From positions 194,209 through 258,208 of the forward strand of contig CAKOYD010000002.1 in NCBI GenBank assembly GCA_934130545.1: a stretch of 64,000 nt of DNA, read 5' to 3'. Made by a program: the position numbers and the translations under genes. This document shows positions 1 through 64,000 of this stretch, one piece after another; positions within the stretch are counted from its first letter, which is position 1; every line of letters begins with the position of its first letter. This stretch comes from an uncultured Bacilli bacterium (GTDB lineage: Bacteria > Bacillota_I > Bacilli_A > RF39 > UBA660). Below the pieces are notes generated by a model. It was not told the DNA's origin and searched no databases. It saw only the letters and a list, made by a program, of their open reading frames with translations.

Positions 1-680
1 CCCTCTACTAAAGCAAAGTCTCTAACTCTTCTAAATAACCTATTACATATTCTAGGCGTTCCTCTACTTCTTCTAGCTAATTCATAAGCTGCTTCATCAG
101 TTATTTCTGTATTTAATATTCTCGATGTTCTTTTAACTATTTGAAATAATTCATCAACTGTATAATAATTTAATTTAGATATTATTCCAAATCTATCTCT
201 TAATGGTGCTGATAAATCACCAGCTCTTGTTGTTGCGCCTATTAAAGTAAATGGTGGTAGATCTATCTTTATATTTCTACTATTACCATCAGTACCTATT
301 ACGATATTTATGTAATAATCTTCCATAGCGGAATATAAAATTTCTTCAACAAACTTAGGCATTCTATGAATTTCATCAATAAATAATACATCGTGAGGTT
401 CTAATGAAGATAAGACTGCTGCTAAATCACCACTTTTTTCAATAGCTGGTCCACTAGCAGTTTTTATTTGACTACCCATTTCATTAGCAATAATATTAGC
501 TAGAGTTGTCTTACCAAGTCCAGGTGGACCATATAATAATATATGGTCTAGACTATCGTCTCTTAATAAAGCTGATTTTATAAATACATCAATATTTTGT
601 TTTACTTCTGTCTGTCCTATATATTCATCAAGTCGACTTGGTCTAATATCATTACTCTCTTCTTCAAATAAACTATTCAT
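1..680 (-). CDS. ruvB: Holliday junction branch migration helicase RuvB; the C-terminal part runs off the window edge
   Basis: Minus-strand translation gives [25 protein letters not shown]...[22 protein letters not shown]...FIDEIHRM (Walker A and B motifs, AAA+ RuvB). ATG at 680 with GGAGGTGG RBS. Lies directly upstream of ruvA. Confidence 0.9.
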
Positions 681-697
681 ATTCCACCTCCTTTAAT

Positions 698-1252
698 TTA
701 TTTTAATAATAATTTTAAAGCCTCTTTAATTTGATCTTCTAATGTTAAATTAGAGTTTACTGATACCACTACTTTCTTAATATCAGCTTGTTTATATCCC
801 AAAGCAAGTAAAGCATCAACTAATTCTTGATTATTAATAGTAAATAAATCTCTCTCTACTAAAGCAAGTTTTCCTTTTAAATCAAGTATTATTTGTCTTG
901 CTACTTTATCACCTATCTTAGGGAATTTCTTTAAATATAAAATATTTTCTCTTTCGACAGCATCCATAATACCATTGATACTACCTGTTGCTAGCATTGG
1001 TAAAGCCATTTTAGGTCCCAACCCTTTAACAGATATTAACTTTAAGAATAACTTTAACTCTTCTTTTTCTTTAAATCCATATAATGAATGTTCATCTTCT
1101 TTTATCTGTGTATAAGTATATACTTTATATTCATTATTTAATTTATAACTATAAGGATTAGGTACATAGATAATATAACCTATATTATTATTATCAATAA
1201 CTATATAACTAGATTCTATTTCTACCACTAACCCTTTAATATATGCATACAT
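698..1252 (-). CDS. ruvA: Holliday junction DNA helicase RuvA
   Basis: 184 aa with an N-terminal OB fold and helix-hairpin-helix motifs (ISVKGLGPKMALPML). Adjacent to ruvB. Confidence 0.9.
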   Translation of the reverse strand: MYAYIKGLVVEIESSYIVIDNNNIGYIIYVPNPYSYKLNNEYKVYTYTQIKEDEHSLYGFKEKEELKLFLKLISVKGLGPKMALPMLATGSINGIMDAVERENILYLKKFPKIGDKVARQIILDLKGKLALVERDLFTINNQELVDALLALGYKQADIKKVVVSVNSNLTLEDQIKEALKLLLK

Positions 1253-2412
1253 TATTTCATCTCCCTGATGTCTTTAGTCGTTAGATTCTTAAGTATATTA
1301 CTATCTATAGTTGTTATCTTCCCACTACTTTTATTAATATTCTTAATAGTATCTTCAATTAATATATTTAATAATTCTTTATATGAAATATTTACTTCTT
1401 CCCATAAATGATGTGAAAAACATAATGGAATATTCTCTACTTCATTAACATATAATTTCTTTTCTTTCTTATCATATAAGAAATCAACACGACATATTCC
1501 TGTATTATTAAATAAACTTACCGCATTTGTAGCCATCTTCTTAATATCTGCTTCCATCTTTTCATCTAATTTAGCTGGGCATATCTTCTTTACTTTATTA
1601 TCTTCTTCACTCTTTGTTAAATAGTTATCAGAAAATATCTTATACTCTCTATCAACGATACATTCTTCTATAGCAGATAGCATTAACTTATCATTAGTTT
1701 TTAATACTGAAATATTATATTCTAAGAAGTCTTTTATTTTTTCTTCAACAATTATCTTTCTATCATAACGAAGTACTTTCTCAATAGTAGAATCTAATTC
1801 TTCTTTACGATTAATTACTTCAATACCTACTGAACTACCTAATGTTGCAGGTTTAATAATTAATGGATACTCTAACTTATCAATCTTCTTAAATAAAGCT
1901 TCTTTGTCTTTATAATAGTCGTTATCAAAAAACCATACATACCTAGGAATAGGTAAATTATTAAACTCTAATATTTGCTTAGATAATATCTTATCTTGAC
2001 TTACTACTGCTGAATATATATTATTACCTACAAACGGAATACCTATCATTTGTAAATATCCTTGGATAACACCATCTTCAATGCCTGCCCCATGAACCAT
2101 CGGAAAAGCTAAATGAATCTCAGTTAATTCACGTTTAATAAGTCCTGTTGTTTGTAATACAAAACGTCCTTTCTTATTAACCAAATTAACTTTCGTAGCA
2201 TATCTATCTATTAAATTAAAATTATTAAAGCTGTCTATATATCTTAGCATTCCTGAAGCATACCACACTAAATCTTTAGTTATATAAATTGGTATAAACT
2301 CATATTTATCTGTATCTATTTGTTCCATAGCTTGTAAAGCCGTTAATATTGATAATTCATGCTCTACACTACATCCTCCAAATATAACTCCTATCTTTAA
2401 TTTCATACTCAT
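1252..2412 (-). CDS. ddl: D-alanine--D-alanine ligase (ATP-grasp)
   Basis: 386 aa. N-terminal IGVIFGGCSVEHELSI, ATP-grasp motifs (LIIKPATLGSSVGI, NEVENIP). Typical Ddl length. Confidence 0.85.
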   Translation of the reverse strand: MSMKLKIGVIFGGCSVEHELSILTALQAMEQIDTDKYEFIPIYITKDLVWYASGMLRYIDSFNNFNLIDRYATKVNLVNKKGRFVLQTTGLIKRELTEIHLAFPMVHGAGIEDGVIQGYLQMIGIPFVGNNIYSAVVSQDKILSKQILEFNNLPIPRYVWFFDNDYYKDKEALFKKIDKLEYPLIIKPATLGSSVGIEVINRKEELDSTIEKVLRYDRKIIVEEKIKDFLEYNISVLKTNDKLMLSAIEECIVDREYKIFSDNYLTKSEEDNKVKKICPAKLDEKMEADIKKMATNAVSLFNNTGICRVDFLYDKKEKKLYVNEVENIPLCFSHHLWEEVNISYKELLNILIEDTIKNINKSSGKITTIDSNILKNLTTKDIREMK

Positions 2413-2527
2413 ACCTTCCTTCTATAATTATTATAAACTATTTTTATTAAATAGCAAAGAAAAATGCTTATAGTTAACACTTTTTAATAACTTTATGTAG
2501 GCATATACATATAATAAAGTAAAGGAT

Positions 2528-2800
2528 GTGTTATATATGAATGATGATAGAGATATGTACTATAATACATATGGTTATTCTTCTGTCTTTCCAAACCCTA
2601 TGAATCCTATGATGAATAATCAAAATATGCCTATGCCTTATATGAATCAAAATAATGAATTAGAAAATAGACTTAGTCGTATGGAAAGACAAATAAAAAG
2701 ATTAGATCAAAGACTTAGTCGACTAGAAAACCCAACTGGTTATAATCAAACTAACTACAATCAATACACTGAACCAGATAACTCTATGTATATGATGTAA
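2528..2800 (+). CDS. small N/M/P/Y-rich protein with a C-terminal coiled-coil; possible spore coat or cortex-associated protein
   Basis: 90-aa ORF, low-complexity N-terminus (NPMNPMMNNQNMPMPYMNQNN), then heptad-like ENRLSRMERQIKRLDQRLSRLE. No recognised family. Composition resembles small spore-coat proteins. Confidence 0.35.
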   Translation: MLYMNDDRDMYYNTYGYSSVFPNPMNPMMNNQNMPMPYMNQNNELENRLSRMERQIKRLDQRLSRLENPTGYNQTNYNQYTEPDNSMYMM

Positions 2801-2846
2801 TTAATAAGCACATTTAGTAATAACTACTGAATGTCTTTTTCATATA

Positions 2847-2876
2847 AAAAACGTTAACTAATTTAGCTAACGTTTT
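2847..2876. terminator. bidirectional intrinsic terminator between convergent genes
   Basis: AAAACGTTA-ACTAATTTAGC-TAACGTTTT gives a 9-bp stem flanked by A- and T-runs. Lies between the convergent 2528..2800(+) and 2880..3518(-) genes. Confidence 0.6.
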
Positions 2877-2879
2877 AAT

Positions 2880-3518
2880 TTACTTTCTTCTTTTTACAGT
2901 AGGCATCGGTTTATCAAAAGATACTTCATTAAATCTTTCTATTCCCTGCTCTTCACAAAGTTCTAAATACTTGTCATCCCAAGATAATCTATAAGCATCA
3001 TTAATATCTAAACCAATTTTACTAACCCATTCTTTAACAATATCTTCCGGATTTCTAGTAGTACTTTTATTCTCTACTTCTATGCATACTCCAAATGGAT
3101 ATTCATTAACAGATATTTCAACATCATCATTTTCAAATACTGTCCTATATCTTTCATAACTTTCAACAACATTAAAATGCATAACATTACTTACTATATA
3201 CAAGAAATTATCTATATCAGCAGGGTTAATTCTTACTTCCTTCTCTTCTTCTTTATTTACTTCAGTTTCAGTAGTATTCTTTAATCTTCTCTTCCAACTA
3301 AGTTTACACTTTGATTCATTATCATTTGCTGATATTCTTACTCTAAATCTTCCATCGATTTCTTGACTATAAAAATCATACTTTTCATCACAATGATTGT
3401 ACTGAATAGTCTTTTCGTAAATTCTAGATTGTTCTTTCAAACCTACTTCTTTTCTTAAATCTTTTAAAATATTTGCTAAATCTTCCGTTGCATAATAAAA
3501 TCTTACTTCATATTCCAT
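2880..3518 (-). CDS. CYTH-domain protein (CyaB/thiamine-triphosphatase-like triphosphate tunnel metalloenzyme)
   Basis: 212 aa. Starts MEYEVRFYY, the hallmark N-terminal ExExK motif of CYTH domains. Acidic-residue pattern throughout. Confidence 0.6.
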   Translation of the reverse strand: MEYEVRFYYATEDLANILKDLRKEVGLKEQSRIYEKTIQYNHCDEKYDFYSQEIDGRFRVRISANDNESKCKLSWKRRLKNTTETEVNKEEEKEVRINPADIDNFLYIVSNVMHFNVVESYERYRTVFENDDVEISVNEYPFGVCIEVENKSTTRNPEDIVKEWVSKIGLDINDAYRLSWDDKYLELCEEQGIERFNEVSFDKPMPTVKRRK

Positions 3519-3647
3519 TTATTTTCATCTCCCTACAAAGTTATACTCTTACATGAATAATTATATCATAAATAATTTATTTCGCAAAAAAACATTATAA
3601 TAACTGCCTACTTCTTACTATACTAAATATATAAAGCTCTAAAGGAA

Positions 3648-4661
3648 TTAATTTTTACTGCTATTTAATACCTTTTCAACCTCATTAATTAACTGTTCTT
3701 TATTAGGAATATAGTAAGTATATGTTGACGCAAATATATTATTAGATAAACCACCTAAAGCATATTCTAATAATACTTTATCTTTATCAGTACATAATAT
3801 TATCCCAATAGGCTTACCATCATCTGCATTATTTATATCTCGCTCATAATAATTAAGATACATATTCATTTGGCCAAGATTTTCAGCTTTTAAACCATTC
3901 ATCTTCAAATCTATTAAAACATATGATTTTAAAAACTTGTTATAAAAAACCATATCTACATAATAATCTACGTTGTTAAGCATTATTCGTTGCTGACTTC
4001 CAACAAACATAAACCCTTTACCAAGTTCCAATATAAAATCTTCTATATGTCTTATTAACTTATATTCTAAATCTTTTTCTAGCAATGGTTTTTGTTCTTT
4101 TATTCCCAAAAACTCAAACACATAAGGCTCTTTTATTAAATCAATTGGCTTTGCCAGCACCTGCCCTTCTCTAGATAATTCTAAAATCTTTTTTCTATTT
4201 GATTTACCATCTGATAACAATAACCTTTCAAATAACGAAGTTTCCAATTGTCTCCTTAATTCTCTAACACTCCAATTTTCATTAATACATTCCTTTTCAT
4301 AAAAACTTCTTTTGTCTTTATTCTGAATTATCATTAGTTCTAAATAGTGAGACCATGTTAATTCTTCATTTAATTCTTCTAAATTAGGATAAGCCTTATA
4401 AAAAACTCTCATATATTTTAAGTTAGAAATTGAATACCCTTTTCCCAAATATTTTGTCAATCTTTTCGATAAGTCTTTCAAGACTTCTTGCCCGTATTCA
4501 AGCCTATTATTATATTTTGTTTCGCTCGAAACGATAATTCTGCCAATATTCCAATAAACATAAACAATAGATTTATTAATTTCCTGCGCTAAATTAGCTT
4601 TTGCCTGATTAACTAACTCTGTTATTTCATTTGTCATTTTATTGCTTACTTCTTCTAACAT
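3648..4661 (-). CDS. YhcG-like DUF1016 protein (PD-(D/E)XK nuclease-fold family)
   Basis: 337 aa. The C-terminal portion (…YVLIDLKMNGLKAENLGQMNMYLNYY…) resembles the PDDEXK core of the YhcG/DUF1016 family. Confidence 0.55.
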   Translation of the reverse strand: MLEEVSNKMTNEITELVNQAKANLAQEINKSIVYVYWNIGRIIVSSETKYNNRLEYGQEVLKDLSKRLTKYLGKGYSISNLKYMRVFYKAYPNLEELNEELTWSHYLELMIIQNKDKRSFYEKECINENWSVRELRRQLETSLFERLLLSDGKSNRKKILELSREGQVLAKPIDLIKEPYVFEFLGIKEQKPLLEKDLEYKLIRHIEDFILELGKGFMFVGSQQRIMLNNVDYYVDMVFYNKFLKSYVLIDLKMNGLKAENLGQMNMYLNYYERDINNADDGKPIGIILCTDKDKVLLEYALGGLSNNIFASTYTYYIPNKEQLINEVEKVLNSSKN

Positions 4662-4680
4662 ATTACCACCTTTGCTGAAT

Positions 4681-4702
4681 TGGCCAGACGCGTCTGGCCA
4701 AT
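4681..4702. promoter_or_regulatory. 22-bp perfect GC-rich palindrome in the 5'UTR of the yhcG-like gene (operator or mRNA hairpin)
   Basis: TTGGCCAGACGCGTCTGGCCAA is a perfect inverted repeat, about 70% GC in a <30% GC genome. It sits 8 nt upstream of the GGTGG RBS of the 3648..4661 gene on its own strand. Confidence 0.5.
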
Positions 4703-4938
4703 TTAAGATACAATAATATTTGTTTCTTAAATCAGTGAATTACGGCTAACTAATTCAAATAAATATTTAAAATCATAATTACCTCCCTCTAATATTAATA
4801 TTCCGGATTAAATAATCATTTTACTTCAAAAATATTTAACTTTTTTTATTTTTTGTTTATTCGCATTATCTAATGCCTACTACATACTAGCCCATACACT
4901 AATTAACTAACAGCATAATATATATCAGGTGATAAAAA

Positions 4939-5400
4939 ATGAATAGTTATGATTATAAATATGATGATTATATGAATTCGAATTATATGACTGGTATTAA
5001 TAATATGATGAAGGATAATAACTTTACTAATACTTTTATGACTCCTAGTTATGCACTTGCTAGTACTAAAGAAGGTTTTGTAAAAGGTAATATGTTTAAT
5101 AATCTATATCAAGGATATAAAAACTATACTCCGGTAATGCCTAAAGCAAATAGTCAAAGAGAAATGTTATTAAATAAGTTATTAGAATACAAATTTGCCA
5201 TGATTGATTTAGGACTTTATCTAGATGTTAATCCTAATGATACTAGTTTAATTAATTTATATAATGAATATTTACAAGAAGAAAAAAAATTATGTATGCA
5301 GTATGAAAAAAGTTATGGCCCATTAACTCTAGATAGTATGAATTTAGGTCAAAATAACTGGATATGGGATAATGGCCCTTGGCCTTGGGAGGTAAAATAA
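4939..5400 (+). CDS. cotJB: spore coat protein CotJA-CotJB fusion
   Basis: 153 aa. The C-terminal half (EYKFAMIDLGLYLDVNPNDTSLINLYNEYLQEEKKLCMQYEKSYGPLT) matches the CotJB family. The N-terminal half (ALASTKEGFVKGNMFNNLYQGY) resembles the CotJA motif (ALRKGTLWP.LY.PY). Immediately followed by cotJC with a 1-nt spacer. Confidence 0.7.
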   Translation: MNSYDYKYDDYMNSNYMTGINNMMKDNNFTNTFMTPSYALASTKEGFVKGNMFNNLYQGYKNYTPVMPKANSQREMLLNKLLEYKFAMIDLGLYLDVNPNDTSLINLYNEYLQEEKKLCMQYEKSYGPLTLDSMNLGQNNWIWDNGPWPWEVK

Positions 5401-5401
5401 A

Positions 5402-5968
5402 ATGTGGAAATATGTTAAAACTTTAGAGTACCCAATTAATATTAAAAGAAAAGATTTACGTATGGCTAAGTTTTTAATTACTCAATATGGAGGTGCCAAC
5501 GGTGAATTAGCTGCAGCATTTAGATATTTAAATCAAAGATATACAATGCCTGATGATAAAGGTAAAGCCTTACTTACGGATATTGGTACGGAAGAACTTG
5601 CTCATGTTGAAATGATTTCAGCTATGGTTTATCAACTTATGAAAGGTGCTACTTTGAAAGAATTAAAAGAAGCCGGTTTAGATACAAACTATGCTGAACA
5701 TGGAAGAAGTCTATATCCAACAGATGCTAATGGCGTACCATTCACTGTTGCTTACTTTGCTTCAACCGGTGATCCTGTTGCAGATTTATCAGAAGATATG
5801 GCAGCTGAACAAAAAGCTCGTGCTGTCTATGAAAACTTAATAGATCTTACTGATGACCCTGATGTTATCGGACCACTATTATTCTTAAGACAACGAGAAG
5901 TTATCCATTTTGATAGATTTAGGCAGTTATATGAAGAATATAAGAAAAATTACTCCAAAAAAATATAG
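5402..5968 (+). CDS. cotJC: spore coat protein CotJC (manganese-catalase-like ferritin fold)
   Basis: 188 aa. YGGANGELAAAFRYLNQRYTMPD and ELAHVEMI di-metal carboxylate motifs. Highly similar to B. subtilis CotJC. Confidence 0.9.
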   Translation: MWKYVKTLEYPINIKRKDLRMAKFLITQYGGANGELAAAFRYLNQRYTMPDDKGKALLTDIGTEELAHVEMISAMVYQLMKGATLKELKEAGLDTNYAEHGRSLYPTDANGVPFTVAYFASTGDPVADLSEDMAAEQKARAVYENLIDLTDDPDVIGPLLFLRQREVIHFDRFRQLYEEYKKNYSKKI

Positions 5969-5988
5969 TTAACCTTTAACTATATTTT

Positions 5989-6738
5989 TTAATTACTCCT
6001 AACCGTATTAGAATTCGTAGTAAATTCTCCTAAATAGTAATTAGGTACTACTCCCTGAATTACCTTTAATGATAAAGGTATCTTATTAGATATGGTGATT
6101 CTTTCAGTAATAAATGGTAAATTAACTATCATTGATACTTCTACATAAACATCTACTTCGATTAAAGCATTATTAATACCATAACTAGATACTGTTGTTG
6201 ATATATTACTACATACATCTCCTATCATCTTATATCTTACTGGTATTTTAGCACCCAAATTACTTAAAAAGATATTATTAGTTATTAAACCTACCGGTAT
6301 TTCATAAATTACTCCCTTTTTTAACTTATCTTTATCATAATATACTGGTAAATCCATACTATCTATTTTGCCTTCTTCAACTAATGATAACTTTTTCTGA
6401 ATATTATCTGTAATATTATGAAGAATCGTTAAAACATTATTAGAGTCATAAGTAATTAGTTGAATCTCATCATTATCATTTTTTGTAATATCCATTAAAT
6501 TATCAATATTAATCTTCTTTTTATCATCTTCATTTACCGCCGAATTAATTATCATAGTAATAAACTTTCTAACTTCTGCCTCACCATATACTAAAGCATT
6601 ATCTTTAATAGCATTTGAAAAATATTTAATAATATAATAAGTACTAATTAAAGATAAAATTATAATAATAAATATTAAAATTAGATAATTACTTAGTTTT
6701 CTTTTTTTATGATATTTTAAATATACTCTATCTCTCAT
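5989..6738 (-). CDS. yunB: sporulation protein YunB
   Basis: 249 aa. N-terminal TM helix followed by the YunB-family core (…GEAEVRKFITMIINSAVNE…IPVGLITNNIFLSNLGAKIPV…). Confidence 0.75.
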   Translation of the reverse strand: MRDRVYLKYHKKRKLSNYLILIFIIIILSLISTYYIIKYFSNAIKDNALVYGEAEVRKFITMIINSAVNEDDKKKINIDNLMDITKNDNDEIQLITYDSNNVLTILHNITDNIQKKLSLVEEGKIDSMDLPVYYDKDKLKKGVIYEIPVGLITNNIFLSNLGAKIPVRYKMIGDVCSNISTTVSSYGINNALIEVDVYVEVSMIVNLPFITERITISNKIPLSLKVIQGVVPNYYLGEFTTNSNTVRSN

Positions 6739-6770
6739 AGTAAAAAATATGAAATAAATTATTTCATATT

Positions 6771-7409
6771 CTAACTTAAGCCATAATAAGATATTTTATA
6801 TTCGTTCCCATAGTCTTGTAACGAGAAGTGAACATTACGATATTTAGTATTTAAAATATTACTACTTTCATAATACCCAGCACTAACTAAGTATTCAATA
6901 GTACTTCCTTCTCTATTAACTGATATAACATCATACTTATCAATATATGTTATATAATTACTCTTAGTACTAGAAGATAAGCAATATAATTTATTATCTT
7001 TATTAATAAAATTTACTCCTTTATCCATCAAGAAACTATCTACTAAATTATTAATAAATAATTCTTTTACATTAGCAATTAATTCTTCATTATCTTCAAA
7101 CTTTAATGATTTACTATAAATAACACTATTTGAATCGATACATTCTTGATAATTAGTATTAATTTGGCCATTCAATTGGCAAAAACTATCATTAATATCT
7201 ACGTCACAAAATTTAGCACTACTATTACTAGTATTATTTAAAAATGTATATAACTTTTCATAGTATTCTTTACCTAATTCAATATATCTTTTATCATCAG
7301 CTATTTTATCTTTATATGTTACATCATAAAGTAATTTACCAACTACTCCACATAAGACAAAGACTAATGCTAAAGTAAAGATTAATAACCATTGTTTTTT
7401 CTTACTCAT
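6771..7409 (-). CDS. membrane-anchored hypothetical protein (signal anchor plus Cys-containing extracytoplasmic domain)
   Basis: 212 aa. N-terminal hydrophobic helix (WLLIFTLALVFVLCGVVG). No recognisable family. Confidence 0.4.
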   Translation of the reverse strand: MSKKKQWLLIFTLALVFVLCGVVGKLLYDVTYKDKIADDKRYIELGKEYYEKLYTFLNNTSNSSAKFCDVDINDSFCQLNGQINTNYQECIDSNSVIYSKSLKFEDNEELIANVKELFINNLVDSFLMDKGVNFINKDNKLYCLSSSTKSNYITYIDKYDVISVNREGSTIEYLVSAGYYESSNILNTKYRNVHFSLQDYGNEYKISYYGLS

Positions 7410-7417
7410 TATTTCAC

Positions 7418-9238
7418 CTACCTAACTATAAAGTATTCGTTGTACCAAACTAAGAATGTATATACTGTCCATATTTTTCTACTGTTGTCTCTTTTACCTT
7501 TTTTATGTTCATCTAATAACTTAATAACATACTTAGTGTTAAAGAATTCTTCACCTCTAGATATTGTATCTTTTACTTTATTATAGATATCATCTTCTTT
7601 TAACCATTCACGTAATGGTACTGGAAAACCTAATTTCTTCTTATTGGCTACTTTATCTTCTAATGTTTCTTTAGCTACTTGTCTAAATAAGTACTTAGTC
7701 TCACCATTACATATTTTATATTTAGTTGGAATACTACTAGCATAATCTATTAATTTACGGTCTAGGAATGGTACTCTAACTTCTAGTGAATTAGCCATAC
7801 TCATCTTATCAGCCTTTAATAGTATATCTCCTATTAACCAAAAATTAAAATCTATATATTGCATCTTACTAACTTCATCTTTATTTTTTACTTTATCATA
7901 ATATGGTTTAGTAATATCTTTATATGTCATCTTACCTCTTTTATAGCTTAATACTTTATTTATCTCATCATTATCATAAATAAAAGCATTACCAACATAT
8001 CTATCTTCCAACTTTTTACCGCGTCTTACTATAAAATTGAATCCTCGGTGTCCACGTAATGGATAAGCTATAATTCCTAAAGTTTTTCTAATAAAGTAAG
8101 GTATTTTATAGTACCAACTAACTGTATATGGTTCAGCATATATATTATATCCACCAAATATTTCATCAGCACCTTCTCCTGATAAAGCAACTTTAACATG
8201 CTGACTAGCTAAATTAGCTACAAAATATAACATTATAGCGGAAGGATCAGCTAAAGGTTCATCCATATAATACTGTATTAAAGGAAACTTTTCAAAATAT
8301 TCTTCTTTAGTAATTTCTTTGCTCTCATTCTTAACATTAATCTTCTTCGATAAGTCTTTAGCATAATCTATTTCACTATACTTTTTATTGGCATATCCGA
8401 CAGTAAATGTCTTATCAACATTACTTAAAGTAGCTATTAATGAAGAATCTACCCCACTAGATAAGAATGATCCAACTTCTACATCACTAATCTTATGATG
8501 ACTAATAGAATCGTCTAACTCTTTCTTAATACCTTTCTCCCATTCTTCAAAACTTCTCTCATCATTACTTTCTAATTTTACTTCATAATATTTTACTATA
8601 TCTAATTCTCCATCTTTATAAGTAAAATAATGACCTGGTCTTAACTTATATACATCTTTAAAAAATGTATCTTCCCCAACACTATATTGAAAAGTTAAAT
8701 ACTTTTCTAGCATATCTCTATTTAATTCTTTCTTAAAATTAGGATGAGCTAAGAAACTCTTTATTTCTGAAGAAAACATAAACTCAGTATCTGTCTTATA
8801 ATAATATAATGGTTTTATTCCATAAAAGTCTCTTGCTCCTACTACGATATCTTTTTCTATATCATATATAATAAAGGCAAACATTCCTCTTAACTTATTT
8901 ACTAATTTATCAATACCATATTCTTCATATCCATGAATAAGTACTTCAGTATCAGTATTAGTAGAGAAGATATGTCCTTTTTTCTCTAAGTCTTTTCTTA
9001 TATCTTGATAATTATATATTTCTCCATTAAAAACTATTACTTTATCCTTATTCTCATTATATATAGGTTGATTACCAGTATTCAAATCTATTATTGAAAG
9101 TCTTCTAAAACCTAGTGATACTTTATCACTTATATAATACCCATCTGAATCCGGACCACGATGTTCTATTAACTTAGCCATTTTTTTTATTGTATCTTTA
9201 TTTTTCGTTTTTCCTACGAATCCTACAAATCCACACAT
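7418..9238 (-). CDS. asnB: asparagine synthase (glutamine-hydrolysing)
   Basis: 606 aa. Starts MCGFVGFVG (class-II amidotransferase N-terminal Cys). Contains the SGGVDSS PP-loop. Confidence 0.9.
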   Translation of the reverse strand: MCGFVGFVGKTKNKDTIKKMAKLIEHRGPDSDGYYISDKVSLGFRRLSIIDLNTGNQPIYNENKDKVIVFNGEIYNYQDIRKDLEKKGHIFSTNTDTEVLIHGYEEYGIDKLVNKLRGMFAFIIYDIEKDIVVGARDFYGIKPLYYYKTDTEFMFSSEIKSFLAHPNFKKELNRDMLEKYLTFQYSVGEDTFFKDVYKLRPGHYFTYKDGELDIVKYYEVKLESNDERSFEEWEKGIKKELDDSISHHKISDVEVGSFLSSGVDSSLIATLSNVDKTFTVGYANKKYSEIDYAKDLSKKINVKNESKEITKEEYFEKFPLIQYYMDEPLADPSAIMLYFVANLASQHVKVALSGEGADEIFGGYNIYAEPYTVSWYYKIPYFIRKTLGIIAYPLRGHRGFNFIVRRGKKLEDRYVGNAFIYDNDEINKVLSYKRGKMTYKDITKPYYDKVKNKDEVSKMQYIDFNFWLIGDILLKADKMSMANSLEVRVPFLDRKLIDYASSIPTKYKICNGETKYLFRQVAKETLEDKVANKKKLGFPVPLREWLKEDDIYNKVKDTISRGEEFFNTKYVIKLLDEHKKGKRDNSRKIWTVYTFLVWYNEYFIVR

Positions 9239-9299
9239 TATAATTTCACCATACTTTCTATATAAAATTATATCATGTATATATTATTTAGTAAATTAA

Positions 9300-9357
9300 A
9301 AATACTCTTAGTTTACACATAAAAAAGCATCACTCTTTTAAAAGTGACACTCTTTAA
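9300..9357 (-). terminator. probable intrinsic terminator after the rubrerythrin gene
   Basis: On the minus strand an imperfect inverted repeat (AGTGTCACTTTTAAAAGAGTGATGC) is followed by TTTTTTAT just after the rbr stop codon. Confidence 0.4.
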
Positions 9358-9897
9358 TTAATAATTAGTACTTCTCATTTCAAAGTATGCTTGTGGATGA
9401 TTACATGCTGGACATACTTTAGGAGCTGTCTTACCTACATGGACATAACCACAGTTTCTACATACCCATACTGTTGTATCTTCTTTATCAAATACTCTTT
9501 CACTAGCTATATTATTTAATAACTTTAAGTATCTTTCTTCATGTTCTTTTTCAATAGCTGCTACTAATCTAAACTTATTAGCAATTTCTTTAAATCCTTC
9601 TTCTTCAGCTTCTTTAGCAAAACTATCATACATATCTGTCCATTCATAGTTTTCTCCTTCAGCTGCTGCTTTTAAGTTTTCTTTAGTACTTGGAACAGCA
9701 CCACCATTTAATAGCTTAAACCACATTTTAGCATGTTCTTTTTCGTTATTAGCAGTTTCTTCAAATATAGCTGCTATTTGTTCATAACCTTCTTTTTTAG
9801 CAGCACTAGCGAAATATGTATATTTATTTCTTGCCTGGCTTTCTCCAGCAAATGCTGTCATTAAGTTTTGATATGTTTTTGAATCTTTTAATTCCAT
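9358..9897 (-). CDS. rbr: rubrerythrin
   Basis: 179 aa. Ferritin-like di-iron domain (EKEHAKMW…EKEHEERY) plus a C-terminal rubredoxin-like CxxC…CxxC (CRNCGYVH…CPACNHP). Confidence 0.9.
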
Positions 9898-9935
9898 TAT
9901 TTACTACCTCCATCTAAATTATACTTGATTAAAGT

Positions 9936-11063
9936 CTATTTGTCATTATCTTTTAAGAATTTTTTATATTTCTTTATAACTGTCGAATTATCTAGTTCAG
10001 TATTTGCTAATGACTCAAATAAACTCTTTTGTTCTTTAGTAAGCTTTTCAGGCATTATTACTTTAACAACAGCATACATATCGCCTTTTCTCTTTGTATT
10101 TACATTTTCAATACCTTTACCACGTAATCTTAATTTATCTAATGATTGTGTTCCACTTGGAATAGTTAATTCAACATTACCATATATTGTTGGTACTTCT
10201 TTAGTACATCCTAATACAGCTTCCGTTATTGTAAGTGGTAAATCTATATAAATATCATCTTCATTTCTCTTATAAAAATCATGATCTTTAACAGTAAACT
10301 CTAAATATAAGTCCCCATTTCTACCACCATTCTCACCAGCTTCACCTTTACCAGTTAATCTTAATCTATTACCATTATCAATGCCAGCAGGTACGGTTAC
10401 TGTAATAGTCTTACTCTTTCTAATCTTTCCTTTACCATTACAGTCAGGACATTTCTTTTCAAATATATTACCTGTCCCGTGACATTCCGGACAAGTTGTC
10501 TTACTAAGAAAACTACCAAACATAGTTCTTTGTTCACTAGAAATCGTTCCACTACCACGACATTCCGGACAAGTTTTAGAATTAAATCCACCTTCACCAT
10601 GACAATTAGGACAATTATCTACTGTATCTAAATTAATATCTTTTTCACAACCATGAACTGCTTCATCAAAGCTAATTGTCATTCGATATAGGACATCATT
10701 ACCTTTTCTCGGACCATTAGCACTTCTTCTAGAATTAGATGAGAATCCAAAACCACCTAGAATATCATCAAAGATGTCCCCCATATCTCCAAAGTCAAAT
10801 CCATCAAATCCTTGGAATCCTCCGGCACCGCCACCATTATTTTGGAAGGCGCTATGACCAAATTGATCATATTTTTTTCTCTTTTCTGGGTCAGACAATA
10901 CGGCATACGCTTCTTGAACTTCTTTAAACTTCTCCGCAGCATTTTCTTCTTTTGAAACATCCGGATGATATTTCTTAGCAAGTTTTCTAAAAGCCGATTT
11001 TATTTCTGCATCAGTAGCTGTCTTTGATACTCCTAAAACCTCATAATAATCTCTTTTATTCAT
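9936..11063 (-). CDS. dnaJ: molecular chaperone DnaJ
   Basis: 375 aa. J-domain ([31 protein letters not shown]), G/F-rich region, and four CxxCxGxG zinc-finger repeats. Confidence 0.95.
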
Positions 11064-11114
11064 CTTTACACCTTTCTAATAAAGTAGTAGTTCTAGTTTC
11101 CTAGAACTACATTT

Positions 11115-12941
<1,827 letters not shown>

Positions 12942-13154
12942 TTATTCACCTTTCTCTTTATATTTAACATCTATTACTCTTTCATCATTATCTTTGCTGT
13001 TCTTTTTATTTTTTATTAATTTAGTATATATGTAATAAGCAAGTACTGCTACTAAGATAATAGGAAGAAGCCATATTGCTACTCTAACTATTATCACAGA
13101 TACAAGTATTGCTATAAAGATATATAATATTTCCTTAACGGTATCTTTATTCAT
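12942..13154 (-). CDS. small two-TM membrane protein encoded between grpE and dnaK
   Basis: 70-aa ORF with two hydrophobic helices. Overlaps the grpE stop by 8 nt and ends 4 nt before dnaK. Coding is supported only by ORF integrity and tight packing within the operon. Confidence 0.4.
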   Translation of the reverse strand: MNKDTVKEILYIFIAILVSVIIVRVAIWLLPIILVAVLAYYIYTKLIKNKKNSKDNDERVIDVKYKEKGE

Positions 13155-13689
13155 CTATCTTATTCACCTTAACCATCGCAGGACGTATTACTTTATCCTT
13201 ATACATATAACCTTTCTGAAGTACCTCTAAAACGATACCATTTGGTTTATTCTGATCACAATCAGTCATAATTGCTTGGTGATAACTAGCATCAAATTCC
13301 ATATCTTGAGCAAGTATCTCTTTTACTTCATACTTCTCTAATAAACTCTTAGTTTGGTTATAAACCATTTTAATACCCTCTAAAAACTTATTAGCATCTT
13401 CACTTATTGTATCTTTAACAACAAGTGCTCTTTCAAAGTTATCAAGAATTGGTAAAAAGCCTGTAACAATATCTTCATTAGCATACTTTAACATTCTTGA
13501 TACTTCTTCATCCCTTCTTCTTTTATAATTTTGCAATTCTGCTTGATTTCTTAATAAAGATTCCTCTAAAGTTTTAATTCTATTACCAAGTAAATCAATC
13601 TCTTGATTATTATTCTCTACTGCTTCTTCAATAGAAGTTTCTTTATTAATATTTTCTTTTTTCTCTTTCTTCTTATTTTCCATATTCAT
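13147..13689 (-). CDS. grpE: nucleotide exchange factor GrpE
   Basis: 180 aa with N-terminal coiled-coil and GrpE C-terminal core (…RRRDEE…GFLPILDNFERAL…). Positioned within the hrcA-grpE-dnaK-dnaJ operon. Confidence 0.9.
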   Translation of the reverse strand: MNMENKKKEKKENINKETSIEEAVENNNQEIDLLGNRIKTLEESLLRNQAELQNYKRRRDEEVSRMLKYANEDIVTGFLPILDNFERALVVKDTISEDANKFLEGIKMVYNQTKSLLEKYEVKEILAQDMEFDASYHQAIMTDCDQNKPNGIVLEVLQKGYMYKDKVIRPAMVKVNKIDE

Positions 13690-13693
13690 TCCT

Positions 13694-14686
13694 TTAACTA
13701 TTATTTAAATTATCATTAATATAATTAAGTAAAGTAATTACTCTATCATATTCCATTCTTTTAGGACCTACAATAGCAATAGTACCTTCTTCACCATTAT
13801 AATTATATTTTGTTTTAATTACTGATACATCATCACTTAATTCATTCTCTGTTCCAATATAAATATTAATACCATTCTTATCTTCGCTCATTTCATTAAT
13901 TAATGAAGCATCATCAAACTTACTTAGTAATTGTTTAACTTTATCAATATTATTAAACTCTGGTTGCTTTAACATATTAGCCCTACCAACAAAGTGTACA
14001 TCACTAGTTTTAGAAGTAAACTCTGAAAAAGCATCATAGAAGGCATTATATAAAGTAGCATATTGTTTAACATATCTACTAATTACTGGTTTTACATCAT
14101 ATTCTAGCTTTTCATTAATCTCATCAATAGGAGTATCTACTAATAACTTATTAATAAGCTCCACTGTCTTTGTTAATTCTTCACTAGATGCATCACCAAT
14201 ATTCATGTTCTTATATTCCACATGACCTTTATCAGTTATCAGCATCATTACTACTTTACCTTGTTCTAATGGAATAACTTCTACTTTCTTTAAACGATTA
14301 TCTTTAGAACTATTACCTAACACTACTGCTGTATAGTTAGTTAATTCTGATATTAATTCAATGCTTTTCTTTATTGCATCACTTAGTTCTAACGAATTAT
14401 TAGAAAATATTGTTTGTAATTTAAGCATATCTTCACCAGTTAAATCTTTTGGTTTCATTAAGTTTTCAACATAGTACCTATATCCAAGTTCACTAGGAGT
14501 TCGACCTGAAGCAAAATGATTTTTCTCCAAGTATCCTAAATCTTCCAAGATAACCATTTCATTTCTTATTGTTGCTGATGAACAATTAAGAAAATTACAA
14601 ATACTATTTGAACTTACTGGTCTAGCTGATTTAATATACTCTTCCACAATAAATTTTAATATTTCTTTCTGTCTATTTGATATCAA
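13694..14686 (-). CDS. hrcA: heat-inducible transcriptional repressor HrcA
   Basis: 330 aa, winged-helix N-terminus (RQKEILKFIVEEYIKSARPVSS). First gene of the dnaK operon. CIRCE operators lie upstream. Confidence 0.9.
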   Translation of the reverse strand: MISNRQKEILKFIVEEYIKSARPVSSNSICNFLNCSSATIRNEMVILEDLGYLEKNHFASGRTPSELGYRYYVENLMKPKDLTGEDMLKLQTIFSNNSLELSDAIKKSIELISELTNYTAVVLGNSSKDNRLKKVEVIPLEQGKVVMMLITDKGHVEYKNMNIGDASSEELTKTVELINKLLVDTPIDEINEKLEYDVKPVISRYVKQYATLYNAFYDAFSEFTSKTSDVHFVGRANMLKQPEFNNIDKVKQLLSKFDDASLINEMSEDKNGINIYIGTENELSDDVSVIKTKYNYNGEEGTIAIVGPKRMEYDRVITLLNYINDNLNNS

Positions 14687-14699
14687 TATATCACTTCCC

Positions 14700-14726
14700 T
14701 TAGCAATACTATTTTACGATTGCTAA
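14700..14726. promoter_or_regulatory. CIRCE operator copy 1 (HrcA binding site) in the hrcA leader
   Basis: TTAGCAATA-N9-GATTGCTAA matches the CIRCE inverted repeat TTAGCACTC-N9-GAGTGCTAA. Located just downstream of the -10 element. Confidence 0.8.
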
Positions 14727-14730
14727 ATAA

Positions 14731-14759
14731 ATTATATGACAATCTTTTAGCAATGTCAA
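14731..14759 (-). promoter_or_regulatory. sigma-A promoter of the hrcA-grpE-dnaK-dnaJ operon
   Basis: On the minus strand TTGACA-17 nt-TATAAT is a perfect consensus. The -35 element is embedded in the second CIRCE copy. Confidence 0.75.
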
Positions 14760-14773
14760 CACTTTTCTGCTAA
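14747..14773. promoter_or_regulatory. CIRCE-like operator copy 2 overlapping the -35 element
   Basis: TTAGCAATG-N9-TTCTGCTAA is a degenerate CIRCE inverted repeat. Confidence 0.55.
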
Positions 14774-14813
14774 ATATTTAAAAAAATAAAAAATAGCTTA
14801 ACTTTTCGTTAAA

Positions 14814-15698
14814 CTATCTTATCTTACCCTGTCCTAATGTTACAGTTTTATGTCTTTCTCTATCACTTAAAAATACTTTATACCAAGGATTATCTTTACT
14901 TACACCTAACTTATTAAGCATATCTATAAAATCTTTTTCATTTAAAAGTAATAATTCTGATCTTAAAATAATACTAGCTCTTAATAAATCTTGACCATAA
15001 AAACTATTATAAGCAACATCTTCTGGATTTGTTGATAAAACTATTTTACATAACAAGAATTGATTACCCTCTAATATCTTATGAGCAAACTCTCTTTTAC
15101 TACTATCAATAAATTCTACTGGAATATGTTTTATATTTGCTTCTAAATATGATGTTAAATAAATAGAAGGTTCTGTCTTATAATAACGTTCAATCAAAGA
15201 GTCTTCAATACCAACACCCATAACATATATATAAAAGTATTTAAATGTACATAGCATCTTTCTTAAACCAAAATCATTTATTTTTGATAAGTATTCATCA
15301 ATAAAAGATAAATGTATACTAGTAGATTCTCCCGTAACAATATACTTTGCTTGTAACTCTCCTCTATTCAAAACAACATACTCATTTTCAATACCATTAG
15401 ATACTAATTGTTTAGTACACAAAATATTCACCCTAGACATAACATCATCAACATCTATTTGACTATTATATTGCTTTACATATTCTTTATAACTATCATT
15501 AGTAGCACTAAGTAATTCACCCATATTTAACGTTTTTAATATTTCATTTTGTCTTTCAATAGCCATCTTTATCATTCCAACAAGACTAGTAAAACTAGAA
15601 TTATATCGTTTCATTACTTCTCTTTCACATAATTCATTATAATATCTACAAATATCTGCTTCAAGTTTTAATAATTCAATTATATTTGCACTTTCCAT
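14814..15698 (-). CDS. hypothetical cytoplasmic protein
   Basis: 294-aa intact ORF between hrcA and tsf. No recognised motifs. Confidence 0.4.
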   Translation of the reverse strand: MESANIIELLKLEADICRYYNELCEREVMKRYNSSFTSLVGMIKMAIERQNEILKTLNMGELLSATNDSYKEYVKQYNSQIDVDDVMSRVNILCTKQLVSNGIENEYVVLNRGELQAKYIVTGESTSIHLSFIDEYLSKINDFGLRKMLCTFKYFYIYVMGVGIEDSLIERYYKTEPSIYLTSYLEANIKHIPVEFIDSSKREFAHKILEGNQFLLCKIVLSTNPEDVAYNSFYGQDLLRASIILRSELLLLNEKDFIDMLNKLGVSKDNPWYKVFLSDRERHKTVTLGQGKIR

Positions 15699-15794
15699 AG
15701 TAATCCCCCTTAACGATGATGTATTATAGCATAAACAGTTGTATGTGTCAACTACAAAAGAAAAAGAGCTATATTCACTATAACTCTTAATATA

Positions 15795-16664
15795 TTATCC
15801 ATTAATTTGTTTCATAACTTCATCAGCAAAGTTTTCTTCTCTTTTTTCCATTCCTTCGCCAACTTCATATCTAACAAACTTAAGAATTTCACTTTTATTA
15901 TTTTCAACATACTTAGATACTTTTGTCTTATTTTCTTTAATAAATCCTTGATCTACTAAACATACTTCTTCAAAGTATTTATTAAGTCTACCATTAACAA
16001 TCATATCTATCTTGTTTTCTGCTAGTCCTTCATTAACTGCAGTTTCTTTTAAAATAGTTCTTTCTTTTTCTACTACTTCACTAGGTACTACTTCTCTATT
16101 TAAATATAATGGATGCATAGCAGCTACTTGCATAGCAACATCTTTAGCAACTTCTTCATTACTTGTTAATAATGTTAAAGCAACTATTTTACCACCCATG
16201 TGTGAATATGTACCAAATACTTCACTATCTTTCTTTTCAATTACTTCAAATCTTCTAAAAGATAATTTTTCTCCAATAGTAGATATTTTCTCAACTATTA
16301 ATTCTTCAATAGTCTTACCATCTACTGTTAATTTAGAAGCTTCTTCTACAGTTGTAGCATCACTATCTAAAACAGTATCAGCAATTATATTAATAAGATT
16401 CTTAAACTCTTCATTTTTAGCAACAAAGTCAGTTTCAGAATTTAATTCAAGAATTATAGCTTTATTACCTTTTACTTTAGCCAAAGCAAGACCTTCAGCA
16501 GCTATTCTACTAGATTTCTTAGCAGCTTTAGATATACCTTTTTCTCTTAACCAAGTAATTGCTTCTTCCATATTACCATTTGATTCTTCTAATGCTTTCT
16601 TGCAATCTAACATTCCAGCACCAGTTGTCTCTCTTAGTTCTTTTACCATACTTGCACTAATCAT
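15795..16664 (-). CDS. tsf: translation elongation factor Ts
   Basis: 289 aa. N-terminal UBA-like VKELRETTGAGMLDCKKAL. Immediately downstream of rpsB. Confidence 0.93.
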   Translation of the reverse strand: MISASMVKELRETTGAGMLDCKKALEESNGNMEEAITWLREKGISKAAKKSSRIAAEGLALAKVKGNKAIILELNSETDFVAKNEEFKNLINIIADTVLDSDATTVEEASKLTVDGKTIEELIVEKISTIGEKLSFRRFEVIEKKDSEVFGTYSHMGGKIVALTLLTSNEEVAKDVAMQVAAMHPLYLNREVVPSEVVEKERTILKETAVNEGLAENKIDMIVNGRLNKYFEEVCLVDQGFIKENKTKVSKYVENNKSEILKFVRYEVGEGMEKREENFADEVMKQING

Positions 16665-16683
16665 AAAACGCTCCTCTCTTCTT

Positions 16684-17652
16684 TTATTTTAAAGCATCAA
16701 TTAGTTCTTCTTTTTTTAATTTTGAATAACCTTTAATTTCTTTCTTCTTAGCAAGTTCACGAAGTTCGCTTACTGTTAGAATAGTTAAGTCAATCTTTGT
16801 TTCATTATTAACTGCTACTTCTGGCTTTTCAACAACAGTTTCTGTTTTAACTTCTTTTCTTACTTTTTTGTCAAATTTCTTTTCGTTATTCTTTTCACTT
16901 TTGTCATTATTTCTTTCAAAGTTTCTTACTTGTTTTTTAGATTCATCTTCAGTTACATAGTCAACTACTTCTTTTCCAGTAGCTTCGGCGATAGCATTTG
17001 TTAAAGCTCCTAATACTACTTTAATTGATTTAACAGCATCATCATTTCCTGGTATTACATAATCAATATTATCAGGATCACAGTTAGTATCAATTAATCC
17101 AAATACTGGAATACCTAACTTATTAGCTTCTCTAATAGCATTATATTCCTTAGTTGAATCTACAATAATAACTGCTTGTGGTAATTTATCCATATCTCTA
17201 ATACCACATAAGTTCTTATTTAACTTATCATACTCTTTCTTTAAATCAATTACTTCTTTTTTAGGTAATTTTTCAAAAGTTCCGTCTTCTTCCATCTTTT
17301 CGATTTCTGCTAAACGATAAACTCTCTTTCTTATTGTTCTGAAATTAGTTAATGTTCCACCTAACCATCTTTCAGTCATATAATACATACCTGTTCTAGT
17401 TGCTTCTTCAATACAAACATCAGATGCTTGTTTCTTAGTACCTACATATAGTACCTTTCCACCATCTTCTACGATTTTTTTTAAAGCATTGTATGCTCTT
17501 TCAAGTGAATCTTGTGTTTTTTGTAAGTCCATGATATAAATATCATCTCTTGTAGAGTAAATATACTCTTTCATTTTTGGATTCCATCTTTTAGTCTGAT
17601 GACCAAATTGAACTCCACCTTCTAGTAAATAACTCATTGCTACTACTGACAT
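16684..17652 (-). CDS. rpsB: 30S ribosomal protein S2 with a C-terminal extension ending in a Rho_N/SAP-like helix-hairpin-helix
   Basis: S2 core ([22 protein letters not shown]…). Likely start ATG at 17652 with AAGGAGG RBS; the ORF track extends to 17682. About 80 extra C-terminal residues end in [34 protein letters not shown], which resembles the Rho N-terminal domain signature. Confidence 0.9.
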
Positions 17653-17848
17653 ATTTTTTCCTCCTTTTGTTTTTTCTTCCAAATATCTCTTCTCTATATA
17701 CCACTTATTTATAAATAAGCACTAGATATATAAATCAATATTTGTGCTAATTTAAGAAAAGCCATTAATAATATATCATAAAATAGTCAATAATACAAAT
17801 GTTTTTTATTATAAATTAAAAATATTTGTATCTCCTTACCAAAATAGA

Positions 17849-17878
17849 TTGACAATCATTTTTTTAGTATATTATAAT
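17849..17878 (+). promoter_or_regulatory. sigma-A-type promoter for the 17904 gene
   Basis: TTGACA-18 nt-TATAAT located about 25 nt upstream of the GGAGAG RBS. Confidence 0.5.
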
Positions 17879-17903
17879 TAATACATACTAAAAGGAGAGA
17901 AAA

Positions 17904-18389
17904 ATGACAGAAACATTAGCTAGTACTCTAGCAGAATTATTTAAAGGTGGCGGTAAAGAAGTAGCCATATTCATTATTTCTTTATTACCTATTCTAGAAC
18001 TAAGAGGAGGCTTAATTGCCGCCAGAATACTTGGCGTAAAGTTTATAAAAGCCTTTATTATATGTTATATTGCTAATATTCTACCAGTACCATTTATTCT
18101 ACTATTTATCAACTATTTATTTAATAAAATGAGTAAATGGAAACCAACTAAAAAAATAGTAGATTGGCTTAGTAATAAAACATTAAAAAAGAAAGATCAA
18201 ATTGATAAATATGGTTACTTTGGTCTATTCTTATTTGTAGGTATACCACTACCTGGAACAGGTGCTTGGACAGGATCATTACTTGCTATCCTACTTAACC
18301 TAGATAAAAAGAAATCATTTGTAACTATAGCCATAGGTGTCCTAGCCGCAGGTATTATCATGAGCCTACTATCTTATGGAATATTTTAA
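17904..18389 (+). CDS. small integral membrane protein (COG2426 / small multidrug-export-like family)
   Basis: 161 aa with 4 predicted TM helices. LPILELRGG motif typical of the PF06695-like family. Confidence 0.5.
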   Translation: MTETLASTLAELFKGGGKEVAIFIISLLPILELRGGLIAARILGVKFIKAFIICYIANILPVPFILLFINYLFNKMSKWKPTKKIVDWLSNKTLKKKDQIDKYGYFGLFLFVGIPLPGTGAWTGSLLAILLNLDKKKSFVTIAIGVLAAGIIMSLLSYGIF

Positions 18390-18422
18390 AACTCAAGAAA
18401 CTAAAATCTCTTGAGTTTATTT

Positions 18423-20195
18423 TTATTTAACTATATATGGTTCTGTAGCAGTACCTAATCCTCCCCCTGTCACCGTTATCCCTTGTTTAAGTGAAACTAC
18501 AGGGCGCCCACCGAGCGAACCCGTAACGCTGTTTTCGGCGACAATCCCAGAGGAACGCAAATCGATCTCGCCAGCACCCCAGTCGTAGAAGAGAGACGGA
18601 GAAAAGGACCAATTATAAAAACCATTATACAAGTAATATGATGTATTTGTTTGCCATACCACTCCACCTGCAAAAGCCATTTCTTCCGCTGTAATCATTC
18701 CTACTGGATATGTTAACTCGCCATTACCATTATCCGTACTAACTGTAAACTTATCTATTTGTCTTGGACATACTAAACTTAACTTTCTATTTAATAGCCT
18801 TTGAACACTGCCAAAATATAACCACTTATTATAGTTACTGTAATCTTTATTCCAACCACTAGTACTTAAATTATAATATGTTCTATCATTACAAAATCCA
18901 GTATCTTCTAATTGTAATGTATAACTAGTCATATTAGTTTTATACCAAGTATCTATCTTTACTTTAGCATTTGATTCTTTAACATTAATGTCACCTTCAA
19001 ACATTTCATTTAGTAAATCAACTGGTTTCTTACCATTCGTTAGAGTGAAATAGTAAGTATATTTGTCTTCACTATAAATAATGTGTATATAGTATACACT
19101 TTGACAACTAGTACCTGAACTAAAGCAAGTATAATGATATTTGTCAGTATAGTTACTATATTCAGTACCCCAGCTACTTGGATCAGTTAATGTTTTAGTA
19201 TCTTTTAGTGTATATTTCCCTGTACTTGCATCGTACGTAGCATCATTTCCAAACACTATTGAACCTGTTAATGTTGTTATATCTTTGCTTGATGCAGTAT
19301 ATACCGTATTATACATGTATCCAACATATGCCGGAGAATTATAATTTGTATTAAATTGAATATTACCTATCGTAGTAGCACTACCTGTATTATTACATTG
19401 TCCATTAGAAGGTACACCATTATATATTAACTTAACCCCACCTGTTTCTGTTGTTCTTATTATTTTCCAGCAGAAGTTGGCAAATAATACATTATTATCT
19501 ACTGCTCCACGATAGTAATATACTGGTATATTACCTTCGGTATTAGTTGTCATATAGATGCCATTAGTACTACTAGCATCAGATGTTTTACTAAAATCAA
19601 TAGTTGTAGTAGTATCGGCATTATTTTTTATATAATCATATAATGGCTCTCCACCAATTAATACAGTACCATCACTATCTTCTACATCTTTAACTGCTAT
19701 ACCACTAGAAGTTAAATTAGCATTAAACTTCTTACCTAATATATCAGAAGAAGATACAGTATCAGGTATCCATAATTTAATAGTAAATGTTCTAGAAGAA
19801 CCTGGATTTAATATAACATCTCTAATTATTATATTACTATCACTAGACAATATAGCAGGGTTTTCCCCATCCATAGATACTTTAATGAAACTACTATCTA
19901 AAGTACTATTACTCATAGGTTCTAATATAACATTAAACTTATATGCTAAAGTACCTACATTGGTAATAGTAATAGTAGTTTCATTAGAATTCATACCATC
20001 AGTATCACTCATAGGATAAACATTATTTAAGTTTATACTTACATTACTATAACTTAATTTTAATGTACCAGTACTATAATTTTGTACAATAGAACTTACT
20101 TCACTAGTAAATAATGCATAAGTTTCTTTACCAATAGATACAAATAACATTAAAACAATTAATATTAACAATAATTTTTTATTTCTACTATTCAT
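18423..20195 (-). CDS. large secreted protein with a SipW-cognate (TasA/camelysin-type) signal peptide; 3' end compositionally atypical
   Basis: 590 aa. N-terminus MNSRNKKLLLILIVLMLFVSIGKETYALFTSEVSS matches the SipW-cognate signal class (…GTYAYFSDTE…). S/T/N/Y-rich body. The last ~60 codons are GC-rich with atypical codons. Confidence 0.7.
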   Translation of the reverse strand: MNSRNKKLLLILIVLMLFVSIGKETYALFTSEVSSIVQNYSTGTLKLSYSNVSINLNNVYPMSDTDGMNSNETTITITNVGTLAYKFNVILEPMSNSTLDSSFIKVSMDGENPAILSSDSNIIIRDVILNPGSSRTFTIKLWIPDTVSSSDILGKKFNANLTSSGIAVKDVEDSDGTVLIGGEPLYDYIKNNADTTTTIDFSKTSDASSTNGIYMTTNTEGNIPVYYYRGAVDNNVLFANFCWKIIRTTETGGVKLIYNGVPSNGQCNNTGSATTIGNIQFNTNYNSPAYVGYMYNTVYTASSKDITTLTGSIVFGNDATYDASTGKYTLKDTKTLTDPSSWGTEYSNYTDKYHYTCFSSGTSCQSVYYIHIIYSEDKYTYYFTLTNGKKPVDLLNEMFEGDINVKESNAKVKIDTWYKTNMTSYTLQLEDTGFCNDRTYYNLSTSGWNKDYSNYNKWLYFGSVQRLLNRKLSLVCPRQIDKFTVSTDNGNGELTYPVGMITAEEMAFAGGVVWQTNTSYYLYNGFYNWSFSPSLFYDWGAGEIDLRSSGIVAENSVTGSLGGRPVVSLKQGITVTGGGLGTATEPYIVK

Positions 20196-20223
20196 AAACG
20201 TACAATCCTTTCCACAATAAAAA

Positions 20224-20270
20224 TACTATGACAAAAAGAGTCTAATTACTTAAACTCTACTGTCATAGTA
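20224..20270 (-). terminator. terminator-like or attenuator hairpin ~25 nt upstream of the 590-aa gene start
   Basis: On the minus strand an inner hairpin GAGUUUAAG-UAA-UUAGACUC is nested in a perfect 10-bp outer stem (UACUAUGACA…UGUCAUAGUA) and followed by UUUUUAUUG. The inner hairpin plus U-run is conserved upstream of the 36611..40201 gene. Confidence 0.55.
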
Positions 20271-20295
20271 TTTATTATTTAAACAAACAACTGTA

Positions 20296-20355
20296 TTATT
20301 TAGCCCCACCCCCAAGTAAACTTGGAGTTAACTTATATATTACCATTTTATTCAT
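20296..20355 (-). CDS. putative leader uORF (MNKMVIYKLTPSLLGGGAK) spanning the G tract
   Basis: ATG lies 9 nt after an AAAGGAGUU Shine-Dalgarno-like element. The RBS-to-ATG spacing is conserved in the paralogous leader at 40244..40348. It may be non-coding because the RBS is predicted to pair in a conserved stem. Confidence 0.3.
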   Translation of the reverse strand: MNKMVIYKLTPSLLGGGAK

Positions 20356-20441
20356 AATTTTTAACTCCTTTCTAGCAAACATTTGTTTACTGTACTATTT
20401 ACTTGAGAAGAATTCTTGTTTGCTCTTCTTATTTTAAATTA

Positions 20442-20470
20442 ATTATAAACTAAATTATCTCTATATGCAA
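20442..20470 (-). promoter_or_regulatory. sigma-A promoter driving leader A and the 590-aa gene
   Basis: Minus strand TTGCAT-17 nt-TATAAT, about 80 nt upstream of the uORF. Immediately downstream of the XRE regulator gene. Confidence 0.6.
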
Positions 20471-20498
20471 GATATTTTAATAATAAAATTATATTAAA

Positions 20499-20771
20499 TT
20501 ATTCTTCATCATTAAAAAACTCTTTAATATCTATATCTAGTGCCTCAGCAATTCTACCTAATACTGAAATAGTAAAATGTTTATTTCTCTTATCATTTTC
20601 TATATCACTAATATATTCTCTTGATAAATCAGTCATATCTGCTAAATCTTGTTGCGTTAAATTATTACTAGCGCGATACTTTTTAATATTCTTTCTAATA
20701 ATATTATAATAGTAATTATCATTATTAATATATTTCTTAGGCTTAATAGTTTTATACAACATATACTTCAC
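20499..20771 (-). CDS. XRE-family helix-turn-helix transcriptional regulator
   Basis: 90 aa. LTQQDLADMTDLSREYISDIENDKRNKHFTISVLGRIAEALDI is a Cro/C1-type HTH. The true start may be internal. Confidence 0.7.
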   Translation of the reverse strand: MKYMLYKTIKPKKYINNDNYYYNIIRKNIKKYRASNNLTQQDLADMTDLSREYISDIENDKRNKHFTISVLGRIAEALDIDIKEFFNDEE

Positions 20772-20840
20772 TTCCCTATAAATATTTTGTTATATTATAA
20801 GAAAAAAATATATAGTCTAGTAGCCACATCAATATATAAT

Positions 20841-20873
20841 AATAAAAAATAAAAAAGTATATTTCTATACTTT
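20841..20873 (-). terminator. intrinsic terminator after efp
   Basis: Minus strand AAGTATA-GAAA-TATACTT followed by TTTTTATTTTTT. Confidence 0.55.
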
Positions 20874-20875
20874 AA

Positions 20876-21433
20876 TTATTTTCTAGATACGTATTTACCA
20901 TCTTTAGTAGATACAATTATTTCTTCATCTTGTTCAATAAATAATGGAACTTTTACTAACATACCTGTTTCAATAGTAGCATCTTTAGTAGCACCTGTAG
21001 TTGTATTTCCTTTAACAGCAGGTTCAGTAGCAATAATCTTATAATCAACTTTTTCAGGAAGTTCTATACCAATTAATTCATTTTCATAGAATGAAAGCAT
21101 TACTTCTAAACCTTCTTTTAGAAATTTAACTTGATCCTCAATTTGACTCTTATTTACTTCAACTTGTTCGTAAGTATCCATATTCATAAAACTGTAAACA
21201 TCTCCTGTAGCATATAAAAATTGCATTTTACTCTTATCTACATGAGCAGCAGGAATTTTAATACCAGCATTAAATGTTTGTTCAAATATTGAACCTGTAC
21301 GTAAATTTTTAAGTTTTGCTTTAACTATAGCAGCGCCTTTACCAGGTTTAACATGTTGGAACTCTAATACTTGATAAATATTTCCTTCATAGCTAACAGT
21401 CATGCCTGTTTTAAAATCATTAACATTTATCAT
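20876..21433 (-). CDS. efp: translation elongation factor P
   Basis: 185 aa. VKPGKGAAIVKAKLKNLRTG with the conserved Lys-34 loop (KPGKG). Confidence 0.95.
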   Translation of the reverse strand: MINVNDFKTGMTVSYEGNIYQVLEFQHVKPGKGAAIVKAKLKNLRTGSIFEQTFNAGIKIPAAHVDKSKMQFLYATGDVYSFMNMDTYEQVEVNKSQIEDQVKFLKEGLEVMLSFYENELIGIELPEKVDYKIIATEPAVKGNTTTGATKDATIETGMLVKVPLFIEQDEEIIVSTKDGKYVSRK

Positions 21434-21450
21434 TTTATACCATCCTTATA

Positions 21451-21618
21451 CTATTTTTTCTCTTTATGATTAGTAGTCTTACGACATTTATTACAGAATT
21501 TATTTAATTCTAAACGTTCTGTAGTATTCTTTTTATTTTTACTAACAGTGTAGTTAGGAGTTTTGCATTCTTCACAAACTAAAGATACTAATACTCTATT
21601 TTCATTTTTCTTGGCCAT
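21451..21618 (-). CDS. rpmG: 50S ribosomal protein L33 (below the ORF-track length cutoff)
   Basis: Manual translation gives MAKKNENRVLVSLVCEECKTPNYTVSKNKKNTTERLELNKFCNKCRKTTNHKEKK, the L33 zinc-ribbon CxxC…CxxC. AGGAGGG RBS upstream of ATG at 21618. Confidence 0.85.
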   Translation of the reverse strand: MAKKNENRVLVSLVCEECKTPNYTVSKNKKNTTERLELNKFCNKCRKTTNHKEKK

Positions 21619-21660
21619 AACTATCCCTCCTTACAAAAATATCATTGATATTATATCATA

Positions 21661-23799
21661 CTATTTATAAATTTCAAAGTATTTATTAACAATTTTTGCA
21701 GATATTCTTTTAGTAACTGGTGAAGTATAAGAAACATCCCCATATGAATTACTAATATCTGGGCTTACTACTACTATACTCATCTTAGGATTATCTGCTG
21801 GACTATATCCAACAAAAGATGTCGTTATAGTTTCTGTATCTACTACATTATCGCCATCAGTATCAATAAAACTTTGACTAGTTCCTGTCTTACCACCTGA
21901 ATTAGTATAATATCCCATATAACCATTACCAAGTCCATCAACAACTGTTCTGTTAAATCCATATTTAACTCGATCAATATATTTACTATCTACATCTACT
22001 TTACCTAGTGCTTTAACATCCGTCTTATAAATTAATTCTCCAAATATATCTTCATCATTAGAAGACTGACTATATACTTCTTTAAGTAAATAAGGTTTTA
22101 ACCTTGTCCCTCCATTAGCTAAAGTATTTATATATTGAGATAACTGTATAGGTGTATAAGTATCATACTGTCCAATAGCAAAATCTAGTAAATGGCCAGG
22201 TAATGTCGACTTACCTGTATATCCTAAACTCTCTACCGGTAAATCAATACCTGTCTTCACTCCAAGACCAAATGAAGAATACATATCACGATACTTCTTA
22301 AAAGCATCTGTATCTATCTTTAAAGCTTCATTATAATTATATGTGCCATTACCTATCTTTATCGCAATTAAATATTGATAATAGTTAGAAGACATTCTTA
22401 ACGCATCAACATCATCAATTAATCCTAACTTCTTCCATGAGCACTTTTCTGGCGTGTCTTTTATCTTAATACAATCATCTTGTACTGTATCGCCAATATT
22501 AATGGCTCCATATTTATATCCTACTAACATAGAAGCACCTTTAACAATCGAACCTGGTGTTACTGGAAGTGTTACAATACCAGGTGTATAATCAACAATA
22601 TATCTACTGCCATCTTCTCTTTCTCTAATTTGTTTACCACCCATCGCTAATATCTCTCCAGTATTAGGATCCGAAACAACCGCAAACGATCTATTATAAT
22701 ATTCTGTATTAACTTCACCCTTCGCACTCATAACTTCACTAGTCAATACTTCTTCTAAATACTTCTGTAAATTAATATCAATAGTTAAAACTATATCATT
22801 ACCACGTTTACCTTCACTAACTAATTCATAAGTATTATCTGAAAGTACTTTATATATTGCTTTTGTTCCTTTTAAATAATTCTCATACTGATACTCTAAA
22901 TAACTAATACCTACTCTATCTGCTAAAGAATAACCATTATCTAAATAATACTCTGCTAACTCGCTAGGAATACCTTGTGTATCTGAAGAAACACTACCTA
23001 AAATACTCTTAAAAGTATCTCCATATAAATATACTCTCTCCCAATCTAACTTAGTATTAAAGCCATGAAGAACATCAATATTCTCAGATATTACCGCATA
23101 CTCTTTCTCAGTAATATCTTTACTCTTAATAACTTTCTCTGCATAACTATATCCTTTATTCATCAAGTAATATATATATGCTGCCTCTTTATCTCTATCT
23201 TCAAATTTACTAAGTTCTTCCTCACTAATTCTTTCAAATATTAAATCAACAATATCATCATCACTTAATTTTCTCTCTTTATTAAGTTTCCACTCTTTAT
23301 CTGTAATCTTCTTCTTAGCATCTTCTTTATTCTGAACATACCAAAAATTCTTTAATCGATAATCAGTTAAACTAGAATAATCTACCTCGATTAAATCTGC
23401 TACTTTATAAGCTAGTTCTACTTCTTCTTTAGTAGTAATATCATTCTCTTTCTTATAATAAATAGTCTTAACTGCCACATTATCTACTAATAAATTATAA
23501 TTACGATCATATATCCTTCCACGAGGTGCTGAAGTACTCTCTACTCTCTTCTCTACGGCTCTTTCTAAACTAACGGTATATTCATCTCTAGATAATATCT
23601 GTAAACTAAATAAACGTACTCCAATAATACCAAAACATAAAAATATTATCACAATAATAAATATATATCTCTTTAAAATAACATCCTCTAATACTTTAGG
23701 ACTATCATGTTTAACCTTATTTAAACCTTGTGATTTATCATTAACTTTAACTACCTTTTTCTTACTTATCTTATTTATAGGTCTATTTCTCTTAAACAT
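21661..23799 (-). CDS. class-B penicillin-binding protein (transpeptidase, PBP2/FtsI family)
   Basis: 712 aa. N-terminal TM, PBP dimerisation domain, then transpeptidase motifs (STFK-like SxxK, SxN, KTGT). Confidence 0.85.
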   Translation of the reverse strand: MFKRNRPINKISKKKVVKVNDKSQGLNKVKHDSPKVLEDVILKRYIFIIVIIFLCFGIIGVRLFSLQILSRDEYTVSLERAVEKRVESTSAPRGRIYDRNYNLLVDNVAVKTIYYKKENDITTKEEVELAYKVADLIEVDYSSLTDYRLKNFWYVQNKEDAKKKITDKEWKLNKERKLSDDDIVDLIFERISEEELSKFEDRDKEAAYIYYLMNKGYSYAEKVIKSKDITEKEYAVISENIDVLHGFNTKLDWERVYLYGDTFKSILGSVSSDTQGIPSELAEYYLDNGYSLADRVGISYLEYQYENYLKGTKAIYKVLSDNTYELVSEGKRGNDIVLTIDINLQKYLEEVLTSEVMSAKGEVNTEYYNRSFAVVSDPNTGEILAMGGKQIREREDGSRYIVDYTPGIVTLPVTPGSIVKGASMLVGYKYGAINIGDTVQDDCIKIKDTPEKCSWKKLGLIDDVDALRMSSNYYQYLIAIKIGNGTYNYNEALKIDTDAFKKYRDMYSSFGLGVKTGIDLPVESLGYTGKSTLPGHLLDFAIGQYDTYTPIQLSQYINTLANGGTRLKPYLLKEVYSQSSNDEDIFGELIYKTDVKALGKVDVDSKYIDRVKYGFNRTVVDGLGNGYMGYYTNSGGKTGTSQSFIDTDGDNVVDTETITTSFVGYSPADNPKMSIVVVSPDISNSYGDVSYTSPVTKRISAKIVNKYFEIYK

Positions 23800-23816
23800 T
23801 ACATCACCCTATTTCA

Positions 23817-24710
23817 CTACACTTTAATCTTATTAATTCTATCCAAAGAAACTTTAACAGAATGATAATCCGCACTAATAGTAGCTAACATCTCAAAATT
23901 AGTAAGCATCTTAGCATAATATGAATATATAAGTAATAAACCACCTATCTCCATATTACCTATACTAACCAAATAAATAGCATATATAATTATAATATAC
24001 CTAAATAACTCTACTAATCCTAAAACAAAACATATCATTCCATAAGCAAATACATTATATTTAGCATTATCATATAAATATACATTAGTACTATCCATTA
24101 ATGAATTATCTCTCTTTGTACTTACTCGATTAGTAATTATCTCAAATAATCCATGAATATTAATTGTCTTTCTATCTAAAGATTCTTTTCTTCTCTTATT
24201 ATATAACTGTAATTTATCTCCAAACATAAATATAATATATATAATTATAACACTAACTCCTATAGTAGCCCAAAAAATATATATATTTAAATTTAAAAAA
24301 TATATATAAATAACTAAAAACTCTAATATTTGAATAATTCTTGTAACACCATTACATATAAAAGTAGCCACTATATCTATATCATTGTTAATTATATTAG
24401 TATATTCCCCTAAAGAAATATTCTTATCTTTAACACTCGTAATATTATTCATAAAATTAATAGTAATCTTACTATATAAATCATACCAACTCTTTTGATT
24501 TATATAATACCATAAATAATATAATAACGATAATATTAGAGTAAGTATTACCATAATTACAGCCTTCTTATATAAAGCATCACTAATATAGGTAATTGAC
24601 TTACTCCAAAAAATAGGCACAACCAACAAAGTTCCTTGTAAAAAAATTGACGTTATAACTTTAACTACCAATGCATTTTTAGACCTTCCTAACACCCCAT
24701 TAAATTTCAT
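23817..24710 (-). CDS. ABC exporter transmembrane-domain protein lacking an ATPase domain (orphan or truncated)
   Basis: 297 aa with six predicted TM helices. Ends …SLDRINKIKV, resembling the TMD-NBD junction of type-I ABC exporters. No Walker motifs and no adjacent NBD gene. Confidence 0.45.
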   Translation of the reverse strand: MKFNGVLGRSKNALVVKVITSIFLQGTLLVVPIFWSKSITYISDALYKKAVIMVILTLILSLLYYLWYYINQKSWYDLYSKITINFMNNITSVKDKNISLGEYTNIINNDIDIVATFICNGVTRIIQILEFLVIYIYFLNLNIYIFWATIGVSVIIIYIIFMFGDKLQLYNKRRKESLDRKTINIHGLFEIITNRVSTKRDNSLMDSTNVYLYDNAKYNVFAYGMICFVLGLVELFRYIIIIYAIYLVSIGNMEIGGLLLIYSYYAKMLTNFEMLATISADYHSVKVSLDRINKIKV

Positions 24711-24719
24711 ATTATCTCC

Positions 24720-25265
24720 TTATAATACTACTATATCTCCTGTATTCAAATCAAGATTAGATGCATCATCTTTATTAATATGAAACTCTAGTTTATAACT
24801 ATCATCCATCTTAATATGTACATCACTAAGTATCATATCTTTATACTTAACCTTGACTATATCACCATTATTATAACCAATATTATCTAGTTTATTACAA
24901 TGAATATGTCTATTAGCAATAATACAACAATTACTCTTATCAATACTACCAACAGGTCCTATTATCTTAATTGATTCACTATTATCTAATTCACCTGAAT
25001 TTCTCACTGGTGGTTCTAACTTAAATAACTCCTTATCACTATCTAATAACTCTACTTGCGTATATTTTCTAATCGGTCCAATAATTCTTACATAATCTTT
25101 TCGATATCCATTAGCCTCCAAAGAAACAGTTTCATTACAAGCAAATTGCCCCGGTTGAACTAAATAATTCTTAACTGTAAGTTCATACCCTTCTCCAAAT
25201 AATGTATCTAAATCTTCTCTTGTTAAATGAACATGACGATTAGATACTCCAGCTAATATATCCAT
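24720..25265 (-). CDS. pduL: phosphate propanoyltransferase PduL/EutD-like
   Basis: Two repeated PduL half-domains (GVSNRHVHL and IIANRHIHC). Probable start at the internal ATG 25265 with AAGAGG RBS; the ORF track extends to 25331. Confidence 0.75.
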   Translation of the reverse strand: MDILAGVSNRHVHLTREDLDTLFGEGYELTVKNYLVQPGQFACNETVSLEANGYRKDYVRIIGPIRKYTQVELLDSDKELFKLEPPVRNSGELDNSESIKIIGPVGSIDKSNCCIIANRHIHCNKLDNIGYNNGDIVKVKYKDMILSDVHIKMDDSYKLEFHINKDDASNLDLNTGDIVVL

Positions 25266-25364
25266 ATCTCTTACCTCTTTTCTATATTTATTATACCAAA
25301 AGAATAATTTTTTTAAAATAAAATTAACCACCTTTACATATATATTACTGAAAGGACTGATTAA

Positions 25365-25718
25365 ATGAACGGAAATTATTATCCCAATCCAACATTTCCC
25401 GGTACAGGCTTAAATAATAACACTATCCCTAATCAACAAAGTGTACCTAGTTATGAACAAAATATTGCTAATTTAAGTAGTGAACAATCATATATTGAAA
25501 ATATATTAAGACTAAATAAAGGAAAGAAAGCTAAATTCCATGTCACAGTACCAGGCAGTGAAAAATGGCAAGATCGTGTCTTTGATGGTATTATCGAACA
25601 AGCTGGAAGAGATCATCTAATTGTTTCTAATCCTTCAACTGGTGAATGGTACTTAATATTAATGATTTACTTAGACTTTGTCACTTTTGAAGAAACTGTT
25701 AATTACCTTAATTTCTAA
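25365..25718 (+). CDS. gerQ: spore coat protein GerQ family
   Basis: 117 aa. Q/N-rich N-terminus, conserved C-terminus ENILRLNKGKKAKFHVTVPGSEKWQDRVFDGIIEQAGRDHLIVSNPSTGEWYLI typical of GerQ/YwdL. Confidence 0.7.
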   Translation: MNGNYYPNPTFPGTGLNNNTIPNQQSVPSYEQNIANLSSEQSYIENILRLNKGKKAKFHVTVPGSEKWQDRVFDGIIEQAGRDHLIVSNPSTGEWYLILMIYLDFVTFEETVNYLNF

Positions 25719-25770
25719 TTATTGAAAAAATATCTAATATTTGTTATAATATACTAGGAAGTGATAACTA

Positions 25771-26301
25771 ATGGATATATTATTAATAATACTAGCAATC
25801 TTAATTATACTAGGAGGCATTATATACGTAACATATATTTATACAAGTAATAAATATCAAGATATAACCTTACGTATTGAAGAAGTAGAAGAATTAATTG
25901 ATGATACTATTAAGGCTAAGTATAATACTATTAATCAAGTAATATCGCAAATTCATAAAATAGATGAAGATATTAAAGGTAATATCTTTGATGAAATAAT
26001 TAAATTACGTTCAAGAAAAATATCTAACTATGAATTAGATAAAAAAATAAAAGATGCTTACACTGAACTAGAATCTATCAAAGATAATAACAATAAATTA
26101 AAAGATGATAAAGACATCAAGAAGTCTATTAAAGAATTAAAAGAATATGATAAGAAACTAACTACTCTTCATAAATATCATGATACTAACGTGGAAATAT
26201 ATAATAATATGTTAGAAAAATTTCCTACTAATATTATAGCCAATATCAATAAATATAAACCAAAAGATTTATATAATAAAGAAGAAACCATTAACGAATA
26301 G
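25771..26301 (+). CDS. lemA: LemA family membrane protein
   Basis: 176 aa. N-terminal TM then coiled region. Ends …YNNMLEKFPTNIIANI, the LemA C-terminal motif. Confidence 0.65.
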   Translation: MDILLIILAILIILGGIIYVTYIYTSNKYQDITLRIEEVEELIDDTIKAKYNTINQVISQIHKIDEDIKGNIFDEIIKLRSRKISNYELDKKIKDAYTELESIKDNNNKLKDDKDIKKSIKELKEYDKKLTTLHKYHDTNVEIYNNMLEKFPTNIIANINKYKPKDLYNKEETINE

Positions 26302-26310
26302 TTTCTTCTT

Positions 26311-27354
26311 TTATTTACTCTTATGATTCCATATAATATTTGTTTTTATTACAAATATTAAAGTAAGTACAAACAATATTATATATAAAACAATACCATA
26401 CATATTAGTACCTAACATCGTATTACCAATAGCATATATAATAGAGGCTACGGCAAACAAGATATCTACTAAATATATAATTAATACTGTCTTACCTTGC
26501 CCTAAATTAAGTTTTAATAATTGATGATGAAAATGATTCTTATCAGGAGCACTTATTGGTTTATGATTAACTAATCTTCTTAAAATAGCAAATAATGTAT
26601 CTAATATAGGAATAGCTAATATTAAACAAGGTACAGCAAAAGAAGTAAGTGTTACATTCTTAAAACCAAGTAAAGCAATAACTGCAATAATATATCCTAA
26701 AAACATACTACCAGAGTCGCCCATAAATATTTTAGCGGGATAAAAATTATGATACAAGAATCCTAACGTACTACCTAACATAACAAATGTTAAAGTTAAC
26801 TCTAATCCTACTGTATGATTAAGAAGTAAAGCAATAATACCAATCGTTAAAAAGTATATTGAAGCAATACCACCTGCCAAACCATCCAAGCCATCAATTA
26901 AATTAATACAATTAATAATGCCTACAATAAATATCATTGTCACAAGTGGTGCAAAAATACCAAAATCTAAATATATTCCAAATGCTGATACATCTTGTAA
27001 GATAATCTTCCCATAGAAAGGTATAACTGCCGCTCCCGCTAACTGTCCTAACAACTTATATTTAGCAGGCACTGGTCTAATATCATCAATAATACCCGTA
27101 ATAATAATAATAAAACTCCCAATTAATATCGCATTCATCTGAATAGATTGTTGACCAAATATCATATATCCAATCAAAAATCCCCCATATATTCCCAATC
27201 CCCCTAATCTCGCAATCGGTACTTTGTGAACCTTTCTCTCATTAGGTAAGTCCATTGCCCCTATAAACTCTGCTATCTTCTTAACACAAGGTATAAACAA
27301 CAACGTAAATAAAAATGGAATAATAATCATTAACATTTCTCTTTTTAAATTCAT
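26311..27354 (-). CDS. tagO: undecaprenyl-phosphate N-acetylhexosamine-1-phosphate transferase (GT4 MraY/WecA/TagO family)
   Basis: 347 aa polytopic membrane protein with DDxxD-like GIIDDIRP and NLIDGLDGLA motifs. Confidence 0.8.
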   Translation of the reverse strand: MNLKREMLMIIIPFLFTLLFIPCVKKIAEFIGAMDLPNERKVHKVPIARLGGLGIYGGFLIGYMIFGQQSIQMNAILIGSFIIIITGIIDDIRPVPAKYKLLGQLAGAAVIPFYGKIILQDVSAFGIYLDFGIFAPLVTMIFIVGIINCINLIDGLDGLAGGIASIYFLTIGIIALLLNHTVGLELTLTFVMLGSTLGFLYHNFYPAKIFMGDSGSMFLGYIIAVIALLGFKNVTLTSFAVPCLILAIPILDTLFAILRRLVNHKPISAPDKNHFHHQLLKLNLGQGKTVLIIYLVDILFAVASIIYAIGNTMLGTNMYGIVLYIILFVLTLIFVIKTNIIWNHKSK

Positions 27355-27413
27355 AACAAAACTCCTTTAATTACATTAATTTTACTACAATAATTAATAT
27401 AAATCTAGTATCT

Positions 27414-28526
27414 TTAACACTTTTCTAATTCCATTTTTACCATATCTAACGCTGCACTAATAACTTTATCCATATCATAATACTTATATTCTGCTAAACG
27501 ACCACCAAATATAACATTATCTTCTTTATCTAATAACTCTTTATATTTCTGATATAATTCACTATTCTTACTATCATTAACGGGATAATACGCTTCTAAT
27601 CCTGGTTGCCAATCAATTGGATATTCTTTGGTAATAACAGTATCTGGTTGATTGCCAAACTCAAAATGTTTATGTTCAATTATTCGTGTATAAGGCACTT
27701 CGTGAGAAGTATAATTAACAACAGCATTCCCTTGATAATTATCTATTCCCTCTAGTACCTCATTCTCAAACTTTAAAGAACGATATTCAAGTTTTCCAAA
27801 TGAATAGTCAAAATATTCATCAATCATTCCTGTATATAAAACTTTATCTGCTACATCTTTATACTTATTTCTTTCCTTTAAATAATCTACATTTAATTCA
27901 ACATCACAATTCTCTAACATCTTATCAATAATTACATTATAGCCCCCTATTGGTATGCCTTGATAACGATCATTAAAATAATTATTATTATAAGTAAATC
28001 TTACCGGAAGTCTCTTAATAATAAAGGCCGGAAGTTCTTTACATGAACGATTCCACTGTTTCTCAGTATATTCTTTTATTAACTTCTCATATATATCTTT
28101 GCCTACTAAAGAAATAGCTTGTTCTTCTAAGTTAGCAGGTTCTTTGCCATCTAAAACACTTCTTTGTTCAGCTATTATCTTCTTAGCTTCCTCTGGAGTA
28201 AAAATACCCCATAACCTACTAAATGTATTCATATTAAATGGCAAATTATATACTTCATTTTTATAGCGTGCTATTGGTGAATTTACATAATTATTAAATT
28301 CACAAAATTGATTAACATAATCCCATATTTCTTTATCTGAAGTATGAAAAATATGTGCTCCATATTTATGAACATTAATCCCTAAAATATTCTCACAATA
28401 AATATTTCCCCCAACATGACCTCTTCTTTCAATTACTAAACACTTTTTACCCCTTTTAGTCATTTCATAAGCAAATGTTGCTGCATATAAACCTGACCCT
28501 ACAATTAAATAATCATACTTTTTCAT
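27414..28526 (-). CDS. glf: UDP-galactopyranose mutase
   Basis: 370 aa. N-terminal FAD Rossmann YDYLIVGSGLYAATFAYE. Overall Glf-like throughout. Confidence 0.9.
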   Translation of the reverse strand: MKKYDYLIVGSGLYAATFAYEMTKRGKKCLVIERRGHVGGNIYCENILGINVHKYGAHIFHTSDKEIWDYVNQFCEFNNYVNSPIARYKNEVYNLPFNMNTFSRLWGIFTPEEAKKIIAEQRSVLDGKEPANLEEQAISLVGKDIYEKLIKEYTEKQWNRSCKELPAFIIKRLPVRFTYNNNYFNDRYQGIPIGGYNVIIDKMLENCDVELNVDYLKERNKYKDVADKVLYTGMIDEYFDYSFGKLEYRSLKFENEVLEGIDNYQGNAVVNYTSHEVPYTRIIEHKHFEFGNQPDTVITKEYPIDWQPGLEAYYPVNDSKNSELYQKYKELLDKEDNVIFGGRLAEYKYYDMDKVISAALDMVKMELEKC

Positions 28527-28604
28527 GATTCCTCCTATACTTAATAAAAGTATATCATTACCATTTAAGTATAGTCAAATAAAAAATCTCAAGTAATTGA
28601 GATT

Positions 28605-28817
28605 TTAACGTAAAGATATAAACAAGCATAGTACAAAGAATACTATTCCCAAAAATAAAGTAAGTCTACTAATAAATAATTCTAATCCTCTTTCTTTTCT
28701 ATTAGCAAACAAATCAGAATTACCACCTTGAATAATATCGGCAGATTCTGCTTTACCACTTTGTAATAATACTAATACTATTAATAAAATTGATACAATA
28801 ATCACTGCAGTTTCCAT
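28605..28817 (-). CDS. secG: preprotein translocase subunit SecG
   Basis: 70 aa, two TM helices with the conserved LLQSGK motif. Confidence 0.8.
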   Translation of the reverse strand: METAVIIVSILLIVLVLLQSGKAESADIIQGGNSDLFANRKERGLELFISRLTLFLGIVFFVLCLFISLR

Positions 28818-28859
28818 AATTCCCTCCTAAAAACATTTATATTATAACACATATTTATC

Positions 28860-30536
28860 TTAATTAAAATAATTTAATATATCATTAACTAATATTTCTT
28901 TAATTTCTTTAGTTTTTCTATCCTTAACTTCTACTATTCCCTCGTTTACTTTCTTACCAACTACTATACGATAAGGAATACCAATTAAGTCCATATCTTT
29001 AAACTTAATGCCTGCTCTCTCATCACGATCATCTAATAAACAAGAAACATTATTCTTATTAAAATAATCATATAAACTATTAGCAACATTTACTTGTTCT
29101 TCATCTTTATTATTTATAATAACGATACTAACTTTATAAGGAGCTATATTAATAGGCCATATAATACCATCTTCATCATTATTTTGTTCTACTATTGCTG
29201 ACATACATCTAGCTACTCCAATACCATAAGAACCCATAACAACAGGCTTTAAAGTATTATCTTTATCAACATATCTAAGATTTAATGCTTCAGAATACTT
29301 CGTACCTAACTTAAATGTATTACCTACTTCAATACCTTTCTTAAAGTATAAAATACCACCACATTTAGGACAATGATCTCCTTCCATAACATTAACTATA
29401 TCACTAGCCATATCATACTTAAAATCAGATAAATTAACATTAATATAATGATAACCATTACTATTTGCACCCACTACAAAGTTAGTCATCTTAAGTACTT
29501 CATTATCTACTATAACCTTACAATTAATACCAACAGGTCCTAAAGAACCAAACTTAGCGTCTACTATCTTTGCAACTTCTTCTTCGGTAGCAAACTCTAC
29601 ATCCATACCATGAAGTAGTTTACCAACCTTAACTAAGTTTAACTCTCTCTTACCACTAATAACACACGCTACTAGTTCTCCATCAACATTAACTATCATT
29701 GTCTTAGCCATCTTATCAAGTGATATATTTAAATAATTAGCTACATCTATTACACTTTCATATCCTGGTGTACTAACTTTCTCCATAGCCTTCTTTTCTT
29801 CTCTAACCATGTCATGTCCAACTACTTCAGATACTTCTATATTAGAAGCATAATCACACTTATCACAAAGAACTACCACATCTTCACCAATATCTGTAAT
29901 AGCCTGAAACTCCTCTGACAACAAACCACCCATAACACCAGTATCTGCTCTAACAATACGATAATCCATTCCCATCTCATCAAATATCTTCTTATAAGCA
30001 TCAAACATCTTCTTATAAGACTTATCCAATCCCTCTAAATCAGCATCAAATGAATAAGCATCTTTCATACAAAACTCTCTTGTCCTAATTAAACCATATC
30101 TAGGCCTTGCTTCATCTCTAAACTTATTTTGAAATTGATATAAATTAAATGGCATATCTTTATATGATTTAATCTTACTACCTGCTGCATTTAAGAATAG
30201 TTCTTCATGAGTAGGCCCTAAAACATAGTTCTTATTAGCCCTGTCAACTAATGAAAACATACTACTACCAAATGCTTTTCTTCTTCCAGAACTAACATAA
30301 ACTTCTTCTGGAATTAAACTAGGCATAACTAATTCTTGAGCCCCTGCTTCATCCATATATTTCTTAACAATACTTCTAATATTACTAAATACCAAATATC
30401 CCATTGGCATAAACATATACACTCCCGCACTACTCTTCTTAATCATTCCACTTCTAACAAGCAAATTACCACTTACTGTCTCTTCATCTTTAACATCTTC
30501 TCTAATTGTATAAAAAAACGAATTACTTAATCTCAT
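28860..30536 (-). CDS. proS: proline--tRNA ligase (bacterial type, with INS editing domain)
   Basis: 558 aa. Class-II aaRS motifs plus a YbaK-like insertion. N-terminus MRLSNSFFYTIRED is typical. Confidence 0.92.
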   Translation of the reverse strand: MRLSNSFFYTIREDVKDEETVSGNLLVRSGMIKKSSAGVYMFMPMGYLVFSNIRSIVKKYMDEAGAQELVMPSLIPEEVYVSSGRRKAFGSSMFSLVDRANKNYVLGPTHEELFLNAAGSKIKSYKDMPFNLYQFQNKFRDEARPRYGLIRTREFCMKDAYSFDADLEGLDKSYKKMFDAYKKIFDEMGMDYRIVRADTGVMGGLLSEEFQAITDIGEDVVVLCDKCDYASNIEVSEVVGHDMVREEKKAMEKVSTPGYESVIDVANYLNISLDKMAKTMIVNVDGELVACVISGKRELNLVKVGKLLHGMDVEFATEEEVAKIVDAKFGSLGPVGINCKVIVDNEVLKMTNFVVGANSNGYHYINVNLSDFKYDMASDIVNVMEGDHCPKCGGILYFKKGIEVGNTFKLGTKYSEALNLRYVDKDNTLKPVVMGSYGIGVARCMSAIVEQNNDEDGIIWPINIAPYKVSIVIINNKDEEQVNVANSLYDYFNKNNVSCLLDDRDERAGIKFKDMDLIGIPYRIVVGKKVNEGIVEVKDRKTKEIKEILVNDILNYFN

Positions 30537-31090
30537 ACTATCCTCTTCCTTACTTTAACATTATCTTTATCTAAACTATTCATATAATTATTTAGCTCTC
30601 TAAATGACATACCATACGGAACATCAAAGAACTCTGTAACCGTACTCCAACGCCCATCACTAACCATAATAAAGAACTTACTAATACTACTAATAGCTTC
30701 TTCATAACTATCAAACTCATGTATACCTAATTTTTTCAAATTACAATTCTCTATATGATAAACTTTACCATTTAAAAAATAAAGTATAAAACAATGCATA
30801 TAAACATTATATCTTGTTACATTACTATCAGCTTCATACTCTCTTATACAAAACATTCTACTAGGTATATCAAGTCTATCTAATAAATACTTCATTAAAT
30901 ATGTTTGTTCAATGCAACAACCCATCTTATGTTCTAAAACTTCTTCCAAACTAGAAGTGCGATAACATGCTCTAAAGCCAATCATATCACCAACATGTTC
31001 CTTATCCATATAATCAAGCCATCCATACTTTATATTTGTTCTTATAAATTCTAAAACATCTTTAGGTGTCTTAATTGCTGAAAAATCCAT
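30533..31090 (-). CDS. hypothetical protein with Cys/His residues suggestive of a papain/transglutaminase-like fold
   Basis: 185 aa. GCCIEQTYLMKYLLD and a downstream His. Family assignment is uncertain. Confidence 0.35.
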   Translation of the reverse strand: MDFSAIKTPKDVLEFIRTNIKYGWLDYMDKEHVGDMIGFRACYRTSSLEEVLEHKMGCCIEQTYLMKYLLDRLDIPSRMFCIREYEADSNVTRYNVYMHCFILYFLNGKVYHIENCNLKKLGIHEFDSYEEAISSISKFFIMVSDGRWSTVTEFFDVPYGMSFRELNNYMNSLDKDNVKVRKRIV

Positions 31091-31171
31091 ACAAAACCAC
31101 CATCACGCTACTAATTATAACATACTTTAAAAATATTTTACACAAATTATTAAAATTTTAATTATTTTTTA

Positions 31172-31200
31172 TTGACAATGAAAAAATAACTTGCTATAAT
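31172..31200 (+). promoter_or_regulatory. consensus sigma-A promoter for the tRNA operon
   Basis: TTGACA-17 nt-TATAAT is a perfect match. The -10 ends 13 nt before tRNA-Ala. Confidence 0.85.
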
Positions 31201-31213
31201 TAATACTGTCCTT

Positions 31214-31290
31214 GGGGAATTAGCTCAGTTGGCTAGAGCATCTGCCTTGCACGCAGAGGGTCAAGGGTTCGAGTCCCTCATTCTCCACCA
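31214..31290 (+). tRNA. tRNA-Ala (anticodon TGC)
   Basis: Cloverleaf with G3:U70 Ala identity pair, anticodon loop CTTGCAC, GTTCGAGTC T-arm, 3' CCA encoded. Confidence 0.95.
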
Positions 31291-31292
31291 TT

Positions 31293-31369
31293 CGGAAAGT
31301 GGCTCAACTTGGTAGAGCACTTGGTTTGGGACCAAGGGGTTGCAGGTTCAAATCCTGTCTTTCCGACCA
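31293..31369 (+). tRNA. tRNA-Pro (anticodon TGG)
   Basis: Acceptor CGGAAAG/CTTTCCG, anticodon loop TTTGGGA, GTTCAAATC T-loop, CCA encoded. Lies 2 nt after tRNA-Ala. Confidence 0.9.
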
Positions 31370-31443
31370 TTTAGATTACAAAGCCTTGCTAAACAAGACT
31401 TTTTTTCATACCTAAAAAAGATATTACTATTACCGTAATATCT

Positions 31444-32592
31444 TTATTTTTTTATATATAAATAAATTATTGTTCCTATACTAATTATTAAACCAAGTAA
31501 ATATATTGATAAATATCCTCTACTTTTACCATTAACTAATTCTCTATTACTTTCAAAAGAATTAAGTCTTCTTTTTATATATTTATATTCTGCAAAATAA
31601 GTCTTTAAATAGGACCATAAACTAATCACTGTATGTACTTTACTTTTTGACTCATTAAGGCTTACCATTTGTCTTCTACATAATTCACTAGTATAATCTA
31701 TAGCTTCATTAACAATACTAATTTCATCAGGAGTTAAATTATTCATATGCTCTAAATCTTTAAGAAATGTCAAGCTAGAAAACATTGCATACACTATTCT
31801 TTTATCTAATTCTTGATACTTATCATTACTCATGACTTCACTGGGTCGTTTAAAACTACCATCCCCATTAAGAAAGATACCAAGTACCGGTGAGGTATCT
31901 TTTATAAAATCGTGTTTAATTATCTCATTATCTCCAAATGCACTAGCAACTTTGATTATAGGCAATACTCTATCTATCGTATAAGAAGCATTATACATCT
32001 TATAATCTTCTTGATAAAAATGTTCTACTCTATCAATCTTATCTTTAAGCTTCTCATACACTTCCAAATTATATTTTTTTAAATATTCCCTGGCCATTCT
32101 AATTCCATATAAATTAGCACCTATTTCGAAAGAATAACTATCATGGTGTTTCTTATAATCTCTATTACCACCTACTTTTCTATAAAATTGTTCAATATCT
32201 CTTAAAAAACTCTCATAACTATATCTATCAAATGTCTTTTGCGCACTATGTCTTGCCTCATGATAACAAACATTAGCTAGCATAAAAATGCTACTTATAC
32301 GTTTAGCCACAAAACTTCTTAATAGTTTATCAACAAAAACAACCATCGTTCCTTTAAAATTATTATAACCTTCACAAGGCAAATAACTATATTGATAAAA
32401 ATCTTTCATTCTTTTATCAATAGTGTAACTACAATTAGTAAAAAAGTCAGGCTTAACTATATCCGCAAAAGCCACTGGTCTAACATTTATATCAATGCCA
32501 TACTTCTTTGATTCACTTTCAGTTATCTCCCTAGCTATTTTCTTCATTTCTTCAATGCTTATTTTTTCTTCCATAAATCCCTCACATACCAC
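31444..32592 (-). CDS. membrane-anchored hypothetical protein with an HExxH motif (putative zinc metallopeptidase-like)
   Basis: 382 aa. CYHEARHSAQ contains HExxH. C-terminal TM helix LSIYLLGLIISIGTIIYLYI. Confidence 0.45.
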   Translation of the reverse strand: MVCEGFMEEKISIEEMKKIAREITESESKKYGIDINVRPVAFADIVKPDFFTNCSYTIDKRMKDFYQYSYLPCEGYNNFKGTMVVFVDKLLRSFVAKRISSIFMLANVCYHEARHSAQKTFDRYSYESFLRDIEQFYRKVGGNRDYKKHHDSYSFEIGANLYGIRMAREYLKKYNLEVYEKLKDKIDRVEHFYQEDYKMYNASYTIDRVLPIIKVASAFGDNEIIKHDFIKDTSPVLGIFLNGDGSFKRPSEVMSNDKYQELDKRIVYAMFSSLTFLKDLEHMNNLTPDEISIVNEAIDYTSELCRRQMVSLNESKSKVHTVISLWSYLKTYFAEYKYIKRRLNSFESNRELVNGKSRGYLSIYLLGLIISIGTIIYLYIKK

Positions 32593-32615
32593 TAAAAGAA
32601 TAATTACTAAACTAA

Positions 32616-34763
32616 TTAATAATTATTCTTAAACTTAATTATTACTTTATCTTCTACTACACTATCCGGTAATACACTTTGCTCATATGCATATCCAATA
32701 CCCTCAGTCTCATAATTGATACCTAACATCTTTAATATATTAGTAGCATCTTTATAAGACATCCCACTAACATCAATCATTTCTTTATTATAATTATTAG
32801 TAAGTAAATATACTTTATCATTTAATAATACTGTATTACTACCAGGATACTGATTAACTACTTTATCTCCATTACCAATAACTACCGTACTAATACCTTT
32901 ACTATTTAATTTACTAACTACATCATTAACATTCTTATTAATATAACTGGATAAATAAATATTCTCTTTTACTTCTTCCCCAGTATTAATATTTAAATAT
33001 TTATTAATATTAGTAAGTACTTCTTTAACAGCAGGGGCAACATAATTAACTGAATCTTTTGGTTTTTGTAAAGCCATATATATAATTATTTCCGGGTCAT
33101 CTTTTGGATACATTCCTGCAAAAGAATATGTATAATCATTAGCACCACTATAATACTTTCCTGACTTATTATCAAATATTTGTGCAGTACCAGTCTTACC
33201 AATAACATCAAACCCATCTATATAGTAAGCATAACCTGTTGCCTCACTAGGCTCACCATTAACAACACTCTCCATTAAATCTTTAATCTTATTAATTGTA
33301 CTTTCACTAGCTATCTTTCCAACCTCTGTCTTACCATATTCTTTCTTAACAACACCTGTATTACTATCAACTATCTTAGACACAATATATGGATTTAGCA
33401 TAGTACCATTATTTGCAATACTACTTAATGCTTGTAGCATTTGTATTGGCGTTATCGTAATACCTTGCCCATAACCTGCTACCACCGCCTCGATATCATA
33501 TTTAAAGGAAACATCTCCCGTAAGTTCTCTCGATAAACTAATACCCGTCTTCTTACCAAAACCATACTTATCATAACAACTAGCTAACTCTTTCTTCGTC
33601 ATAACACCATCTAGTAGATTAGCTACTGCTATATTAGAAGAAAGTGCAAACCCTTTATCATAAGTAATTTCTCCCCAACCAGTCTTCTTCCAGTCATATA
33701 TTGTCGTTGTATCATTAGGATCAAGTACTGAAGTATATGTTTTTGATCCTGACATATAAGTATCGCTACCATTATATCTTCCACTATCAATAGCACACAT
33801 AAAACTAAATATTTTCATTGTTGAACCAGGCTCAAATACATAGTTAACAAATGGATCTAAGTAAGAAGACATATTTCTAATATTCGGATCAAAAGATGGC
33901 GTTGAAGAATAACCTAAAATAGCACCAGTTTTAGCATCCATAACTCCCATAACTACCCATGAAGCTTCTGACTGAGTACTAGTATCTTTAACAGCATTCT
34001 CAATAAATAGTTGAATATTATTATCAATAGTTAAATAAATATCATCCCCATTTACTGCATTCTTAACATACTCACGCCCATTAGCTATCTTATAACCATA
34101 TCTATCTCTCTCATAAGTTATATATCCGTTCGTTCCCGTTAAATTATCATTAAAATATTCCTCTATACCAAGTTCTCCAACCTTAACCACATTACCATCA
34201 ACATCTTTATTTTTTGTATACCCCAGTAAATAAGAAGCAAAATCCCCATTAGGATAATATCTCTTTGTACTCTTAATAAAATCTATCCCCGGTAAATTAA
34301 GGGATGCAATCTTCTCCATCTCTAACTGGCTTAAGTTTCTTCCACCACTACCAAGTTCAACCTGATAAGCATCTTTACTAAGTAATTCTATTAACTTCTC
34401 TTTACTAGTATTTAAATAAGGTTCTAGTGCAGCAGCAGTTTCTTCTATATTCTTAACATGCCTTAAAGTATCACTACCCTCACTACGTTTTTCATCTAAA
34501 TAAGCAATAACCGTATAACTAGACACATCCTCTGCTAAAGCATTACCATTACTATCATATATTGTCCCTCTTTCAGGTAGTATTGTATCTTCTTTAATAT
34601 TTCTATTCTCAATAAACTGACTAATAGTTATATTACTAACCTTATAATTATAAGTACATAAATATACTAATCTTCCCCCTAAAACAAAAAATAAAAGAAA
34701 GATAAAAACATAAATATACTTATTAAGCTTAATCTTATTGTTATTTATCTTTCTATCTCTCAT
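32616..34763 (-). CDS. spoVD: class-B PBP with two C-terminal PASTA domains (SpoVD/PBP2B of the dcw cluster)
   Basis: 715 aa. Transpeptidase motifs plus two PASTA repeats at the C-terminus. Follows ftsL. Confidence 0.85.
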   Translation of the reverse strand: MRDRKINNNKIKLNKYIYVFIFLLFFVLGGRLVYLCTYNYKVSNITISQFIENRNIKEDTILPERGTIYDSNGNALAEDVSSYTVIAYLDEKRSEGSDTLRHVKNIEETAAALEPYLNTSKEKLIELLSKDAYQVELGSGGRNLSQLEMEKIASLNLPGIDFIKSTKRYYPNGDFASYLLGYTKNKDVDGNVVKVGELGIEEYFNDNLTGTNGYITYERDRYGYKIANGREYVKNAVNGDDIYLTIDNNIQLFIENAVKDTSTQSEASWVVMGVMDAKTGAILGYSSTPSFDPNIRNMSSYLDPFVNYVFEPGSTMKIFSFMCAIDSGRYNGSDTYMSGSKTYTSVLDPNDTTTIYDWKKTGWGEITYDKGFALSSNIAVANLLDGVMTKKELASCYDKYGFGKKTGISLSRELTGDVSFKYDIEAVVAGYGQGITITPIQMLQALSSIANNGTMLNPYIVSKIVDSNTGVVKKEYGKTEVGKIASESTINKIKDLMESVVNGEPSEATGYAYYIDGFDVIGKTGTAQIFDNKSGKYYSGANDYTYSFAGMYPKDDPEIIIYMALQKPKDSVNYVAPAVKEVLTNINKYLNINTGEEVKENIYLSSYINKNVNDVVSKLNSKGISTVVIGNGDKVVNQYPGSNTVLLNDKVYLLTNNYNKEMIDVSGMSYKDATNILKMLGINYETEGIGYAYEQSVLPDSVVEDKVIIKFKNNY

Positions 34764-34798
34764 ATTAAGTCATTCCCTTCACTAATTATAATAATAAA

Positions 34799-35092
34799 TT
34801 ACTCTAGTACTGTTTTAATATTTTCATTATTATAAGTTAAACCTTGCTCATTACTAATATGTTTTATCTTTTCTAATGATACCATCTCATTAATCTTCAT
34901 TACTAAACTTTGATTCTCATCACTCTTATTAGCTGCCTGATTCTCTAACTTTTGTAATTCTACATTTATCTGTGATAAAGAAGATTTACTTAGTATTATC
35001 CCTATTACTAAAAATATTACCATAAAAGTAGAAAATTTATATAGCATCTTTTCTCCTCTTGTTATACCCCTTTTTTTCTTTTTCTTATTCAT
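34799..35092 (-). CDS. ftsL: cell division protein FtsL
   Basis: 97 aa, single TM plus coiled-coil. Position between rsmH and the PBP gene. Confidence 0.7.
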   Translation of the reverse strand: MNKKKKKRGITRGEKMLYKFSTFMVIFLVIGIILSKSSLSQINVELQKLENQAANKSDENQSLVMKINEMVSLEKIKHISNEQGLTYNNENIKTVLE

Positions 35093-35096
35093 AATA

Positions 35097-36023
35097 TCAT
35101 TCCTTTATTCTTTCTATTACTCTAAGTTTAGCACTTCTTGCACGGTTATTATTAGCAAGTTCTTCTTCACTAGGTGTTATACCTTTTTCTATTACTTTAT
35201 AAGATGGTAAATATTCATCCGGTATAAATGGTAAACTCTTTAACTTATCATCTACTTCACTATACTTTTTAAATATATTCTTAACTACCTTATCCTCTAA
35301 TGAATGAAAAGTAATAACTGATATTCTTCCACCTACATTAAGTAATTCTAATGAACTAACTAATGCCTTTTCTAAAACTTCTAATTCCTTATTTACTTCT
35401 ATTCTAATAGCTTGAAAAGTACGACGTGCCGGATGCGTATTTCTCATTGCTTTCATTGGCATCCCACTCTTAATAATATCCACTAATTCTAAAGTAGTTT
35501 CTATCTTTTTATTATTACGATATTCCACTATCTTCTTAGCAATACTATAAGCATACTTTTCTTCACCATAATCTCTTATTATTCTAGTTAAATCACTAAG
35601 TGAATATTCATTAACTACATTATAAGCAGAAATTGGATTACTCCTATCCATTCTCATATCTAATTTAGCATCATTATGAAAACTAAATCCACGATCTGCT
35701 TCATCTAATTGTACACTAGAAACTCCTAAGTCAAATAATATTCCATCTACTCTCTCTACACCACGTTTATGTAATTCTTCTTTTATATTAGCAAAATTAC
35801 TTTTAATAACACAATAGTTATTACTTATTTGACTTAATTTTACATTACTATACTCAATAGCCGTATCATCTTGATCAATACCATATAAGAACCCAGTATC
35901 TAATTTACTCAAAATAACACTACTATGTCCAGCATAACCCAAGGTAGCATCAACATAAATTCCATCTTTTTTAACGTTTAAACAATTAATTGATTCATTA
36001 AGTAATACACTTACATGTTTCAT
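35097..36023 (-). CDS. rsmH: 16S rRNA (cytosine1402-N4)-methyltransferase RsmH (MraW)
   Basis: 308 aa. SAM-binding motifs (DATLGYAGHS, FDLGVSS). Confidence 0.93.
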   Translation of the reverse strand: MKHVSVLLNESINCLNVKKDGIYVDATLGYAGHSSVILSKLDTGFLYGIDQDDTAIEYSNVKLSQISNNYCVIKSNFANIKEELHKRGVERVDGILFDLGVSSVQLDEADRGFSFHNDAKLDMRMDRSNPISAYNVVNEYSLSDLTRIIRDYGEEKYAYSIAKKIVEYRNNKKIETTLELVDIIKSGMPMKAMRNTHPARRTFQAIRIEVNKELEVLEKALVSSLELLNVGGRISVITFHSLEDKVVKNIFKKYSEVDDKLKSLPFIPDEYLPSYKVIEKGITPSEEELANNNRARSAKLRVIERIKE

Positions 36024-36463
36024 AACCCAAAATCATCCCCATTATCAAATAAATTTTCTGCAATTTCATCTAGTTTATCAAAGTTATCCTGCATTAAATT
36101 ATCATAATAATCTAATGCCCAAATTTCTAGACGATCATTAACCCCAATGATAACGCATTCTTTTTTAATTTTAGCATATTCAAATAAAGATGTAGGTATG
36201 TTGATTCTACCCTGCTTATCTAATTCACATACAGTTGCACTACTTAAGAAGAATCTAGTGAATGTTCTAGCATCTTTCTTAGTAAATGGAAGCATCTTTA
36301 ACTTAGAAATAATCTTATTCCATTCATTCATTGGATAAACAAATAAACATCCATCTAATCCTTTAGTAAGAATAAAAGTATCTCCAATATCCTCTCTAAA
36401 CTTGGAAGGTATAATTAATCTTTTCTTCTCATCAATATTATGACGATATTCTCCAATTAACAT
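36020..36463 (-). CDS. mraZ: transcriptional regulator MraZ
   Basis: 147 aa with duplicated DxxxR MraZ motifs. First gene of the dcw cluster. Confidence 0.9.
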   Translation of the reverse strand: MLIGEYRHNIDEKKRLIIPSKFREDIGDTFILTKGLDGCLFVYPMNEWNKIISKLKMLPFTKKDARTFTRFFLSSATVCELDKQGRINIPTSLFEYAKIKKECVIIGVNDRLEIWALDYYDNLMQDNFDKLDEIAENLFDNGDDFGL

Positions 36464-36610
36464 AACTTATCCCCCACTTTCTTCCACTTCGTGCCACTCT
36501 ACAATATTATAATATACTCTTTTTTATCTTTTGTAAACAATATTACTAAAACTTTACATTAATTTTACCAAATAAATAACTCATCTCTATTTTAGAAATG
36601 AGTTATTTAT

Positions 36611-39600
36611 CTATTGCCAACAATAACTATCGTTTAATTTAGTATATCCACTAGCACATGAATATGTTGTTACTGTTGTTCCTGATGTATATATTTTACA
36701 TGACTTATTTACAAGGTATCCACTTGAGCAAGAATAAGCATATGAACAATTATTACTACTAAGAGTATATCCAGATGGGCAATTTGCACCACCAGAATTA
36801 GCACAACTATATTGTGTTACCCTTCCAGTACTAGTTCGCTTACAATAAAAACTTCCTGTAAGATGACTATTAGCACTAGTATAATAATAACATCCGCCAC
36901 TATCTTGTAGATTACTACCACAATCTTCATAAGAACTTGCTGTTGTATTCGCTACTGTACCACTACATGTATTAGTATTACCAGCTCCATCTTTTACATA
37001 GAAAGTATATGTCTTTGCTCCTGTTATTGTACCAGTACTACTATTACTGCCACTATATGATGAACTCCAACCATAGTATGCTAGACCACTTCCTCCTTCA
37101 TCAGAATATGTGGCAGTTATTGTTGTACCACTAGCACTTAATGTACATTTTGGTCTAATTGTATCGATAATAATCCAGTGAGCATATAACGTTGTATCTG
37201 ATGTTTTATCCCAATCTCTTACACTTTGACCACTACTATTATAATATTGTGTTCCACCACTTGCTGAGTCATAATAACCGGCAAATGTATATCCAGTCAT
37301 AGTAGGTAAAGTTATATCAGGATAACTACCTTGTTTAGTACCATGAACAATAGTAGTTGAGTCAGTACCTCCTGTACCACCATTCTTATTGAATGTTATA
37401 GTATATACTTTAGCTGTCCAATAAGCATATAGTGTATGATCACTAGCATTGGATACTATAGTATCACTTGTTACTCTAGTACCTGTACCATTTTCTCCCG
37501 TATACCAACCGCCAAATGAATAACCTGCTTTTATTGGTGTTGGCATATCACCATATTTTTGACTTTGTTGAACAGTTCTGTTTATACTAGTCAGAATTAT
37601 TCTAGCTGCTCCATTACCAGTCTTAACATAATTACTAACAGAATTCCCGGAAATATTAGTTGTAGAATATGTTTTAGTACTTGTTGCATCAGAAGTTGCG
37701 CAATTATAACAATACATATATTTATCAGTAAGCAGTGAATTGCCAATATAACCAGAACCACCTCCGCCAGGAGCAATGTGTCCACTTCGTGATCCACCAT
37801 AAAAACCACCGCCTCCGCCAGTAGTAGCCCAATCACTTCCACCGCCTTGGCCGAATGACCCAGTAATAACACCACTATTTACTTCGCTTGCTCTATTACA
37901 ATCACTTGTTATTTTACCTCCGGCGGTCTGAGTTCCGCCAAGGCCTACACACCATTGATTATCTTCAACACTGGATTCATCTCCAGAATTACCTATGTAT
38001 CCACCACCGGAACCACCACGTAATCCATATGTTCCAACATTTTCACCATAGTAAGATCCACCGCCTCCGCCAGAAACAATTAATATATTTGATAGGCTAG
38101 ATGATAATGATGATAGTAATCCAGACTTTGTAGCAATATGAGTCGCTCCACCGCCGGAACCAAATGATCTATTGCAGCATGCCTGGCCTCCTGTTGAACC
38201 ACCACCATTATATCCACCCACAATATTCTCTAACGTTCCAGACGAGGTTCTGCTTCCCTGGCCTCCAACATTAACATATAAAATATCACCTGAGTTTAAT
38301 GTAGTCGTTCCTTGTGAATATCCCCCATAACCACCAACAGTACCATCTATTGTTGTTCCTCCTTGAGCACCCCATGTTTCAAGTTTATATGTTCCAGTAT
38401 ATGGGACTGTGTAAATATTTTCTTTGGCCTCTGTAAATGTTGAAATAACATTATAACTTCCACCGGCAACATCAAAAGTTACATTTACAGTTTTATTCCA
38501 TTTAGCATACAAAGTATGATTATTGGCAATAGTTATTACTGTATTCTCATCTACTTTAGTACCTGCCCCATTCTCACCAGTATACCAACCACCGAAAGTA
38601 TATCCTTCTCTAGTTGGGGTTGGTAATTCACCATATTTGTCTTTATAAGTTACATTATAGTTGGTGTCACTTATTAATGTAACTCTAGCTGCTCCATCAC
38701 CGCTTTTAGCGTAATCAGTAGTTGGTGTCGCTGAAGCATTGGTAGTTGTATATGTCTTAGTATCGGTAGCATCAGATGTTGTACAATTATAGCAATACAT
38801 ATATTTATTAGCAAGTAATGAATTGCCTATGTAACTGGATCCACCGCCACCGCCACCATTCCTAGCAGAACCGCCAGCTCCACCGTATAGACCACCGCCT
38901 CCACCGCCAGCTCCGTGCTCAAAGCTTGCTTCGTATCCACCTTGGCCTCCTAATCCAAATTGTCCAACTGTACCAGTAACACTTCCAGAGCCAAGGGTTC
39001 CTCCGGAGGTTTGTGTACCGCCACCGCCACCGCCTTGGAATGAACTACTATTGTGTCCACCGGTGTTACCCTGTATCCCACCGCCTGAACCACCTATCTC
39101 ATTTGCATTAAATACTCCAGTACCACCGCCGCCGCCTGAAACTATCAGGATACTTGATAGAGAGGATGATAAAGACGACAATAAACCTGTCTTTGTTGCA
39201 ATATGGGTAGCACCACCCCCAGTTCCTGCACTGTAATTTGCATTTCCACCACCATTATATCCACCAGTAGTAAATGTACTTTCAGCATTAGAACTTACGC
39301 CTTGACCTCCGACATTAAGATATAAAATATCTCCTTTTTTTAATGAAACAACTCCAGTAGAGTAACTACCATAACCAATTTGAGTTGTAGAATATTGGCC
39401 GCCTTGGGCTCCCCAAGTTTCTAATTTATAATCACCAGTATATGTTACTTTGTAAGTATACTCTTGCGGTTGGGTGTATGTAACAGCAAAATTACCTCCT
39501 GCTAAGTCTAAACTAACTGTTATATTTTTAGGTTCAAACACTACTTCACAATTAACATTACTTGTTATATTAGATATAGTTAAGATATTATTAGATACTG

Positions 39601-40201
39601 TTCCTTCACATGTTGTTGATTTATATTGATAACCATCATTAGGTGCTAAAGTATATTTAACTGTACCATTCTTAGTAGATAATTTAATATTAGGTTTTAC
39701 TTTACCGTAAGTATTATTATTAGATTTAACTATTGCTTTATAGTATACATCTTTATTTATGCCAGTACTATTGCTAGGTAATTCTAATATTTCTTTTTCA
39801 AAACCTACTATATCTTTAATACTTACTGTTGTATCAGTACTACTATTATTTTGAATAAATACTTTAACTAGATTAGTATTCTTACTATTAAGTACTCCAC
39901 TAGTATCTGTATCACTTATATTAATTATACTAATATTAGAGTTTACTCCTTCTAAATAAAGTAGATATGACATATTAAATTCATTAGGATTACTTATTTT
40001 AATATCTACTATTTTACTATCATAACTAGGTATTAATATATCTCTATTAGTTCTATCACCTAAAACTATATTAAATAGATAATCTGCTTTACTACTATTA
40101 CCTTCGGTAATGGTAGTATCTATTGCAAATGTTCCTATTAGAGAAATAACTCCTATTATAAATATCAAAAATAATCCTATATATATTGTCCTTTTTTTCA
40201 T
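36611..40201 (-). CDS. giant secreted glycine-rich surface protein: signal peptide, duplicated Gly-rich module with Flg_new (Listeria-Bacteroides) repeats, and a Cys-rich C-terminal module shared with the pilin-like protein
   Basis: ~1196 aa from ATG 40201 (AGGTGG RBS; the ORF track uses GTG at 40213). N-terminal signal MKKRTIYIGLFLIFIIGVISLIG. Two ~345-aa tandem copies (YKLETWGAQGG…GGATHIATK.GLLSSLSSSLS.ILIVSGGGGG…YMYCYNC…GY.FGGWYTGENG.GT.V…HTLYA.W). A third Flg_new repeat. C-terminal ~200 aa Cys-rich tail. Confidence 0.8.
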   Translation of the reverse strand: MKKRTIYIGLFLIFIIGVISLIGTFAIDTTITEGNSSKADYLFNIVLGDRTNRDILIPSYDSKIVDIKISNPNEFNMSYLLYLEGVNSNISIINISDTDTSGVLNSKNTNLVKVFIQNNSSTDTTVSIKDIVGFEKEILELPSNSTGINKDVYYKAIVKSNNNTYGKVKPNIKLSTKNGTVKYTLAPNDGYQYKSTTCEGTVSNNILTISNITSNVNCEVVFEPKNITVSLDLAGGNFAVTYTQPQEYTYKVTYTGDYKLETWGAQGGQYSTTQIGYGSYSTGVVSLKKGDILYLNVGGQGVSSNAESTFTTGGYNGGGNANYSAGTGGGATHIATKTGLLSSLSSSLSSILIVSGGGGGTGVFNANEIGGSGGGIQGNTGGHNSSSFQGGGGGGTQTSGGTLGSGSVTGTVGQFGLGGQGGYEASFEHGAGGGGGGLYGGAGGSARNGGGGGGSSYIGNSLLANKYMYCYNCTTSDATDTKTYTTTNASATPTTDYAKSGDGAARVTLISDTNYNVTYKDKYGELPTPTREGYTFGGWYTGENGAGTKVDENTVITIANNHTLYAKWNKTVNVTFDVAGGSYNVISTFTEAKENIYTVPYTGTYKLETWGAQGGTTIDGTVGGYGGYSQGTTTLNSGDILYVNVGGQGSRTSSGTLENIVGGYNGGGSTGGQACCNRSFGSGGGATHIATKSGLLSSLSSSLSNILIVSGGGGGSYYGENVGTYGLRGGSGGGYIGNSGDESSVEDNQWCVGLGGTQTAGGKITSDCNRASEVNSGVITGSFGQGGGSDWATTGGGGGFYGGSRSGHIAPGGGGSGYIGNSLLTDKYMYCYNCATSDATSTKTYSTTNISGNSVSNYVKTGNGAARIILTSINRTVQQSQKYGDMPTPIKAGYSFGGWYTGENGTGTRVTSDTIVSNASDHTLYAYWTAKVYTITFNKNGGTGGTDSTTIVHGTKQGSYPDITLPTMTGYTFAGYYDSASGGTQYYNSSGQSVRDWDKTSDTTLYAHWIIIDTIRPKCTLSASGTTITATYSDEGGSGLAYYGWSSSYSGSNSSTGTITGAKTYTFYVKDGAGNTNTCSGTVANTTASSYEDCGSNLQDSGGCYYYTSANSHLTGSFYCKRTSTGRVTQYSCANSGGANCPSGYTLSSNNCSYAYSCSSGYLVNKSCKIYTSGTTVTTYSCASGYTKLNDSYCWQ
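37430..39500 (-). repeat. internal tandem duplication (~1.05-1.08 kb unit, two copies) inside the giant gene
   Basis: Nucleotide-level similarity at ~1082-bp offset (for example 37688-37770 versus 38770-38850). The protein shows two co-linear ~345-aa modules. Boundaries are approximate. Confidence 0.7.
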
Positions 40202-40225
40202 AATTAACACCACCTATAGACATGA

Positions 40226-40252
40226 CAAAAAGAGTCTAACTTCTTAAACTCC
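40226..40252 (-). terminator. terminator-like or attenuator hairpin ~25 nt upstream of the giant gene start
   Basis: Minus strand GGAGUUUAAG-AAG-UUAGACUC followed by UUUUUG. Conserved with the hairpin at 20238..20257. The uORF stop codon UAA lies inside the 5' arm. Confidence 0.5.
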
Positions 40253-40348
40253 TTCTTTATGCTTATAATAAAAACAAACAAATGTATTACTTATACCCCC
40301 CCCCCATGTAAACATAGAGTTAACGCTTTTTCTTAATATTTTATACAT
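40244..40348 (-). CDS. putative leader uORF (MYKILRKSVNSMFTWGGGISNTFVCFYYKHKEGV) spanning a G10 tract
   Basis: ATG lies 9 nt after AAAGGAGUU, the same geometry as the uORF at 20296..20355. The stop codon sits inside the terminator-like hairpin. May be non-coding. Confidence 0.3.
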   Translation of the reverse strand: MYKILRKSVNSMFTWGGGISNTFVCFYYKHKEGV

Positions 40349-40422
40349 AATCATTAACTCCTTTCTACATAGGAAGAAATACCTTGTTTGTTTATCTCCT
40401 ATCTTCTACTAAATTATAGCAC

Positions 40423-40451
40423 ACATCATTTTATTTGTCTATTAGTTAAAA
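40423..40451 (-). promoter_or_regulatory. sigma-A promoter with extended -10 driving leader B and the giant gene
   Basis: Minus strand TAGACA-17 nt-TGcTATAAT. Confidence 0.55.
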
Positions 40452-40483
40452 ATAAAAAACTAAGAAAACGTATTCTCTTAGCC

Positions 40484-42130
40484 TTATATTTCTTGCATAA
40501 CTGTAATAATCATTGGTTTATTACCAGTAGCATTAAATAAATAATTAGATAATTGTTCTCTAATAGTATTCTTTATCTTAGTATAATCTATATAATTAGG
40601 ATAAGTATTTTCTATAATAATTTTACTACATATCTCTTTTATCTTATCAATTATCTCTGTAGAATCTTTAACATAGATAAAACCTCTAGTTAATATTTCC
40701 GGTCCTACTAAAATCTTCTTAGTCTTCTTATTCATTGTAGCGGTAATAATTATAATACCATTTTGACTAAGTAATTCTCTATCTTTTAAAACTACTTCTC
40801 CAATATCATCACTACTATCTCCATCAATTGAAATAGATCCTGTTGGTATCTTTAAATAATCTTCTACTAATTCACCATTTTCAAATGTTGCTACATAACC
40901 ATTTTCTTTTAATATAATATTTTCTGTTGGAATACCAACCATCTCTGCTAAATTAGCATTAGCTACCTGATTACGATATTCACCTTTAATTGGAAAATAA
41001 TACTTTGGTTGCATAAGTTCTAACATCATCATTAAGTCTTCACTTGAAGCATGATATGATAAATATTTCTTAGGAGATAATATTACACTATCTGCTCCTA
41101 TTTTTGCAATATCATCAAGCATCTTATAAAATGTCTTTTCTCTTCCTTCATATATTGGAGTAGCTAAAAATACTGTATCAGTAGGTTCTATCTTAATAAA
41201 CTTATCATACCCATTAATAATTCTAATCATATTAGCATAAGGTTTTTCTCTTTCATTAGTATTTAATATAATAGCATTCTTATCGTTAAGATTAGATAAA
41301 TCTCCAATAAACTTTCTATCGATATGTAAATAACCATTATCTAGTGAATAATTAACTATGTTTTGAAGTCTCTTTCCCATAATAACTATCTTTTTATCAG
41401 TCTTCATAACTTCATTAAATAATTCTTGTATTCTATATAAATGGGAATTCAAAACATTAAATATTATTCTACCTGGTGCTTTATTTAAAGTCTTAGCAAT
41501 TAATCCTTCAATACGATGATTAGGAGTTGTATAACCTGTTCTATCAGCATATATCGATTCACTAAGTAAACATAATACTCCTTGTTTACCAATATATGCT
41601 AACTTACCAATATCTGTCTGATAAGGTCCTCTCATAACTGCATCAAAAACAAAATCACTACCATAAAATATTACTCCATCATTAGTATACACTGCATATC
41701 CAAAATTATCTGGAATAGAATGTGATAAACTAACTGGAAACACTTTAACATTTCCAATAATAATTGCTTTATTAACCTTTATCTCCACTAAATTAGTAGT
41801 ATCTACTTTATAACTCTCAAATTCTTTTTTAACAATATCCATAGTAAATTTAGAACCATATACTTTAACATTATCTAAATACTTATAAATATCTACTAAA
41901 GCCCCCACATTCTCATCATGACCATGTGTTAAAAACACACCCTTTATTCTTTTTACATTTTGTTTTAAATAATCAATATTAGGAATACTATAATCAATTC
42001 CTAATGTATATTCATCACTATATTTTAGCCCAGCCTCAAACACAAGAATATCATCATCTATTTCCATAACAAACATATTCTTACCATTTTCATTAAGACC
42101 ACCTAGACTAAATAACTTTATCTTACTCAT
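40484..42130 (-). CDS. rnj: ribonuclease J (metallo-beta-lactamase / beta-CASP family)
   Basis: 548 aa. HGHDENVG (HxHxDH) motif and beta-CASP region. Length and architecture typical of RNase J1/J2. Confidence 0.85.
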   Translation of the reverse strand: MSKIKLFSLGGLNENGKNMFVMEIDDDILVFEAGLKYSDEYTLGIDYSIPNIDYLKQNVKRIKGVFLTHGHDENVGALVDIYKYLDNVKVYGSKFTMDIVKKEFESYKVDTTNLVEIKVNKAIIIGNVKVFPVSLSHSIPDNFGYAVYTNDGVIFYGSDFVFDAVMRGPYQTDIGKLAYIGKQGVLCLLSESIYADRTGYTTPNHRIEGLIAKTLNKAPGRIIFNVLNSHLYRIQELFNEVMKTDKKIVIMGKRLQNIVNYSLDNGYLHIDRKFIGDLSNLNDKNAIILNTNEREKPYANMIRIINGYDKFIKIEPTDTVFLATPIYEGREKTFYKMLDDIAKIGADSVILSPKKYLSYHASSEDLMMMLELMQPKYYFPIKGEYRNQVANANLAEMVGIPTENIILKENGYVATFENGELVEDYLKIPTGSISIDGDSSDDIGEVVLKDRELLSQNGIIIITATMNKKTKKILVGPEILTRGFIYVKDSTEIIDKIKEICSKIIIENTYPNYIDYTKIKNTIREQLSNYLFNATGNKPMIITVMQEI

Positions 42131-42208
42131 TATTCTCCTTTCTTAATAAAGTTCTAAAGACTTATAAATTGTATCAAAAAAAAATATATTTGTCAAACGA
42201 GCATCACT

Positions 42209-42748
42209 CTACTTAACATCTATTATTCTCTTAAACTTATTATCACTTTCTCTAATAAAATTATCTATTAATTTACTTTGTGCTTTTGTTTCAGCATATG
42301 CTGTAATAGCAATAGTCTTCTTCCAATCTTTCGTATAAGCATCTGTTGTTAAATTAGTTATTTTATTATCTTTTAAAAAGTCTCTAAGTAAAATCATTTC
42401 TTCTTTATTATCAGACAAAATAACATTTACATATGTTTTCTCTTTAGAAAATTTATTACTTATAACAAGTGCTAATAAAGTTCCAACACCACTTGCGAAA
42501 GCAATTACATAAATCATATACTCTTGATCTCCACCTACAACATTAATTAGTTTATAAAATATAACTTGACTAACAATCACTGTAAGTGAAGCCAATATTG
42601 ATCTATTTTTTTGAATCAAAATAGTCTTACTAGTACCTAACATATTATCAAATACTTTAATAAAAAAAACAATAATAATATTTATAATAATAACTTTCAT
42701 TTCTAGCTCCTTCCTAAATGCAATATAAAATATTACCAAATTAATCAT
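42209..42748 (-). CDS. UPF0316/DUF2179-family small membrane protein
   Basis: 179 aa. N-terminal TM helices plus a C-terminal DUF2179-like domain. Assignment is tentative. Confidence 0.4.
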   Translation of the reverse strand: MINLVIFYIAFRKELEMKVIIINIIIVFFIKVFDNMLGTSKTILIQKNRSILASLTVIVSQVIFYKLINVVGGDQEYMIYVIAFASGVGTLLALVISNKFSKEKTYVNVILSDNKEEMILLRDFLKDNKITNLTTDAYTKDWKKTIAITAYAETKAQSKLIDNFIRESDNKFKRIIDVK

Positions 42749-42950
42749 AATTTTTCAACCTTAAAATTAATATTTTCTTGACTTTACATACTATTTAATT
42801 ATATAATATTAATGCATTTGGCAGCAGACTAATCATATTTTGTAATGTGTAATGTATAAGTAACTTATTTTGCTGCATAAGCGAAAGTCAAGATAATACA
42901 CCCTATAAAATATCTTAGTTATCTCCAAAATAGCAGAAGGAGGAAAAATT

Positions 42951-43556
42951 ATGGCAAGATATACAGGCCCAAATAACAAACAAGCTAGAAGAGTTTCTTT
43001 CTCAATTCTTGAAAATGGTAAAGATATCGCAAAAAGACCTTATGGTCCAGGACAACATGGTAAAGATAGAAAAAGAAAACCTTCAAACTATTCAATTCAG
43101 TTAACTGAAAAACAAAAAGTAAGATTCATGTATGGAATTAGTGAAAAACAATTCGAAAAATTAGTAAATGAATCTGGTAAAATGAAAGGTGTTCATGGTG
43201 AAAACTTACTTATATTACTAGAAAGTAGATTAGATAACCTAGTTTATAGAGCAGGTTTTGCTACTACTAGAAGAGGTGCTAGACAATTAGTTAACCACGG
43301 ACATATCACTGTAAATGGTAAGAAAGTTAATATTCCATCTTACAGAGTTAAAATTGGCGATGTAATATCATTAAAAGAATCTTCAATGAATCATACAGGA
43401 GTAGAAATTGCTTTAGCTAACAAGCCAAAAAGAGTTGATTTCATTAATTATGATGAATCTAAAAAACAAGCTACTTATGTAAGATATCCTGAAAGAAGCG
43501 AATTAAACGCTGACATTAATGAATCATTAATCGTTGAATTCTACAGCAGAGTTTAG
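42951..43556 (+). CDS. rpsD: 30S ribosomal protein S4
   Basis: 201 aa. MARYTGPNNKQARR…, S4 RNA-binding domain LESRLDNLVYRAGFATTRRGARQLVNHGH. Confidence 0.95.
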   Translation: MARYTGPNNKQARRVSFSILENGKDIAKRPYGPGQHGKDRKRKPSNYSIQLTEKQKVRFMYGISEKQFEKLVNESGKMKGVHGENLLILLESRLDNLVYRAGFATTRRGARQLVNHGHITVNGKKVNIPSYRVKIGDVISLKESSMNHTGVEIALANKPKRVDFINYDESKKQATYVRYPERSELNADINESLIVEFYSRV

Positions 43557-43571
43557 TATTTAAATTTAAAA

Positions 43572-43600
43572 AGTTAGGCCAACAAAAGCCTAACTTTTTT
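43572..43600. terminator. bidirectional terminator between rpsD and the convergent polysaccharide locus
   Basis: GTTAGGC-CAACAAAA-GCCTAAC stem-loop followed by TTTTTTCT. Flanked by A-run and T-run. Confidence 0.7.
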
Positions 43601-44084
43601 CTATTTCTCTATCAATTAAATCAATCATATTATCAGTATTACTCTTAAACTTCTTGGGTTTAAATTTAGAAGATTCTTTTATTAACTTATCAATATCATC
43701 AAAGTTATCTAACTTTAATATATATCCTTCTTTAGAAAAATTATCTATTATTTGTAATTGATGATCATTCACATGCTCATTATATTTACTTAAACGAGCT
43801 GCCGCAATTACCTTTTTATTATTTTTTAAACCAGTTATAATCGAACCTACACCACCATGTGTTATCAATAAATCACATTTCTTTATCATCTCATCAAACT
43901 CATCCATGGGTATTAAATCAAATATTTTCATATACTTTGACTTAAAATCTGCTGAACAACCTGCTTGAACAACTACTTCATCATCAATCAAATGTTTATC
44001 TAACTTATCTTCAAGAGCCTCTAGTATTCGATAAAATTGTTTATCTTGTGTACCTAACGTAACTAATATCATTAATAAATCCAC
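43590..44084 (-). CDS. Alg13-like glycosyltransferase C-terminal subunit (Cps14G/EpsF-type UDP-sugar transferase partner)
   Basis: 164 aa GT28 C-terminal-like domain (…THGGVGSIITGL…). Paired with the upstream Alg14-like gene. Confidence 0.65.
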   Translation of the reverse strand: MDLLMILVTLGTQDKQFYRILEALEDKLDKHLIDDEVVVQAGCSADFKSKYMKIFDLIPMDEFDEMIKKCDLLITHGGVGSIITGLKNNKKVIAAARLSKYNEHVNDHQLQIIDNFSKEGYILKLDNFDDIDKLIKESSKFKPKKFKSNTDNMIDLIDREIEKS

Positions 44085-44881
44085 CCCCCATATATTGCTT
44101 TAGGATATAACTCTAACATACTTTCCCATTGTACTACAAAAGTATTAGCAATCGGGTATACTAACTTACCAGCTACGGTCTTAGTAGTACTATTAGCAAA
44201 CGTCTCAATAAATATAACCTTACTACCAAGAATGCGTCCTATATAACACATTGGCACGGCCGTATGCGTACCAGTAGTTACTATAGCATCTGGTCTTATC
44301 TTTAAATACAATATAAAAGATTTAATAATATTAAAGGAAAATATAAAGAAATAAGTAAATAAATTCTTTTTAGTACCATATACTAAATAACTAACATTAT
44401 TATATTTATCTTTTAAATTCTTATTAGACTTCGTCTTTTCAGTAATTAAATAACTATCATACTTTGTAATCAATGGCTTTAACTGTAATAATTCATTCAA
44501 ATGTCCACCTGTACTAGATATAAATATAACTTTCTTTTTATCATTCTTTTTAAATAATAAAGTAAATATATAACATAATACCAAATCTATAATTATAACT
44601 ATTGATTTTAATAATACACTATTCTCTATTCCAAACAAAGTTATTAATATATTCATAAGTATTATATCTACTAAAAATACTACTATTCCACTAAATATAA
44701 ACTTATTTATTGAACTCATAACCTTATATTTTTTATTAATAAAATAACATATTATTACTCCACTAATAAATGATATAACACTAGCTAATCCCCAACTCAT
44801 ACTATCTATACATAGATAATATACACCAAAGCATAAAACTCCTACGCCAACATAGCACATTAATTTACTTAATTTCTTCAT
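44072..44881 (-). CDS. GtrA-like 4-TM domain fused to an Alg14-like glycosyltransferase membrane-anchor subunit
   Basis: 269 aa. N-terminal 4 TM helices (GtrA-like) followed by an Alg14/Cps14F-like domain (VIFISSTGGHLNELLQL). Confidence 0.6.
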   Translation of the reverse strand: MKKLSKLMCYVGVGVLCFGVYYLCIDSMSWGLASVISFISGVIICYFINKKYKVMSSINKFIFSGIVVFLVDIILMNILITLFGIENSVLLKSIVIIIDLVLCYIFTLLFKKNDKKKVIFISSTGGHLNELLQLKPLITKYDSYLITEKTKSNKNLKDKYNNVSYLVYGTKKNLFTYFFIFSFNIIKSFILYLKIRPDAIVTTGTHTAVPMCYIGRILGSKVIFIETFANSTTKTVAGKLVYPIANTFVVQWESMLELYPKAIYGGWIY

Positions 44882-44893
44882 AATAATTTCTCC

Positions 44894-47380
44894 TTACCTA
44901 TTTAATATTTTATAAACAATATTAGCCATCTTTTTATTAAACATAATCAAATATATTCCTTTAGCATTAGTATAAAAATACTTATTTAATCTATATTTAG
45001 GAAAATTACTTTTGACATTTAAAATTGCCGTATCAACAGCAGCATCAAATTCATCTTTATTAAAATGAGCAGCTTGTTTAATAAAAGTAGCATATAAATA
45101 CCTTACATAACAATACTCAAGTTCCTTTTTGTAATTATTATATATACCTCTATCTTTATAAAATACTATTAAGTCATTAAAATTATCAACATAATTATAT
45201 AATCTTTTATCAAAAGTTTTAGTAATCGAACCACTTCTTTGTACATACTGATTAAGGGGTTCTTTTACCACACCAATATTATTAATATAAGGAAATATTT
45301 TATATAAAAAGTCAACATCTTCAAACCATACACCTTTTTTAAACTCAATCTTCTTACTAAATAATTCTTTCTTATATATCTTATTCCAAACACAAGGATA
45401 CATATTTACATAAGTCTTTTTAATATTTGTAGTATCCATTTCAATTTTAGAACTAACTCTTTTTATGCTTCCATCTTCATAAACATAATTTAAATCACAT
45501 ACAACAACATCAAAATTACCTGATATAGCTTTATTATACATTTTTTCATACATATCTATAGAAACGAAATCATCACCATCAACAAATGCAATATAATCTC
45601 CTTTGGCTTCCTTAATTCCAAAATTTCTAGCATCACTAACACCACCATTTTTCTTTATGTAGCTATGGATAGTACTATATTTTTTAGCATACTTATCTAT
45701 AATACTTTGACTATTATCTGGGCTTCCATCATTAACTACTATTATTTCTATATCTTTAAGAGTTTGATTAACTAAACTATCTAAACACTTATCAATATAC
45801 TTTTCTACATTATATACCGGTACGATAACACTTACCTTAGGATTTTTTGATTTCTTTACCATATTTACCTCACTAACATTTTCTTTACCTATTACATATT
45901 TTAATTTATCATGTCTTACAAAAGAAAGCAAGTACCCGCTTATAAAAGCAAGTGGTATTGTAACTATTAATTCATCTAAAACATGTCCACTAAAATAAGA
46001 TATTCCTAAACAAACATATACTGATATGACAAGCATAGTTGTCTTTAATCTTAATCTTCTCTTTAGTAGCATATATATTCCTGAATAAGTTGCAATTACA
46101 ATATAAGGCCCAAATAGTAATAATATACCAATTATTCCGATAGTATAATAATGTACTGTAAAATCACTTTCTATATATATTTCTGCTATTCTATATCTAG
46201 AATAACCTTCCCCAAAATACTTATCATACTTATTATTATTTAATGAATATATTCTATTAGTAATAAGTTTTTCTAACTTACGATTTCCCCCTCTTTCACT
46301 ATAAGGAAGTTTCATAACATCTATCCAAAAATCTATATCTTGTTCATAAGGATATAAATCATAAATATATGTCTTAGGAATAGAATAATATTCAAAATAC
46401 TCTTTAATAAATTCTTCTTTTTCTTCTACAGTACGCAAATTATGTAATGATTCATTAACAGTATCTTTATTTTCCATACCATTTTCTATTTCTTCATAAT
46501 CAGTAACTGTATATCTTAAAATTAATGGTGAATTAAGAGTTATAAATCCTAATACCATAAAACATGATATATATAATAATATCTTTTTTAAAGTTATTTC
46601 GACTTTATTTTTATCAATAAGTGCAAAAAATATCCATGCTATAAACATAACTACACTAACAATAGCCCATCCATATACTGCTACTCTCGTTCCTATCATT
46701 ATCATAGCCAAACATAAAGTAAGTGAAGATATAAAAGCTTTCTTATTAGAAAATCTAATAGCATAATATATGTTTATTGGTAATATTAATATTGTTAAAG
46801 CACTTATCTGATTAGCCATATAAAAGTACCCTTTTGAAGCTAGTTGTTCAAATGTAAAATCTTTATTTAAAAACCAGTCAAATATATTACCCGCTATAAA
46901 ATGAGGCTCTCCATAAGAAACTAAAGATATCTTAAATATATTAGTAATTATTATCTCTAAAGAAATAATTAATGATAATACCACAATACTCTCTCTAAAT
47001 GCCTCTTCTGTTATCTTAGCTTTATAAACTATATATATAAGCATTAAAGGTAATAACAATCTTATATAATAAAAAGCTTCTGTTATATATGAAAAATTCA
47101 TAACGGAATTTATTCCAATATTAAAATTAAGACTATTAATAACATGGCCTATCAAATAGACAAATAATATAGCCAAATACCCCGCTATAAACCAGTGCTT
47201 CTTATCATTCTTCGTATTTATTAATGTTATTATAAAAAATACAAATATAAATATAATTCTAATTATTGTTGAAGGAGAAAATTTAAATATCCTAGTAACT
47301 TTTTCACTATATAATAAATAGAAATCTAAAAATGGTTGTATTATTAAAAATATAAATAGTGCTTTATCTATTTTCTTCAT
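44894..47380 (-). CDS. fusion of a polytopic Wzy/O-antigen-ligase-like membrane domain (~480 aa) with a C-terminal GT2 glycosyltransferase
   Basis: 828 aa with about 10-12 TM helices. The C-terminal part has KVSVIVPVYNVEKYIDKCLDSLVNQT…VVNDGSPDNS…DGDDFV GT-A motifs paralogous to the two other GT2 genes in the locus. Confidence 0.65.
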   Translation of the reverse strand: MKKIDKALFIFLIIQPFLDFYLLYSEKVTRIFKFSPSTIIRIIFIFVFFIITLINTKNDKKHWFIAGYLAILFVYLIGHVINSLNFNIGINSVMNFSYITEAFYYIRLLLPLMLIYIVYKAKITEEAFRESIVVLSLIISLEIIITNIFKISLVSYGEPHFIAGNIFDWFLNKDFTFEQLASKGYFYMANQISALTILILPINIYYAIRFSNKKAFISSLTLCLAMIMIGTRVAVYGWAIVSVVMFIAWIFFALIDKNKVEITLKKILLYISCFMVLGFITLNSPLILRYTVTDYEEIENGMENKDTVNESLHNLRTVEEKEEFIKEYFEYYSIPKTYIYDLYPYEQDIDFWIDVMKLPYSERGGNRKLEKLITNRIYSLNNNKYDKYFGEGYSRYRIAEIYIESDFTVHYYTIGIIGILLLFGPYIVIATYSGIYMLLKRRLRLKTTMLVISVYVCLGISYFSGHVLDELIVTIPLAFISGYLLSFVRHDKLKYVIGKENVSEVNMVKKSKNPKVSVIVPVYNVEKYIDKCLDSLVNQTLKDIEIIVVNDGSPDNSQSIIDKYAKKYSTIHSYIKKNGGVSDARNFGIKEAKGDYIAFVDGDDFVSIDMYEKMYNKAISGNFDVVVCDLNYVYEDGSIKRVSSKIEMDTTNIKKTYVNMYPCVWNKIYKKELFSKKIEFKKGVWFEDVDFLYKIFPYINNIGVVKEPLNQYVQRSGSITKTFDKRLYNYVDNFNDLIVFYKDRGIYNNYKKELEYCYVRYLYATFIKQAAHFNKDEFDAAVDTAILNVKSNFPKYRLNKYFYTNAKGIYLIMFNKKMANIVYKILNR

Positions 47381-47388
47381 ATATCCTC

Positions 47389-48585
47389 CTATCTAAATAA
47401 TTTATATAATTGTTTTAATATCTTATCATTTTCTTTATCATAATCATATTTTATTAAATTATCTTTAAACTTATCAATAAGACTTCTATCAGTAATAACT
47501 TTCTTTAATCCTTCATATAATCCTTCATTACTATTATCTACTACTAGGCCATTATAACCACTCTTAATAAGTTCTCCTGTTGCTGAATTACTAGTAGCTA
47601 ATACTGGTACACCAAGAGTCATCGCTTCTACTATTACAATACCAAATGGCTCAAATATTGAAGGTAATATAAACATATCATTTCCATTAATGCATTCATA
47701 AGGATTATCAGTGTATCCCATAAGTTCAAAATAGTTTTCCATCTTATTATCCATAATCTTTTTCATTAATGTATCCATTAATGGACCATCACCATATATT
47801 TTAAAACTAACATCCTTAAGTAAGTTATCATTTCTAAGACATATTACAGCATCTAGTAATCGATCGTATCCTTTCATCGGATGTAATCTTCCTACTGAAA
47901 CAAAATTTAGTTTCTTACTATTTTTCTTCTTACCTCTAGCCATCTTTTTAATCTTATTAATATCAACATAATTACCAATAACCATTGTAGTATCTTCTAA
48001 ATGATATATCTTATTAAAGTCATCCATTACACCTTTAGATACTGCTACTATCTTATTAAACTTAGGTAATACCTCTTTAAATAACCTATCATATTTAGCA
48101 TTAGGATTAGCAATAGTATAATTATAATGAAGCCAATGAATCTTATTCTTGCAATTACCGAAACCTACAAATAAAGCCGTAAATCCATCTTTAAAAGCAA
48201 CTTCTGTATCATACTCTTTTTTTAATATTTTCTTTCTTTCTTTTATAATTCTATTTTTAATTAAACCAGTCTTCATCTCTAAAACTAATCGAACTTTCTT
48301 AAATATTAAAGAAAGATTCTTACTTCTTAATACTTCTCCTATTGTTAAATCAACTGCATCAAAATACTTTGTACCATATATAATATTAACATTCTTAGGT
48401 AAATTATTAAGTCTTGTTCCATTATTATGTAGAACCAAAACATCAATATTAAACTTACTATAATCAAATTTATTTAACATATCTTCAAGAAGAATAGATA
48501 CTCCTCCCATTCTTCTCTCATCTACTACAAATAATATATCTTTCATTATTACTTCGACTCCTTTAAAACTATCTTTAATAACCAA
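47389..48585 (-). CDS. GT4-family glycosyltransferase
   Basis: 398 aa. C-terminal GT4 signature (…EPFGIVIVEAMTLGVPVLAT…). Confidence 0.75.
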   Translation of the reverse strand: MVIKDSFKGVEVIMKDILFVVDERRMGGVSILLEDMLNKFDYSKFNIDVLVLHNNGTRLNNLPKNVNIIYGTKYFDAVDLTIGEVLRSKNLSLIFKKVRLVLEMKTGLIKNRIIKERKKILKKEYDTEVAFKDGFTALFVGFGNCKNKIHWLHYNYTIANPNAKYDRLFKEVLPKFNKIVAVSKGVMDDFNKIYHLEDTTMVIGNYVDINKIKKMARGKKKNSKKLNFVSVGRLHPMKGYDRLLDAVICLRNDNLLKDVSFKIYGDGPLMDTLMKKIMDNKMENYFELMGYTDNPYECINGNDMFILPSIFEPFGIVIVEAMTLGVPVLATSNSATGELIKSGYNGLVVDNSNEGLYEGLKKVITDRSLIDKFKDNLIKYDYDKENDKILKQLYKLFR

Positions 48586-49505
48586 TAATATTTCTTATAA
48601 AATAAAATACACACCACTCTATACTTAATATTAGTATTTTTAAAGTATCTATTCTTCTTCCAATTAGGGAACTCTTCTTTAATAATCTTAACAATTCTTT
48701 CTAACTCATTATACTTCTTAAACTTAAAAAATCTAAGTGAAGCCGCATGCAGTAAATGTTCAATATATATATACTCAATCTCATCTTTATATAAATCATA
48801 CTTATTATTACTAATAAATCTATTTCTTAATGTATCTAATGAATCAAATATATCTTCAAAAGACTTCTTATACTTTACTTGGTTCATAATAGAGCCACTT
48901 CTAATAACATAATAATATAAATAGTCATCAATATAATCTATCTTTTTAGCATATATTCCAAGTGCCGGAATAACAGCAATATCTTCATAAAAATGCTTCT
49001 CTAAAAAACGTAAATTATATTTTATAAATAATTCTTTCTTTATTAATTGCCAACAAGGACCACAACAATTTAATACATAATTTTTATATATATTATCACT
49101 TATAATATTAAATGTTTTAACTTCGGTAGTTTTATCATCTACTACTCTATAATAATTGGAAACAACAATATCACTACGTTTTTTACTAACGGTATTAACT
49201 AATTTTTCTACCATTTTCATATCAACATAATCATCACTATCAACAAACATTATATATTCTCCGGTAGCTTTATCAATGCCATAATTACGAGCAATAGCTG
49301 AACCACCATTCTCTTTTACATAACTCTTAATAATCTTAGAATACTTCTTCTTATATTCATCTATAATACTTTGACTATTATCTTTTGTTCCATCATTAAC
49401 TACTATAATCTCTATATTTTGATAAGTTTGATTAACTAAACTATCTAAACATTTTCTTAAATATTCTTCAACGTTATAAACAGGCACTATTATACTAACT
49501 TTCAT
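48549..49505 (-). CDS. GT2-family glycosyltransferase
   Basis: 318 aa. KVSIIVPVYNVEEYLRKCLDSLVNQTYQNIEIIVVNDGTKDNS…DSDDYV. Confidence 0.8.
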   Translation of the reverse strand: MKVSIIVPVYNVEEYLRKCLDSLVNQTYQNIEIIVVNDGTKDNSQSIIDEYKKKYSKIIKSYVKENGGSAIARNYGIDKATGEYIMFVDSDDYVDMKMVEKLVNTVSKKRSDIVVSNYYRVVDDKTTEVKTFNIISDNIYKNYVLNCCGPCWQLIKKELFIKYNLRFLEKHFYEDIAVIPALGIYAKKIDYIDDYLYYYVIRSGSIMNQVKYKKSFEDIFDSLDTLRNRFISNNKYDLYKDEIEYIYIEHLLHAASLRFFKFKKYNELERIVKIIKEEFPNWKKNRYFKNTNIKYRVVCILFYKKYYWLLKIVLKESK

Positions 49506-49515
49506 ATATCCTCCA

Positions 49516-50964
49516 CTACTTCTTTAATCTAAATGTAACTAAAAACTTATCTATCAAAAAATGTTCTATATCATCATGCATAATAAATAATATTCCCAAA
49601 TATATAAGCATACCAACTAATACTTGAACTATATTAGTAAGAATACCCGGGCCCATTACTAATCCAACACCAAGCGCACCAGCTCCCATTAATATTCCAA
49701 CACCCAAGTACGTAAATATTTTCTTAATAATACCATCAAAATTAAATGTCTTCTTAACAAAATGATATTGAATAAGTAAAATAACTAACTCAGTAATTGA
49801 AGATGCAATAGCCGCTCCATATGCTCCAAAATGTCCAATAAGTAAAGCATTTAAAACTATATTAACAACACAACCGCTTGTTACTGATATTGTGTATTTC
49901 TTCGATTCATCATTAACAATTAAATATTGCATTCCAAAGACATTAGTTAAAGATATAAATACTATCGTCGGTGTTAAACAACAAATAATATAAGCAACCT
50001 TCCCAAAATCTTTTGGTAAAAACCATGGAATAAAGAATGGTGATACTACAGAGAATCCTATGGCAATAGGAATAGATAAAAATAATGCAATCTTAAAAGT
50101 ATTATTAGTTATTAATTTAACTGTATCATCATTTTTTTCACTTTTCTTTCTCACAATGTTTGGTAGCATAACTGTTCCTATTGTTGTAATAATAAACATT
50201 AGCATATTTACAAGTTTATGAGCTTGCGTATAAAAACCAACTTCACTTATATCATCATATAATAAACCAATCATTGTCTGATCAAAAACACTATAAATAC
50301 TAGAAGATATCTGTGGAATAAAAAGAACAAAATTCTCTTTAAAATGTGGAACAATATCTTTAAATTTAGAAATCTTAAAATCTATTATTTTATTAATACC
50401 AACCCATATCATAAGTGAACCTATAACATTCATAATAATTATAAATGTCATATATAAATATAAATCATTCTCATTATGTACTAAAAGTAATATTCCACTT
50501 ACCATTAATAGTTTAACAATAAAACCTCTTATTGTTGTCTTTTTAAAATTCTCTAATCCTATATAAAACCAAGTTATTTCAAACATCGATGATAAAAGCA
50601 TTCCTCCCTGTAAAAGAAATACCATATGATATTTAAAATCAAAAGTTAAGAATACAAAATAATATATTATCAAAGATATTAATGTACATAAAAATTGTAA
50701 TGAAAATATCTCCGAAAACTTCTTTGATAGTTTCTCTCTATCATTTGAAACCTTAGCTATTTCTTTACTACCATACAAACTTATTCCCATTGTTCCAAAT
50801 AATATAAACCAATATACTATTGAATAAGTATAATTAAACTTTCCTAAATTATCCGCCCCTAAAGTACGTGAAAGATAAGGAGCCGTTATAATAGGAGTTA
50901 AAAAAGTTAATATTTGATATGCTACATTATATATATAATTAGCAGCTACACTACTTTTTTTCAT
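49516..50964 (-). CDS. wzx: Wzx-type oligosaccharide flippase (MOP superfamily polysaccharide biosynthesis protein)
   Basis: 482 aa with about 12-14 TM helices. Located within the polysaccharide locus. Confidence 0.7.
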   Translation of the reverse strand: MKKSSVAANYIYNVAYQILTFLTPIITAPYLSRTLGADNLGKFNYTYSIVYWFILFGTMGISLYGSKEIAKVSNDREKLSKKFSEIFSLQFLCTLISLIIYYFVFLTFDFKYHMVFLLQGGMLLSSMFEITWFYIGLENFKKTTIRGFIVKLLMVSGILLLVHNENDLYLYMTFIIIMNVIGSLMIWVGINKIIDFKISKFKDIVPHFKENFVLFIPQISSSIYSVFDQTMIGLLYDDISEVGFYTQAHKLVNMLMFIITTIGTVMLPNIVRKKSEKNDDTVKLITNNTFKIALFLSIPIAIGFSVVSPFFIPWFLPKDFGKVAYIICCLTPTIVFISLTNVFGMQYLIVNDESKKYTISVTSGCVVNIVLNALLIGHFGAYGAAIASSITELVILLIQYHFVKKTFNFDGIIKKIFTYLGVGILMGAGALGVGLVMGPGILTNIVQVLVGMLIYLGILFIMHDDIEHFLIDKFLVTFRLKK

Positions 50965-52085
50965 AATTCACCTTCTATTACTTGATATAATTTATTCATT
51001 GATTCTTCGTTATATTTTTTAGGATTAAACTTCTTTTCTATCTTAAAACCATTATCTAAAAACTCTTTCATTCCATCATATATAGCTTCATCATTATTAA
51101 CAACAACAATCCCATATTTATTATCAATAAGTTCCTTAGCATCTGATACATCAGTAGTAATAAGAGGTACTCCTAATGTCATAGCCTCCCCAAAAGTTGT
51201 GGGAAATCCCTCAAAAGCACTACTCATTACAAAAGCATTAGCATTCTTTATATATGGAAAAGGATTAGCTTTCTTACCATAAAAAACAATATAATCATCT
51301 AACTTCTTTTCTTTAACCATATCTAAAAATAGTTTATGATCAGCACCATCACCAATCATTACCATCTTAAACTTATATCCATCATTTTTTAACTTCTCAC
51401 AAGCATTAATTATCCTTGATAATTTCTTATCAAACTCTGTATGTCTACTAACATTAATAAAAGTAATATCCTTAGTATCATACATATCATCTACTTTAAT
51501 CTTACTATTATTAATTATCCTATCATAATCTATAAAATTATGACATAATACTACTTTATCTTTATCTTCCGGATACAGACCCAAATAAGCTTCCATTGCT
51601 TTAGTAGAAATAAATATATTTCTCTTAAACTTTCTAAACTTACAACGCTTCAAGAAAATATCTACTTTCTCTTCGGCACTCATGTTTCCTTTAACTTGAT
51701 CGCTATTCTCCATAAATTTAATGATATTAGTATGCATATATGCCACGCTATTTTTCGAAGCCAAAAGAGCCACCTTTGAACTAACTACATATCCCGTTCC
51801 ATAACTAATTGCACAATCAAACTTTCGATAATACTTTAACTTAGTATAGATAATCTTAAACATATTAATAGCTTTTCTAAGTAAAGTAAACTTCATTCTA
51901 GATAAACCATAATCTTCAATATGAACTTCTTTATTAACATTAGAAAGTAGTTCCCCCTTCTTATCTTGTAATAAAATAGTAACATCATATTTACTATAAT
52001 CAAAATTATTAACAAGATTTACTAAACAACTCTCTACTCCCCCAATACTTAGATCATATGTTGTAAATAATATCTTTTTCTTCAT
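50961..52085 (-). CDS. GT4-family glycosyltransferase
   Basis: 374 aa. EGFPTTFGEAMTLGVPLITTD is the GT4 E-x7-E region. Confidence 0.75.
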   Translation of the reverse strand: MKKKILFTTYDLSIGGVESCLVNLVNNFDYSKYDVTILLQDKKGELLSNVNKEVHIEDYGLSRMKFTLLRKAINMFKIIYTKLKYYRKFDCAISYGTGYVVSSKVALLASKNSVAYMHTNIIKFMENSDQVKGNMSAEEKVDIFLKRCKFRKFKRNIFISTKAMEAYLGLYPEDKDKVVLCHNFIDYDRIINNSKIKVDDMYDTKDITFINVSRHTEFDKKLSRIINACEKLKNDGYKFKMVMIGDGADHKLFLDMVKEKKLDDYIVFYGKKANPFPYIKNANAFVMSSAFEGFPTTFGEAMTLGVPLITTDVSDAKELIDNKYGIVVVNNDEAIYDGMKEFLDNGFKIEKKFNPKKYNEESMNKLYQVIEGEL

Positions 52086-52088
52086 ATA

Positions 52089-53084
52089 TTACTGCCTCTC
52101 TACTCTTACTATTCTATAAAATAACTTCTTCTTACCCATATTACTAAGTAATAAATTAAAATATAATCTATTCTTTAAAGTTAACTCAGGATAATATTTT
52201 AATATATATTTCTTATATGGTATTAATGAATCAATAAGTTCTAAATATTTAGGTGCATACTTAATCTTTGTCTCTTTTGAACCTGTTTGATTTAAAAACA
52301 ATAAAACATTTCGATACTGAAAGAATACTCTAGCATATATTAATTTGTTATAATCTGGTTTAATTTGACTTAAAACACTCTCTAAAACAATTTTATGATC
52401 TTCAAATACCTTTTCTTTAGTATCAGTCATACTATTTCCCGGCCTATCTACTAAATAATAAGATAAAGCATCTTCAATATACATAACTCTCTTGGCATTG
52501 CATAATGCTAATAAGTATAATAAATAATCTGTGAAACTAACTTTCTTAGGAAACTTTATATTCTTACATATCTCAGTTCTATATAATTTAGAATGTGGAC
52601 TAGGTTGTAAAAAGTAAAACTCATCAGTTATTTCATAAACCGTATTAGGTATACACTTACATCCATCAAACTTAGAATTATCATATACTTCTTCACTATT
52701 ATCATTATAAACTAAATACTTAGAACCCACTACCATATCTAAATTATTAGTAGTAGCCTTCTTATATAATACTTCAATAGCATCTTCTTTTAACCAATCA
52801 TCTGGATCACATATTAAAAAGTATGGTGTAGTTATATTCTTAATAGCATACTCTAGCACCGATCCATAACCACCATTTTCTTTTTTAATACATTTAACTC
52901 TAGAATCCTTTTTAGCATACTCTTTCATAATACTAACACTATTATCTGGACTACCATCACTAATTGTCCATATTTCAATATTTTTAAATGTTTGACTAAC
53001 TAGACTATCTAAACACTTTCTTAAATATTCTTCAACATTATAAATAGGTACAATAATACTTACCTTTGCATTGCTTTTACTCAT
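52089..53084 (-). CDS. GT2-family glycosyltransferase
   Basis: 331 aa. KVSIIVPIYNVEEYLRKCLDSLVSQT…SDGSPDNS…DPDDWL. Confidence 0.8.
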   Translation of the reverse strand: MSKSNAKVSIIVPIYNVEEYLRKCLDSLVSQTFKNIEIWTISDGSPDNSVSIMKEYAKKDSRVKCIKKENGGYGSVLEYAIKNITTPYFLICDPDDWLKEDAIEVLYKKATTNNLDMVVGSKYLVYNDNSEEVYDNSKFDGCKCIPNTVYEITDEFYFLQPSPHSKLYRTEICKNIKFPKKVSFTDYLLYLLALCNAKRVMYIEDALSYYLVDRPGNSMTDTKEKVFEDHKIVLESVLSQIKPDYNKLIYARVFFQYRNVLLFLNQTGSKETKIKYAPKYLELIDSLIPYKKYILKYYPELTLKNRLYFNLLLSNMGKKKLFYRIVRVERQ

Positions 53085-53121
53085 TAAATCTTCCTTCCAA
53101 CTTATAGTATTTCTATAAATA

Positions 53122-53149
53122 ATTATAACATATAAACACTCTTTTACAA
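53122..53149 (-). promoter_or_regulatory. candidate sigma-A promoter for the polysaccharide gene block
   Basis: Minus strand TTGTAA-16 nt-TATAAT. Lies between the uvrC terminator and the first GT2 gene. Confidence 0.4.
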
Positions 53150-53158
53150 GTATTTACC

Positions 53159-53188
53159 AAAAAACTTCTAGAAAATTCTAGAAGTTTT
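53159..53188 (-). terminator. intrinsic terminator after uvrC
   Basis: Perfect palindrome AAAACTTCTAGAA-AA-TTCTAGAAGTTTT overlapping the uvrC stop codon. Confidence 0.7.
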
Positions 53189-54953
53189 ACTCAATACTAT
53201 TTATATATTCTAAAAAAGATTCCGCTACATTCTTAGGCAATATTTCTTCTAATTCTTGGATAGTAGCTTTCTTCATATTGGTTAAAGTCTTATATTTCTT
53301 TAATAATTCTTTTTTTCTCTTCTCTCCAATACCATCAATATTATCTAAAATACTTGTCAAAGCCCCTTTACTTCTAATACTACGATGATAACTAATAACA
53401 TAATTATGTACTTCATCTTGCATTCTTGTAAGAAGTAAAAATAATGGACTTTTCTTATCTATATTAATAGCCTCTATTGGATAATTACCAAGTAAAACAT
53501 TAGTATTATGATTATCATCTTTCTTTAAACCTGCTACTGGAATAAAAAAGTTAAGTTCTTCTAAAACACTTCTTGCTACATTAATTTGCCCTAATCCACC
53601 ATCAACTATTATTAAATCAGGTTTAGGAAGTTTATCTTTCATTACTCTAAAATATCTTCTATAAATAACCTCTCTCATTGTACCATAATCATCATTTTTA
53701 TCATTAGTTATCTTAAACTTACGATATTCATTCTTACAAGGTTTACCATCAATAAATACTACCATACCTGATACATTAAAACTACCAAATAAATTAGAAT
53801 TATCAAATAACTCTATTCTACTTAAATTATCTAAATGTAATAACTCTTTAAGTTCACTAATAGCTTTATTCCTCATCTCATCATCTTGTTTAACTAAAGT
53901 CATCTGTTCATCAAAATACATCTTAGCATTCTCAAAAGCTAAATCTAATATTTTTTTCTTCTTACCCTTAACCGGAATATTTACTCTTAAATCAAAAGCT
54001 TCCTCTAATAACTCTTTATCTAAAATATCCGGTATCAGTACCTCATTAGGTTTAATCTTATGTTTATCATAGAAATTAGATACATAGCTAGTTAACTCTT
54101 CTTCTAAAGTATCAACCATCGGAAAAATGTCTCTCTTTCTATCTAATAATTTTCCCCCTCTAATAAATAATATTTGTACAGATAAATAATTACCATCAGT
54201 ATAATATCCAATAACATCTCTATCTATATTATCATCTAATTCTACTTTCTGTTTCTCTAAAGTAATATTAATATAATCTAACATATTCTTATACTCAATA
54301 GCCTTCTCAAACATTAACTTATCAGCATAATTATCCATACACTTCTTTATCTTAGCAGTTACTATCTCATGATTACCATTTAAAAAAGATATAATTTCAT
54401 TCCTCATATTATTAATTACTTTTTTATCAATATTATGAGTACAATAACCAAGACACTCCCCTATATGATAATATAAGCATTCTTTCTTTGAATAAGTTTT
54501 ACACTTTCTAAGAGGATATATTCTATTTATAATATCTACTGTCTCTCTAGCTGCTGTCACATTAGGATAAGGTCCAAATAATTTATGACTTCTATTCTTC
54601 TTAATATTAGCATTTCTTACTACTACTAATCTAGGTACACTCTCATTAGTAAGTTCAATATATGGATATGATTTATCATCTCTAAGTAAAATATTATATT
54701 TAGGATTATATTTCTTTATTAAATTAATCTCTAATAATAAAGCCTCTAAATTAGAAGAAGTTAATATATATTCAAACTTAGCTATATCTCTTACTAACAT
54801 AGCTGTCTTTCCTGTATGACTAGATCTAAAATAAGAAGATAATCTATTCTTTAAGTTCTTCGATTTACCAACATAAATAACATTCCCATCACTATTCTTC
54901 ATTAAATAGCATCCTGGATGATGTGGTACTAAAGCTAATTCTTCTTTAAACAT
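53187..54953 (-). CDS. uvrC: excinuclease ABC subunit C
   Basis: 588 aa. N-terminal GIY-YIG (HPGCYLMKNSDGNVIYVGKSKNLKNRLSSYF), UvrBC interaction region, C-terminal RNase H-like and HhH. Confidence 0.95.
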   Translation of the reverse strand: MFKEELALVPHHPGCYLMKNSDGNVIYVGKSKNLKNRLSSYFRSSHTGKTAMLVRDIAKFEYILTSSNLEALLLEINLIKKYNPKYNILLRDDKSYPYIELTNESVPRLVVVRNANIKKNRSHKLFGPYPNVTAARETVDIINRIYPLRKCKTYSKKECLYYHIGECLGYCTHNIDKKVINNMRNEIISFLNGNHEIVTAKIKKCMDNYADKLMFEKAIEYKNMLDYINITLEKQKVELDDNIDRDVIGYYTDGNYLSVQILFIRGGKLLDRKRDIFPMVDTLEEELTSYVSNFYDKHKIKPNEVLIPDILDKELLEEAFDLRVNIPVKGKKKKILDLAFENAKMYFDEQMTLVKQDDEMRNKAISELKELLHLDNLSRIELFDNSNLFGSFNVSGMVVFIDGKPCKNEYRKFKITNDKNDDYGTMREVIYRRYFRVMKDKLPKPDLIIVDGGLGQINVARSVLEELNFFIPVAGLKKDDNHNTNVLLGNYPIEAINIDKKSPLFLLLTRMQDEVHNYVISYHRSIRSKGALTSILDNIDGIGEKRKKELLKKYKTLTNMKKATIQELEEILPKNVAESFLEYINSIE

Positions 54954-55039
54954 AATACCCCTCCCTTAAATTACTATACATATTATATAAGATAATTGCC
55001 ATAAAGTAAATATCATGGTACAATTACTTTGGTGAGTTT

Positions 55040-55621
55040 ATGAATACTATAAAAGAAACTATTGAAAACACTTTAATTATTAAAAATTCTAGATTTATAA
55101 CTATTATCTATAACATTAACGATATCAATGATATTGATAAATATTTAAAACAAGTTAAAGATAAATATAAAGATGCTACCCATTATTGTTATGCCTATAT
55201 ATTACCCAATAATATTAAATGTAGTGATGATGGTGAACCAGGTGGTACTGCCGGTAAACCAATATTAGATGTCTTAACTAAACATAATCTAAACTTTGTT
55301 CTAGCAATTGTTGTTAGATATTTTGGTGGTATAAAATTAGGAGCTGGTGGTCTTATTCGTGCTTATTCTAAATGTATATCTACTTGTTTAAATAATACTA
55401 AGTTAACTAAACTAATTCTTGGTAAAAACATCGATATCTATTTTACTTATAAAGATATTAATGATATTGACTTATTACTAACTAACTGTCATATCAATAA
55501 TAAAAATTATCAAGATATGATTAGTTATAATGTAAATATTCCTAATGATTTATTACCAATTCTTGAAAATAAATACCAAGTTAAAGTAAATAATGATATC
55601 TATATAAAAAGTGATATGTAA
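55040..55621 (+). CDS. yigZ: IMPACT/YigZ family protein
   Basis: 193 aa, UPF0029 N-terminal domain (…SRFITIIYNI…DDGEPGGTAGKPIL…). Confidence 0.75.
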   Translation: MNTIKETIENTLIIKNSRFITIIYNINDINDIDKYLKQVKDKYKDATHYCYAYILPNNIKCSDDGEPGGTAGKPILDVLTKHNLNFVLAIVVRYFGGIKLGAGGLIRAYSKCISTCLNNTKLTKLILGKNIDIYFTYKDINDIDLLLTNCHINNKNYQDMISYNVNIPNDLLPILENKYQVKVNNDIYIKSDM

Positions 55622-55633
55622 TTACACATACCA

Positions 55634-57289
55634 CTATTTTTTATAACAATAACTATCATTTAATTTAGTATAATCACTTGGACAAGTATAAGTATTAACT
55701 GTTGTACCAGATGTATATATTTTACACGACTTATTTACTAATGACCCACTTGTACAATAATAATCAGTAATCGTTGTACAATTATTACTATAAAATGTAT
55801 AACCACTTGAACAAGAAAGTGTAGAATTTTCTTTACCTGCACAATTATTTTCTTCCACAGCATTAGAAGTTTTACTCTTACAAACATAAGTCCCAGTATA
55901 ATGCTTCTTTGTATTAGCACTAGAATAATAATAACAACCACCGGAATCACTGCTATAGTTTCCACAATCTTCATAACTACCCTTTGTAGTTTCAATTATT
56001 GTTGCACTACAACTATTAGTATTACCAGCAGTATCCTTAACATAATATGTATGAGTACCAATACCTATATTTCTACTAGTACTACTATCACCACTATAAG
56101 ATGAATTCCAACCATTATACATTATTTGACTCATATTATCACTAGATATTGCTGTAATCGTACTAGTATTAACATTTAATGTACAACTAGGAACAGTTCG
56201 ATCAATATAAATATTAACTTCTATCTTACTACTATTACCAGCTTCATCTATTGCTTCAATAATAGCCTTTCGATTACCATTTCCGGATAATGTCTTAGAA
56301 CAAGCATTATTACAATTAGCCCCACTATTACTAGGAGTATCCCCATTAACACTACCTTCACTATTATAAGTCCATTTAATCACTGCATTTTTATCCGTAC
56401 TAATATCAAACCAATACCCATAATTTTTCCATTCATTAACTACATAATTACTACTAGTATTAGTAATAAACTCTCCCTTACTCTTAGGAGTATTTCCTTC
56501 ATAACTACCTATCTTATAAATACTAAGACTAATTACAGGTGGATTACTGTCAAATATTGCATCAATGTTTTTAGTTGCTTCTGCTACATTCGCTCCACTA
56601 TAATTAATAAAAGCTGATACTACACCATTAGATTTAACACTTAATCTAACTACTTCACTATTTGCTAAATACCAATGACCTGACTCCAAATTATTAACAG
56701 TATTGTTACTACAACTACCTATACTATCACAAGCATATACTATATCATTAGTAGTAACAGTATTTTCACTAAATCCAGATATATAAAAGTATCTATAATA
56801 ATCACTACCTAAAGTATTATATAATATCTTAGCATTCGTCATATTAACATTTTTACCCTTATTATCTGTAGAAATTGATATACTAGATTGATATCCACAA
56901 TCAACATCAGGTAAAATACTATCTTCAAAAGAAAAACTAGTCTCTTTAATAACTTTACTATCTTTATCTCTAATTACTTTTATCATTGTACCCTTAGAAA
57001 ACTTATCATTCTCATCAATAACTTTTTCATCAAAATACCCAATCTCTATCATATTACCTAATGATATACAACTATATTCATAATTATCTTTAACATTCCA
57101 ATAACTAGATACTTCATCATTATATACTATAGCGGCACTCTTAATATTATTATAAGTAATTAACTTAGCATTATCTTTTGCCTTATTAATGTTTTTCATT
57201 ACTATATATACTGTAACACTTAAAACTACTCCAAGTATAACTACTGTACTTAATAATTCAACTAAAGTAAATCCATTCTTCTTTTTCAT
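55634..57289 (-). CDS. type-IV-pilin-like (prepilin N-methylation signal) protein with a ~500-aa C-terminal extension ending in the shared Cys-rich module
   Basis: 551 aa. N-terminus MKKKNGFTLVELLSTVVILGVVLSV is a class-III (prepilin peptidase) signal with Glu+5. The C-terminal ~200 aa are co-linear with the giant protein's C-terminus (…YYVKDTAGNTNSC…GSYEDCG…DSGGCYYY…SGSLVNKSCKIYTSGTTVNTYTCPSDYTKLNDSYC). Confidence 0.75.
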   Translation of the reverse strand: MKKKNGFTLVELLSTVVILGVVLSVTVYIVMKNINKAKDNAKLITYNNIKSAAIVYNDEVSSYWNVKDNYEYSCISLGNMIEIGYFDEKVIDENDKFSKGTMIKVIRDKDSKVIKETSFSFEDSILPDVDCGYQSSISISTDNKGKNVNMTNAKILYNTLGSDYYRYFYISGFSENTVTTNDIVYACDSIGSCSNNTVNNLESGHWYLANSEVVRLSVKSNGVVSAFINYSGANVAEATKNIDAIFDSNPPVISLSIYKIGSYEGNTPKSKGEFITNTSSNYVVNEWKNYGYWFDISTDKNAVIKWTYNSEGSVNGDTPSNSGANCNNACSKTLSGNGNRKAIIEAIDEAGNSSKIEVNIYIDRTVPSCTLNVNTSTITAISSDNMSQIMYNGWNSSYSGDSSTSRNIGIGTHTYYVKDTAGNTNSCSATIIETTKGSYEDCGNYSSDSGGCYYYSSANTKKHYTGTYVCKSKTSNAVEENNCAGKENSTLSCSSGYTFYSNNCTTITDYYCTSGSLVNKSCKIYTSGTTVNTYTCPSDYTKLNDSYCYKK

Positions 57290-57347
57290 ACTAAACCTAC
57301 TTTCTATCTAACATAATTATAAAATAAAAACTAAGTATTATCATGTA

Positions 57348-58028
57348 TTAATTAATCTTTCCATCTTCATAAAAACTATAATAACTATTGTTCCCAATTA
57401 TTAAGTGATCTACCAATTTAATAGAATGTATTACCCCTATCTCATAAATATTTCTAGTAATCATTATATCTTCTTTACTAGGAGTAGGATCTCCTGAAGG
57501 ATGATTATGAATACATATAATTGCGGACGCTGATAACAAATAAGCTTCTTTAAATATCTCTCTTGGATGAGCAATAGACTTATTAATACTACCTACAAAT
57601 AATTTCTTTTTACCTAAGCACTTCTTCTTATTATCTAAATAAAGACAATAAAACTCTTCTTGATAAGAATCTCTAAATAGATAATTAAAATACTTAATAA
57701 TCTTATCTGGACTATTACATACTAATAAATCTTTATCTAACACTTCTTGATATATTCTTCTTCCAAGTTCAATAATTGCCTTTAATTCAATAGCTTTAAC
57801 TTTACCAATTCCCTCTACTTGTTCTAAAGTATTTATCCCAATATCTTTTAAATTACTAACATCTCCTATAACACTAAGTAAATTATAAGATACTTCCTTA
57901 ACATTATATTTCTTCGTACCAGTCTTTAATATTATTGATAATAATTCTTCATTAGATAAACTCTTCTCTCCATACATAAGTAATCTCTCCCTAGGTAATT
58001 CTATCTTAGGAATATTCTTTAACTTCAT
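57348..58028 (-). CDS. radC: RadC-like JAMM-family protein
   Basis: C-terminal HNHPSGDPTPSKED JAMM motif and N-terminal HhH. Probable start at 58028 with a GGGGGTG RBS; the ORF track extends to 58076. Confidence 0.85.
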   Translation of the reverse strand: MKLKNIPKIELPRERLLMYGEKSLSNEELLSIILKTGTKKYNVKEVSYNLLSVIGDVSNLKDIGINTLEQVEGIGKVKAIELKAIIELGRRIYQEVLDKDLLVCNSPDKIIKYFNYLFRDSYQEEFYCLYLDNKKKCLGKKKLFVGSINKSIAHPREIFKEAYLLSASAIICIHNHPSGDPTPSKEDIMITRNIYEIGVIHSIKLVDHLIIGNNSYYSFYEDGKIN

Positions 58029-58126
58029 ATAACACCCCCTATTAATAGTAATATATAAAATATCCTTTTTCAACAAAATTAACTAAAAAAAGATATAGAC
58101 TTTTAAATCTATATCTCACACTTACA

Positions 58127-58561
58127 TTATCCTTCAATTTGAATATATTTCTTTTCAGGTAACTCTTTCTTTTCTTCTTTCTTAGGAATAACTAATTTCA
58201 AAGTACCATTCTTATATGTTGCTTTAATTTCTTCATCAGTAATATTATTACCTACATAGAAACTTCTAGAACATTCACCATAGTATCTTTCTTTTCTAAC
58301 AAACTTACCTTCCTCTTTATCTTCTTTTTCAGTATTAGTTTTAGCATGTATATTTAAATATCCATCCTCAACACTAATTTTTATATCATTTTTATCATAA
58401 CCAGGTAAATCAACCGCTAATAAATATTCATTATTCTTCTCTTTAATATCAGTTTTCATTACCTTACTTCCTTCTTCAGAAAAGAATGGGTCAATTCTAA
58501 ACATATCCTCTAATAAATCAAATTCATTTCTTCTTCTAGGTATCATCATCATATTAATCAT
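58127..58561 (-). CDS. hsp20: Hsp20/alpha-crystallin family small heat-shock protein
   Basis: 144 aa alpha-crystallin domain (…YLLAVDLPGYDKNDIKISVEDGYLNIHAK…GTLKLVIPK). CIRCE element upstream. Confidence 0.9.
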   Translation of the reverse strand: MINMMMIPRRRNEFDLLEDMFRIDPFFSEEGSKVMKTDIKEKNNEYLLAVDLPGYDKNDIKISVEDGYLNIHAKTNTEKEDKEEGKFVRKERYYGECSRSFYVGNNITDEEIKATYKNGTLKLVIPKKEEKKELPEKKYIQIEG

Positions 58562-58639
58562 CTTCCTTTCATTTTATGTGTTGACACCACATGTAAGAGA
58601 CTTTTCTATCTCATTACAATTATAATTATATCACTTATT

Positions 58640-58666
58640 TTAGCAATGTCAATAGTTAATTGCTAA
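58640..58666. promoter_or_regulatory. CIRCE operator overlapping a sigma-A promoter upstream of hsp20
   Basis: TTAGCAATG-N9-AATTGCTAA on the plus strand. On the minus strand TTGACA (within CIRCE)-16 nt-TATAAT. Same IR half-sites as the hrcA CIRCE copies. Confidence 0.75.
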
Positions 58667-58689
58667 ATTATTTAAAATATTTTAAAATC

Positions 58690-58711
58690 GTGAGTAGAAT
58701 TATCTACTCAC
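58690..58711 (-). terminator. intrinsic terminator after the ytr-like ABC operon
   Basis: Perfect 9-bp hairpin GTGAGTAGA-ATTA-TCTACTCAC followed on the minus strand by GAUUUUAAAAUAUUUU. Confidence 0.65.
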
Positions 58712-58720
58712 AATTAAATG

Positions 58721-59509
58721 CTAGTCTATATTAATACCCTTCTCTAACTGCCATTTACCTATAAAATAATAAATAATATTATATATAATATACATAACTA
58801 TACCACCAACTAATATATTTTTAATACCTTTAATACTAACTATATTAGTAGTTATAATATTCATAATATCTTTATTAAATAATCCTATAATATATATTAG
58901 CCCTATAGTAATTAATTGAGTAAATATATACATACCAAATGCCCATATAATAGATTTAACTATTTTATTATTATTAGAACTATGTCCTATAATAATACCA
59001 GTGTATCCTACTAGAAGAATAAATGTTAACTCTAAGAAGAATATCATACCAATAGTTAATATTAATTTTATAACACTAATATTATAACTATTAGCAGTCA
59101 TTTCTAATACTTTTTTTAATATATCTATATTTTCTTTAGAATAATAACATATAAATAAACAAGTAATAATTACTATTGTTGTTGTTAACATTATTATAAT
59201 AGAAGACAATACTTTAGATAAATAAATATCTCTTTTAGATACCGGTAAAGTATTAGTTAAATAACCTTCATCTTTATATATATTTCTAACAAATCTTACC
59301 CAAGAACGCATTAAAGTATTAATAATTGAACTAACTAACATACTAACAGCTATTCCACTACTAATCTTAGATAAAATACTCCATAATAAAGAATCTCCTA
59401 TACTAAGAAACATTCTTGAAAATAAAGAAAATATAAATGCTAAAGCATAAAAAACAATAACTAATTTATATATCCATTTTAAATCATATTTTAATAACTT
59501 CCCTAACAT
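58721..59509 (-). CDS. ABC-2-type transporter permease (YtrC/D-like)
   Basis: 262 aa with 6 predicted TM helices. Overlaps the upstream ATPase gene by 7 nt. Confidence 0.6.
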   Translation of the reverse strand: MLGKLLKYDLKWIYKLVIVFYALAFIFSLFSRMFLSIGDSLLWSILSKISSGIAVSMLVSSIINTLMRSWVRFVRNIYKDEGYLTNTLPVSKRDIYLSKVLSSIIIMLTTTIVIITCLFICYYSKENIDILKKVLEMTANSYNISVIKLILTIGMIFFLELTFILLVGYTGIIIGHSSNNNKIVKSIIWAFGMYIFTQLITIGLIYIIGLFNKDIMNIITTNIVSIKGIKNILVGGIVMYIIYNIIYYFIGKWQLEKGINID

Positions 59510-60198
59510 TTAAAAGACCTCCTAAAAATATCATCTATACTAGCTTTCTCTTTCTTACGAATAGTATCAGCATCCCCTGTTAAAATAATTTTACCTTTAT
59601 CTATAAATATTACTTCATCTAATATTCTTTCTATATCTGCTATTAAATGTGTAGAAATGATAACACTAGCTCCATCTTTAAAATTAGAAAGTATTGTATC
59701 TAAAATATAATCTCTTGTTGCGGGATCTACTCCTCCTAAAGGCTCATCTAAAATATATAAATCTGCTTCTCTAGACATAACTAATATTAATTCTACTTTC
59801 TCTTGCATACCTTTAGACATCTTAGCTAAACATAAGTTCTTATCTAATTCTAAATCATCAAGCAATTTCAAAGCCTTCTCTTCATTAAAATTATCATAGA
59901 ACTCTTTAAAATATCTAATAATATCACTAACTTTCATACTCTTATCAAAATAAGTTCTTTCAGGTAAATAAGATATTATCTTCTTACTTTCTATCGAAGG
60001 CTTCTTTCCATTAATTAATACTTCTCCACTAGTAGGAGTCAATAAATCATTTATAAGTTTAATAAGTGTTGTCTTGCCTTGTCCATTCTTACCTAATAAA
60101 CCAACTATCTTTCCACGTTCTATCATAATATTAACATTATCAAGTATTACTCTATTATCAAAACTCTTACATAAATCTTTACACTCTAATAATTCCAT
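59503..60198 (-). CDS. ABC transporter ATP-binding protein
   Basis: 231 aa. Walker A GKNGQGKTT, signature MSKGMQEKV (LSGGQ-like), Walker B LYILDEP. Confidence 0.9.
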   Translation of the reverse strand: MELLECKDLCKSFDNRVILDNVNIMIERGKIVGLLGKNGQGKTTLIKLINDLLTPTSGEVLINGKKPSIESKKIISYLPERTYFDKSMKVSDIIRYFKEFYDNFNEEKALKLLDDLELDKNLCLAKMSKGMQEKVELILVMSREADLYILDEPLGGVDPATRDYILDTILSNFKDGASVIISTHLIADIERILDEVIFIDKGKIILTGDADTIRKKEKASIDDIFRRSFKC

Positions 60199-60199
60199 T

Positions 60200-60559
60200 C
60201 TATCTCTCCTTCTCTAAATATTTAATTATCTCTTCTGAACTTATTCCTATATTATTCATATCTACCATAAAATCATTAACTAATTCTAAAGCTAAATTAT
60301 CTTTAACTTTCTTAATTAATTCTGTATCTTCTGTTATATATTTACCATTAGTTCTCTCCGTATATATTAACCCATCTTTTTCTAACTCCATTAAAGCCTT
60401 TTGCATTGTATTAGGATTTACTTTAAAACTATTAGCATACTCTCTAACTGAGGGTATTCTCTCCCCACTCTTTAATCTACCCGACACTATTTCTCTTTCA
60501 ATAAGTTTAATTAATTGGATATAAATAGGTCTTTCATTATCAAAATAATATTCCATCAC
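60200..60559 (-). CDS. GntR/YtrA-family transcriptional regulator
   Basis: 119 aa. winged-HTH ERIPSVREYANSFKVNPNTMQKALMELEKDGLIYTERTNGKYI. First gene of the GntR-ABC operon, a YtrA-like arrangement. Confidence 0.8.
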   Translation of the reverse strand: MMEYYFDNERPIYIQLIKLIEREIVSGRLKSGERIPSVREYANSFKVNPNTMQKALMELEKDGLIYTERTNGKYITEDTELIKKVKDNLALELVNDFMVDMNNIGISSEEIIKYLEKER

Positions 60560-60654
60560 ATCACCACTGTATTACTTATCTAATACAATAATACTATTAT
60601 TCAAAAATAAAGTCAATAAAAAAAGACTACTTCATCTCGAAATAGTCTAAATAT

Positions 60655-61944
60655 TTATTTTTTAGGTATTAATCTATCTTTACCACCCATATAAGGTCTT
60701 AAAACTTCCGGAATAACTACACTACCATCTTCTTGTAAATTATTTTCTAAAAAAGCTATTAACATTCTAGGAGGTGCTATAACAGTATTATTTAAAGTAT
60801 GAGCAAACTCTTTATCCCCATTCTCTTTCTTATATCTAATACCAAGTCTTCTAGCTTGAGCATCAGTTAAATTAGAACAAGAACATACTTCAAAATATTT
60901 CTTTTGTCTAGGACTCCAAGCTTCAATATCACAAGAACGATATTTTAAATCAGCTAAATCTCCTGAACAACAAACTAACTTACGAACAGGTATATCTAAA
61001 CTTCTAAATAATTCTACTGAATAATTCCACATCTTATTATACCATTCTTCACTATCTTCCGGCTTACATATAACAACCATCTCTTGTTTTTCAAATTGGT
61101 GAATACGATATACTCCTCTTTCTTCTATACCATGAGCACCAACTTCTTTTCTAAAACAAGGTGAATAAGAAGTCATTGTAATAGGTAATTCACTCTCTTT
61201 TAATATTTGATCTTTAAACTTAGCAATCATCGAATGTTCACTAGTACCTATCAAATATAAATCTTCCCCTTCTATTTTATACATCATATTTTCTTTTTCT
61301 TCAAAAGACATAACACCATTAACAGCATCTCCATGAATCATAAAAGGTGGAATACAATAAGTAAATCCTTTATCTATCATAAAATCTCTCGCATAAGCAA
61401 GTACTGCTGAATGAAGTCTTGCAATATCTCCCATTAAATAGTAAAAACCATTACCACTAACTCTTCCTGCTGCTTCTTTATCTAATCCATTAAAACTAGC
61501 CATAATATCAGAATGATATGGTATCTCATAATTAGGTACTACCGGTTCTCCAAATCTAGCTTCTTCAACATTCTTACTATCATCTTCCCCAATAGGAACA
61601 TCATCAGCAATCATATTAGGAATAGTCATCATTTTCTCTTTAAGTAAACCAGATAATTCTTCTTCATCTTTCTCTATACTAACTAATTCATTATTAATAT
61701 CTTTAACTCTATCTTTCTTTAGATTAGCTTCTTCTATCTTCTTATCACGCATAAGCGCACCAATAGTATTACTAATCTCATTTCTCTCTTGTCTTAAATT
61801 ATCACCATTAGTCTTTAACTCACGAATTCTTTGATCCAAATCAATAACTTCATCTACAAGTGGTAATTTCTTATCCTGAAACTTCTTCTTAATATTTTCT
61901 TTTACCTTATCAGGATTCTCTCTTACAAACTTAATATCTAACAT
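60655..61944 (-). CDS. serS: serine--tRNA ligase
   Basis: 429 aa. N-terminal coiled-coil arm (MLDIKFVRENPDKV…), class-II motifs. Confidence 0.95.
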   Translation of the reverse strand: MLDIKFVRENPDKVKENIKKKFQDKKLPLVDEVIDLDQRIRELKTNGDNLRQERNEISNTIGALMRDKKIEEANLKKDRVKDINNELVSIEKDEEELSGLLKEKMMTIPNMIADDVPIGEDDSKNVEEARFGEPVVPNYEIPYHSDIMASFNGLDKEAAGRVSGNGFYYLMGDIARLHSAVLAYARDFMIDKGFTYCIPPFMIHGDAVNGVMSFEEKENMMYKIEGEDLYLIGTSEHSMIAKFKDQILKESELPITMTSYSPCFRKEVGAHGIEERGVYRIHQFEKQEMVVICKPEDSEEWYNKMWNYSVELFRSLDIPVRKLVCCSGDLADLKYRSCDIEAWSPRQKKYFEVCSCSNLTDAQARRLGIRYKKENGDKEFAHTLNNTVIAPPRMLIAFLENNLQEDGSVVIPEVLRPYMGGKDRLIPKK

Positions 61945-62033
61945 TTCTATCTTCCTTTCATATGAACTAATTATATAATAACATTAATAAAAATGCAACA
62001 AAACAATATCTATATATAACAAAAAAAGAAACA

Positions 62034-62216
62034 TTAAGCTGTTTCCTTTGACATTTTATTAACTCCCTTATAAAAACCGCATTTATCACATACTCTATGA
62101 GGTCTAATCATTTCACCACAGTTTGGGCATTTAACTAAACCATTGGCTCTTAATTTATAATGAGTTCTTCTCATATCTCTTCTTGTCTTACTAACTTTTC
62201 TAAATGGAACTGCCAT
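62034..62216 (-). CDS. rpmF: 50S ribosomal protein L32
   Basis: 60 aa. [17 protein letters not shown]…CPNCGE…CDKCGFY zinc ribbon. Confidence 0.9.
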
Positions 62217-62218
62217 GC

Positions 62219-62695
62219 TTATCTATCCTCACTTTCTTCAATCATTTGCTTTAATTCTGTAAAAGGATTATTACTAGATTGTTCTTTCAAAAACTCATCT
62301 TCTGTAATAACTCTCCATCCATCACCTTTTATCGTTACATTTTCATTTTTTGGAGAATGCACCTTTGAAGGAATTTCCACTAATATATTTTGCCACAAAA
62401 TATCAGTAATATCAAGTGAATTTGTGAAATTTTCTAATTTTTCTTCAATTTTAATATTAAAAGAATAAGAAACATCCTCTAAAGTAGTATCATCAGGTAA
62501 TATCATAACACCTGTTATTACCCCATCTAATTCTAATCTATCATCAACTAACTTAACAATAGTACCATCAAATTTAACAGACTCTAACTTTCTTATATTA
62601 CAATTATCTAAGTACTCTATTGGTATATTTACATTCTCTTTTATTTCTAATTCATCTTCCATATTAAGAAGTAATTTACTAACATCAATAATCAT
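62219..62695 (-). CDS. yceD: YceD/DUF177 family protein (large-subunit rRNA accumulation protein)
   Basis: 158 aa, acidic. Conserved position immediately upstream of rpmF. Confidence 0.7.
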
Positions 62696-62751
62696 ATTTC
62701 ACCTGCCAATTAATTATACAATAAATACTATAAAATAGCAATAGTAGTAGT

Positions 62752-63666
62752 TTAGAATCTATCAAAAGTTATTTTACCCAAATACCCGTCTCTTAAATCT
62801 CTAAGTACTTTAATATAAACTCTATCATAATCAACTTCCCCATTTCTAACTGCTCCTATCTTCTTACCAATACCATCTAATATATTAACAATATCTTCAT
62901 CATCATTAACTCCATATCTACTAATAATATTATCAGGATATAACTTAAACATAGTCTTAATTATGTATATAGAAATATCTTCTACATCTAATATTTCTTC
63001 TTTAATAGCTGTCATAGAAGCTAAATTATAAGCAATAGTTGAATCATTAAACTTAGGCCATAATATCCCTGGAGTATCTAATAGTTCTAACTTATCATTA
63101 ATTCTTATCCACTCTAAATTCTTAGTAATACCAGGTTTATTTCCAACATTTACTGCCTTCTTACCAACTAATCTATTAATTAAAGTAGATTTTCCAACAT
63201 TAGGAATACCTAATACTAAACTTCTAACCCTTCTAGGTTTTAAACCTTTACTAATTCTCTTACTATTAATAGATTCCATAAGTTCATTAACTACACTAAA
63301 TATTTCATTAACATTATCATGTAGTAAATCTAATAAAACTACTCTATAACCTTTACTCTCATAATACTTCTTCCACTCTAAAGTAATACTCTTATCACAT
63401 AAATCACTCTTTGTCATAATAAGTATTCTGGGTTTATTCTTAATAATATCTTCTATATCATTATTCTTAGAAGACTTCGGTATTCTAGCATCTATTACCT
63501 CAAATACGATGTCAATTAAATCTATTTTTTCTTTTATTTCTCTTTTGGCTTTGGCCATGTGACCAGGGAACCAATTGAGTTGAATTTTTTCAACCCCATT
63601 ATTTTTTGAACTATTTTTCTTTTCTGCTCTGATTTTTCTTTTTTGGTACATATCCATTTTAATCAC
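62752..63666 (-). CDS. rbgA: ribosome biogenesis GTPase A (RbgA/YlqF) with a basic N-terminal extension
   Basis: 304 aa. IQLNWFPGHMAKAKREI start motif, circularly permuted GTPase motifs (MTKSD, GIPNVGKST, DTPGI). About 28 extra basic residues before the usual start. Confidence 0.88.
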   Translation of the reverse strand: MIKMDMYQKRKIRAEKKNSSKNNGVEKIQLNWFPGHMAKAKREIKEKIDLIDIVFEVIDARIPKSSKNNDIEDIIKNKPRILIMTKSDLCDKSITLEWKKYYESKGYRVVLLDLLHDNVNEIFSVVNELMESINSKRISKGLKPRRVRSLVLGIPNVGKSTLINRLVGKKAVNVGNKPGITKNLEWIRINDKLELLDTPGILWPKFNDSTIAYNLASMTAIKEEILDVEDISIYIIKTMFKLYPDNIISRYGVNDDEDIVNILDGIGKKIGAVRNGEVDYDRVYIKVLRDLRDGYLGKITFDRF

Positions 63667-63719
63667 TTCTTTCTATTCTATCATTTAAAAAAATACTTAA
63701 AAGTATTTGTTTTTCGTTT

Positions 63720-64000
63720 TTAACTTGAAAGTATTATATCATATTTTTGTTTATTTATAAAGTCAAGAGCCTCAAAATATTTATCTTCATATTTGAATAT
63801 TACTTTTATATTACCATCTTCACTAACAACAATATCTTCAATTAACTCATCTATCAATAATCTATTTAGTTCATTTATTTTTTCTTTCTTTTTAAATATA
63901 TTCATCCAATCAGTATCGTTATTTTTTATTGTTTCTTTTTCTTCTTCATTTTTTGAATACAAATTAGAAATTATGCACAAAATAATTAAAACAATAATAA
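63720..64000 (-). CDS. hypothetical protein, 5' end beyond the window edge; probable N-terminal TM helix
   Basis: The ORF continues in-frame past 64000 (…IIVLIIMCIISNLYSKNEEEK…). No recognisable domain. Confidence 0.3.
   Translation of the reverse strand, partial: IIVLIILCIISNLYSKNEEEKETIKNNDTDWMNIFKKKEKINELNRLLIDELIEDIVVSEDGNIKVIFKYEDKYFEALDFINKQKYDIILSS

Follow-up and report, generated by a model that had tools for sequence, protein, structure and literature searches.

The leader that precedes a gene for a large secreted or surface protein in this uncultured Bacilli bacterium carries a run of 10 guanines inside a small upstream ORF (uORF), between a promoter and a terminator-like hairpin, and it belongs to a family of 31 distinct leader copies, at least 10 of which are found in one MAG of uncultured human-gut Bacilli. 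Each copy has the same order of parts: first a promoter, then a long hairpin that pairs the G tract with a pyrimidine tract, a uORF that has a strong Shine-Dalgarno sequence and runs through the tract, a terminator hairpin, and then a gene for a secreted protein. We think it probable that the hypermutable G homopolymer is a contingency site, placed in a translated leader ORF between promoter and intrinsic terminator, that switches the downstream gene. The predicted effect of tract length on the position of the uORF stop is clear. By analogy, a length change would also act on expression of the downstream gene, and the leaders are likely to work as random on/off switches for secreted proteins.

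The tract lies at positions 40296-40305 of the window (the whole 64-kb stretch of DNA analyzed here) and reads as C10 on the plus strand and G10 on the minus strand. It is the only G or C run of 8 nt or longer in the window, which has about 27% GC (GC values 0.25-0.36), and shuffled sequence would be expected to yield 0.01 sites of G8 or longer. Across 376 kb of related loci, 36 of the 37 G/C runs of at least 8 nt are inside leaders. The G10 forms codons 15-18 of the uORF (W-G-G-G) and, at the same time, the 3′ strand of helix P2 of the leader hairpin, and it is the proposed site of slipped-strand mispairing. GGG is a minor codon. In the gene below this leader, which we call copy B, it makes up 2.9% of glycine codons, and in the window's remaining genes 10.6%. 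A second leader, copy A, has an interrupted form of the tract, GGGGGTGGGG, on the minus strand at 20313..20304. A preliminary description had already pointed to the G10, to its unexpectedness in a genome of less than 30% GC, and to the interrupted tract of copy A, and had placed the G10 both in the 3′ arm of a conserved hairpin and in frame within a uORF whose UAA sits in the 5′ arm of the terminator-like hairpin. All of this was borne out by reading the window sequence and folding the leaders.

The promoter of copy B (40413..40441, minus strand) consists of a −35 element TAGACA at 40441-40436, a 17-nt spacer, and an extended −10 element, TGcTATAAT, with its hexamer at 40418-40413. It has 11 of 12 consensus matches in addition to the TG ahead of the −10, and transcription would start near 40406. 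Paralogue leaders have homologous TTGCAT-17-TATAAT promoters. Phase variation of a promoter spacer was rejected, since the tract is ~100 nt downstream of the −10 and within the transcript; no convincing promoter spanning the G tract was found.

The long hairpin of copy B (40272..40393, minus strand) begins with P1, in which AAACAAACAA (40393-40384) pairs with TTGTTTGTTT (40281-40272). P2 joins the pyrimidine tract TTTCTTCCT (= UUUCUUCCU) at 40379-40371 to the G tract, P3 pairs ATGTA (40370-40366) with TACAT (40310-40306), and P4, which pairs GGAGTTAA (40361-40354) with TTAACTC (40323-40317), encloses the Shine-Dalgarno sequence and start codon of the uORF, an arrangement that in the modeled fold could limit uORF translation. 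The leader has an MFE of −54.5 kcal/mol (z = −6.9), that of copy A has −64.9 kcal/mol (z = −7.1), and the helix containing the tract is present in both the MFE fold and the consensus fold of 19 copies. P3 has changed on both sides, from AAGUA/UACUU in paralogues to AUGUA/UACAU in copy B. Compensatory changes occur in only 3 of 45 pairs, a weak covariation signal attributable to the close likeness of the copies, so that support for the fold is thermodynamic.

The uORF of copy B (40244..40348, minus strand) is preceded by the Shine-Dalgarno sequence GAAAGGAG at 40365-40358, starts at the ATG at 40348-40346, and runs for 34 codons, encoding MYKILRKSVNSMFTWGGGISNTFVCFYYKHKEGV, to a UAA (TAA) at 40246-40244. 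Independent gene callers annotated it as a 34-aa gene on 5 metagenome contigs. With G10 it is in the longest of the possible frames after the tract (the LONG frame), and the UAA falls within GAGUUUAAG, the 5′ arm of a terminator-like hairpin (40216..40267, minus strand; −17.1 kcal/mol). The inner stem of this hairpin is made of GAGTTTAA (40251-40244), a GAAG loop, and TTAGACTC (40239-40232), followed by TTTTT at 40231-40227. It lacks the outer stem ACTACGAT/ATCGTAGT and the trailing U-run of the family, and was not called in a simple consensus terminator scan. In most copies a U-run follows a terminator hairpin of 20-22 bp, whose median energy is −26 kcal/mol. No other member of the family has a terminator as weak as that of copy B, which has −17 kcal/mol and whose full stem is not followed by a clean U-run; copy B may therefore have a small dynamic range.

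The candidate regulated gene of copy B (36611..40201, minus strand) encodes a 1196-aa secreted or surface protein with an N-terminal hydrophobic segment, two ALK_LTK glycine-rich domains, and three Listeria-Bacteroides repeats. Its start is likely the ATG at 40201, which has GGTGGTG just before it, and the gene is called at 1196 aa on two contigs (L002 and L006). Copy A (20219..20470, minus strand) has the promoter TTGCAT at 20470-20465, a 17-nt spacer, and TATAAT at 20447-20442; a uORF at 20355-20296 that encodes MNKMVIYKLTPSLLGGGAK in a short frame; and a terminator hairpin at 20269-20225 (−25 to −28 kcal/mol) followed by UUUUU at 20223-20219, all on the minus strand. The gene below it (18423..20195, minus strand) encodes a 590-aa protein for which a Pfam search gave no match. 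Judged by its sequence, the N-terminus of this protein (...GKETYALFTSEVSS...STGTLKL) resembles a TasA/SipW-type signal peptide; an NCBIfam search of the downstream proteins returned a single SipW-signal match, below threshold, on L168. The two downstream proteins have no significant similarity past their N-terminal regions.

A pattern of 48-49 nt, for which 0 chance matches are expected, is common to copies A and B, and an nhmmer profile run over the 64-kb window found no leader copies beyond these two. Wider scans needed sorting: the metagenome pattern GTTAACTCYAWGTTTACW was too loose, with 7 real leaders among the 120 matches listed, and 15 of the 30 stretches from the genome scan were chance matches, such as the unrelated terminator L014. 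At gathering threshold, Rfam gave two tRNAs and nothing else in the whole window, and permissive scans of both leaders produced sub-threshold chance matches or none; a riboswitch or T-box was rejected on these grounds. The G tract is present in 31 of 31 distinct leaders and is uninterrupted in 28, where it ranges from G7 to G13. There are also leaderless alleles at the same locus: L164, and probably L160, lack the stretch between two GAAAGG Shine-Dalgarno sequences, which is what losing a negative module would be expected to look like.

Part of the case for a switch is how the reading frames are laid out around the tract. In 30 of 31 copies GAAAGGAG is followed after 8-9 nt by an ATG, the exception being L023, which has ATA in its place. 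Between this ATG and the tract, the ATG frame contains no stops in 414 codons, compared with 73 in 395 and 77 in 389 in the other two frames, and this stretch remains stop-free although its sequence varies among copies. The tract itself is a repeat inside the leader ORF, and its unit of 1 nt is not a multiple of 3. After it, a short frame stops within +1 to +6 nt, and the terminator stem begins only at +22 to +41. The LONG frame stays open for about 50-68 nt past the tract and stops inside the inner terminator hairpin, within GAGTTTAAG or TTAGACTC. Exactly one post-tract frame enters the hairpin and stops there in 28 of 30 copies, and 29 of 31 have one or more frames without a stop between tract and hairpin, where shuffles predict 13.8, although these counts come from closely related paralogues and are not independent. 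About half of the copies have a third, mid frame that stops at the foot of the terminator stem. Copy B is in the LONG frame with G10 and in the short frame in strains with G9.

If the tract is a switch, then replication slippage would gain or lose one G and ribosomes would leave it in another frame. In a short frame the uORF would end 1-6 nt past the tract, roughly 20-40 nt short of the terminator stem; the terminator would fold, transcription would stop, and the secreted-protein gene would be OFF or low. In the LONG frame the ribosome would cross the 3′ arm of P1 and enter the terminator hairpin as far as the UAA in GAGUUUAAG or the UAG in UUAGACUC, where it would block the hairpin and let RNA polymerase read through, leaving the gene ON. 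The mid frame may give an intermediate level of expression. By this frame rule, copy B would be ON with G10 and OFF in its G9 strain variants, and copy A would be OFF, locked there by a G-to-T interruption. We infer translation of the uORF, termination of transcription at the leader hairpin, and suppression of that termination by a ribosome that arrives at the hairpin. RNA polymerase can run ahead of the ribosome in Bacillus-type Firmicutes, in which case antitermination mediated by ribosomes would be less effective.

Constrained folds and duplex energies bear on where a ribosome would have to be. Of the ribosome positions modeled, the LONG stop alone abolishes the terminator, which persists when the ribosome is on the Shine-Dalgarno sequence, early codons, tract, or short stop. 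No alternative antiterminator was seen in these calculations, and the 2:3 duplex has −6.2 kcal/mol compared with about −26 for the terminator. A classical amino-acid attenuator of the trp/his type was rejected, since these calculations show no antiterminator and the terminator outlasts a ribosome on the tract or early codons. The constrained folds are consistent with read-through that depends on leader translation.

The conserved hairpin itself suggests another reading, in which the G run is simply the P2 strand of a conventional attenuator or of an mRNA-stabilizing 5′ hairpin, its length drifts neutrally, and a physiological signal sets expression. Candidate signals would be ribosome pausing at the rare GGG codons, as a gauge of Gly-tRNA or of translation capacity, or binding of the highly conserved GAGTTTAAG/TTAGACTC hairpin by a protein or sRNA. 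We regard this reading as unlikely, though it has several observations on its side. The tract is paired in every fold, 3-4 consecutive codons of a minor type could pause ribosomes, the inner hairpin and the hairpin around the Shine-Dalgarno sequence are conserved more than pairing needs, and the tract state of copy B is linked to lineage. The fold is also indifferent to length. In silico, G7 to G13 variants of copy B keep a constant architecture at −54.2 to −56.0 kcal/mol, with added G's entering an internal loop, so length changes could be neutral as far as the structure goes. The same result divides the earlier expectation that a change of ±1 G would alter both uORF frame and hairpin register: the frame and the stop position do shift, but the register does not, and we rejected a register effect. 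With the predicted fold the same at all of these lengths, what a length change alters is the frame.

Other features fit poorly with a tract kept for structure alone. A pure-G helix rich in G-U pairs is an odd choice in an AT-rich genome. P2 is mostly G-U, with U-G the commonest pair at 5 of 8 positions in the 19-copy consensus fold, even though A-U would be both more stable and favored by mutation at 27% GC, and this points to selection on the G run rather than on the helix. Neutral drift would not keep a LONG frame free of stops into the terminator in nearly all of these related paralogues, nor would it keep the uORF open from ATG to tract. A ribosome paused on the tract or early codons yields no antiterminator through which a pause could act, and no Rfam match suggests a known regulatory element.

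Variation in tract length between strains is what a slipped-strand switch predicts, and the comparison across strains that the preliminary description had put forward as a check does reveal it. At copy B, 7 contigs have a G10 tract and 3 (L003, L005, and L008) have G9. L161 and L162 have G10 where L169 has G11, with 0/400 and 0/228 mismatches in the flanks (0 in 628 nt), and L011 has G13 and L013 G11. Uninterrupted tracts vary in this way, whereas the interrupted tract of copy A is constant, being identical across 5 samples in a leader that is invariant in L179-L182. These lengths, the leader family, and the conserved frame design together support the original proposal of a slipped-strand site that sets the uORF frame. 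The G9 contigs of copy B share linked SNPs, which argues that the dominant state at this locus is stable over lineage timescales, and a single slippage event could be enough to explain the variation there. Within a population, such a site would be expected to switch often and reversibly.

The three-frame layout would suit slippage that is not heritable equally well. RNA polymerase stuttering or ribosomal ±1 frameshifting at the tract could spread ribosomes over all three frames and make the leader a fixed read-through rheostat, and such slippage could also add to that of the DNA. G GGG GGG is slippery for tRNA-Gly, and long homopolymers promote transcriptional slippage, which is best documented, however, for A/T runs. 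We consider this quite improbable as the main explanation, because tract lengths differ at the DNA level between strains and paralogues and interrupted tracts are fixed, as DNA slippage predicts.

Much less credible still is that the true tract is constant and that the differences are short-read homopolymer errors. The strain lengths are those of assembly consensus sequences, Illumina is error-prone at G runs of 10 or more, and the G10/G11 pair with identical flanks, which rests on single assemblies, may be such an error. Against this, the tract is present in every assembly, the lengths of paralogues span 7-13, and the G9 of copy B recurs in three independent assemblies with the same linked SNPs, and G10 in seven, so the G9 state is not a random assembly error. 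Finally, a functional small peptide, such as a double-glycine-type leader together with a secreted signal peptide, with the G run encoding the Gly-Gly motif, is suggested by the many copies that encode ...LT[LP]SLLGGG(G) and then, in the LONG frame, ...NNTxVCL...ESLRD, but we rejected it as scarcely tenable, since copy B and L130/L062 translate the conserved nucleotides in another frame (…VNSMFTWGGG…), placing conservation at the nucleotide and not the peptide level, the post-tract "peptide" is encoded by the P1 3′ arm and the terminator, GGG is a disfavored codon, and no processing or transport genes were seen adjoining the leaders.

The slipped-strand attenuator we favor has partial parallels in several known systems. 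In attenuators of the Escherichia coli pyrBI type, a ribosome on a leader ORF that overlaps the attenuator blocks the hairpin, and premature stops cut read-through. The poly-G leaders are proposed to share this physical exclusion of the hairpin by a ribosome in an overlapping ORF. The input differs, being a UTP-dependent pause of RNA polymerase in pyrBI and a proposed heritable change of frame here, and no metabolite-sensing or antiterminator feature was found in the poly-G leaders. In Clostridioides difficile, cwpV is a surface protein whose phase variation depends on an intrinsic terminator in the 5′ leader that forms or is lost through site-specific DNA inversion. Heritable variation of a surface protein through a leader terminator would be common to both, but cwpV has neither uORF nor homopolymer.

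The tract itself recalls the poly-G/C contingency loci of Campylobacter jejuni, Neisseria, and Haemophilus (PMC6321876, PMC2192423, PMC5953494). There too, surface or variable genes have G/C homopolymers of about 8-13 nt that the rest of the genome lacks, that are polymorphic in length between strains, and that are stabilized by interrupting bases. Those tracts lie in the coding sequence of the structural gene, where they shift the frame of the protein, or in a promoter spacer, whereas the poly-G leaders have theirs in a separate upstream ORF with transcription termination as the proposed route, so the structural gene stays intact.

The closest parallel is the pair of sortase-pilus operons pil1 and pil3 of Streptococcus gallolyticus, where a phase-variable leader-peptide attenuator has been shown experimentally (Danne et al. 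2014, PLoS Pathog, PMC3894217). The repeat there is 13-22 GCAGA units, expression is low when the leader stop is at least 28 nt upstream of the terminator and high when it is at or within the hairpin, and the effect depends on translation (PMC3894217). Both systems have a promoter, a leader ORF with RBS and ATG, an internal repeat that is not a multiple of 3, a stem-loop terminator, and a gene for a surface structure. In both, repeat number sets the frame and differs between strains, and a short peptide that ends tens of nucleotides upstream corresponds to low expression and a long one that ends at or within the hairpin to high, which for the poly-G leaders is a prediction. The poly-G leaders use a G homopolymer of 7-13 nt rather than GCAGA units, and inspection found neither GCAGA repeats in them nor sequence homology to the pil1 leader, which argues for independent origin; the two would be alike in how they work without being homologous. 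In the poly-G leaders the tract doubles as a strand of the long conserved hairpin around the Shine-Dalgarno sequence and start codon of the uORF, and since its G-U helix tolerates slippage, the RNA structure would survive every switch. They may have a third, mid state, each genome has them at 10 or more loci, ahead of genes for a diverse family of proteins whose signal peptides are TasA/SipW-like, and their host is uncultured.

In the literature searched, phase variation through a leader peptide and terminator was documented only for the S. gallolyticus pili. We give about even chances to a genome-wide "phasome," in which at least 10 paralogous secreted-protein genes, each with its own poly-G attenuator, switch independently between OFF, possibly intermediate, and ON. 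If it exists, it would generate combinatorial variation of the surface with coding sequences untouched, and annotation would have to reckon with leader tract length, not coding sequence, as what may decide which surface proteins a strain displays. Since a single transcript carries tract and terminator about 50 nt from each other, length can be tied to read-through in paired metatranscriptome reads, and the signature of SD-ATG, a G run, stops in some frames, and one open frame into a terminator could be searched for in metagenomes. Set beside pil1 and pil3, this would be the first homopolymer-driven and the first multi-locus case of leader-peptide phase-variation attenuation, in only the second lineage known to have it, and the mechanism would then look like a general design rather than a curiosity, built independently and duplicated ahead of a whole family of secreted-protein genes in a common uncultured gut commensal.

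The minus strand of the window carries two leaders, ~76% identical over ~300 nt: leader A (about 20219..20470), upstream of the 590-aa gene 18423..20195, and leader B, upstream of the 1196-aa gene 36611..40201, for which ATG 40201 is most likely the main start. They have in common a 48-49 nt pattern whose chance occurrence is not expected; a profile search gave no third copy in the window, and an Rfam search found no family for either. In leader B the minus strand reads ...GTTAACTCTATGTTTACAT-GGGGGGGGGG-TATAAGTAATACATTTGTTTGTTT..., with G10 at 40305..40296, the only G/C run of at least 8 in these 64 kb (GC 25-36%), where 0.01 would be expected. The preliminary description had considered this tract highly unexpected, rightly on this count, and had described that of leader A as interrupted, which it is (GGGGGTGGGG, 20313..20304, minus strand). 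GC reaches 0.355 at window 36001-40000 vs ~0.26-0.30 elsewhere, a region that overlaps the glycine-rich leader B gene, in which 6 of 206 Gly codons are GGG.

Leader B has a near-consensus extended -10 promoter (TAGACA-17-TGcTATAAT, 40441-40413, minus strand), and its transcript is predicted to form two hairpins, of which the first is long and imperfect (minimum free energy, MFE, -54.5 kcal/mol, z = -6.9; for leader A, -64.9 kcal/mol, z = -7.1). The MFE fold of leader B has four helices: P1, AAACAAACAA with UUGUUUGUUU; P2, in which UUUCUUCCU pairs with the G tract; P3, AUGUA with UACAU; and P4, GGAGUUAA with UUAACUC. P4 encloses both the strong Shine-Dalgarno sequence (SD) GAAAGGAG and ATG 40348 (minus strand) of a uORF that runs through the P4 3' arm and P3 into the G tract; G10 keeps it open for 16 codons beyond the tract, up to UAA 40246-40244, which falls in the 5' arm of hairpin two (GAGUUUAAG-GAAG-UUAGACUC-UUUUU). 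The fold and reading frame thus agree with earlier claims that the tract forms the 3' arm of a conserved hairpin, lies in frame within the uORF, and is followed by a uORF stop inside a terminator-like stem.

Further leaders came from a metagenome scan, from scanning species-representative genomes with a pattern, from looking up the neighbouring RNase J by exact protein match, and from additional look-ups with EF-P, with S4 and with the gene of the XRE (helix-turn-helix) regulator adjoining leader A. All searches pooled gave at least 39 leaders, at least 31 of them distinct, all from human-gut metagenomes and MAGs labelled uncultured Bacilli (CAKPNA01, CAKPJO01, UBA6414/DJPK01), with at least 10 copies in one MAG. 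The G tract is present in all leaders and its position is constant; 28 copies have an unbroken run of G7 to G13, and the interrupted tracts are G5TG4 in leader A, G5AAG3 in L010 and G3TG6 in L149. Leader tracts make up 36 of the 37 G/C runs of at least 8 in 376 kb of related loci. The other is a G8 (L174:2083-2090) on the gene's strand directly upstream of a TnpB/OrfB start codon, where it would act as ribosome-binding site and could be another length-variable site.

Tract length across strains, which the preliminary description had proposed to compare, varies among assembled sequences. Leader B has G10 in seven contigs and G9 in three; SNPs common to the G9 contigs show that this difference is inherited rather than noise from assembly. 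At the EF-P locus, two contigs have G10 vs G11 in a third (L161/L162 vs L169), with flanks identical across 400 + 228 nt; L011 has G13 and L013 G11. The interrupted tract of leader A, by contrast, shows no difference in four additional samples. The dominant state of leader B tracks lineage, and therefore switching is not fast enough to randomise assemblies. Because P2 pairs mostly G-U and GGG is a minor codon, the homopolymer itself appears to be kept by selection, and the tract is very probably a selected, length-variable homopolymer.

An SD and ATG are present in 30/31 leaders. Between ATG and tract, a stretch that varies in sequence, the ATG frame has stops in 0/414 codons, vs 73/395 and 77/389 for the two remaining frames; the uORF is, on these counts, maintained. 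Its peptide is not the conserved element, since leader B and two other copies read the conserved GTTAACTC...GTTTAC nucleotides in another frame (…VNSMFTWGGG… vs …LTLSLLGGG… in most copies). After the tract, [CT]AAATAATA closes one or two frames (short) within 6 nt, a mid frame runs in about half of copies to a stop at +21/22, at the P1 end and the foot of the terminator stem, and exactly one frame (LONG) stays open for ~50-68 nt in 28/30 copies. The stop codon of the LONG frame lies within the terminator hairpin, being either the UAA in GAGUUUAAG or the UAG in UUAGACUC. At least one open frame occurs in 29/31 copies vs 13.8 expected from shuffles, an excess that, given the kinship of the copies, is supportive rather than decisive. 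Of the copies in the sampled genomes, 19 are short, 3 mid and 8 LONG. As had been predicted for a change of one G, the frame shifts: leader B is LONG with G10 vs short in its G9 relatives. Leader A is locked in a short frame.

Most copies have, as their second hairpin, a stem of 20-22 bp, ACUACGAU...GAGUUUAAG-loop-UUAGACUC...AUCGUAGU, with UUUUUU after it, and the family median predicted terminator energy is -26 kcal/mol. That of leader B is predicted at -17 kcal/mol, has neither the outer stem nor a free U-run, and was not called by a simple terminator scan, so its attenuation may be leaky. In constrained folding a ribosome on the SD, tract or short stop leaves the terminator in place, and only one at the LONG stop abolishes it; no antiterminator appeared in these folds. 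Predicted fold and energy are essentially unchanged from G7 to G13, which argues that tract length acts via reading frame and not structure, and against the earlier proposal that ±1 G alters hairpin register. In L168 (4440-4790) the inner terminator 3' arm has TTAAGCTC in place of TTAGACTC, an AG-to-GA swap that turns U-A, U-G pairs into U-G, U-A and retains 8/8 pairs, a small amount of evidence that this pairing may be under selection.

If the slippage-prone G run sets the leader ORF frame, then in the short frame the ribosome would leave 20-40 nt before the terminator, transcription would terminate and the gene would be OFF; in the LONG frame it would run into the hairpin, polymerase would read through and the gene would be ON, with an intermediate level possible in the mid frame. 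P4 hides the SD and may limit uORF initiation to a co-transcriptional window. We consider control of termination by a slippage-set uORF frame reasonably probable as a whole, and lean slightly towards LONG as the ON state, expression effects being inferred in both. The core of the preliminary interpretation is thereby supported, with corrections on hairpin register and on the weakness of the leader B terminator.

Leaderless alleles occur at the EF-P/XRE locus, orthologous to window 20200-20500: L160:4430-4540 and L164:4430-4575 keep the promoter and lack uORF, G tract and terminator. The L164 junction, ...ctatgtaGAAAGGgtgtacttATG, looks like the result of a deletion that fused the SD of the uORF with that of the main gene and would render the gene constitutive; such alleles would fit loss of a negative module. 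The 87-aa XRE-family regulator directly upstream of leader A (20499-20762, minus strand) is kept in all strains examined while the downstream leader and surface gene vary (494-611 aa alleles); it could regulate this locus specifically or merely be a neighbour. The leader B cassette of leader and 1196-aa gene (36611-40451) is accessory when compared with L173-L175 and L178: in some strains whose S4 protein is identical and whose RNase J-MraZ surroundings match, an IS605-type OrfB/TnpB gene and a 66-aa ORF replace it, and in L178 it is absent, mraZ directly following RNase J. Elsewhere in the window, ribosomal protein S2 (16684-17682, minus strand) has a C-terminal Rho_N (Rho termination factor N-terminal) domain (Pfam E = 2.4e-08), an unusual fusion.

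The genes downstream of leaders form a paralogous family encoding 500-1280 aa proteins. The leader B product has ALK_LTK glycine-rich domains and Listeria-Bacteroides repeats; that of leader A has no Pfam match. The conserved N-terminus of the family, M..K.LYI.L...SIIFL.IGGTFAYLTTS..ATNITQIKSGNLTMTIDGGGN..SFMP.KCTSEYAIK (examples: L161:4716-6542, L011, L021, L023, window 18423-20195), resembles TasA/SipW-type signal peptides, with a sub-threshold TIGR04088 match; beyond it, proteins with this signal diverge and gave no Pfam domains. Judged by sequence, these are secreted proteins of a gut commensal that belong to an uncharacterised family.

The same logic is experimentally established for pil1/pil3 of S. 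gallolyticus, in which the GCAGA repeats of a leader ORF move its stop codon: expression is low when that codon lies at least 28 nt upstream of the terminator and high when it lies at the hairpin or inside it, an effect that depends on translation (PMC3894217). Our literature search for other experimentally established systems of this kind gave only that paper or papers citing it. The present leader has every structural element of that mechanism but is not a homologue; its repeat is a homopolymer, embedded in a conserved hairpin, and its module is multi-locus, with a possible third state. The tract also has the hallmarks of the poly-G contingency loci of Campylobacter and Neisseria but, unlike those, lies outside the structural gene and its promoter.

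Follow-up and report, generated by a model that had tools for sequence, protein, structure and literature searches.

A probable modular type IV pilin with a strain-variable, cysteine-rich tail in an uncultured Bacilli lineage

Introduction

Modular pilins that carry adhesive modules are an established class, of which PilB and PilC of Streptococcus sanguinis have been studied experimentally (PMC8179133, PMC9934059). Both proteins resemble the one described here: they come from a monoderm host, they consist of a class III pilin module fused to C-terminal modules (vWA in PilB, lectin in PilC), and these modules are found outside pilus biology too (PMC8179133, PMC9934059). Their size is also similar, at about 50-60 kDa, and a tip-exposed adhesin role has been proposed for them. 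However, PilB and PilC are bimodular proteins with recognisable effector domains, and their genes lie inside a pil machinery locus, whereas the pilin-like gene reported here is an orphan. In its product, four domains follow the pilin module, the C-terminal end is a Cys-rich hairpin tail without a Pfam or PDB relative, and the effector region is replaced from strain to strain.

Other pilus systems offer partial parallels. CofB of ETEC and TcpB of Vibrio cholerae are T4bP minor pilins that contain a beta-repeat and a beta-sandwich domain. As is the case here, all-beta domains are attached to their pilin module by a linker, and these proteins belong to a tip complex that mediates attachment (PMC8179133, PMC10191384). 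Unlike the present protein, they occur in diderm hosts, have long leaders, are encoded in operons and show neither cassette variation nor a Cys-rich tail; CofB and TcpB were not matched by the present protein in sequence or fold. In the PilE/pilS system of Neisseria, too, the N-terminal part of the pilin is conserved while the C-terminal part is hypervariable, and conserved sequence flanks the variable region at the 3' end of the gene. Tip adhesins of the PilY1/PilC type, whose N-terminal modules vary, represent another case of a carrier with an exchangeable effector, the modules being shared among carriers (PMC8179133), but PilY1 is not a pilin and docks by a beta-propeller, whereas here the carrier itself is the pilin.

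Results

The gene and its neighbours

The gene was found in a stretch of 64 kb of DNA, referred to below as the window, and a homologue search with its 551-aa product returned 92 proteins. The features of the locus are listed in Table 1. The sequence-only reading had placed the gene between yigZ and radC, and Pfam confirmed the identity of both flanking genes. The intergenic gap between radC and the pilin gene is 58 bp long and contains no predicted terminator. It does contain a putative promoter which, judged by its match to the consensus, may provide a separate transcription start for the pilin gene; no cin-box was recognised by eye upstream of the gene. At the other end, the terminator-like hairpin shares two bases with the stop codon, and two terminator-like sites were found against a chance expectation of 0.3.

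Table 1. Positions of the pilin-like gene, its protein domains and associated elements in the window
Feature	Position	Strand	Basis or description
Modular type IV pilin-like gene	55634-57289	-	551 aa, complete, ATG start (ORF list)
Leader peptide MKKKNG, residues 1-6, ending in Gly(-1)	57272-57289	-	Read from sequence
Alpha1 helix, residues 7-59	57113-57271	-	Hydrophobic alpha1N (Phe+1, Glu+5), then amphipathic alpha1C
Pilin module, globular part, residues 60-135	56885-57112	-	Four beta-strands and two short helices (AF2 DSSP)
Beta-sandwich domain D2, residues 136-248, Cys187/Cys193	56546-56884	-	AF2 pLDDT about 85-92
Ig-like beta-sandwich domain D3, residues 249-365, Cys326/Cys330	56195-56545	-	AF2 and family alignment
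PKD/Ig-like domain 'PxCTLS...YYVKDxAGNT..CS', residues 366-432, Cys369/Cys427	55994-56194	-	pLDDT >90
Hypervariable Cys-rich tail, residues 433-551 (119 aa)	55637-55993	-	AF2 pLDDT 94.9
Stop codon of the pilin-like gene	55634-55636	-	
Strain-variable DNA cassette	55694-56187	-	blastn of window vs L001, L002, L015, L016
Second copy of the Ig+tail module	36614-37159	-	C-terminus of 1200-aa protein
radC	57348-58076	-	Upstream, same strand as pilin gene; Pfam RadC JAB domain, E=3e-42
yigZ (UPF0029/Impact_N)	55040-55621	+	Convergent, downstream of pilin gene; Pfam E=2.6e-36
Promoter-like site ATGATA-17-TATAAT	57316-57344	-	radC-pilin gap; consensus scan, 10/12 matches
Terminator-like hairpin, 11-bp stem and T run	55610-55635	-	Junction of convergent pilin gene and yigZ

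The N-terminal pilin module

The protein begins with MKKKNG/FTLVE, where the slash marks the predicted prepilin-peptidase site after Gly6. This N-terminus, MKKKNG/FTLVELLSTVVILGVVLSVTVYIVM, matches both the Pfam family N_methyl PF07963 (28 bits vs a curated cut-off of 21.2) and TIGR02532 (24 bits vs 16.3), which bears out the earlier assignment of a class III prepilin signal. The basic 6-residue leader is followed by Phe+1, Glu+5 and about 20 hydrophobic residues, with no charge within 20 positions beyond E5. The motif G[FY..][ST]LxE occurs only once in all six frames of the window, at the start of this long ORF.

The signal is also a feature of the family, the motif being present in 86 of the 92 homologues. 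Among these pilin-type homologues, the leader is six residues long and includes 2-4 basic residues in 73 of 86, and F(+1) is found in 84 of 86; the frequency of E(+5) in this set is built in, because the motif by which its members were picked demands that residue. In alignment A3, which comprises 14 diverse family members with pilin modules that are 19-38% identical, G(-1), F(+1) and E(+5) are all invariant.

The AF2 model of the protein (pLDDT 81.8) comprises one long helix, four strands and then all-beta domains. DSSP assigns the helix to residues 8-58 (in a model without Met1) and the strands of the pilin module to residues 64-66, 69-75, 101-107 and 113-118. On the basis of this model, a pilin fold is predicted, in which an alpha1 helix of about 50 residues packs on a small beta-sheet. 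Cys74 and Cys131 occupy invariant columns in alignment A1 and likely form a disulfide. When a profile of the first 135 aa was compared with PDB sequences, all 22 matches at E<0.1 were type IV pilins or pseudopilins, including geopilin (3e-13), S. sanguinis PilE1 (2e-9), GspG (4e-7) and PpdD; the matches to PilE1, GspG, PilA, MshA and geopilin align across alpha1 alone.

Stalk domains and the Cys-rich tail

The pilin module is followed by D2, which is 59-100% identical within the close family, and by D3, which is missing from some alleles (e.g., P0072). The next domain, of PKD/Ig type, has a weak HYR match in Pfam and weak PKD-like Foldseek matches (TMt 0.45). For the full AF2 model, the fold matches are tandem Ig-like adhesin stalks, namely PrgB, antigen I/II C123 and RTX adhesin repeats.

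The tail contains 10 of the 18 cysteines of the whole protein, with a spacing that corresponds to five C-x(9-12)-C beta-hairpins. Its sequence ends in ...PSDYTKLNDSYCYKK. Its fold has no match in PDB or BFVD at E<=1e-3, no Pfam family matched it, and no known homologue that would reveal a ligand or binding function was found. A word-index search with the C-terminal 189 aa returned 6 short fragments only; an exhaustive profile search was used instead, and it gave 140 matches among 1.84e9 representative proteins. In all of its full-length matches, the tail forms the extreme C-terminus. Most alleles are 13-39% identical in the tail (P0003 reaches 74%), and the protein P0004 is a mosaic: its pilin, D2, D3, Ig and tail segments are 76, 89, 100, 93 and 29% identical, respectively, to those of the window protein.

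Firmicute exoproteins generally exclude cysteine (PMC2823432), and against this background an exported Firmicute protein with 18 cysteines is atypical; no oxidoreductase was identified. A phage origin of the Ig+tail module, or a relationship to receptor-binding proteins, was also considered and rejected, as no match was found in viral contigs or BFVD structures.

The same module on a giant protein and other carriers

The Ig+tail module, whose upstream half corresponds to the PKD/Ig-like domain, has a second copy in the window. This copy forms the C-terminus of a 1200-aa protein (36611-40213), in which two glycine-rich ALK_LTK_GRD domains and three Flg_new repeats were also recognised. Residues 360-550 of the pilin and 1014-1200 of this giant protein are 55% identical (E=1e-45), which substantiates the earlier claim that the Cys-rich C-terminus is common to the two. 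At the DNA level, the two copies are 68.6% identical over 481 nt by blastn and identical at 79% of 438 aligned positions in a global alignment, with a longest exact stretch of 17 nt.

Across the family, the tail is carried by canonical pilins, by non-canonical pilin-like proteins and by non-pilin giants. The Ig+tail module occurs on non-pilin proteins in the window's 1200-aa protein and in P0117, P0122, P0132, P0139, P0143 and P0241. [quoted passage not shown] A possible assignment of the N-termini of the giant protein and of a 590-aa protein to TasA/SipW-type signals or TasA-like fibre domains was unsupported by NCBIfam, Pfam and a PDB sequence search.

Strain variation at the cassette

About 90 homologues have the N-terminal ~365 aa in common and differ in their C-terminal cassettes, some allelic forms having Flg_new repeats. 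The carrier part, residues 1-365, is strongly conserved. In related strains, collinear nucleotide identity of about 95% ends at 56188 (codon ~367) and restarts at 55693 (L001, L002) or 55676 (L015, L016), covering the last ~15-19 codons. An exchangeable cassette thus extends from codon ~367 to a point ~15-19 codons short of the gene's end. Its variation, together with the multiple carriers of the module, fits diversifying selection on a surface-exposed binding tip.

Several known mechanisms of diversification were tried and rejected. The protein is not the variable protein of a DGR: mismatches show no adenine bias (30% and 34%), the only other module copy is 18 kb distant, with an identity of 69-79% depending on the alignment method, a template repeat is not present nearby, and the window ORFs include no recognisable reverse transcriptase. 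For the pilin and giant-protein genes, recent gene conversion is likewise contradicted by their DNA identity and short exact matches. A silent pilS-like cassette was also rejected, since the extra Ig+tail copy in L015 and L016 is a complete 313-aa pilin-like gene (KG/YLIVE), the start of which overlaps with the long pilin's stop. Thus, in contrast to Neisseria, no silent promoterless cassettes were found here, and the extra copies are complete genes (the 313-aa gene and that of the giant protein). Because these extra genes are complete and the two window copies share at most 17 identical nt in a row, the variation of the tip looks more like an old replacement of allelic cassettes than like active gene conversion.

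Pilus machinery and the orphan position

No PilB-, PilC-, PilD- or ComG-type gene was recognised in the 64-kb window when its ORFs were read by eye and 10 unclear ORFs were compared with Pfam, and a motif scan of the window for GspE-family Walker A/B boxes and the peptidase motif GxGDxK revealed no machinery gene. The earlier statement that pilus assembly genes are not adjacent therefore holds within the window. The same applies to a further 10 kb past its left end, where ruvA is followed by ruvB, tyrS, rpsO, pnp and mutS: over these ~74 kb no gene for a prepilin peptidase, an extension ATPase or a platform protein was found. Nor was pilus machinery found in the ~12 related loci examined, and the same motif scans over all fetched loci detected only PriA-type Walker A motifs. 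Moreover, housekeeping genes surround the distant long pilins P0082, P0086, P0087 and P0090 and the tail-carrier P0077.

The proximity of radC is maintained in the related loci L001, L002 and L015-L017, so the sequence-only reading was right to call it conserved. Its view that an orphan position is unusual did not stand, as all ~12 related loci examined are equally orphan and T4aP genes are known to be dispersed over the genome in model species (PMC10191384). It is normal for pilin genes to be orphans. The adjacency to radC looks like the synteny of the lineage, and any functional link to this conserved neighbour is putative. A literature search on pili in RFN20-type lineages or on 'orphan pilin' gave nothing relevant.

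Other pilin-like genes of the lineage encode shorter proteins, namely one of 182 aa in L004 (N_methyl 29.6 bits), one of 162 aa in L014 and one of 313 aa in L015/L016. The retention of standard short pilins and of further pilin-like genes would be hard to understand without a filament machine.

Discussion

The gene probably encodes a modular type IV pilin of the class defined by Raynaud et al. 2021 (PMC8179133), and as such the protein is a new example of an already described kind of pilus adhesin. Because no machinery gene was found in the loci examined, prepilin processing and filament assembly are steps that we can only infer. A prepilin peptidase encoded elsewhere would cut after Gly6 and probably N-methylate Phe7, and a type IV filament machine (T4P or Com-type) would move the protein, via alpha1, from the membrane into a filament. 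Since an extension of ~420 aa is too bulky for the filament body, the subunit would probably sit at or near the tip, or be rare along the shaft. In known systems the tip-capping subunit is without Glu5 (PMC10191384); the present protein keeps this residue, so a strictly terminal position is not implied. The tail would then be displayed as the ligand-binding end of an adhesin, and the hypervariability of this tail, together with the adhesin-stalk-like folds of the modelled domains, suggests that the extra module may have an adhesive role.

Among the alternatives, a membrane-anchored surface adhesin acting outside any filament would use the class III-type N-terminus only as a signal anchor, which might stay uncleaved or be trimmed by a prepilin peptidase, while the four beta-domains cross the wall and the tail is shown directly from the membrane. 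The lack of assembly genes beside any of the ~12 family loci, the length of the protein with its stalk-like Ig domains, and the huge size of some paralogues (2306 aa), which are hard to fit within a pilus, all speak for such an arrangement. Nevertheless, an anchor has no need of G(-1), F(+1) and E(+5), which are invariant across deep divergence, and the homology to pilins reaches through alpha1C, the modelled beta-sheet is pilin-like with a conserved Cys pair, and short canonical pilins are retained in the lineage. We therefore regard a filament-free anchor as unlikely. A minor pilin of a competence (Com-type) pilus, tied to DNA uptake and co-regulated with radC, is a slimmer prospect. radC is part of competence regulons in some bacteria, and here it lies closely upstream of the pilin gene in the same orientation, and no terminator is predicted in the gap; in addition, the distant homologue P0082 adjoins a Com_YlbF gene, and there are weak alpha1-only matches to ComGC, ComGD and ComGE. 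However, the scores fall far below the NCBIfam equivalog cut-offs (ComGE 19 vs 49, ComGC 17.1 vs 75 and ComGD 14.4 vs 70 bits), the pilin gene has a promoter-like site of its own and no visible cin-box, and the hypervariable Ig and Cys-rich architecture, like the Flg_new alleles, resembles adhesins, not DNA receptors.

The sequence-only reading had offered both a minor or tip pilin-adhesin with its machinery elsewhere and a pseudopilin-displayed effector. The former is the best reading of the present data, whereas the latter, whether as the pseudopilin of a T2SS-like secretion piston or as a protein that carries a secreted effector, lacks specific support and is very improbable. GspG (TIGR01710) does give the best NCBIfam alignment by E-value, but this is limited to residues 6-65, covers alpha1 alone and scores 25.6 bits against a cut-off of 88.85. 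Furthermore, monoderm bacteria have no outer membrane for a T2SS to cross, and no enzymatic or toxin domain was detected in the 551-aa protein with Pfam or NCBIfam.

A bolder reading, which we put forward tentatively and consider rather doubtful as a whole, is that the tail has an undescribed fold of stacked, disulfide-stapled beta-hairpins and serves as an interchangeable, hypervariable ligand-binding tip in a population-level adhesin-cassette system that extends over two display machines. The same tip cassette would be carried by type IV pilins (400 to >900 aa), non-canonical minor-pilin-like proteins and giant Sec-exported surface proteins, and strains would swap it by recombination at two conserved anchors, the start of the Ig domain and the final ~15 codons.

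The acquisition of many functions by simple type IV filaments is commonly attributed to modular pilins, and the few that have been studied all come from cultured pathogens or commensals. The family described here belongs to a low-GC lineage of uncultured Bacilli which is common in metagenomes from the human gut; a public contig collection has 241 indexed blocks with the exact RuvA sequence of the window. The family joins a strongly conserved pilin-plus-stalk carrier to a strain-variable tip without a fold match, and the same tip occurs on non-pilin giants. The extreme size given for pilin-type proteins in PMC8179133 is 860 aa, and paralogues of up to 2306 aa, the size of one in L004, would much widen the size range of pilin-type proteins. 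Additionally, the Cys-rich exported domains conflict with the general exclusion of cysteine from Firmicute exoproteins (PMC2823432). If the tip binds ligands of host or microbial origin, the locus would be a marker of strain-level niche or host specificity, as well as a tractable case of carrier/effector tinkering.

The pilin-like gene and its product

The window is core chromosomal sequence from a bacterium with 27% GC and carries sporulation genes (cotJB/cotJC, yunB), the dnaK operon, mraZ-rsmH-ftsL-PBP, uvrC, serS and a glycosyltransferase cluster. A minus-strand ORF of 551 aa lies exactly where the sequence-only reading had placed an orphan pilin, and the flanks named there, yigZ (UPF0029, E=2.6e-36) and radC (E=3e-42), were both recovered. 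Its proposed prepilin-type N-terminus, MKKKNG|FTLVELLSTVVILGVVLSVTVYIVM, clears the curated thresholds of both Pfam N_methyl (28 bits vs 21.2) and TIGR02532 (24 bits vs 16.3). A six-frame scan of the 64-kb window found the class III-type motif at one place, the beginning of this ORF. The C-terminal module described as common with the giant 1200-aa protein is indeed shared, as residues 360-550 match the C-terminus of that protein with 55% identity (E=1e-45).

The sequence and the model display the features of a modular pilin. An AlphaFold2 model was built from 49 homologues (mean pLDDT 81.8; numbering without Met1). In it, helix 8-58 and strands 64-66, 69-75, 101-107 and 113-118 form a predicted alpha1-plus-sheet pilin architecture, with an all-beta remainder. 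When the first ~135 residues of 14 diverse family members were made into a profile, it matched, at E<0.1, only type IV pilins and pseudopilins in the PDB, among them geopilin (3e-13), S. sanguinis PilE1 (2e-9), GspG (4e-7), MshA, PilA and PpdD; the alignments span alpha1. Fold matches of the full model are tandem Ig-like arrays as in adhesin stalks (PrgB Ig domains, antigen I/II C123, RTX-adhesin repeats; E about 1e-5 to 1e-4).

The protein contains 18 cysteines, exactly two in each of the first four units and ten in the tail (8.4% of the tail vs 1.15% for the window's proteome). We infer one disulfide per domain and five hairpin staples in the tail. Such a content is unusual in a predicted exported protein, because most Firmicutes keep cysteine out of the proteins that they export (PMC2823432). 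The window yielded no identifiable thiol-disulfide oxidoreductase. Residues 366-551, modelled alone (pLDDT 94.9), matched nothing in a PDB fold search at E<=1e-3, although their first ~70 residues are weakly PKD-like, and nothing in BFVD or a PDB sequence-profile search; Pfam gave no family, just faint EGF-like matches.

Coordinates of the gene, its modules and related features
Feature	Location	Remarks
Modular pilin-like gene	window 55634-57289 (-)	ATG start, 551 aa (ORF list)
Pilin module	residues 1-135	Cys 74/131
D2	residues 136-248	Cys 187/193
D3	residues 249-365	Cys 326/330
PKD/Ig-like domain	residues 366-432	Cys 369/427
Tail	residues 433-551	ten Cys, spaced as five C-x(9-12)-C pairs
Promoter-like site ATGATA-17-TATAAT	window 57344-57316	in 58-bp gap after radC; consensus match
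Terminator-like hairpin	window 55635-55610	overlaps pilin stop codon; consensus match
Giant protein	window 36611-40213 (-)	1200 aa
CAKPNA01 paralogue locus 1		radC-yigZ locus
CAKPNA01 paralogue locus 2	L004 9986-10534; 10984-17904	CAKPNA010000006.1; 182-aa canonical short pilin; 2306-aa pilin-type protein
CAKPNA01 paralogue locus 3	L006 11000-12532	broken copy, in fragments
Non-canonical pilin-like genes	L015 12544-13476; L016 9461-10402; L014 8055-9239	KG|YLIVE N-terminus, Ig+tail
KG|FMMAE pilin-like gene	L014 9264-9752	162 aa
Tandem short pilin genes	L007 9989-11605	three, 142-153 aa
590-608-aa secreted protein	window 18423-20195 (-); L004 1903-3729; L006 12808-14631; L001 15164-16990
ylqF-yceD island	L001 1466-4550; L015 1413-4500; L017 1636-4720	absent from window (between 62695 and 62752)
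Extra ORFs of L012	1708-3192; 11567-13012; 17462-18952	~480-496 aa
Sigma-70 promoter	window 58625-58652 (-)	upstream of hsp20 gene

The interval from radC to the pilin gene contains no predicted terminator; given this, the promoter-like site and the hairpin, the gene may be transcribed alone, with radC, or both. Elsewhere in the window, a sigma-70 promoter was seen that matches the consensus at 12/12 positions and has an extended TG.

Allelic variation at the locus

A homologue search found 92 proteins, 86 with a pilin-type N-terminus and 66 with a C-terminal C[YWF][KQRN] motif, typically ...SGYTK(L/I)N(D/N)SYCYK. Close relatives share 60-100% identity over the first ~365 residues; beyond, alleles gain Ig-like domains and Flg_new repeats (lengths 423 to 956 aa), and tail identity is just 13-39% in most. 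For instance, the homologue P0004 is 76, 89, 100, 93 and 29% identical across the pilin, D2, D3, Ig and tail units. The window's tail has nearer matches (55-58%) on other carriers: the giant protein and P0076, the KG|YLIVE pilin-like protein.

From serS through radC and the gene's first 1.1 kb, contigs of this species or a sister species align collinearly with ~94-95% DNA identity. Homology breaks off at 56188 (codon ~367) and restarts at 55693 or 55676 (last 14-19 codons), running on into yigZ and uvrC. Contigs with identical YceD have other locus content: a 757-759-aa pilin, then a 313-aa pilin-like gene that has an Ig+tail of its own and a start codon overlapping the preceding stop. These sharp boundaries and differing contents therefore make the radC-yigZ pilin locus a strain-variable cassette site. 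As sources of tail variation, a DGR and recent conversion from the giant protein's Ig+tail copy were rejected by DNA comparison of the window copies, and silent pilS-type cassettes because the second Ig+tail copy sits in the 313-aa gene, which is complete.

Non-canonical pilin-like genes (313-394 aa) follow the long pilin in some strains with stop/start overlap; at a different locus, in L014, one is paired with a KG|FMMAE gene. Pfam recognised neither type of N-terminus. Related strains also hold a two-gene island between ylqF and yceD (611-aa AAA_5 ATPase, 420-428-aa DUF2201 protein). One strain (L012) has three extra ORFs at separate points of otherwise collinear sequence, without Pfam matches, which may be a mobile element family.

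The tail on other carriers

An exhaustive tail-profile search (1.84 billion representative proteins, E<=1e-3) gave 140 matches, roughly three dozen of them single, near-full-profile and all at the extreme C-terminus. The others cover part of the profile and recur as multiple repeats within long Cys/Lys-rich repeat proteins such as P0110, which suggests that the repeat unit is a generic C-x-G-Y...C hairpin. The true tail occurs on canonical pilins (P0118, P0129, P0198), on non-canonical pilin-like proteins (P0111, P0125, P0138 and P0182, the last passing TIGR02532) and on giant proteins that are not pilins and have ordinary signal peptides (P0117, P0122, P0132, P0139, P0143, P0241); none was found in viral contigs. 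In the window's giant surface protein, two ALK_LTK_GRD glycine-rich domains are combined with three Flg_new repeats and the Ig+Cys-rich tail. By eye, the N-terminus of this protein (…LIGTFAIDTT) resembled a TasA/SipW signal, which no model confirmed.

Genomic context and machinery

Five related loci (L001, L002, L015-L017) keep radC followed by the pilin gene and then by convergent yigZ and uvrC, and the distant homologue P0082 also lies near yigZ-uvrC. The radC adjacency, previously considered unusual, appears to reflect synteny within the lineage. In GTDB, the family was matched in MAGs that bear the labels 'uncultured Bacilli bacterium' and 'Bacillales bacterium UBA6414'. The reference MAG CAKPNA01 has three paralogous loci. 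At one, a 2306-aa protein starts with the same core of pilin type (N_methyl 25.5 bits) and carries 17 Flg_new repeats and a glycine-rich C-terminus; its length is far above the 860 aa quoted as 'most extreme' for modular pilins (PMC8179133). Another looks like a pseudogene; its UBA6414 counterpart (L003) is interrupted too. Beside or near pilin-paralogue loci, relatives carry ~80% nucleotide-identical paralogues of a 590-608-aa secreted protein without Pfam or NCBIfam matches.

The absence of adjacent assembly genes was borne out: no PilB, PilC, PilD or ComG gene was found in the 64-kb window (by eye, Pfam on ten unclear ORFs, motif scans), the search in this genome covering about 74 kb. Peptidase, ATPase and platform genes were likewise not found near L001-L004, L006-L010 or L014-L019, or past ruvA in L011-L013, and all examined family loci sit among housekeeping genes. 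Orphan placement is therefore the norm for this family. In a Tenericutes MAG (L007), tandem short pilin genes follow miaA with no adjacent machinery genes.

The literature describes T4F as nearly universal, the T4aP genes of model species as dispersed, and species-specific minor pilins as often having a separate location (PMC10191384). Even among deeply diverged family members G(-1), F(+1) and E(+5) do not vary, and the lineage keeps several further intact pilin-type genes, short ones included; these patterns indirectly favour a functioning filament system.

Proposed mechanism and alternatives

The best-supported reading, which we regard as probable, is that the protein is a modular type IV pilin built into a filament and displaying an adhesive tail. 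Cleavage would occur after Gly6, and alpha1 would insert the subunit into a type IV filament. The hypervariable Cys-rich tail, carried outwards on the conserved D2-D3-Ig stalk, would serve as an adhesive tip; from strain to strain, this cassette is replaced at conserved anchors.

An adhesin anchored in the membrane outside any filament is unlikely. Slightly less likely still is a competence-linked Com minor pilin, an idea suggested by the radC neighbour, but ComG equivalog scores are far under cut-offs. A T2SS-like pseudopilin is very improbable.

Read as a modular pilin, the protein fits the definition of Raynaud et al. (2021), whose catalogue lists >1,200 modular pilins of 264 architectures and who examined S. 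sanguinis PilB (PMC8179133). Unlike those proteins, it is encoded by an orphan gene, has multiple domains after its pilin module, ends in an uncharacterised tail fold, undergoes allelic cassette replacement and shares its Ig+tail with non-pilin giants. The class is already known; above all its novel tail, the way the cassette differs between strains and a paralogue of 2306 aa make the family worthwhile to specialists, though not very surprising.
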